Below, piece by piece: positions 1 through 41,242 of a stretch of DNA of 41,242 nt. Location of the stretch: positions 1 through 41,242 of the forward strand of contig CAJVPI010000223.1 of the NCBI GenBank assembly GCA_910592345.1, in the 5' to 3' direction. Each line of letters starts with the position of its first letter. Within the stretch, counting starts at the first letter, position 1. The translations under genes and the position numbers were made by a program. The notes beneath the pieces are model-generated. The model ran no database searches, had not been told where the DNA came from, and saw only the letters and a program-made list of their open reading frames with translations. The DNA comes from Paraglomus brasilianum (Eukaryota).

Positions 1-276
1 AGTCTTTACCGACATTTCACATATGCATATGGACAGGACCCTGTAGGAAAAAATTATACCCTTGAAATAACTGATGGTGAAACGCTTGCAAATGATAAAG
101 TAATGGAATGTTTTGATTCATTAGAGTTATTTGGATGGTGGTTCAGGAAAGAAGGACCGACTATATACTTGTACTTCGATAACAAAATAAATTCGAGAAA
201 GGCAAATAATTGGGTGGAATCAAATCATCCGGATGTAAGGGTTTGGGAAATAGAGAAAAGAAAAAGTTGGTCATAA
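1..276 (+). CDS. 3' end of an unidentified protein-coding gene (partial, runs off the window)
   Basis: Frame 1 is open from base 1 to TAA at 274-276 (SLYRHFTYAYGQDPVGKNY...VWEIEKRKSWS*), followed by AT-rich sequence with AATAAA. No family recognised. Confidence 0.5.
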   Translation, partial: SLYRHFTYAYGQDPVGKNYTLEITDGETLANDKVMECFDSLELFGWWFRKEGPTIYLYFDNKINSRKANNWVESNHPDVRVWEIEKRKSWS

Positions 277-1020
277 TATTATTTATAGGTTCAATTCAAA
301 TTAATATTCTACCCTTAATATTACTAATACAATAAAAAAACGTGGATCATCTGTTCCGGAAATTTTTTTAAATGCTCTTCGAAAGAAAGCAGACAGGGCG
401 AGAAAGATTTATGATTTTTTTTTTTTCGTATTAGTGATGACAAAATTCAACGGATAGTATTCATCCAACGAATTAAACGTTTCGGCAACATCTATTTCAA
501 ATTTAAGTTCGGATAATATCAAATATGTAGCATCTCATGTTAGAAAGTATAAATACAATGGTTATGTGATGGCAGAATCCCGAGATCGAGCCATAATGGC
601 GCATTCTCGAAGTTTTGCACTTTTTTTTATATGTAGTATTGTAAGGCATTATGCTTATTAAATAAATAATTAATAATGTTTACCCATAATAGGTTTTATA
701 TTTTAACATAAATACGGGTAGTTGGGTGTGATGTACTTTGATCTAATTTTCTGTAGCTACGGCAAAGGGATATGTGGTCGCGATTCAATCGTGATTGGTA
801 CATTTTCAGAAAATCGGGTGATCCCCTTATCAATTATCAACAATTACTCCCATGCTTTTTTTTTCTGCGAAAGTATACGCTATTCGTCTTGAGTAGGACA
901 TTGGCTCTAGGAATTCTTTATTTCTATCACTCTCGTCGAATAGTGTCGTTTTTGATTTCTCCGCCTAATTAATAATAAATATACTGTTCGTCATTCGTAA
1001 GCAAAGCCAAGAATAAACGC

Positions 1021-1070
1021 ATCTGACATATGTCCATTTGGAATGGACATAAATTCCAAATGGACATACA
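1021..1070. mobile_element. solo terminal inverted repeat of the Ginger-like family at 22611-24745
   Basis: The reverse complement (tgtatgtccatttggaatttatgtccattccaaatggacatatgtcagat) matches the left TIR at 22611 (tgtatgtccgtttggaatttatgtcattccgaatagacatgtatgtcagat). Ends in ACA at 1070. Confidence 0.75.
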
Positions 1071-1446
1071 ACACAATGTAACGGTAAGGCGACACCATTC
1101 GCAGTAAAAAAAATTGCCTACCTCTTCTCATTTGCAAAATCTTTTAACCAACCACTACGAAAGCCTCTAACCGAAACCAACGTAGGAAGCATGAAGAACA
1201 AGTAGACCCAGCAATAGAAAAAGATCTCTGTAGCGAAATATCCTACAAAAGTGAGTAAAGGGGTTTTAGCTAGTGACCGGACATATAAAAAACAAAGCTT
1301 GAAGTATAGGGGCAATTATCGCCTTTCGAGGGGCCGATTGAACCCTCCCTTGCAAAGCTTTTTTATTAAGGGCGTGGTTGCCAAATTATCATTATCTTTT
1401 AGCGAGGAGAGGTAGATTCGATAAGCTACTCGCTCAACCACTAAGC

Positions 1447-2299
1447 TATTAGATGATACTCAAACAGTTTTGGTGAAACGCCAGAATTATTTATTTCCGA
1501 GGTAAGTAATAATCGATAGTATTAATTACAGTGATATTTAATTTGACGCTGTATTTATTTTTATTTAATAGTTCAGAAATCATGTCAAGTGCATAATAAT
1601 AACCAATGATGGCATCCTTAAAATTTATGGAGTCACACAAGACCCAAAAACAAAAGAATACAACGATTGTTATGCAATATGCTAACAATGGTAATCTTTT
1701 GTCTTATTTGGAGCAAAATATTAACAAATTGACATGGTACAGGAAATTATGGTGTTTGCGAATGATCCGTGTACTATCCATGATGCAGGATTTGTACATT
1801 GTGATCTCCATGCCGGAAACATTGTTCTCGACGACTATGGCATTACAAAAAAAGAGGTTCAAGCAAGTAACTCATATCTTGGTCTCTCACGATCGGTGAA
1901 TTCGCGCGAGTCAACCGTTCGAGGCGTTTTACCCTTTATTGCACCGGAAGTCTTTCATACCGGCAAATTTACTCAGAAATCAGACATATATGCAGTTGGT
2001 ATTATTGTGTATTTGATTGCCTCTGGTAAACCACCTCTTAGAGATAGGCAGTTCGATAGAGATTTAATATGCAGCATTATGACCATTGATGCCTGATTCT
2101 GCACCAGATGAATACAAGAAACTTGCCGAGCGCCAGGTTGGCAAAGGGTGATAATTATGACAGCAACGTATGGAATGCCGTTTATCATAATAATGTAAGA
2201 CTTTTGTCACGTCTAGAGAAGGAGAGTAAATATTCTAGTAAGCTCTTACCTACAAGAGAATTACCTAAACCAAGAAATAGGATTCAGCTGCAGGTATGA
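1447..2299 (+). pseudogene. frameshifted tyrosine-kinase-like protein kinase pseudogene
   Basis: Kinase motifs are split over several frames: IVMQYANNGNLLSYL, IHDAGFVHCDLHAGNIVL, GVLPFIAPEV, KSDIYAVG. The DLG/DFG motif is degraded to YLG and the C-lobe is partly deleted. 5' boundary approximate. Confidence 0.85.
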
Positions 2300-3134
2300 A
2301 GACAAGAATTGCATTACGTGCTTAAAGTCAATTTTGTATACTGTATATTATCTGTTTTCTTCAAACGTTTGAATAAAAACTTGTGACTCATGGTTTATTT
2401 ATAGCTTATACGAACTTACAGTATTAATAAAGAGTAATTAGCACAAGATGTTGATGTAGTTTGCGTGGCGTAGGGTGTCGATTTTAAACTAAAAGGCAAG
2501 TACCTTTGACATGTCTTACGAATTCTTCCCCTCGATAAAAACTCATTACTGTTTTTCTTAGCATGACAAGATGAACACTTCAACATTTTGTGCAAGCGAC
2601 AAGCTGATAACAAATGCATACTATTTGGAACGTGTTGTGTTTATTTATCTCGGCTTATGCATATTTACAAAAAGGGAAACGCATAACGATCTAATTAACT
2701 TTCCACATTTTTTGTTAATTAACGAAAATTACTACAAATTTATGTGTACACAAATACGTGCTATTATTACGTTTGTCAAAAAACAGACATAGATGAAGTT
2801 ATTTACTACTTGCTGAGAAAACTATTAGCGTGAAAGTATTAGACATTTTCTACTGTTCTACATATAGCACAAAAATGAGGCAAAGCCATCGCTTGATATA
2901 TATATAGTACGTTTAGTGTTTTTCTTTTGCCATTATCAAATAAACTGTAACAGACATAAATTTGACAACCATCGTTTAACTAGACAAAATAAATTTTTAA
3001 ATTTTCATAGTCATTTGACAAAAGTGTAGCCACGTGAGATCAATCACATAGAAAGATTGTCCGTATTCCGCTTCCAAAAATAGTAGCGAGAGGTCGGCAA
3101 TTCCGCAAGACAATTTCTGGAAATGATCTACGGA

Positions 3135-4135
3135 TCAGCGGCGGAATTTTGGGGGTCGCTGTGTGAGTTTTTTTACTTGACCAAACCTAGCTTTCAACAT
3201 GTGATTTCCTTCACTCACAATCTCTGTTAGTTTTTTTCCATATACCATAAATCCAAAAATGCAAAAGATGCCGAATGCTCCATAGTGTAATCCGTATAAT
3301 ATATTGATATATTCATTTAAATACCAAACTAATTTTTCACCAGTCTGCGACATTTTGACTTTGTTTTTTCATAAGTACATGTCCTATTAATATAGACGTG
3401 ACAAGTACAAAGCACAGGAATAGACATGTAAAAAAGAGGTATGCAGTTGTGATTGCGCGGAGTTTGGAAAGGTAAAGTGTATGCTTATAAACTGGGTTTT
3501 TGGAGATAAAAACGTAGTCGAGGGATTGTTCTTAGTACACAAGCAAGGTATGTTGCTACTGATATAGCGCCGAAATACCAAGAGATATTGTCTATTAATG
3601 AGCGAATAAACTATTGAGATTGGAACAAGTTGTAAATTAGGATTATGGAAATAGCGATACGGGCTATATATACGTGGGTGAATTTAGATAAATGTTAGTA
3701 GGTGTTTGTTGTTCAAGAGCAATAGATTACCCAAATGCTTTTACTCAATTCAATTACACTTACATCTATTCTATAGTATTTGAATAAACAGAAATCCTTC
3801 CACCGCCAGAAATCCACCCGGCGTAAAAAATTTAGATTTGGAATTGCAACAGAGTTTCCAGGCTAGCAGCCATGTAGAGCGTAGAAAAATAACTAGTGCC
3901 AAATATGCAGATGTTTTTGTATATTACTCGGAAATAGCGTCTTTACAATCTGTTAAATCGATGAGCCATCTGTATTTATTATTGGATAATTAGCTATTTA
4001 TAACTTGTGGGATACACATAATTGTTTATTGATTATTTTAATGCGGTCGGCACCCCGATCTGAACTACTTACGGCAATGTGGAGGTCCTCAGATGAGTTT
4101 GTCTGTGGTGATATTATTGCATCTTGGATCCATTA
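3135..4135 (-). pseudogene. decayed multi-pass (7TM-like) membrane protein gene
   Basis: Manual minus-strand translation across GT-AG introns gives GPPHC / WLIDLTDCKDAISE*YTKTSAYLALVIFLRSTWLLAWKL...AVEGFLFIQIL* / RIAISIILIYNLFQSQ*FIRSLIDNISWYFGAISVATYLACVLRTIPRL / ILYGLHYGAFGIFCIFGFMVYGKKL. Successive hydrophobic helices with several in-frame stops and frameshifts. Confidence 0.6.
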
Positions 4136-6220
4136 TTTGACTTTTGTTCAACTCTTTTTTCTTTAGACTGCTTAATACTATGTATAGTTTGATCCTGTGC
4201 GTTTAATATTATTACTGGCTGTGATTTCGCAATACGCCCGCCCGATTGTTACTGGTAATTGTCTATATGTAACGTTGTCGTTATTAAGCTATTTTGCTTA
4301 TAGTTTAAAGCGAAAGTAATTCCCAATTATGGCGTATCTAATGTTCTTTTTCTAATACTCAATTTCATCGATCGCTAATCGAAAGCAATTGCTGCTAAAA
4401 GGGCGTAGGAGGATTCTTTATAAATAAAACTAAGAGGTACAATTATTACGGCAATTTTATTGTCACTATGTGCTTATATTCCTTTTACACTTTTGTTTAT
4501 ACTTCTTCATGTCGTGTAACATGACGCAATTTTTTGATGTATCGGAAGCTGGAAAGTTTTGAAAAATTGCTCAACGAATTCGAATTATTGAAGAAATCTC
4601 ACTATCGAAGTGCGTTGTTAGCTGTAGTCTGCATGTGGAAAGAACAAAAGTCAAGTCTATATATGCCTTGTAATATGTGAGTCAATTGTTAATATGTTTT
4701 ATTCAATTCGGAATTTTGTTCGGTCGTGATGGGCATCAATGCCAAGAGGAAAAAGACTTACCGGAATAGATTAAAGCTTTTCAGGGTGCACATTTTTTCA
4801 CAGTTGTTAATTTAGTTTAGAAAAATTTAAACGGTAATCTGATTAAACTAAGAAAATAATTGATAAGATAATCTGTGACAATGGCAAATTTAAACCTTTT
4901 CGGAGAGTAAGTTACACAATGTAGTTATATATAACTATAAATCTATAACTTTCTCATTATTGAACGCAAAAATCCTGGTTTAACCATTTTGGCGAAATAA
5001 TAGGTCTTGTTGAGCCAGAATGAGATTGTTACCCTTTATAATAATAAACACACATTCCTTCAGTAAAAACTTTCCAGCTCATAACTTATCCTATTTAGCA
5101 ATAAATTTACAGTCAATACCACTAATGTACCACCACTATACTGCATACTCTATTTTGTTAAATTATGTAAATGTATTTATTCGAGATAGCTTCATCTTTA
5201 ACATTTATTCAATGGATAAAGATAAGTAGTATAGTATGCGCGAACAGTAGAAACACAAAATATACCAAAGTCATCATTAGTAAGATAACGCAAAATCCTA
5301 CGTGAAATAGCTAGTATTTTATTGGAAGACTGGAAAGCATAATATTATTTGTATCAAACACTTATAGTATATAAAAAGGAATTGTTATGTAATTGTTCCA
5401 GATAATGTATACAAACAATCAGCGGCGAATTGAACAATAGTACGTAAAGTAATTTAAATTCCATGTCTACCTGATTTGAGCAAACTGTCGACTTTTTAAA
5501 AAACCGGCATGTCAAAACGTTGGCCTTTTAATTAGTCCGTGACTGGGGTCCAGCCCTGTCTTATGGCAACCTTTATCGTTAAAATGTCTACATATTCCCC
5601 AAGTATGACAATAGTTGTCAATGCATATTTTTTTCTATCATCATACAGGTAATATACCTAGAGAGAATGTTTCATAATGATTGATACAAAGGTGCAATTT
5701 AACAACGTCAAGGGGACAGCTCACAACAGTAAACAGGTTGGCTTGGGGTTGTGTTACGCAGTTAATAGGTAACCTCGGGTGTATTTAACCTACCACTTGC
5801 ATAAAAAAAGTGAACTAACTGATGTCTGGTTAATTATTTAAATAAATTTCGACCGTTTAACAAACTAGAGGTACCAGCAAGAGGACATAATGCTACTTAT
5901 AGAATGTTATGCGCTTAATGTTTACGCTTAGTTAAACCGTAAGCGTCCTGCATTTTCTGAATAAAGCATGACCTACGCCAAAACCAATTTGATAACTTCA
6001 GATATAACTTCAAATATTTATTACAAATTTTGCAAAACAAATAACAAACTATATTTACAACAACAACATTGATTACAGAAACATGCGGTAAAGATAAATA
6101 ATTTTTTCCATTAGAATGTCAAAATTAATACAATAAGTAATTATTATTAAAACTAGTACGTTTTCGAGCCGTCCGTGACGTTTGTAAGACTTATCGAGTT
6201 ACCAATTTAGTGGCTTTCGG

Positions 6221-6346
6221 TCACATAATCGAACAGTTGCTACCAGCTGGACCGTCATTTGGATTTGATCCGTAATTCGTAACCTTTTGAAGGGTTTCGA
6301 CAATAGCGGCGAGGATATCGTTAGCTTGAGCGTTATTTCCGTCCAT
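6221..6346 (-). CDS. 41-aa CAAX-terminated peptide, candidate lipopeptide pheromone precursor
   Basis: ATG at 6346, TGA at 6223-6221: MDGNNAQANDILAAIVETLQKVTNYGSNPNDGPAGSNCSIM*. CAAX = CSIM directly before the stop, an internal Asn-Tyr, CAACATG start context, many C-ending codons in AT-rich surroundings, and an upstream TATA box. Confidence 0.7.
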   Translation of the reverse strand: MDGNNAQANDILAAIVETLQKVTNYGSNPNDGPAGSNCSIM

Positions 6347-6506
6347 GTTGATCAGTTGTGTAGAGATGTGGTGTAAAGTGGTTTAAAAGTTGATTTTGTT
6401 GATTGTTTAATTGTTTGATTGATTTGCTTGTTCAATTTATTTGATTGACTTCGTTGGGCCTGCCTGCTTAGCAATGAGGAGAGAGGGGAAGATGCAAAAC
6501 TTGTGC

Positions 6507-6513
6507 TTATATA
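6507..6513 (-). promoter_or_regulatory. TATA box of the CAAX peptide gene
   Basis: TATATAA on the minus strand about 160 nt upstream of the ATG at 6346, followed by a CT-rich stretch and an A/C-rich leader. Confidence 0.5.
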
Positions 6514-7691
6514 GCTTACTTATGGTGCACGTATTTACACACACTAATATTGTCTTTAATTCAAACAATAGATATCAACCTTGCATATACGAGTTAAGTT
6601 ATCGAATTGGATAGACACACCTGTGACATGATACAATGCATACCCTGCTTTTCACGCATGCTGCAAAGCAAATCTTGCCGTGCATGTGATGCTTATAAAA
6701 TCATTTGATGTTCTTTGTGTTTCGGAGGTATTTCGGGGATGCGTAAGCAACTAATAATATTTTAACACAGTTTTGCGTTATCGCTGCTAATATATTTTCG
6801 CTAACATTCAAGGGCCGAGTTTTGCCGATAATAATCTATAAACAATTTTAACAATGCTATTTCCTACTACATTACATTCAGCATTATATTACCCTCACAG
6901 CCATCCCAAGGCAAAAATTTTGGACTAGTTACTTTGACCCTTAAGATAATAAAATAAATAATGTAACAACTCAATGATATTAACAATTGAAGCCAAAAAT
7001 TACTAGGACATTCTAATTTAGAAACTAATAACAGGACTTTCCTCACTATCATCTATGTCGTAGTTGGAATTAAGTTACCTAATCGATCTTACAAATATTT
7101 ATTAAAATTCAAACTTATTATGACTATTGGCTGTGATGCGGACGTTGAGAACGGAAATCAGAAACTCAGGGGCGATCGAGAAATAAGCAAAGAAAGCTGC
7201 AGAACAAGAATAAATCTTGTGGCGCACATAGCTTGACTCCCTTTAGAATAATCTCTTTTTGTACGAACCGATGCCTATAAAGCTTTACCACTATAAATGA
7301 AGCAAGTCACAACTAAGGACTGCTGGTTGTAAGAACTGGCTTTGCTTTGCCCGAGAAAAGAGAGTTATAAACATTCGTACGCATGGTTTTGAGATTATTA
7401 CGATAAGAACACGCACGATATTATTTTGCAACCTCCGCACACGGTCATCTAATTTGACACAGCGCAAATAATTTCCATTTAATGACATACGCTAGGCAAA
7501 GTCTATGAAGTTAAACACCATTGTGCAGTGCAGCATGAGCATAAAATTACTAGGCATGCATTCTGGGAAGTCTAAATGAAGGAACAAATGATAAAATGAA
7601 AACATACTAACTAGTACGAATGCATACTCTTGTCACACATATTGTCACACTAATGCTTTTAGCCGAGTTCGTTTGCTACTTATCATAAAAA

Positions 7692-9476
7692 ATGTTCAAG
7701 AAACTAGGAAAGCGAGCGCTTATCAGCGATTCACTTAAACGTGAAATATGTGCCTTTCATAATGATAACATGTTATGTACTCATGTTGAGATTGCGGCTC
7801 ATTTCAACGCTACGTATAATTTCAACATTGACCAGACAACCGTCAATAAGATATTAAATAAGAAAGATAAGTGGCATTATGCTGAAGGTGTGTCTAAAAA
7901 CGCTTTTAAGCATTATCGAATTAAAGCATGGATATTAAGCAGAAGGGGACATGCCTGCAGTACGCTTAAGAACTATGACAGGGCATTAAGCGATTTCAAA
8001 AGAGTGACAGAGATTGATCCAAACAATGCTTGTATTTTTAGAGCAAGAGGTACTATTTATTGCAAGATGAAGTATTATGACGTTGCATTAAATGATTTCA
8101 ACAAATCATTAAAGATTGAACCGAATGATGCTTGGGCGCTGAGAGAACGGGGAGAAGTCCATCGTTTGCTTTATAATTATGATAGTGCGCTAGAAGATTT
8201 CGACAAATCGTTGGAGATTGAACCCGATCACCCTTGGACATTGAGCCGAAGGGGAGATGTTTATTATAGTCTTGATAGATATGATGAAGCATTGAGGGAT
8301 TTCAATAGTTCATTGACGATTAAACCAAACCAAATATGGGCTTTGAACAAAAGAGGACATCTCTATTACTGGTTTGAACGGCATGAAGATGCGTTAGTTG
8401 ATCTTACAAAGTCGTTAAAAGCCAAGCCTAAGAATGCATGGGTATTAAGAACAAGAGGAGCCGTCTATTTTAATAATAAGCAGAATAGTGCTGCTCTAGT
8501 AGATTTCAGTAAATCATTGTCCATTGAACCTGATGATGCATGGACGCTAAGTAGGAGGGGCGAAGTTTACTGTGCACTAAAACAGTTTACTAATGCTATT
8601 AACGATCTCAATAGATCGTTGGAGATTGATCCTAATGATGCGTTTGCATGGAGTAGAAGGGGAGAAGTTTATTGCGCACTAAAACAGTTTGATAATGCTA
8701 TTAACGATTTCAATAGATCGTTCGAAATCGTACCTGATGATGCATTCACATGGAGTAGAAGAGGAGAAGTTTATGTTATGTGTCATGACTACGACAATGC
8801 ATTGAATTATCTCAACAGATCATTAGAGATTGAACCAAATGACGCATTTGCATGGAAGAAAAGGGGATTTGTTTATCGAATGCTTGAAAAGTACGACAAG
8901 GCACTGTATGATTTCAATAAATCTTTAGCGCTTGAACCGCAAGATGCAGTCTCATTGAGGATAAGAGGGTATGTCCTTTACTGGCTTGATCGATATGATG
9001 ATGCGTTGCTCGATTTTAACAAATCATTGGAGCTTGAACCAAATAATGCTTGGGCGCTGGCGCGCAGAGGGGAAGTTTATCGTATGCTTAGTCAATATGA
9101 CAATGCACTGGACGATTTTACGAAATCGTTGGATATATGCCCAAACGGCGCAGCGGCATTGAGAAGTAGGGGCGAGATCTATCGTATTATGTCAAAGTAT
9201 GAAGACGCATTGAGCGATCTTAACAAATCTCTGTCCATTGAACCAACTAATGCTTGGGCGTTGAGTTGCAGGGGATCCGTTTATTATTCGCTTGAACGAT
9301 ATGATAACGCATTGAGCGATCTCAATAAATCTTTGGAAATAGAACCTGATCATGATAATGGGTGGTCACATAAAGCAAGAGGAGATGTTTACCGCAAGCT
9401 CAATCGGTACGATGACGCATTGAGTGATTACAACAAGTCGTTGGATCTTAGTCCCCAACTAACGCATCTGCGTTGA
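7692..9476 (+). CDS. CENP-B/pogo(Tigger)-type N-terminal HTH fused to 15 TPR repeats (594 aa, intronless)
   Basis: Residues about 1-78 (KRALISDSLKREICAFH...HVEIAAHFNATYNFNIDQTTVNKILNKKDKW) resemble the first HTH of pogo/CENP-B/Abp1 transposases. The rest is 15 counted ~34-aa TPRs (AW.L.RRG.VY..L..YD.AL.DFNKSLEIEP). Confidence 0.9.
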   Translation: MFKKLGKRALISDSLKREICAFHNDNMLCTHVEIAAHFNATYNFNIDQTTVNKILNKKDKWHYAEGVSKNAFKHYRIKAWILSRRGHACSTLKNYDRALSDFKRVTEIDPNNACIFRARGTIYCKMKYYDVALNDFNKSLKIEPNDAWALRERGEVHRLLYNYDSALEDFDKSLEIEPDHPWTLSRRGDVYYSLDRYDEALRDFNSSLTIKPNQIWALNKRGHLYYWFERHEDALVDLTKSLKAKPKNAWVLRTRGAVYFNNKQNSAALVDFSKSLSIEPDDAWTLSRRGEVYCALKQFTNAINDLNRSLEIDPNDAFAWSRRGEVYCALKQFDNAINDFNRSFEIVPDDAFTWSRRGEVYVMCHDYDNALNYLNRSLEIEPNDAFAWKKRGFVYRMLEKYDKALYDFNKSLALEPQDAVSLRIRGYVLYWLDRYDDALLDFNKSLELEPNNAWALARRGEVYRMLSQYDNALDDFTKSLDICPNGAAALRSRGEIYRIMSKYEDALSDLNKSLSIEPTNAWALSCRGSVYYSLERYDNALSDLNKSLEIEPDHDNGWSHKARGDVYRKLNRYDDALSDYNKSLDLSPQLTHLR

Positions 9477-10437
9477 GAAGAAGAGGACTTGTTTAATATA
9501 TATAATTCGACGATGTATGGAGTTTCGTTGTTAGTCGTAAGGAAGAACTTGAATGCAGAGAAAAGCAAAGATGGAACCCAGATTAAAACAACGACAGAGG
9601 AACATGAAGAGAACGTGGCTGAATTTGAGGGCATAGAGGCTAATAATGGACAATGTGGAGTTAAAATGCGGGAACATTGATGTAGAAGGTATACGAATAT
9701 TCGGATGGAGGGAAACACTGATTGAAAATTAGAAGACCAAAAGAAGAGGGCAAGATTTTTCTTAGAAATGCAAAGTAATGTTACTACTCCATACGTCTAA
9801 TTTTATAATTTATCACAGATAATCGCAAGATTAATGACGGAAACTTGGTCGGGTGCCTGTGTAAGAGATATTGATAGTCATAATATAAGTAAGAATGCCT
9901 CGATAAACTAGGTGAAAGCAATTGCAAACAACTTGGTATGATATGTGCTGAATCAAGCCAATAATTGGTAGCAGTAAAAGAACTAAAAACTATTATATGG
10001 TTGTCATCATCGATCTTCACAATAAAACTAGGACGATAACTTACGTCAATGGCAGGATGTGAAACGCAAGAACAGAGTTATATTAAATCCAACCGTAATG
10101 GACAGACGTTTCAAGTGAAAAAGAAAAATAGAGAAATAAGAGTGTTTTTATGTGGCCTGTCTGAATCACAGCCAGCGAAGTTAATAAATGCGATAATCGA
10201 AGAAAGCATTTAGGGCTATTCCTATAAGTTAGTCATGTAAACTGCGGCATTTGGCTGAGCGGGACAACCCTTTCCCTGCCCTGTTACCATAACAATAGTA
10301 ATAATTTCCCGCTCTGCATCAGTACAGTAAATATTTTTAAAGCTCAAATCAGTGCGGTAATTGCTTCTTCACATGTAGCGCGCCGTTGTTAAAATACGGA
10401 TGTTTATGCTTTATTTGCAATGCGGCACCAAATTTAA

Positions 10438-12976
10438 TCAGGCAATTCCCAATTCCTCCGATTCCTTAATCTTAGCAGACAGAAATTCAATGACTTGATC
10501 AATACTTCTATCCGACTTATCGAACAAGAGGCTACGAAATTCCTCCAGTATAGCATAGTATTTCAAAGGGGCATATTTAAGTTGTTTTTCAAATTTGTGA
10601 TATATCATCACGAGTTTGTGGGCCATAATGTCTTCTGCGTGTATACCTTTGTTCCAAGTCGTAATACCATCACAAAGAATGTCCACAACGGTATAGAAAA
10701 GAGACTCGACGTCGTCGTCGAGAGTATATAAATAGGACTTTTGAGCAATCAGACACTCCATGATCTAAAAGATAATGGCTTTGAGTTAAATTCTGAAGAA
10801 TAGAATACTAATTATAATACAGTGAAAGCAAGATACAATACGGATATAGAGCAGTATAATAATGTTGCTGATAAATCTTTCGACTCTCCAGAATTCGAAT
10901 GTAATGCGATACCCCAATCGATGAGGTATCCATGGCCATTAAAGAGGATTATATTAGAGGGTTTGATGTCGCGGTGCAAAATGTTGTGTTGACTAGCCAA
11001 TTTCATGGCCTCGGCGACATCTCGTATGGCACCAAGAACAACCCGCAAACCATGTTTTGATATTTCGAGGTGTTCACCATATGGTTTGATCACAATGAAC
11101 CTATATACGCAGTATCAATCGAATATTAATTAAAAACAGATAAGGCAATATCGTCCAACCTAGCATACCTTTGACCATTTTCAAACGTTCCATAAAAATA
11201 GACCTTGGGAATAAACTCAATCTTAAAACAAGCAAGTTCATGAAGAATATTACGTTCTCCGTCACTAGTAGAAGACTTGACTATGGCCTTATTTCTTGCG
11301 GTGCGGTCACCAACTTCGCCAGCATGAGCAAGCCGATCGAATCCTTCTGAGTAAAATCGAGAGAAAGCAAGCCCGACCGCTTATAATTATGTCGCTTGTC
11401 CCTATATAACAATTCAATCTGTGAGTCACTTGCAATGGCCCCGAAAACTTCCTTCCTATCTTCTTGCTGATCGAAAATGTTCGAAAACTTATCTGCGAGT
11501 TGTCCTATCGCGTTATGGTGTTCGTCAGGAGGATTTTTGCCAGAAGTGTCTCCCTTGTCACCTATGCTAAATTTTAATTCGATTGCTGCAACGAGCTGCG
11601 GCCATGATGGGGTAGCTCCATCGAGGATGGCTAAGTCAATTTTGGCTATCGGGTCTTTAAAGTAGGTTTGACTCGACGAGTCATGAATAATCCATGGATC
11701 TTGCGGCATTTTTGAGAAGAACGCGTTAAATTTCTTTTGGGTGTCACTTTTACATTGACATAAAATTCTCAGGTCTTCCGATGATAAATCTAGACCACCA
11801 AGTATGTCTGTATTATTTTGAAAACGATCGAAGAAAAATTTCGAATTGATTTCAGCTGTTGCCAAGACACGAGCCGCAATGTCTAATGCTGATGTAATAG
11901 TGTGTTTTGATCTGGCGATTTGCTCACGAATTTCAGCATGCTCAGCTTCTCTCTCTCTCTCTTTCTCTTCGATAGCACATAACCTTTTGCGAATTTCGTT
12001 ATCTTCCTCGGGGTATCTTTTATGAGAGACTATAAGAGAAGCACTATGAGTATTATCTTAGGTAGGCAATATCAATTGTATAAAAACAAACTTACCTGGC
12101 ACTGTATGGTGATAAAATTGAAGGATGGCAAAGCAAGGTGAACAGAATAAACAAAACAATGCAAGCCAAATTATCAAGCCAGAAAGTATTGCTATCAAAG
12201 AGGTATGAATATGAATGGTTACATACTGAGTGATTCCTTGAGCTTTAATATACCATCCTCAAATGCTGCTTGCTGTATGACGTTTAGAGGGGGCAACTTG
12301 CCAATGTATTCACGAATAATGTTTTTATCAATCTTAATAAACTGGTTGAACATGTCCTCAGTGAAGCCTGCTTTAACAAGCTCTTTGTAGCATGTTCCTA
12401 GATTAATTTGGTCCAGGAAATCTTTAAAAGTAGGAATTTGTGGTTGCTGATGTGCAAATCAAAGGTTCAGGAATGTGAATTTGAAATGAATATGTGACTA
12501 CAAATTCCAAGTACTTACTGGTTGAGTGGTGGTTGAGATTGATGCTCTGTATTCCTACAAAGACATGTATTGGATTAGCAGTGGAAAAGACAGTGGAAGT
12601 GACATTGACCAAAAAAGCTGGTTCTCCAACCTTCTGGCAGAATGTCAAAATTCACCTGATTATATACTAATACCATGTCATCACTTTGTATTGGTGATTG
12701 TGGTGGGTTCAGCCCCTAGATAGAACAATAATGTTGGTTTCTGTATTTGTATTAAAACAATAAATGAAATTTTTGCAATAGAAATCGTTAATTCACCTTG
12801 ATGTTGATAAACATTTTATGTTTAGTAAGGCAATGACTGACAAGAACTTGGGCATTTTGCTCGTTGAAAGTTATATTGTTGAAGACTTTCTTTTTGTTGG
12901 TACAATAATTACATGCCCAGGTACCTTCCCTGACCATAGAACAATTCTGTCTGTAGAGCTTTTCCACATTAAACAT
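10438..12976 (-). pseudogene. multi-exon ZnF / SAM-like / coiled-coil / PD-(D/E)xK-like / FunK1 (fungal-type) kinase gene, interrupted by an in-frame stop and apparent deletion
   Basis: Kinase motifs: HRDIKPSNII, LIDWGIA, SATLLYCS, DDDVESLFY. FunK1 N-terminal region: KIDLAIL..WPQLVAAIELK..AIGQL..IFDQQEDR. GT-AG introns are frame-compatible (e.g. 11101-11168). A TAG at 11281-11283 lies directly before VKSS, and the Gly-rich loop is missing. Confidence 0.75.
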
Positions 12977-13373
12977 GTTGACAGCCTAAAAATATGTATA
13001 TTGCTGAGGATAAATAACTGTAAAGTTAAGAGGCAAAAATTGTTCATGATGGCATTTTTTATTACTCACGATTGCTTTCAATCCGAAACCCAGAAGGATG
13101 AGTATTGGCAATGGAAGAAAATTTGAACTACTAGCGCGTAGGGGACTAAACTTCGCAGGTCATGTGAATTTTGATCAACGAAAAACTTTGCAATAATTGT
13201 GTTCACATGCATGCAAATTTTGCATTTCCCCATTTGGACAAAGTTTAAAACACAACTTTCTAATAGGATTACCGTCCCAATTTGGAATAGTTACAGCAAA
13301 AGTCGATTATACAAGTCGGTATCGATTTATAGTGATAAATTTATTCATTACTTCAACTAAATTAACGATGATA

Positions 13374-13949
13374 CCGGCGCAAAAAAGTTGATACACCAAT
13401 ATGCTTATAACAGAAAAAAAATTTTTTTTTTTGAAATTCATTCACATGCTTAAATAAATTGACTTACAAATTGAATGTATCAGTAGAAATTTATTAAAAC
13501 ATGTACGCAGACAAAAAAAGGTTTACTAGTCATCAATTTCTTCAACTTCGAGATCTTCACTGTCACTTTTGACTAATAATATCGTTTAAATTTTCCTTGG
13601 ACGCTCTTGCATTCTTCGCTCTGAACGCTTTGAGATTTTTACCGTTATCATATTCAGCAACCTCCTTGCGTAGTGGCAAGTCTGGACGTTGCGTCTGGCA
13701 CTGTCGAGTATTTAAAAAGTATTGGTGAGCGCGAATAATCATTCGTTTTTCGTTACTGGTTAAAGAACTTTGCTCTCTATCTAGGTCTTCCATGGGAAAG
13801 ATAAATGATCAAGTTTGTCACGAATATTTGAAGTCGACATTTTCCTTACATTTTATTTGATTTGTATGCTCACATGATTGTATTAGCAAATTTTGTACAT
13901 GTGAGGAATTTCAGGTGACGAATTTCGTGTATCAACTTGTTTGCGCCGG
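13374..13949. mobile_element. internally deleted TIR DNA transposon (Tc1/IS630-like, inferred)
   Basis: 23-bp TIRs ccggcgcaaaaaagttgatacac (13374-13396) and gtgtatcaacttgtttgcgccgg (13927-13949), 1 mismatch. TA on the left flank only. Encloses a 76-aa minus ORF (13563-13793) that looks like fused transposase N- and C-terminal stubs. Confidence 0.75.
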
Positions 13950-16404
13950 ACCATAATGGTATTAAACTTATTTTTAATATTGTTAATCCATCGAAAATTA
14001 TTTAAATCACGCTGTTCAACAACTACTGTATGTCGTGCATTTCTCTAAGATACCGTTCAATCTCGCCCTTTTCTGCCCTTGCTCCTCCCGATTATTGTTA
14101 TCGTCTACTACTTCCGAATTGTCCCAAATATGTGCAGAAGTAGATTCTCCAATAGTATACATATTGATATGTTAGTGTTGAATAATATACAAGATAAAAA
14201 TTAAACAAGGATTGCTTACCTCTAGCATTGCTAGGTGTAATAAAAAATCCATATTTTCACGACAGTATCAGCTTAATAAAGGACATACGAAACCATATAT
14301 CTAATATCGCAAATACTACATCGAAGAAGTGGGTTGTTGTAATGCATTTGGATAAAATTAATTGGAAGTGAGATGTTTTATTACAGTAGCGTGTGCCATC
14401 TATCTTACAGTTTGCTCGTCAAAAGTTTAAATATCACCAACATACAAACCTTATAACTAATATTTTGAGTTGGCCGTCTGGCAAATAACTTGTTTTATGA
14501 CATTATTAACTCGTTTATTTAAATATAAAAAAAACACAATAAATATTACGTAAAAAAGTACTCGTCTATTATTATTATTTGCGCCATATGCTTGCAAAGT
14601 CTTGTGCTGTATTCAACTTGAATCTCTACCAAAATATATAGTGTGCAAAGAAAAAAATTGGCCTCCTCTTTTTTTACAAGATTTCGTGAATAACAGACTT
14701 TCTGCTGACAAAAATGATATATATTTATCTTGAATTTCCATTCCTGTTAACATCGCATTTTCTGCCTTTCTTTTATTCAAAACAATAATTACAAATTGCA
14801 TGTTCATACTCTGAATCATCGTGCGGAATCTTTATTATGTGACAACCGCTACATCTTTTTCACTTAGTTCTTGAACAAACGAATGTGATAATGTAAGTAT
14901 GAAAGCTATTGGTATAGTAACCAAGTTACGTGTAATTATTAGAATGTCTTGAGGTGGTTAACTGCGCTCATTTTGTTTTCTTAAAGGTATATGGGATAAA
15001 CGGGTAATTTTAATTGGAATCGTATTATTGCGATGAGTATATGAACATTATGTTTAATGAATTGCAATTATTAAATAATTGAACAACCAGTTAATGTATT
15101 GCAACTAGATATAATAACTCTTATTTTTTTCCCCCGCATATTTAACCCTAGATATAATGTCTTGTGGCCATTGTGAATATAGAATTTCCATCGCCAATTA
15201 CAATGTTTTGTAGGATAGAGATTCAGCCTACCTCAAACAAATAAGCTTGAGTGAGAAATTACGACTAATAATTTAAGGCGTTAGTAAAATGTAGAATTGA
15301 GGCTTGCGTCACCCAACCTTTAGCATAAAAAGTTTATTGTTGTATTTTTAGGACATGCGTCAGATGATCAGATACGTAAGTCGCATAGAATCCCTGATTA
15401 AAGTTAGAACGTAGCAGAAAAATAGTACGGCACAAAGACCAAAGGAAAGTGGTCACAGTTAAGTTATACATTCCATCATCAAAATAGTATAGTATTTGAA
15501 TCATTACATCTCACAAAAAGTTGTGGAATAAAAGTACAAACACGATCCTTTATTTTTAATTGTCTAAGAATTGTTATGAATTGGATTATCTAATAACGCA
15601 ATCATATAAGAACAATGTTAGTGCGTAAATAATAGCAAGCTTTCTAACATTTAAACAATAGCCTTTTAAACAATAAACCATTAGCGCCCAGGGCGCTCCA
15701 TGACGTAAAGTTGAGCCCCCAGCTACGGCGGAGAATGGAATAACAAAAGAGCGGGCCATATGATTTAATGACTAGTCAAACACGCAAATCGAGAGTATTA
15801 GCTCCAGAATTTAATATTACATTATTATCTCTCCACAATTATTCGTATTAGATTGCGCGTACACTGAATATTATTTAAATCTCTTGGCAACCACTAAATT
15901 AGCGAGCTCAATTTTATGTGATGTAATAGTGGCTCAAGATGGCACACAAAAAATTTTTTGTTTCCTAAAATGGTACCTTCCCCGAACTTGGCAGATCGTC
16001 TGGCAAGATCAACCTCAGGTTTATAAATAGAAATAAATCGCAATAAAGTAGACAATTTCCTATTTAGACACATTCCCTTCCGCAAATCTCGCATGAATGT
16101 CTTATTCAGCACAACAAAACACTATGTATAGCAAACGAGGTTGTTACGCACGAAATGTAAACTGGTGAATAAATACTTGATTACCGAATGACTTATTTAG
16201 GAGTGAATCTTTGAACTATTATTATCTTTTAATCATCATGCATAGACAGTACAGAATGTCAACCAATCAACCCGCCATGTAACGTCATCTATTCTTTGTG
16301 CGATATTGTTTCTATTTTAATTAAAATTAACTTCATTTTTTCCCTGATCAGCATTTGCTTGGTTTTGACATAGTATAAAATACTGTTTAGGAAACCAATT
16401 TTCT

Positions 16405-16410
16405 TATAAA
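16405..16410 (+). promoter_or_regulatory. TATA box of the ML-domain gene
   Basis: TATAAA about 75 nt upstream of the ATG at 16484. Confidence 0.5.
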
Positions 16411-16483
16411 AGCGGCAGAGGCTTCGACACGTCTTGACCAGAAACTTGACAATTTATTGATTAACATTAATATTAACAAAACC

Positions 16484-16957
16484 ATGAACCGCAATTTACT
16501 GTTTCTATTCTTTTTCTTGGCTTCGATTTCAGTCATCAACGCTGTTCCGCACCAACTCAATAAAAGAGCTACCGAGTTCAAAAAATGTCCGCCAACTCCT
16601 GGCAATCCTGTTGACGTCACGGAACTCACGGTATCTGTAGTGCCAGATTCTATCGTTTCTAATCAAAACGCTACATTTACAATTTCTGGGACTGCAAAAG
16701 TGGATATTCCCACGGATTCCGAAATTTCGATCGTTTACAACAAGATTGATGCACGTGGGCATGTTATAGGCACACCCTTTTTTGCCTTATTTTGCGGAGA
16801 CAACGATTCTTGTCCAGTTAAAAAAGAAGATAAGTTTACTCGAACGCTTACAGCCGAAGCACCGACATTACCCGCCGCATATGCTGTGACAATCATACTT
16901 AATACAAGTGATCCAGAAATAGTATATGGCTGTGCACTAGCTATAGTCGGAGTGTAA
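16484..16957 (+). CDS. secreted ML (MD-2-related lipid-recognition / NPC2-like) domain protein, 157 aa
   Basis: The true start is likely the ATG at 16484 (MNRNLLFLFFFLASISVINA signal peptide). Then PHQLNKR (KR Kex2-type site) and FKKCP...LTVSVVPD...FTISG...FC....CPVK...YGCA, the 4-Cys beta-sandwich pattern. Confidence 0.85.
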   Translation: MNRNLLFLFFFLASISVINAVPHQLNKRATEFKKCPPTPGNPVDVTELTVSVVPDSIVSNQNATFTISGTAKVDIPTDSEISIVYNKIDARGHVIGTPFFALFCGDNDSCPVKKEDKFTRTLTAEAPTLPAAYAVTIILNTSDPEIVYGCALAIVGV

Positions 16958-19391
16958 AATCACTTGAGACTATCGAACAATCTTCTGATAACATTTATTA
17001 TTGTGTGTAAATTCAATTCATAATTTATCATATCAGAATTATACGTACAATCAAAGCATAAACATTGACATAGTTACAAACAACTTCATATTGTTTTCTA
17101 TATTATCGGTAATCTTTAGAGATGCAGAAGAAGTAAAGTTTAAAGCGAAGTTTTATAAGAGTTTATTCTTATTATAAATAAATTTGGTATTTTCGGCTTA
17201 TATAATTTTAGTCACATGACTAAAAATAAAACTTCAATCCTGCCAGTCACACTCCTATTTGAATTCTTCAACGCAAACTAGCACGGAAATCTGTTTAGAA
17301 CAATTTAAGATTTCATTGGGTTTTAATTGCTTAATTACCACGCCTATATGTCGTTGACAAATAAGTCAAATAACAATCCCAAAACTACAATATAGATTAC
17401 TATTATCCAACAAAATTTCAGTCGAACTTCAGCAGAATGGAATTTTTTAGGGAAAAATAACAAGAAGCAAGTTCAAAAATAGATAAGTAAACATCTTAGA
17501 AGACTAGATAAAATTGTGGCCTTTGAGCAAGAAAAGAGAAAGAATTTCTCATTAGATAAATTTTAAGTGTGTCAAAATATAGATAAGAAAATAGTGGCAT
17601 GGCAAAGGCTCGGTTTTCTGATGCCCGAAGAGGGCTGTTCGTCTGAACGGGTAATGAATTCCACTTGGCGTAGATAATCTGCTCGGCTGTCTAACGTCCA
17701 AACGTGGGTGGGCGCGAATGACTCCTCCCGTTGTTAAATTAAACGGACGAATATTGTTGGATGCCACAAACCACGCCACGCCAATGAAAAAAGTTTGGGT
17801 TCGTTTAATGTATTTCAGAAAAAAGGGGCAAAATCACATGGTAAAATCTTCCCCAAACGTCAATCAAACTAAATTTAGAAACAGTAAGACAAACCCTTTT
17901 TCCCACTACATGACCGCCAGTTATACTATCCAAAAAGGCCACAATGTTTGAGCGGTGTCTGTTAAAAAGAGATTGCGTGTTCCACAATATGGCCTGACAC
18001 ACTTTCTATGCTACTATTCGAAGGGTATAATACATATAGCGAAGTATCATTCGATCTATTTGTCAAAAACCATAATACCTCAGATCAGGTGAGTGTGCCT
18101 AATAAAGACCTCGAAAACTCAGATCAGGCGATTTGTCCGCAATCACATGTGTACTACATACATTTACCAGCCCATCAATTTATGCTAGTACTTAAATGGT
18201 CTCCCAAAGTAATATCAGTCACTAATATGTCAGCTAGCACTAACTTTAACGAATCTATCGGCTGTTTTTTTTTTGTTAAGAAACGTCTCCATTATAACCA
18301 ACTGTTCTTATTTGCAGATCACCAACTATAAGCGGTTTTGGTCTGTCATTCTTGTATACCAACTGTAAAAACGGTTTCCATTTATATGTGCTTCAACGAA
18401 ATCGTAAACGCATGACATACGATTCGAAATGGAAGCCCACTTTTCACATTGTTTATTGATCAATTGTACAGTATTTGCCCAAGAATGACAATTTATCAAC
18501 GATACTACGTAGAAAGACAAATGTCTCTTCTGACAAAACATAAAACCCACCTAAATTCCAATAGTATCCCTATCCCTTTTTTTTTATTATTTTAATCGCC
18601 TATACAATCACCATGTACATGTCTTTAAAATTTGTTCAATCAGAGAAGTCATCAGTTAAGCCACAACCCGAACTTTGAATAGAAATTGTTAAGTTGAAAA
18701 CAATGAAAATAAAAGTATTGCGTTTAACATTCTCCAATTCATTTCAGTTGATGCCAGAACACCATATTATTAGCTCCAAAGCTGTTCATTTAGTTTTATA
18801 GGACTCACAAATGTGAATCCGTCAACACAACAATAATGTCAATGTCCCACTTCAGAAAATCCATCATCCCTCCCTCATGATTTTTACTTACGTAACAGCA
18901 AGTTGGTATGATTGCTGGTAAACCGAACATTACAGCAACGGCTGTTTCATTTTATGTGAGTTTTTGCCAGTATATTAGAACTAATGCATAAGTTACATAG
19001 ATAAACTTCGTACACTATATTTCCAGTTATTTTTTTTTTTAATACTCATAATCTTTGCTTGCTTCCTCGATCGTATTATGTCAAAATTATTTTCTTAGCA
19101 TATCTTATGCTATTGATGCAAATTGTAAAGACAAGAACTAAAACGAGTAATGTTACCATCATCACTACAGATATCATCTCTAATGTTAAAGTTTCCTCCC
19201 GCAGTTGCTATTCCGCTTCAGAGAACTCTCAAGCGTCCAATTAGAACGTGTAATACCGGTGAAAATAAAATATAGTTGAAAATTTTTGTTTTGGGAATTA
19301 TAGAATTAGAACGTTGAAAAAGAGAGATTTAGACTCATTGCTTATGACACATTTTCTGAAACAAATTATTTGCTATTCAGTATATTATTGA

Positions 19392-19499
19392 TGTTGTACC
19401 TCAGTTGGGGACCTGTCTCAGTTCTGGATTGAGACAACTAAGTTCTAGAATGAGTGAATGGGTTCCGAACTGAGACAGGTCCCAAACTCAGACACAACA
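19392..19499. mobile_element. 108-bp MITE, TGT...ACA ends, 4-bp TSD (Ginger-type)
   Basis: 33-bp TIRs tgttgtacctcagttggggacctgtctcagttc / gaactgagacaggtcccaaactcagacacaaca (4 mismatches). TTGA is duplicated at 19388-19391 and 19500-19503. Confidence 0.85.
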
Positions 19500-19769
19500 T
19501 TGACAATGTATCATATTTTTAATCGAACAATAAAACAGTATTGCATAACAATGTAAACGTATTAATGCGTTAATATTAACCCGTTGCATATTAAAGAATT
19601 GGATGAAACATTTTAGTCGGGGAATAATGTATTGAGACCACTAAATCTTATACATGCTAAAACCACGTTAACTTTGAGTTAACATAATAGTTTAAAAAGG
19701 ACTTGCATTGATACAGAGAAGACATATCAAAAGTGAACTGATTTATTTACGATAATATCTAATATGACA

Positions 19770-19840
19770 TACAGATAAAACCCTCTAAGCGCACACCTCT
19801 AATGCACACCCTCTAATGCACACCCTCCCTAAATGCACAG
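19770..19840 (+). repeat. tandem CCTCTAATGCACA units after TA-CAG; probable orphan left end of a pogo-like element
   Basis: tacagataaaaccctctaagcgcacacctctaatgcacaccctctaatgcacaccctccctaaatgcaca. No matching right TIR seen. Confidence 0.45.
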
Positions 19841-20657
19841 TTTGGCATAGTCGGACCAGTGATAAATGCACCCTGCACGTGCAATAATTTTTTGGTCCGG
19901 TATAGATTTTTCAAAAATGGTTTCTCGGGAATAGCAAAATAAATTTTTGTGATTTTTTCTTTTTTTATCCATTCTTCGAAACGATTGATCAACTCTATTT
20001 TTATAGGTCAACTGATTGTTGAAATCCAACCCTGGCGACAAAACTTTTCAGCATCCCCTACGCAACGTATTCATAAGCTACAATATTATTTTGTTGCTAT
20101 TTTTAAGCTTATTTAAGATAACCCACCCCGTATTAAATTTACGCTTGAAGCTAAGATTCTTAAATAGATAAAGTCACACTACTGTACGTCTTTTATATTG
20201 CAAGGTAAAAATCACGACCTATTCGAGAACACGTTTACTGGCTGACTACGAGTCTATTACTATAGAGCTTATTCACATTTTTTGACTACTAGCCTCGCTT
20301 CATTCACGGAGAGAGATAAACGTTTGTCCACAATATCACCATTGCTGTCATTATATTATAACGAGACGGCTACAAGCTATTTTGCACCAGAAGAAAAAAT
20401 GTTAAAAATAAAGTGATGATATCCAGAGAAATTTATTGATTTAGTGGGTTAGAAATAAACTTAGTTTATTTGTATATACAGTACAATTGATATAAAGGCT
20501 CAGACTGTTGAATCATAAACGTGTATTTAAACCATGGAGTGCAAAATTGCGCGTTAATTTTCATAAACTATATTTCGCGTTTTTCAGATAGAAAGCATAC
20601 ACACACGCGCACAAAAAAAATGCTGAGCAAAAATTGCTGCTCCAAACTCTCATAATT

Positions 20658-21261
20658 CTACCTCACTTCGATCTTAAGTTCCTTCCAATCAATGACCGTG
20701 GTAAGGTCATCATCGAAGGTAGTGTATCCATCGCTGGAAGCAGTATTCCATTGACCTTTGACTTTCACAGGTGCACTACCGCTCTCCTTCTTGTAGCCAC
20801 TGATCTTCCACTGAGTGTCGTAAAATCCGCAGGTGATAGGTTGAACGTATTTATTGCAGATAGGACACTTGCAAAGATGCTCTTGCGCAAAGAAATCAAA
20901 GTTGCGTTTACCCCATTTGTGGATAACTCGACTGCCATTATAGGCTTTGCAGGAAAAGTTGGTACAATTTCCTTGAAATTGATAAAAAAATCTTATCGTT
21001 AATAAAAGTCTTAAGGTAACTTAACACCATTTTTTAGTATTCACCTTCAAGATTCAACCCCTTAGTTGCAATTCGCCAAGCAGGAGCATCCGTAGACCAT
21101 TTCCTTTTCGTGATAGCTTCTTGTCTTGGATCAATGAAGATTCCATGACTAATAGGAGCTCGGTAAGAAATAAGCCCGGGGGCAGCAGTAGCCGCGAGAG
21201 CCACAGGAAAAATCTGTCTTTCTTCTTCATATTCATTGAACATTAACCGTAACATGTCCAT
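20658..21261 (-). CDS. two-exon, 176-aa Cys-rich (putative Zn-binding) protein of unknown function
   Basis: Exon 1 21261-21045, GT-AG intron 21044-20972, exon 2 20971-20658. Spliced: ...WSTDAPAWRIATKGLNLEGNCTNFSCKAYNGSRVIHKWGKRNFDFFAQEHLCKCPICNKYVQPITCGFYDTQWKISG...GYTTFDDDLTTVIDWKELKIEVR*. Open throughout, with TATATAA about 50 nt upstream. Confidence 0.85.
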
Positions 21262-21373
21262 GTTGTTCGTTCAGAAGATACGATTATAAGGAAAAAAGAA
21301 CTGCCACTCATTATATAGTGCAACAAAGACAAGGAGGATGTTGATGTAATAAGATTTCGCATTACTTAGTGGG

Positions 21374-21392
21374 CCCAAACTCAGACACAACA
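21374..21392. mobile_element. orphan right TIR tip of the 19392-19499 MITE family
   Basis: cccaaactcagacacaaca is identical to 19481-19499. The flank (atcg) does not match the TTGA TSD. Confidence 0.65.
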
Positions 21393-23629
21393 ATCGTTTT
21401 ATGTCATCCTGAACTAATTCAAACATATGGTAGTTCTAATTTATGTCGATCAATTACTCATGCAAATTGTAAATTTACAAAAAAGGTATGGTTGATTTTT
21501 TGATGGGACGCTCAACTGGGGCATTTATTGATTCAAATGAGTAACGTTTTTGACCTTTTTTGTGTGTAATACACATAATAAAAAGAATTTTGCATTCGAC
21601 TGTAGTATTTATTTCGTCATAAAGCTAATCCGAACATAGCTAGAATAATCAAATCATAGCGTAAACACAGTCCAAAAAGTATAGCTTGATTGGGCAATGG
21701 GAAAGTGAGAAACTGAGGCGTTAGCTTGGAGTGCGTGGCAATGCTAAATACGAAAACAATTAATAATTGCTTTTTTGGAAAGATTGGCTCATTTATTCTT
21801 ACAGTAGTAAGTATTTATTAATTATGAAATTAATACACAAATTGCGTAAGTGTAATAAAAAAGAAATTGAAGACATGTCAGGTTAAATGGTAAAATGTAA
21901 TGCAAGATGGAAGTATAGTTTGAATATTTCGATAGGACAATAACACACAGTTTTATTAGCATTTATTAGTGCATGCATGGGAATGATTGTTTTATTTTCA
22001 TCACGAGCTAATTCAAATATAGTACTTGCTTATGTAGATCAATCATAAACATTAACTTCGTGTGAAAGGTATGCTATGCGATTGGATTCGAATAACCCAT
22101 ACACTTTAAATCTGATATTAACGTTCATTAATTTGGTAAAAAATTTAAATATTTTAAGCTTACCTGAGTTTAGTTTAATCGTATAGAAATGATAATCACT
22201 GGTGTTCGATTAAATCGCACATGGGTTCGACATTTATTAGAGAATAATAGAACAGAAAGTAGCTAAATTTTTAGAGAGCATAGAAAAGGTGTATACAAAC
22301 TCTAGTCACTACAGTATTTCTTGTGCTTTATGATGATATTATTTATTATGTCGTTTACGTTTTATCGTCATTATGACAAAGATGACGACTCTTATGATGG
22401 GTGTGGGAAAAAAATATGCTCATAGATAAGATCCCCCCGCACGAAACATTACTGTTCTGTAAATATGTATTCGGACGACTCGAATGGCGAATAAGCATCA
22501 AGAAAAAGTCAAAAGAAGTTAGTAGCATGTCCAGGTGATGATGATGATGATGAAAATGTACCTTATGTGAAAAACATTAACTAAACTACACACAGCATAA
22601 TGGTTAGTATTGTATGTCCGTTTGGAATTTATGTCATTCCGAATAGACATGTATGTCAGATTGGAATAGTAAAGACAAGCAGGTAACAACATTATAAAAT
22701 TATTTATTGGCATTACGATACCAACACTACTTGCGTATAAACAACTGAGTTTGTTATAAATATATGCTATTTTAACGTTTGTAAGTTCATAAGGAATAAA
22801 TAAACACAAGTAACTTGTGATATTACCACTTGTATTACGTCTTTATATTATATCGTTCGAATCTCACCTTATGATACAATAAATAGTATTACATACAACA
22901 ATTTACTGCACTGTCGATTATGACAGTTAAATATGCTTCATATTCATAACGTCATATGTAGTCATGTCACAATGTAAACTCTGTCAAATCCCCAAACCCG
23001 CATTTACATACGTAAAACATTGAAAATTCAGAACGTTTATTTGGAAGACATTGCATGTACACTGTCACAAGAAGAATCGTATAACACATGTGATCAAAAT
23101 AGTGTTTATTCTCACAAAAAACTGCACAATTCTATGCCAATGCCGAAGATTAGGAAAAATGGTGTGAATTTCAACTACTCACAGAACGGTTCATTCAATT
23201 GAAAAGTTCGATAAAGCGTACGTATAGTATGTTATATTGACAAACTCTAAACGTTAATTCGTAAGCCGTATATTGATCATCAAATTATTCGACAAATTGT
23301 GCACATACAGACAGAACCACAAGCCGTATGGTTGAATCCTTCGGCAAAACCATACAATTCGTCAAATTGTATGATTAACACAAACCCGTTTGATAACTCG
23401 ACTCATCAAGCAATAAATAATGCATAATAACAATGGCGATAGTGAACAGTACATTGCCGTTCTACCATTCTGTTTATCGCTTAAACCAAATCCTCTACAA
23501 GAGTTGGTAGAAAATTGAAAAGCGCAATTTGTTGATTTTCACACGATCTGTCAGTATTTTAGCCCAAATTTGGTGGCTTAAACCTAGATGATTAAGTCTT
23601 GAATATCATTCTCCGAATTGGAAATTTCA

Positions 23630-24100
23630 CTAACGTATTCAGTAACTCAAAGCATTCTTTCACATGATAATGTCAGTTAGGTGATATTTACTCGCATCGC
23701 AAGCAAGGAATATCACAATGATGTGCCGAGCCACGTTTATCTTGCTAACGTTTTTAGTAACTCAACCATATTCACAATGATATATTTACTTATTTGCATT
23801 CACGCACGCTATAAAACATACATAAAACGCACAAATAAAACACATACATAAAACGCGGCATAAAAGCCACCAATAGATTCGCTAACGTATTCAGTAACTC
23901 AAAGCATTCTTTCACAATGATGTGTCAGGCGATGTTTTCTCCGCACGAATAGAAGAACTACTATTACAAATCATTGATAACCTATTCAGTAACCCAAGAC
24001 ATTTATTCAGTTTGCACAAGAGACGTTCTTTATCCAGGAAATATCTTAACTTGTTTAGTTATTCAAAACGTTGTCTGTAATCGACACGTCACAATGATAG
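23630..24100 (+). repeat. array of about 5 degenerate ~40-45-bp repeats inside the Ginger-like element
   Basis: ctaacgtattcagtaactcaaagcattctttcaca occurs at 23630 and 23882 (near-identical), with variants at 23745, 23977 and about 24046. Confidence 0.75.
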
Positions 24101-24300
24101 CTTAACTGAACTATAAATCGCAAGTAAACCTGTCATTGTTAGTAAATAAATAAATATATAAATAAATTATATATTTTTTATCATCAACCAGTCATTTTAA
24201 TTTTGTCTATTTATTTACTTTAAATTTTGAGTCACTGAACGATGAATAAACTTACTGACAATACTATAACAAATTTGCTTACACATTCTCAAATAATAAA

Positions 24301-24600
24301 GTGCATGAAAATAGATTATGCCAGTTAGAATGCTCTTCAGGTATACTTAACATCCAATATTCAACCACTAATCTTGAAATAATCGAGTCTGGCATTCACT
24401 ATACAGAGCTGGAAAATATACCTCTTAGAAATGTGACATTGCATAAAGCCGCTTCAGCTCAAAGTTTGGTCAATTTAACCAAGATTAGATGTAGTTGTAA
24501 GACTAGTTGTTCAACGGCTCGATGTGCTTGTCGCAAAGCTGCTGTCATTTGTAACGTAAACTGCCACCCTCATAATCATCAATGCAGTAATGTTAATTAG
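24301..24600 (+). pseudogene. C-terminal remnant of a Ginger/KRBA2-like integrase
   Basis: CSSGILNIQYSTTNL...VTLHKAASAQS...CSCKTSCSTARCACRKAAVICNVNCH...CSN is the Cys-rich tail typical of this transposase family. No DDE core found upstream. Confidence 0.7.
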
Positions 24601-26012
24601 GTACATCGTTGTTCTGTGTATTCTAACATGTTTATATGCAGTAGAGTTAATATTGTAATGTCAATAAAATAATTTTATAATGTTGTTACCTGATTGTCTT
24701 TATGATTCCAATCTGACATACGTGTCCATTCCGAATGGACATACATCAGTTGCACTTGTTTGTTCTCATATGATTACCTAAAACCCATGCTTTATGTTCT
24801 TAGATTAGACGTGCCAATTTTGTTTTTGCTGGAGACATCTAAATTTTATAGGTAATCAAGTTTGTTATGCACCATATGCAGGAAATTTTTCAAAGCATTT
24901 ACTAATTTTTGTTTATTTATTTCAACAAATTAAAGTAGTTAGGATTATACAATAATACAAAATACAATATTATTCAACTTGCTTTCTCATAATAATAATA
25001 GGTATCCTCTGAAAAATTAATAACAATTAATTAATAATTATAATACATTGTCGTGCCGGGAGAGCAGAAAGTAATCGACACTTGGGAGTTAACTAGTCTC
25101 GACGGAGCGTGACGCCTCCTATTCAAGTTAAATATCTAAGGGTACAGTTAAGGACCTTGTCAATGTCAAGGCTTTTCACTTATGGACTTTTTCACCGTAG
25201 AATAACGTTTTATCCTGGATATAGAATCGCTCTCGAGTGTATCGGCGGTTATTATCGAGGAATTAATCCGATAATCTCCCGTTTTGGGGTACAATGGTTT
25301 ATCAATAAGATTGAACGCATTCAATTAAGTATCTTAATTCGCCACTCAGATAATTGCGGGACAAGAGGCAATTATTCTTCGTTGATATATGGATATAACG
25401 GTTTCTCAGATATATCAACTAATTTAGAGAATAGGGTCGATAATATAGGTTCAGAGTAAATACGATATTCGTTTATTAACAATAAATATAAATTATAAGG
25501 AATATAAGGATCTTAATTCACTATGCAAAACATTGCGAACATAACACGCCGACTCTAGCTGAGACTCCTACTGCTTATATATCTTTCGATCAGTCTAATT
25601 GAACTATTTTTAGTCGCCACTTCTAATATTTTATTACTACTTCTCCAGTATACGATTTATTTGCATTTGCACCGCTGCTTCAGTGGTGCTGCAGTGGTGC
25701 TGTACAACCCGTACTATAAACTTTCGTACGACTGCACCGTTTGTACTCGTACCACTGTTACCGATTTCCGCAGCTGCGTTGTGTTGGTGTTACCGCTGAT
25801 TAAAATGTTGCTGCGGCATCGTCGGAGGAACGCAGAAATAGAGGAGAAAATACGTCACCGATTGCGGCGCATCACAACATGAACTTACAAACATAACAAA
25901 GACATCATTAATACATCACTATTAGATAACCCTTCACATTAAAATTAATACCAAATGACAAAGTTTTAGTGAAATACAAAATCATGTCGGCTACCATAAT
26001 AATAATTTGTGA

Positions 26013-28740
26013 CTACTGTGTGAACCAATTTTTAATCATTTTTCCTATATTCTTTTTCTTATTATAATAGCTTTCAAGATAGCTTTGTGCATCAACATTT
26101 CCTTGTTCAGCTGCTGTATGATACAATACAACTGCCTTTTTAAAATCTTTATCTACTCCAATTCCATGTTGATAGCAATCAGCTAGATTAACTTTTGCCT
26201 TAGCATTCCCTTGTTTAACTGCCTTTTGATATAATTCAACTGCCTTCCTAGCATCCTTCTCTACTCCAATACCATGCTGATGGCAATAACCAAGATTATT
26301 TTGTGCCTTAGCATTTCCTTGTTCAGCTGCCTTTTGATATAATTCAACTGCCTTCCTAGCATCTTCTTCCACTCCAATTCCATATTGATAGCAATAGCCA
26401 AGACTATTTTGTGCAGGAGCATTTCCTTGTTCAACTGCTTTTTCATATAATTCAACTGCTTTCTTAGTATCCTTCTCTACTCCAATTCCATGTCGAAAGC
26501 AATAACCAAGATTATTTTGTGCCTCAGCATACCCTTGTTCAACTGCCTTTTGACATAATTCAACTGCCTTCTTAGCATCTTTCTCTACTCCAATTCTGTT
26601 TAGATAACAATAACCAAAATTACTTTGTGCAGCAGCATTTCCTTGTTCAACTGCCTTGCGATATAATTCAATTGCCTTCTCAAAATCTTTCTCTACCCCA
26701 ATTCCAAGGCGATAACAATCAGCAAGATTATTTTGTGCCTTTGCATTTCCTTGTTCAACTGCCTTTTGATATAATTCAACTGCCTTCCTAGCATCTTCTT
26801 CCACTCCAATTCCATGTTGATAGCAATAGCCAAGACTATTTTGTGCAGTAACATTTCCTTGTTCAACTGCCTTTTGATATAATTCAGCTGCTTTTTTAGT
26901 ATCTTTCTCCACTCCAATTCCACGTCGATAACAATAACCAAGACCATTTTGTGCATTAGCATTACCTTGATCAACTGCTTTTTGATATAAGTCAACTGCC
27001 TTCTTAGCATCTTCCTCTATTTCAATCCCATGCTGATAGCAATACCCAAGACTATATTGTGCCTTAGCATTTCCTTGTTCAGCTGCTTTTTGATACAATT
27101 CAACTGCCTTCTTAACATCTTTCTCTATACCAATTCCATTTAGATAGCAATCAGCAAGATTATTTTGTGCATTAGCATTACCTTGATCAACTGCCTTTTG
27201 ATATAAGTCAACTGCCTTCTTGGTATCTTCCTCTATTCCAATTCCATATTGATAGCAATAGCCAAGACTATTTTGTGCAGTAGCATTTCCTTGTTCAACT
27301 GCCTTTTGATATAATTCAACTGCTTTTTTAGCATCCTTCTCTACTCCAATTCCATGTTGATAGCAATGACCAAGACTATATTGTGCAAAAGCATCATTTT
27401 TTTCTGTTGACAATTCATACCAGTAGATTGCTTGATTAAGGTTCTTTTCAACTGTTATTCCATATTCATAAAAAAAGCCAAGTAACCCAAAACATTGCCC
27501 ACAGTCAACATGACCTTTGAGCCTCTTAACTGGAGTATAACTCTGTTGATACCATCCATTATGTGTTAACCAGTTTTTAATTAACTTAGCAATCTGATCT
27601 TGAATTCTTCCTGTTATATTTAATAATTCTCTTGACAGCCCATCAGTAAATGAATGATTATGATCTGAAACTGTCACTTGTTGACTCATTATGCTTAATC
27701 TATCAGAAATCTGCTCACAAGATGGTCTTCTCTCAGAAGTATCATCCCAACATTCCGAATATAAGGTGATATATTCTTCAGGAGTTCCTAAAACCGGAGC
27801 ATCTCGATTACCCATTAATCTATAAGTTACAATGTCATTGTAATGCTGGAGTCCATTACACGGTCTTCTTCCGCCTGAGATTTCCCATAATACCACTCCA
27901 AAGCTAAATATATCTGACTTTTCATCACGCTTAGTAGAAGGGTCAGATAAACATCTGGGGTCAAGATATGGAAGGGATCCCTTTATGTTGGAATGGCTTT
28001 TTTGTTGTAATATCAGATCAGACAAACCAAAGTCTGTTATTTTCGCTATGCCGGCATCGATCAATATATTATGTGAAGACTAATAATAAAGTTGTCAATT
28101 ATTATAGAACGTTCTGAACATATAGTATTATTTCAGTTATAATTACCAAGTCTTTATGTAAAATACGACGTTCGTGAAGATATCTCAAGCCATTAATGAT
28201 ATTGATACCAAGCTTGCATTTCGTAGGCCAGTCCAGTTCAACAGATGGATCCGATAAGTAAGATCGTAATGAACCACCGTCAGCGTACTTGAAGACCATT
28301 ACATATCTGTTAAGCGTATCTATGAATTGAGCTTCTGTTAATGTATGTAATAATTAAGTGTGCCTCCTCTAACCTCCTCAATGCTGACCTTTACTCACTC
28401 CAAGAAATCGAATTACGTTGGGATGATCATCGACTCTGCGATGAATCTTAAGCTAAAAGTATCGTTGGGTGATTTAAGTAAAGCAGTAAATTCAATACAA
28501 AGTTGCCATTACATTACCAACCTCCTTGACAAAATTTTCGATCTCATCTTCGTTTTGTGAATGCAAAAGTTTGTATGCCACCATTCTACCAAGTGACTTC
28601 ACTTTAGCTTTAAAAACCGCTCCATATCCTCCGCCACCGATGTATACGACGTCAATAAAGTCATCGAACGAATAAAACCGAATGCTTCCATCTTCAATAT
28701 TCTCGCTTAACCATTTTTTATCAGACTGACTTGAGGCCAT
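26013..28740 (-). CDS. tyrosine-kinase-like protein kinase with 13 C-terminal Sel1-like repeats (4 exons)
   Basis: Exons 28740-28522, 28452-28389, 28319-28147 and 28079-26013 splice in frame via GT-AG. Motifs GGGGYGAV, VAYK, HPNVIRFLG, HKDLSSHNIL, DFG, GSLPYLDP, KSDIFSFG. Then 36-aa repeats AQ..LGYCY..GIGVEKD.KKAVELYQKA.EQGN. Confidence 0.92.
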
Positions 28741-31700
28741 GTTTGTTGCTGTTATTACAATGACTCGCACTCACTTTGAGTCAAGCCTTTCGGAGTAGAG
28801 TGACCGATAAACCACTGCGCACTTTTCGGATCATTCCAAGTTTCTTCTTTTTATTCGTCTATATTCCGATAATTCGGTCCGGTAATTCCCCCGAAATTGG
28901 TTGTGATTTGTGGGATATATATATTTTCCGTAACCCAATTTATTTTTTCACACGGGGATGCAACAAATACATGATTATGATTGTTTGTTTACACGATGTG
29001 TGCCACAATAACAAGATGTAGTTAAACATTATTAACATGATCACTAATCGATTTTCGCATTTTCCTATATTTACCCGTTGATTCTTCAAGCTGACGAGTT
29101 TACAGCTCCACCATCATCGCAATCATTCCACATTCCATTCTTGATCTTTTCGTCCGAGATGATACTTGCCCAGCCTTATAACTCTTCAATACCTCATATA
29201 TCGGTGTTTTTCTGAAAAATTTGCGTATATTTCATAAAGAAGACTATGCTCAATTTCCACGATGTACCATGTGCCAAAACGAATCCTTTGTAGAGTATTG
29301 ATCACTCGCTGGTTAAATGGTATATTGTAGAAAAACTTACTCTACTCTGCCTTTCTTGTAAAAACTTGATGTATCCACTGGCAATCGTTGGTGTTGTTCA
29401 TTTTTGCATTATGCTTGTGATTGGCTCCAATGTGGAATAATAAGCGGACGAATAAGGATTACTTCGTTACTTCGCATTTGCTCGCAACATATGTGATAAC
29501 GAATCCCCCCCCCGGAAATCTCGCACGTCTTTCTTGATAAAATACATAATGAAGATGTCCATTACTTCCGTTTAGCTATAATATAGGTTTCTCCAAGGAG
29601 AAAATGAATGCCAAATACTACTTGTTATGTTTCTAATAAATTACAAACCAATATACAAAAAAAACGATTATATATACAGTACATTTAACACCTATATACT
29701 AGTCGATTCTCTTTTTGCACAAAATATCGGTTACCGTAAATGCATTTAGCACAAGATCGACATAATGCCATTGTACAACATTTCCGCAATAATTTACAGC
29801 AAAGTAAGAAAAAATACAGTGTTGGTTCCTACTTATTGGTGTTATGACTATTCAATCTACTTCACAACTATGAATTCCCGATTATTATATCAAACCTTAA
29901 TATTTAAATGACGCTTGAAATGACTATTATAGATTAGATTAAGTGTAGTGTTTACGGTTTCTGCAAGTGCACGGTCTAATTTATATCAGATCGTTTACTA
30001 GAATCACAATAACTATAAACCTTTCGGAGATATCAATGTGTTGGCTGCAGGTAGTTATCTCCTGTTCAAAACAGCTGTCTTCATTCTCCCATATGATATG
30101 GCAGTTATTTTATTCGCTCTTTTATGCAACTCTCAACGACGGCTTAATGTTTAACCAGTGTTTTAACCTGCTAGAAGAAGTGCACTTGGCAGAATATCTG
30201 ACGCATAATGGCAAATGTTGCAAAAATATTTTAATTTTTAACACTACCTCCATCGTTGGATAACTACAAGTTACATGTGAAGATGCTAAGTACCACTATT
30301 TGACAGATTTATGGGAAGTCTGGAGCAGTGAACATTCACAACGAATGTTCAAACTATCTTTAAGTTCAAGGCTGTTAATCGAACATTTGGAAACGATAAA
30401 CGTGTACACCAGCTTTATGAGGCCCCCAACACCCAATTTTTGTATATATAGTAGTCAATTTAGAAGATATTATAAATGGCTTTAGTGACAACGTAATGTG
30501 TTATACATAGATTTACCAAATATAAAGATTAAGACTACATAGTTGCTGATAAATAGTTCATAGCTGTTGCCTCTTGATATAGATTCTGCTTGGAGTATGG
30601 AATATTCTGGTATATTTGCAGACATAAAGAATTATCTGATGAATAGACTAGTCATAATGAGAAACTTGACGCGTTATCAAAAACCACAAACACTGTAAAT
30701 AGAAAACTATTAGTTCGTTAATTATATTTTTAAATTATTAATTATTTCATGACTGCGTGTAGCACAACAGCTATTTGATTTAATTTTAGATGCATAATAA
30801 TCGACGCTATTATTTGTGCGATGAAGTAAATTTGATTCAGTAACGTTGTACTCGGTTTGTACGATGATTCAGCCACACTCGATTAGTAGAAATTGACGTA
30901 CATAATATTTCCTAAATAAGTTATTATCCCATTAACTAGTTATACAGTATGATGTGAATCAGAAGTAATATTATAGCTATTTATTTTTATCACTAAACAG
31001 CGATTGAATCTTGGCAATTCAACATGTCCAGGGAATATCGTAGAAAGTGTTCATATTTAGAGGGAGGCATGTTCATGAAGCATGGCATGCTAGTAGGCAC
31101 GTTTCAGGTATTCGATCAAATACAGAATAAAAAGGAAACGTGCAAATAAGTTTCGGTCTTCTCTTATTATTTGCAATTAATTACACGCATTGGCGACCTG
31201 TTAGTAGTTATCTCTGGTCAGATACTATTGACGATTAAATTTCACATATACCTACGTTACATAATCCCTTGCTAGTAACAGCAAATTATGGTGAACGATT
31301 GCTATAACGGATATCTCTTTTACTTAGTGATAACCATTGTGAATGTAGTTCTTTGTCGCCAATTATAAAGTATAATTTCGAAAATCCTAAGGCGTTAGTA
31401 GGCTTGTATCATCCAGGTCGATCTCACTACGAAAGCAAAATCAGCAAATAAATCTTGCTTTGGTGTGGTGTATATATGTTCAGATTAAAAGATATGGTGT
31501 TTACTTAAATACCATCTACTAATACTAAGTGTGATGGTCTTAGAGTAAAATTGATTTACACATAAATAATGGATGTGATAGATAATTTATATTATTATAA
31601 AGTAAATTATTCAATTATGTATACATTCTGTTCACTAGTTGTTTATCGATAATTAGTTATTAGCTTGCATACATATATGATTTCAATAGGTTATGTGATG

Positions 31701-32081
31701 ACCGTCCAGATATTCGTATGACAGATTTTTGGATTTGCATATGCCGTAACAAAGACACAAATACTATCAAGAATATCAAGGGAACGCAATATTCTTTGTC
31801 TATACAGGACAACATACAGTCTCCTCCAATAAATGGCGGGTAACACAAAATTTTAATAGTAAAACATATAAAGTCTTTATATTTCCTGCTCTTGTGTACT
31901 ATGCCGTAGTGCAATAATTTTTGTGTGGTTCTGAAGCTAATTGAATATGCTTTTCGAGAAAAATGACAATAAAGTTGATAGGTTATTACTATTAAGCTGT
32001 AGCAAGTTGAAGCAGCTGTTTTTAAATCACGATATGAAAATATATATATAGCACGTATACTCACACTTTGTCGAGCTATTA

Positions 32082-33595
32082 CAGTCCAAGAGATTTATGG
32101 ATTTGTCCAAGCAGATCATTTATTTAGAAATTTCTAGATTTAATTACAGAAAAAAAGCTTCAATTATTGTTCTTTATTAGTATTAATAATGCTTTCGGAT
32201 AACATATTTCTAACATCCTGAAGAGCGTCATTATATAAATCATCGCGAGATTTACTTGATAAATCTCGAAAACGTGATCGTTCTAAATCACCTAAAAAGA
32301 GTTAATAATAGATAAAAGTTGTGATTTTGTTAACGAACTTTCAGCTTTTTGATTATCTGCTTTTTCACGTGTTACTGGAATTGGTTGCCAGATGTCTTCT
32401 TAATTAGCCGCGTTTTAATAAAGTCTATTCTTTTCGTCCGTGCAATTCACTAAATTTTTTCATTTCTTCACTTAGTATCCATTTACCGCTTATATCCTGA
32501 AAACCACGATCACAGGTATTCGGATTTACAATTGTGTCTTTTTTATCCGAACCCGAAATCTATGCGATTCAGTAATAAAACTAGGCATATGTTTTTCACC
32601 TGAAGAATATCCATTATATCACAAATTTAGTACAATTACGTGCCGCGATTTCCCAATGCTGTTGTGAAGGTGCAAAAGGAACTAATGATTTGAATGCTTT
32701 GTTTATTTCTTCGCTCAGCAAGCCATTTGGAAGGAGAATATTCTAAAAGACTACCTAAACCAAATCGCTCATGGTTTTTTATCAAACTTATTATATTATC
32801 GTACAAATTACCTCGTTCTCTCTCAGTAATTTCCGTCACGCACCTAATACGATGTTGTTGGTCGGCAAATGGTTCATCTAACCGCTTCTTTAGTACCGTA
32901 TTCTCAGATAGCAATTAATTGCTGATTGAAATTTTCTAGTTCCTCGAAAGCATTTCATCAGGCAACGATACTTGGACTCCAGAATCGCAAAAAGTCTTCT
33001 TGAACACCGGCACCTTGTTATCGTTAGAGAGTCTTAATTTTTTTCTGCCCGAATCTAAAAAACTTGAATCTAGTTTAGTGACTCGTTTAATACGTACGTA
33101 TAAGACTTTTTAACGATAGTCTGGTTATAATGTCTTTCACATAAAGAGTAATTCTCTAGAGAATCAAGGAATGCAGATAGTTCAGGATAATATTTAACAT
33201 TTCCATTATTCCTTTTGCTGCAGCACTAGCTGACGTACGACGCCATCTTTGGTTTTCCTTAGTCTCGCATTCTACTAAGACTAACTGACTTTCGACAAGA
33301 GAATCGAACAAACAAGGCAAGCAACTTTGGCTTCTAGTCTTGCATTCATTATGTACGAAGTGTAATGTTTAAACTGGGTTTAAGAGAAAACTGTTTTCTA
33401 AAGTTGCATGGATCCCCGTGTATTCTGAGACTATATGCTCGTAGAAGTATGTTGCTACTGTTAGTTTTGTTTCTATTTGATTGATAAAGCGTCATCAAAT
33501 TCTCTATGCTAAAAATATTGTACACCAATCAGATTGCGAGGAAGCTGCAGACTATTCTAGAATCTGATTTACAGATTCGGAAATCTCTCGGACTG
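32082..33595 (-). mobile_element. 1.5-kb internally deleted TIR element of unassigned superfamily
   Basis: Left end cagtccaagagattt; right end reverse complement cagtccgagagattt, with similarity extending about 35 bp. Flanked by TATTA on both sides (32077-32081, 33596-33600). The interior holds stop-interrupted minus-strand coding remnants (LCERHYNQ; LLEYSPSKWLAER; SSLTKSQLLSIINS). Confidence 0.75.
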
Positions 33596-33805
33596 TATTA
33601 ACTTATAATAATAATTTATAAAAATTTATTGTTATTTTTTTCGAAAAGCATAATCAATTAGCTTCAGAACCATACAAAAATTATTGCACTTTACATACGT
33701 ACGTAGTACAAAAGAGCAGGAGAGATTTTTAAAAAGAAAGACTTTTACTATTAAAATTTGTGTTACCCGGTCATTTATTATATGAACCAATTTATCTATT
33801 ACTAT

Positions 33806-34220
33806 TACAAGTGAGTTTCGATATAACGACACTGCTATATAACGACATCTCATTATACTGACAAAAATTCTGGAACAAAAAATCTATATAATGAAATTTA
33901 TTCGATGTAACAGCATTATAAATTTTCGTTATGACTTTTTTGGGAAATGATTATTAGACAAATCTTAATAAAGTATTGGGATATACCGACATTTAATATA
34001 ACGACTTATTAAGCTCTATTTTAATGACATTAGCAAAAGCAGAAAAGGTAGGCAGAAAATCAATCAGTGTTTTATTATAATTTGCTTAACTAATTTAGAA
34101 AAAGTGCAAGAAATAAACTCAAAAAACAAACGAGATTTTTTAATCGTATCAAATTTGTATAACGACAATTGCTTTGTTGTCGTTATAGTTATAAATTAAG
34201 TTCTCGATATAAGGACATTT
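33806..34220. mobile_element. degenerate pogo/Tigger-like MITE remnant
   Basis: Begins tacaagtgagtttcgatataacgacactgctatataacgaca. The TATAACGAC motif recurs at about 33822, 33838, 33997 and 34158, inverted near 34180, and as a variant near 34208. Confidence 0.5.
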
Positions 34221-34378
34221 TTGATAACGCCTCCAGAAATTCTGGATTTATTGAAGACTTTTGTAAATCGCTGGTTTTGCGTCTTCAAACATATCTCAAT
34301 AACGTTGCCAGGCACTTCAGCGTGAAGTAGGATGAGTTGGTAAAGCCGAAGAATTTCGTTTACTGCAGCACATCACTA

Positions 34379-34406
34379 GAGAAGAAGAAGAAGAAGAAGA
34401 AGAAGC
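34379..34406. repeat. (GAA)n microsatellite
   Basis: About 8 perfect GAA units. Confidence 0.9.
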
Positions 34407-34739
34407 AATACCAATGAGTGAGTATCAACTACTCGTACCTCAACAAGTATACGCTTCTATTATATGGCCCAGCATCAATCTAAGACTGAATAAATGTAGC
34501 CTAGATCATAGTAGTGCTGCATTGATATTATTCAATAAAGACATAAAACTATCTTATTATTCCTCGCAATTAATACTATTAGTGTTAATGCCAATGTATC
34601 AGTTTATGTCTGGATACAATTATGCAACAGAAAGTAGTGATTCAGCTCCGATTGGGTAAACTTGAGGAAAAGGCCCAAAGAGGTATATATTCACGGCGTC
34701 GATTATTTTATGAACGCAAACAGGGAGTTAAGAGAAAAG

Positions 34740-41242: not shown

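Follow-up and report, generated by a model that had tools for sequence, protein, structure and literature searches.

Sex and hyphal partner recognition in arbuscular mycorrhizal (AM) fungi are a long-open question, and a lipopeptide that can be synthesized makes it testable without transforming the fungus. The locus described here raises the question of whether a 41-codon open reading frame (ORF) ending in a CAAX box, found in a 41,242-nt stretch of Paraglomus brasilianum DNA (hereafter the window), is a real gene and, if so, whether it encodes a lipopeptide pheromone precursor of the a-factor/M-factor type, as a first-pass annotation of the sequence had proposed.

The ORF and its probable transcript

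The ORF, for which no strand had been given, lies on the minus strand, reads MDGNNAQANDILAAIVETLQKVTNYGSNPNDGPAGSNCSIM-stop and ends in CSIM-TGA; on the plus strand, 6221-6346 is closed by a stop at codon 16. The elements that had been claimed to accompany it are in place, i.e. a TATA box of its own upstream (TATATAA, 5' end at 6513), a good start context (ATCAAC-ATG-G at 6346) and an A/C-rich leader, the 94 nt 5' of the ATG being composed of A46 C24 T21 G3. On the minus strand there is no ATG between TATATAA and the start codon at 6346, and an in-frame stop is found 12 codons above the ATG, the open frame being 6224-6382. The GC content is 0.44 in the ORF (GC3 0.40) against about 0.34 in its surroundings, and about 30-42% along the window. 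The features of the locus are the following:

6507..6513, minus strand: TATA box TATATAA, the sole TATA[A/T]A match on this strand within 6001-6600
6347..6480, minus strand: A/C-rich, ATG-free 5' leader; upper end placed from the TATA box, RNA contigs reaching 6387
6221..6346, minus strand: 41-aa CAAX precursor ORF, type A1; ATG at 6346, TGA at 6223-6221; covered by RNA contigs and matched by relatives
6275..6346, minus strand: pro-region, codons 1-24; polar start, predicted amphipathic helix and K-V-T-N end; varies between types
6233..6274, minus strand: predicted mature 14-mer YGSNPNDGPAGSNC, whose last 13 residues are the conserved core; putative cut site
6242..6243, minus strand: donor-like GT in the Gly35 codon; not spliced in the RNA seen; the P. 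brasilianum gene model diverges at the matching residue
6221..6235, minus strand: CAAX box CSIM and stop; CNIM and CTIM in relatives, with TGA, TAA or TAG as stop
6087..6220, minus strand: 3' untranslated region up to the limit of the RNA contigs (run X18 contig 6087-6237)

Concerning the chance expectation of such a motif, the window holds 337 short ATG ORFs (20-70 codons), 18 of which end in Cxxx-stop and seven of which pass the CAAX filter, compared with 0.86 per shuffle in 100 dinucleotide shuffles. Three of these seven are antisense to Sel1 repeats. An Asn-[Tyr/Phe] pair 6-14 residues before the Cys is present in one of the seven, the 41-aa ORF, against 0.03 per shuffle, and a plain N...CAAX ORF turns up 0.33 times per shuffled window; for yeasts, 100-700 N...CAAX candidates per genome are reported (10.1101/2021.09.28.462209). 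The motif alone is thus modest evidence, and the reality of the gene rests on RNA cover and conservation. As a side observation, the Sel1 repeats (at least 13) are fused to a kinase at 26013-28770 on the minus strand, and the antisense of this gene carries the three short CAAX look-alikes, a trap for CAAX screens.

Part of the region 5900-6800 is represented in 20 of the 24 sequencing runs listed, two of which are RNA (rhizosphere metatranscriptomes from two studies), and RNA for the locus comes from these rhizosphere samples only. Both metatranscriptomes have contigs over the locus (6087-6387): run X18 contributes 6087-6237 and 6220-6370, and run X20 a single jointless contig, 6168-6387, running from the leader through the ATG. 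The DNA runs X6 and X8 cover mainly 6374-6746, where the RNA contigs barely reach (to 6387). A 5.35-kb control, X20 against 2300-7650, returned three contigs, one being the locus itself, another a piece of a paralogue (6293-6348) and the last a 36-nt stretch that matches 5683-5718 with five mismatches; in this control, run on X20 alone, the silent flanks are uncovered apart from that poor match. The contigs show neither strand nor level, and RNA libraries may contain DNA, so we regard them as good but not final evidence of transcription. Run X21 has a single 34-nt piece at 6223-6256, and its missing remainder carries no weight.

Relative to the window, the contigs of both RNA runs carry a silent change at 6242 and the replacements T23K (6279) and N9K (6320). 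The two replacements separate the RNA-covered forms from the window locus, which is a case against the pheromone reading, and the silent change at 6242 abolishes the donor-like GT.

Precursor types and conservation

Whether relatives keep both the ORF and the CAAX end had been put forward as a check, and it brought out three precursor types with one core, of 40-41 (A), 36 (B) and 44 aa (C). Type A1 comprises the window gene and contig L001, which is the same locus with two silent ORF changes and 11 mismatches in 1025 columns. Type A2 has 40 codons, one codon being absent (P0003, P0005 and P0006), and is also present in the X20 RNA with a different 5' leader. Type B (L002:1054-1164) has its own TATA box (GGC-TATAAAA about 150 nt 5' of the ATG) and an A-rich leader; its peptide consists of an unrelated pro-region, K-V-K-N, the same 14-mer as the window and N-I-M-TAA. 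A second type B form, with Ser before the Tyr and an N-V-M-stop end, is likely carried by an independent DNA contig of run X6 that matches the core at 6243-6274 (one contig of depth 2, loose ends read by hand). Type C (P0009) presents a third pro-region, then K-K-H, the same 13-residue core and T-I-M.

The first part of contig L002 (1-880) has genes that lack introns and look bacterial (Ribonuc_L-PSP and DNA_pol_B_exo2 families); at about 880-890 the contig switches to a fungal-type promoter and the type B gene (880-1192). It is likely a chimeric assembly; type B is supported by the independent X6 contig. Owing to this bacterial-looking start, checks for a prokaryote or viral source matter: none of 30 pattern matches in prokaryote genomes was confirmed, and none of 142 in IMG/VR pointed to a viral origin. 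In the alignment of both promoters, AATATTAG stands just 5' of a GCTATA(T/A)AA TATA box (window about 6545-6552, minus strand; L002 about 882-889, plus strand), and could be a regulatory motif or an AT-rich chance likeness.

The searches yielded two of two candidates, four profile hits (two dropped), four of 115 candidates and two of 410 pattern matches in JGI contigs. The dropped profile hits, P0010 (5436 aa) and P0011 (168 aa), have no CAAX and no full core, their likeness being limited to short stretches. P0002, P0004, P0005 and P0006 were rejected in their form as longer proteins, which read past the CAAX through a Trp at TGA; we read this overrun as the work of metagenome gene callers with TGA as Trp. 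A collection of 15 billion proteins does not contain the window peptide, and short-query tblastn found no further copies in the window. In Pfam (E<=10) the window peptide had no match, and none of the four members searched matched a pheromone family; the ESM atlas, PDB (best E 0.21) and Rfam (no match over the ORF) gave nothing usable. No relative was traced outside Paraglomus, be it to Rhizophagus or to another named genus.

The core GSNPNDGPAGSNC is identical (13/13) among types A1, B and C, with 8/20, 6/25 and 3/20 identities in the pro-regions; in the between-type comparison the ranges are 12-13/13 for the core and 3/20-9/20 for the pro-region. All three types end in C-[S/N/T]-I-M-stop, and the C-terminal variation sits on the residue after the Cys, which is removed by CAAX processing. 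Between A1 and B, six of the 14 codons of the mature part differ (8 nt, including a Ser AGC/TCT switch) with no residue change; the stop codon is also different, as is the residue that follows the Cys. As 28 of the 126 single changes possible in this stretch are silent, six of six would have a rough probability of 1e-4, to be read with the fact that the search pattern behind L002 fixed V-K-N-Y-G-S-N-P, i.e. the first five mature residues, so that just four of the six silent codons lie outside the selected part. None of the remaining five reading frames is conserved between A1 and B. Exceptions to the conservation are P0003, with Lys for Asn at core position 5, and P0006, whose Tyr for Cys represents an allele, a dead copy or an error; among the seven proteins compared, one thus has Tyr for Cys and one is a mis-ended gene model. 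Altogether, we are nearly certain that this is a real, conserved family of CAAX micro-genes.

The sole named relative, CAG8618169.1 (P0008), is a 72-aa P. brasilianum model with 82% identity over 83% of the query, which makes Paraglomus or a near relative the likely host. The model matches profile residues 1-33, follows the peptide to G-P-A and then continues, before the CAAX, with other sequence, and the point of divergence is a donor-like G|GTAGC at 6243. These observations would suit an ORF that is one exon only, either a first exon spliced at the GT of codon 35 or the terminal exon of a larger prenylated protein, the latter having been named beforehand as what would overturn the proposal. 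Against it, the GT is gone in both RNA runs, the X20 contig crosses the site without a joint, type B has no GT yet keeps S-N-C-x-I-M-stop, a stop closes the frame 12 codons upstream, likeness between copies starts at the ATG, and a weak test found no longer relative among 13 candidates (proteins of 73-2000 aa, E<=10). A last exon is contradicted by the upstream stop, the unbroken RNA contig and the likeness that begins at the ATG, and the exon explanation as a whole is largely refuted and very improbable. Since RNA alleles and type B lack the GT, while conservation extends through the residues beyond it to the stop, P0008 was likely mis-spliced in silico, losing its CAAX end, and merits re-annotation. 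Annotation hides such genes, as seen in this model and in the absence of the window peptide from the protein collection.

An ORF that arose by chance in non-coding DNA, or that belongs to a repeat or non-coding RNA, would agree with the frequency of N...CAAX ORFs in shuffled windows and in yeast genomes (0.33 and 100-700, respectively; 10.1101/2021.09.28.462209) and with the repeats nearby (2500-4740). It is, however, hard to reconcile with core changes that are silent only, stop-codon swaps, a codon-sized deletion in A2, likeness limited to the ORF in a single conserved frame, the absence of an Rfam match over the ORF, and the flat, low depth of the contig that carries the locus (4715-7054), unlike that of repeats; we consider this explanation extremely improbable.

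That contig, an exact match in run X2, has a depth of 53.3. Run X2 is possibly the source of the window, hence not independent. A second X2 contig has a depth of 135.8; its matches lie at 6326-6346 and from 6256 downwards. The extra depth of 11.4 in one bin corresponds to 15 matching positions (6223-6237), and that of 80.5 in another to 106 out of 109 (6238-6346), which implies a copy that resembles the locus from the ATG as far as the first base of the stop and is one codon shorter, as in type A2; by this depth arithmetic, a second copy of the 40-codon form is likely present in the source sample. In the same run the stretch at about 2500-4740 is multi-copy (depth 130-780 against 53), and inside it lies a 72-aa ORF (3135-3353, minus strand) with a hydrophobic middle, a basic tail, no Pfam family and a TATA-like site near 3670. 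Another short multi-copy element is located at 7025-7060, about 500 nt upstream of the TATA box of the locus; runs X2, X5 and X21 show numerous loose ends there.

Likeness to known pheromones and proposed maturation

The a-factor/M-factor-type reading is supported, with the qualifications that the Asn|Tyr cut is not kept family-wide and that a mating role is a proposal. Of the three findings named beforehand as refuting it (a missing transcript, no relative with ORF and CAAX, a last exon of a longer protein), none turned up. A close layout is that of the Schizosaccharomyces M-factor (mfm1-3; six So-mfm), with precursors of about 40-44 aa, a CAAX end and several genes for one Tyr-start mature peptide (10.1101/366260, PMC2134810). 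In S. pombe, 453 mfm genes from 151 strains are reported to give one mature peptide, with changes in the pro-sequences (10.1101/366260); the CAAX gene family varies in the same pattern, which we count for the pheromone reading. Unlike M-factor, the predicted product is a polar 14-mer (vs a 9-mer), the ORF has no intron, there is no Pfam match and the host is outside Dikarya. The stretch ETLQKVTNY in the window peptide may resemble the M-factor pro-region, as had been suggested; in the literature text searched, the M-factor junction motif was not found.

The S. cerevisiae a-factor (MFA1/MFA2) is likewise of the 36-aa class with a CAAX end; a-factor itself has no canonical signal sequence and is exported non-classically (PMC2134810), and CSIM works in it in place of CVIA (PMC9231725). 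The differences are that mature a-factor, YIIKGVFWDPAC, is hydrophobic whereas the Paraglomus core is not, and that the Asn before the cut is not fixed across types A-C. Basidiomycete lipopeptide pheromones are generally polar, Gly/Pro/Asn-rich mature peptides that are not known to have a fixed Asn at the cut, and their genes usually adjoin the STE3 receptor in a P/R locus. Their precursors (Ustilago a1/a2, tremerogens, rhodotorucine A, Cryptococcus MF-alpha) are short CAAX proteins described as devoid of signal peptide (PMC2134810). In contrast to a P/R locus, the 41-kb window has no STE3 family match in frames of at least 70 aa, and the Paraglomus peptide is assigned neither to any of the Pfam pheromone families nor to the basidiomycete type with P/R linkage.

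By analogy with a-factor and M-factor, the 41-mer would be made in the cytosol and farnesylated on Cys38, SIM would be removed by an Rce1-type protease followed by carboxymethylation, a cut would occur at or near Asn24|Tyr25, and the product would leave through a Ste6-type ABC transporter as YGSNPNDGPAGSNC(farnesyl)-OMe, with a calculated MH+ of 1570.72. For a-factor itself, farnesylation, loss of AAX, methylation, a cut at N21|Y22 and export without signal peptide are described (PMC2134810). Yeast a-factor ending in CSIM reportedly mates as well as the native one and is cut by Rce1, and CNIM, CTIM and CNVM are prenylated according to three of four predictors and cleaved according to both that address cleavage (PMC9231725, supplement 7).

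As for the putative Asn|Tyr cut, Asn precedes the Tyr in the window gene and in types A2 and B but is not kept throughout the family. Directly before Tyr/His, types A and B have Asn, one type B contig from X6 has Ser, type C has Lys and the P. brasilianum model has Ile. The second residue before Tyr/His is Thr in the window gene and Lys in A2, B, C and the P. brasilianum model. In type C an N-Y pair also occurs four residues further towards the N-terminus, where a cut would release a 17-mer. The Asn of the window gene, 14 residues before the Cys, falls inside the range of a yeast pheromone filter (5-20 residues; 10.1101/2021.09.28.462209). The N-terminal cut is accordingly the weakest step, a product of 13, 14 or 17 residues being possible; by analogy the 14-mer, polar with a GRAVY of -1.2, is the likeliest, although not the sole candidate. 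The leader helices of types A, B and C are predicted to be amphipathic or hydrophobic (moment 0.41-0.57; 0.57 computed for the window peptide). The N-termini of A and C are amphipathic with acidic residues, and that of B has a 9-residue hydrophobic run (Kyte-Doolittle 2.96).

Candidate role

AM fungi are reported to have the receptor and the exporter of such a system. Halary et al. 2013 describe one STE3 and a STE6 but no peptide pheromone gene in Rhizophagus spp. and Glomus cerebriforme; the pathway predicts an a-factor-like ligand for the single STE3, with STE6 export, and the authors suggest that its gene may have been missed for its short length (PMC3834313). It differs from our case in that, in Rhizophagus/Glomus, no ligand gene was found, and the CAAX family is so far tied to Paraglomus only. 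STE3-like receptors are described as the single GPCR family with general conservation among fungi (10.1101/546531), and parasexuality has been proposed for AM fungi (PMC10013875). The co-inoculation study of Mateus et al., 2020, reportedly saw no induction of pheromone genes (PMC7490403). Le Marquer et al. report KEX2-repeat peptides, a different class, in R. irregularis, and pheromone chemistry as unknown in most early-diverging fungi (PMC6339444); outside Dikarya, the pheromones described are apocarotenoid and sesquiterpene only (PMC3834313, PMC6339444).

Taking these likenesses together, the product is probably an a-factor-class lipopeptide signal precursor working through Ste3. Its signal would be perceived by a Ste3-type receptor on a neighbouring hypha or on the same mycelium, feed into the G-protein/MAPK path reported for AM fungi and govern partner recognition. 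Within the a-factor-class reading, mating-type and non-sexual signalling (hyphal fusion, density sensing) appear evenly balanced. In asexual Fusarium oxysporum, autocrine pheromone signalling is reported to govern germination and hyphal fusion (PMC13097639). An identical core would be odd for a species-specific mating cue if types B and C come from other species, the M-factors of S. pombe and S. octosporus differing at 3/9 residues (10.1101/366260).

The same exported lipopeptide might have a target other than fungal Ste3, i.e. the plant root, bacteria on or inside the hyphae, or other fungi. Such a target would agree with one core in three very different precursors, with RNA in rhizosphere samples only, with receptor and mating genes not being found in the window, and with the predicted helix in all three leaders, a feature of leaders that recruit enzymes to small modified peptides. 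The window Pfam scan, however, shows no tailoring enzyme or transporter nearby and, to our knowledge, every fungal peptide with such a layout is a pheromone. Moreover, an orphan STE3 and a STE6 are reported in AM fungi (PMC3834313), and M-factor is likewise invariant within species (10.1101/366260), so that we judge a target of this kind unlikely. Another option is an intracellular, membrane-anchored microprotein, farnesylated with its N-terminus uncut, whose helix binds a partner in the style of a minimal G-protein gamma. Helix, polar linker and CAAX, the variable residue at the supposed cut site and the hydrophobic run of type B would all be accommodated, but conservation is lowest in the helix and highest in the polar linker, opposite to what a helix-binding adaptor would need, and neither Pfam (E<=10) nor the atlas or PDB gave a usable match; this option is quite improbable.

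Returning to the Ste3-directed signal, we lean slightly towards reading the family as the first one of peptide pheromones from outside Dikarya, with a farnesylated product that is the ligand of the orphan AM-fungal Ste3 and serves mate or fusion-partner recognition. If true, peptide pheromones would extend outside Dikarya, lipopeptide-Ste3 signalling would date to the common ancestor of Glomeromycota and Dikarya, the receptor reported in supposedly asexual AM fungi would gain its missing partner, and a synthetic 14-mer would offer a means of inducing their sexual or fusion programme, which has never been seen. The literature searched, with little coverage of subscription journals and bioRxiv supplements, contains neither the core motifs nor any description of a CAAX pheromone gene from AM fungi; an earlier report may exist.

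Finally, a Pfam scan of all 88 frames of at least 70 aa in the 41-kb window, where the gene lies 6.2 kb from the start, found no STE3, homeodomain, HMG or ABC family. It identified TPR, Sel1 plus kinase, fungal kinase, ML-domain and AAA-ATPase-like genes, a set which we take to be typical of Glomeromycotina. The ML-domain (MD-2-like lipid-binding) protein is encoded by a single frame at 16454-16957 on the plus strand and has a hydrophobic N-terminus; this family is expanded in AM fungi.

What the first reader, a model, noticed from the sequence alone, without database searches (positions are those of the whole stretch)
7692..9476. Transposase DNA-binding HTH fused in-frame to a 15-TPR array
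Seen: one uninterrupted 594-aa ORF whose first ~78 aa look like the pogo/Tigger/CENP-B N-terminal HTH. It switches abruptly (FKHYRIK|AWILSRRG) into TPRs where the second HTH and DDE domain would follow. No TIRs were seen around it. Inference: a domesticated transposase-capture gene that could act as a TIR-binding regulator or one-component sensor-transcription factor, or a young chimera.
Basis: partly seen in the sequence, partly recalled or inferred. Interest (0 to 1): 0.7.

Follow-up and report, generated by a model that had tools for sequence, protein, structure and literature searches.

The report
Transposase DNA-binding head fused to TPRs
A mycorrhizal-type fungus carries one open gene that joins the first DNA-binding module of a Tigger/pogo jumping gene to fifteen protein-binding TPR repeats; the module has lost key DNA-reading residues, so it likely acts at most as a weak DNA tether for the repeats rather than as a sequence-specific regulator.

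Summary
The fusion is real. ORF 7692-9476 (594 aa) has HTH_ABP1_N at residues 7-58 (above Pfam cut-off) and 15 TPRs. Residues 1-78 match a Glomeromycota-type Tigger/pogo transposase (P0154) at 54/78 without gaps, from its own start codon to the last residue before its second HTH; the TPR array starts at position 1 of a repeat. Contigs from 3 of 3 independent soil studies cross the junction, and the source DNA holds two more junction-bearing paralogs. The HTH groups with a Paraglomus occultum protein. Domestication is not shown: the one relative whose DNA I could read in full (L001) is a pseudogene; omega is 0.5 for the TPRs (p 0.02-0.04) but 1.1 for the HTH (95% set 0.4-3). The hydrophobic core is kept better than neutral drift predicts (p 0.01-0.02), while the helix-3 arginine, invariant in donor transposases, is Gln, and the second HTH is missing. 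Transcription across the junction has one weak hint. Best reading: a lineage-restricted host-transposase chimera in a fast-turnover TPR family, probably a TPR adaptor with a weak DNA tether, not a TIR-binding regulator. I found no report of this architecture.

The parts
7692..9476 (+). Single-ORF chimeric gene, 594 aa (P0001): Tigger/pogo HTH1 + linker + 15 TPRs
7692..7925 (+). Transposase-derived part, residues 1-78: the donor's own start codon, first HTH (predicted helices 13-25, 31-42, 48-56) and the inter-HTH linker
   Evidence: 54/78 identical, ungapped, to P0154; HTH_ABP1_N 7-58; AF2 model pLDDT 74, best VIA-align match CENP-B 1hlv Z 7.1, rmsd 3.2, 63 aligned
7833..7847 (+). Start of predicted helix 3 (DNA-reading helix): QTTVN where donors read RTTIS (R48Q shared by the whole fusion-like clade; I51V and S52N only in this copy)
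   Evidence: role of helix-3 start from PMC11178893 passage
7925..7926 (+). Fusion junction K78|A79, inside one exon; last residue before HTH_Tnp_Tc5 on the donor side, position 1 of a TPR on the host side
   Evidence: bridged by contigs of X4, X5, X6, X9, X18, X21 and L001
7926..9476 (+). 15 tandem 34-aa TPRs (consensus A-W-A-L-x-R-R-G-x-V-Y...Y-D-x-A-L-x-D-F-N-K-S-L-E-I-E-P-N-D) of the type expanded in Glomeromycota
   Evidence: closest named relatives 38-42% identical over the searched part: kinase-TPR, BTB-TPR, SPRY-TPR of Rhizophagus, Gigaspora, Entrophospora
7665..7691 (+). 5' leader block kept in other copies; homology to L001 and to paralog contigs begins at 7665
   Evidence: (X4 record 3, X5 record 10)
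7604..7662 (+). Upstream block shared with L001 (38/49 identical) with TTGTCACAC twice (7630, 7642), followed by a possible branch point and splice acceptor (CTAAT...TTTTAG, 7650-7662); role unknown, perhaps a 5'UTR intron
   Evidence: inference only

Best explanation
The 5' end of a Tigger/pogo transposase gene, from its own start codon through the first helix-turn-helix and linker, is joined in frame and without an intron to the start of a 15-repeat TPR array, and the product likely works as a TPR protein-binding adaptor whose transposase head probably still folds but likely gives only weak, non-specific DNA or nuclear tethering. Shown: the fusion, donor family, breakpoint, several junction-bearing copies with at least one dead, loss of the second HTH, and changes on the reading helix. 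Inferred: it arose by a deletion or recombination that joined an inserted element to a member of the Glomeromycota TPR family in a Paraglomus-like lineage, and was then copied and lost like other TPR genes there; translation; nuclear location (basic KKLGKR and KILNKKDK; HTH net charge +7); any DNA binding.
For: Donor and breakpoint. One origin: window, L001/P0004, P0072 (P. occultum), P0045, P0152 form one clade, 98/93 support, nested in the P0154 family. Junction bridged in 3 of 3 independent soil studies laid and by two diverged paralog contigs in the likely source run. TPR part under moderate constraint: omega 0.51-0.56, p 0.02-0.04. Fold kept: 0 radical changes in 11 conserved hydrophobic columns against 2.4-2.5 expected (p 0.047-0.063) and profile score above neutral runs (p 0.010-0.018), while 3 of 12 conserved polar columns changed against 3.7-3.9 expected, so the surface was not spared. 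R48Q at the start of helix 3, the part said to confer core DNA binding (PMC11178893). Both breakpoints fall on domain borders. The same TPR type is joined to kinase, BTB, SPRY and AAA heads in related fungi.
Against: HTH omega against L001 is 1.1 (p 0.84; 95% set 0.4-3), so no selection on the HTH is shown. The simulation uses P0154/P0299 as stand-ins for the ancestor, part of the divergence may have built up while the donor was still an active element, and the gene was picked because it is open; the simpler column-conservation test gave p 0.056. L001 is frameshifted in the HTH and has a stop in TPR3; X4 record 3 has one-base deletions; P0072, P0045 and P0152 end before any TPR. Transcription rests on one contig of a run whose RNA status is a guess (X18); in the one run on record as RNA (X20) no piece reached the HTH. 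No binding of any kind was tested.
Confidence: 0.45

Rival explanations
1. Passenger leader: the element only supplied a start codon and perhaps a promoter to a TPR gene. The HTH is tolerated baggage with no role and is decaying; any function lies in the TPRs.
For: HTH omega 1.1 against 0.5 for TPRs; the stem of the fusion-like clade (0.2 changes per column) is far longer than most branches within the donor family (0.01-0.04); invariant R48 lost; broken copies are common; about 28% of neutral runs reached the same divergence without meeting a stop.
Against: Core residues and profile score are better kept than neutral drift predicts; diverged versions without frameshift in the covered part exist (X6 record 18: 18 differences in 243 nt, no gap; X18 record 1: 3-nt insertion); the TPR breakpoint is exactly on a repeat border.
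Confidence: 0.33
2. Domesticated sequence-specific regulator: the single HTH reads DNA (donor TIRs, or a new motif set by Q48/N52) and the TPR array recruits partners or senses a peptide.
For: Single-HTH readers of this fold exist: Brinker and Tc3A(1-65) entries and the Dan CENP-B_N domain are among the fold matches (that they bind DNA as single domains is partly recalled); R8, T50, K53, K58, W61 and H74 are kept; R48Q is shared by all five clade members, as a fixed change of specificity would be.
Against: Second HTH absent; three conserved polar positions changed, two on helix 3; no selection signal on the HTH; no second intact full-length protein; no TIR of the donor could be obtained.
Confidence: 0.17
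3. The HTH is not part of the product: it is a transposon scrap upstream of a TPR exon and is skipped by splicing or a later start, or the join is an assembly error.
For: AG dinucleotides lie at and near the junction (AAAG|CATGG at 7923-7931); X21 record 24 matches only from 7924; raw RNA reads were not available.
Against: Assembly error is excluded. The frame is open from the donor's own ATG; no branch point plus acceptor was found between 7663 and 8000 by a simple pattern; the first Met after the HTH's M27 lies inside TPR2 (M126); X18 record 1 crosses the junction unspliced (RNA status guessed).
Confidence: 0.05

Closest known systems
Tigger/pogo transposases of Glomeromycota type (P0154 family; full-length named relatives P0168 Rhizophagus clarus 'tigger transposable element-derived protein 6-like', P0171 R. 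irregularis)
   Same: Residues 1-78 are the N-terminus of this family: 54/78 identical to P0154, 29/78 to P0168.
   Different: No HTH_Tnp_Tc5, no DDE_1, no TIRs; R48Q, S52N, T9A.
Host-transposase fusion genes (KRABINER, SETMAR; 10.1101/2020.05.07.082677, passages seen)
   Same: A transposase DNA-binding domain in frame with a host protein-interaction domain.
   Different: There the transposase part always sits on its own exon and all 81 tested show dN/dS < 1; here the junction lies inside one exon, only the first HTH is taken, the partner is a TPR array ('tetratricopeptide' 0 times in that main text), and selection on the HTH is not shown.
CENP-B and fission-yeast Abp1/Cbh1/Cbh2 (PDB 1hlv, 1iuf)
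   Same: Same HTH family: profile hits E 3e-12 and 2e-11 over both HTHs of the donors; the model's best fold match is 1hlv.
   Different: These keep both HTHs, a DDE-like domain and a dimerisation tail (PMC4231638 figure legend); this protein has half the DNA-binding unit and TPRs instead.
Drosophila Dan / pipsqueak-type proteins (PMC11178893, passages)
   Same: Host proteins with a CENP-B_N-like HTH cut loose from a transposase body.
   Different: Old, conserved animal regulators with shown chromatin binding; no TPRs.
Glomeromycota TPR expansions (kinase-TPR, BTB-TPR, SPRY-TPR; TPR named as an expanded family in PMC11952901 and PMC9453076, passages)
   Same: Same repeat type, 38-47% identity, same habit of changing partner domains.
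   Different: None of the 120 listed relatives carries an HTH_ABP1_N head.
Bacterial RRNPP peptide sensors (PlcR, NprR, Rgg; recalled, from no call)
   Same: N-terminal HTH followed by TPR-like repeats.
   Different: XRE-type HTH, bacterial, known peptide ligand; only a likeness of layout, no homology tested.

Membership tests
pogo/Tigger transposase | First HTH (HTH_ABP1_N / CENP-B_N) | tested here: met
pogo/Tigger transposase | Second HTH (HTH_Tnp_Tc5) | tested here: not met
   tblastn with 6 transposases hits only 7692-7943
pogo/Tigger transposase | DDE_1 catalytic domain | tested here: not met
pogo/Tigger transposase | TIRs with TA target duplication around the gene | tested here: inconclusive
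   no enclosing inverted pair among those shown; no TACAGT or ACTGTA (recalled pogo end) upstream within 6000-7692; donor TIR sequence not obtainable
Domesticated host-transposase fusion gene | Transposase domain and host domain in one reading frame | tested here: met
Domesticated host-transposase fusion gene | Transcript across the junction | tested here: inconclusive
   one contig of a related allele in X18 (RNA guessed) bridges it; none in X19, X20
Domesticated host-transposase fusion gene | Purifying selection on the transposase part | tested here: inconclusive
   omega 1.1, 95% set 0.4-3, against a pseudogene; simulation p 0.01-0.02 with caveats
Domesticated host-transposase fusion gene | Intact orthologues in separate species | tested here: inconclusive
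   no second full-length protein; P. occultum P0072 is annotated at 54 aa; no fungal genomes searchable
Domesticated host-transposase fusion gene | Capture by splicing, transposase part on its own exon (vertebrate rule) | tested here: not met
   junction lies within one open frame in DNA
CENP-B / Abp1-type domesticates | Two-HTH DNA-binding unit plus DDE-like and dimerisation domains | tested here: not met
Sequence-specific transcription factor / one-component sensor | Specific DNA binding and ligand-dependent output | not testable with these tools
   only indirect: helix-3 changes
TPR array protein | Tandem 34-aa repeats with TPR consensus | tested here: met
   15 repeats

The most novel reading that the evidence does not exclude
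A Paraglomus-lineage transcription or chromatin regulator built by an intron-less joining of half a Tigger DNA-binding unit to a TPR array, in which the fixed Arg-to-Gln change on the reading helix gave a new DNA specificity and the TPRs recruit partners or read a peptide signal: a eukaryotic HTH-TPR one-component regulator made from a transposon, and a sign that transposase heads join kinases, BTB and SPRY as swap-in modules of the mycorrhizal TPR repertoire.
Probability: 0.17. Interest if true: 0.75.

Novelty: new variant of a known kind. Interest (0 to 1): 0.42.

Why it matters
Arbuscular mycorrhizal fungi carry large TPR, Sel1, kinase and BTB families of unknown use. This locus shows a transposase head entering that repertoire at base-level resolution, with the donor family, both breakpoints, and open and dead copies all in view, and by a route (a join inside one exon) that differs from the splice-capture rule reported for vertebrates. 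A published fungal screen for such fusions treated HTH_ABP1_N as a non-TE domain and asked for five genomes, so it would not list this kind. If the HTH still reads DNA it would be a new fungal regulator design; if not, it is a clear case of a captured domain losing its reading surface while keeping its fold.

Tried and rejected
No genome is held for the window, so copy number and the donor element in the same genome could not be searched. Exact protein not in the 15-billion collection. Word search with residues 1-110 among 326-1040-aa proteins: 0 of 63 candidates passed. HTH profile against longer proteins: 20 of 7991 scored candidates passed, 18 with HTH_Tnp_Tc5, 5 with DDE_1, none with TPR. 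phmmer over 1.84 billion representatives: of the best 150 listed (1369 at E<=0.001), TPR-only hits dominate; 7 short proteins match the HTH, and only P0004, whose contig has the length of L001, joins HTH and TPR. Donor DNA sought in viral and prokaryote contigs: nothing. Full-length AF2 without alignment failed, pLDDT 33.5; the HTH model rests on a transposase alignment and so leans to that fold; Foldseek gave no match at E<=0.001, 1hlv third with E 0.97; Z 7.1 is middling by the tool's own note. phmmer of residues 1-79 against PDB: 0 hits. ESM Atlas, two calls: TPR clusters only, scores under 0.9. NG86 dN/dS (0.56 HTH, 0.41 TPR) was set aside because the transition bias (69:19) inflates it; ML values are used. 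TTGTCACAC as a dispersed binding site: 10 matches with one mismatch against 10.4 expected. No kinase or other partner remnant within 5.6 kb upstream of the ORF among session proteins. X21 record 24 may be a TPR parent without HTH, but cannot be told from a fusion copy with a diverged linker. Lack of HTH cover in X19 and X20 is not taken as evidence against expression. No complex prediction was run: no named partner.

Full report
Setting. The window is about 35% G+C and holds a Sel1 array, an ML-domain gene, tyrosine-kinase-like and fungal kinase pieces and an AAA-ATPase-like gene, the kind of content reported for arbuscular mycorrhizal fungi (PMC9453076 and PMC11952901, passages only). The only named close relative of the N-terminus is CAG8587198.1 of Paraglomus occultum (P0072, 82% over residues 1-50). 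I therefore call the source Paraglomus-like; this is an inference. No genome is held.

The observation. The ORF is as described: 594 aa, no stop, with an in-frame TAA two codons before the ATG. Pfam gives HTH_ABP1_N at residues 7-58 above its cut-off and 15 TPR_1 stretches. The repeats run in a 34-residue register from A79, with two extra residues before the last.

The donor. A profile of 7 HTH pieces found 20 longer proteins among 7991 scored candidates; 18 carry HTH_Tnp_Tc5, 5 carry DDE_1, none carries TPRs, and the named ones are from Rhizophagus and Scutellospora. The best, P0154, matches residues 1-78 at 54 of 78 without a gap and shares the start codon position. It goes on FPLLEE, where Pfam HTH_Tnp_Tc5 begins at profile position 1, then to the YNADETG motif; the proteins of about 200 aa are probably first exons called on metagenome contigs (inference). 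So the chimera took the donor's start, first HTH and linker, stopped one residue short of the second HTH, and joined position 1 of a TPR. No other part of the transposase is in the window.

The junction is real and not unique. In the likely source run X4, one 1425-nt contig covers 7032-8456 with no difference. Three soil runs from three other studies were laid, and all three bridge the junction with at least 31 nt on both sides: X5 7876-8223 (1 difference), X6 7831-8019 (2) and 7727-7969 (18), X9 7812-7962 (1). X4 also holds two diverged contigs across the junction: 7665-7984 (22 differences, 25 gap letters, among them one-base deletions at 7701 and 7855) and 7862-8462 (71 differences); X5 has the same two. 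The one metagenome locus found (1 of 40 pattern hits), L001, is 202/219 identical in the HTH and 549/618 in the TPRs but has an 11-nt deletion in the HTH and a stop at codon 157. X21, of unknown kind, holds a copy matching 7689-7820 and 7906-8279 with a middle part 9 nt shorter, and another that matches only from 7924. The tables of both calls were cut, so I saw only the longest pieces. A tree of 67 HTH rows (50 different, 80 columns) puts the window, P0004 (its contig has the length of L001), P0072, P0045 and P0152 in one clade (98/93) inside the P0154 family.

Expression. Four runs were laid. X18, whose RNA status is a guess, has a 220-nt contig across the junction (7754-7970, 13 differences, a 3-nt insertion). 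X19 (guess) and X20 (on record as RNA) gave TPR pieces only. This is a weak hint and no more.

Selection. A codon model between the window and L001 gives omega 0.51-0.56 for TPR codons 79-284 (p 0.02-0.04) and 1.1 for codons 1-78 (p 0.8; 73 codons); the 95% sets are 0.3-0.8 and 0.4-3, so they overlap, and a dead partner pulls omega up. Of the 12 amino-acid differences, read against P0154, 6 fall on the L001 side, 3 on the window side, 3 are unclear. Against P0154 the 24 changed columns are slightly less conserved than random (0.59 against 0.65, p 0.056). Neutral simulations to the same divergence score lower on a donor profile (p 0.010-0.018) and bring 2.4-2.5 radical core changes against 0 seen (p 0.047-0.063), but conserved polar columns were not spared (3 changed, 3.7-3.9 expected). 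That test uses present-day transposases as stand-ins for the ancestor and the gene was chosen for being open, so it leans towards constraint.

The reading surface. With an alignment of 28 rows, AlphaFold2 gives residues 1-78 three helices (13-25, 31-42, 48-56), mean pLDDT 74; the best match among 48,161 chains is CENP-B 1hlv (Z 7.1, rmsd 3.2, 63 aligned, a middling score), and the donor profile hits 1hlv and Abp1 1iuf by sequence. R48, at the start of helix 3, is present in all 45 distinct donor rows that cover it; it is Gln in all five clade members. T9 (92%) is Ala in the four that cover it, counting L001 by its DNA. This copy alone adds I51V and S52N. [quoted passage not shown] With the second HTH gone as well, tight binding to the donor's TIRs is unlikely; a changed specificity cannot be excluded.

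The TPR side. The closest named relatives among 120 listed (148 passing, 7996 scored) are kinase-TPR, BTB-TPR and SPRY-TPR proteins of Rhizophagus, Gigaspora and Entrophospora at 38-42%. An HTH profile run over the 293 proteins then held found 30 positives; only P0001 and P0004 also have TPRs. The array is thus a module that changes partners in this fungal group, and the transposase head is one more partner.

How it most likely works. A Tigger inserted in or near a TPR gene; a deletion or recombination joined its linker to a repeat start in frame; the element's start codon, and perhaps its leader, came to head the gene; the chimera was duplicated and several copies died. The open copy likely makes a TPR adaptor with a small basic three-helix head (net charge +7 against +10 or +11 in donors) that could bring it to the nucleus or to DNA weakly (0.45). 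The head may be mere baggage (0.33), a specific reader (0.17), or left out of the product (0.05).

What is in print. Eight full-text searches (listings seen) showed no pogo-HTH-TPR fusion. Cosby and colleagues (10.1101/2020.05.07.082677, passages) report vertebrate fusions always on separate exons, with purifying selection in all 81 tested. The fungal screen PMC10799480 (abstract, one methods section, passages, term searches of three supplementary files) lists HTH_ABP1_N only as a non-TE domain in the rows I saw, asks for five genomes, and has no PF00515, TPR_1, PF03221 or Paraglomus entry; 'TPR' occurs 51 times as a substring in file 1, of which I saw two, both parts of other words. PMC7325037 and PMC4231638 were seen as passages. 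Supplements of the bioRxiv paper are closed and may list TPR partners. The library lacks most subscription papers. Earlier notes of this scan held nothing on this genome or sequence; a word search gave analogous transposase-head fusions in other organisms, unchecked.

Verdict. Observation confirmed; capture confirmed; domestication and TIR binding not shown. A new variant of a known kind, interest 0.42.

Noticed in passing
window 22630-24743: A 2.1-kb element with about 115-bp inverted ends (87% alike) and a 113-aa open stretch at 24259-24597 ending in a cysteine cluster (CSCKTSCSTARCACRKAAVICNVNCHP), no Pfam hit; probably a non-autonomous DNA transposon. A 56-nt piece next to its left end recurs, inverted, at 1021-1074.
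   Followed up: partly
window 31828-33779: A second element with about 180-bp imperfect inverted ends (80% alike) and no long ORF.
   Followed up: no
window 13374-13949: A 576-bp element with 26-bp inverted ends (CCGGCGCAAA...) holding an 81-aa open stretch on the minus strand without Pfam hit; possibly a short relic of a DNA transposon.
   Followed up: partly
window 26013-28600 (-): Kinase-Sel1 gene: 13 Sel1 repeats in a 600-aa last exon with kinase exons upstream at about 27670-28590, the common mycorrhizal layout.
   Followed up: partly
window 10438-12057 (-): Fungal protein kinase (Pkinase_fungal) gene in several pieces, facing the HTH-TPR gene tail to tail; a possible synteny marker.
   Followed up: partly
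window 1599-2096 (+): Kinase domain piece split over two frames, probably an intron-bearing or broken gene.
   Followed up: no
window 37791-39932 (+): AAA-ATPase_like (PF09820) gene in several exons, a family mostly known from bacteria (recalled).
   Followed up: no
window 16484-16957 (+): Single-ORF ML (MD-2-related lipid-recognition) domain protein with a signal-peptide-like start.
   Followed up: no
window 8054-9193, run X4: Short stretches of the TPR array draw contigs with summed depth in the thousands to 100,000 against about 23 for single-copy flanks, which points to a very large family of related TPR genes in this organism; depth is not a copy number.
   Followed up: no
window 7692-7925 vs L001 953-1175: 16 of 17 single-base differences in the HTH are transitions (kappa about 35) against kappa about 5 in the TPRs; might reflect methylation-linked mutation of transposon-derived DNA, or small numbers.
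   Followed up: no
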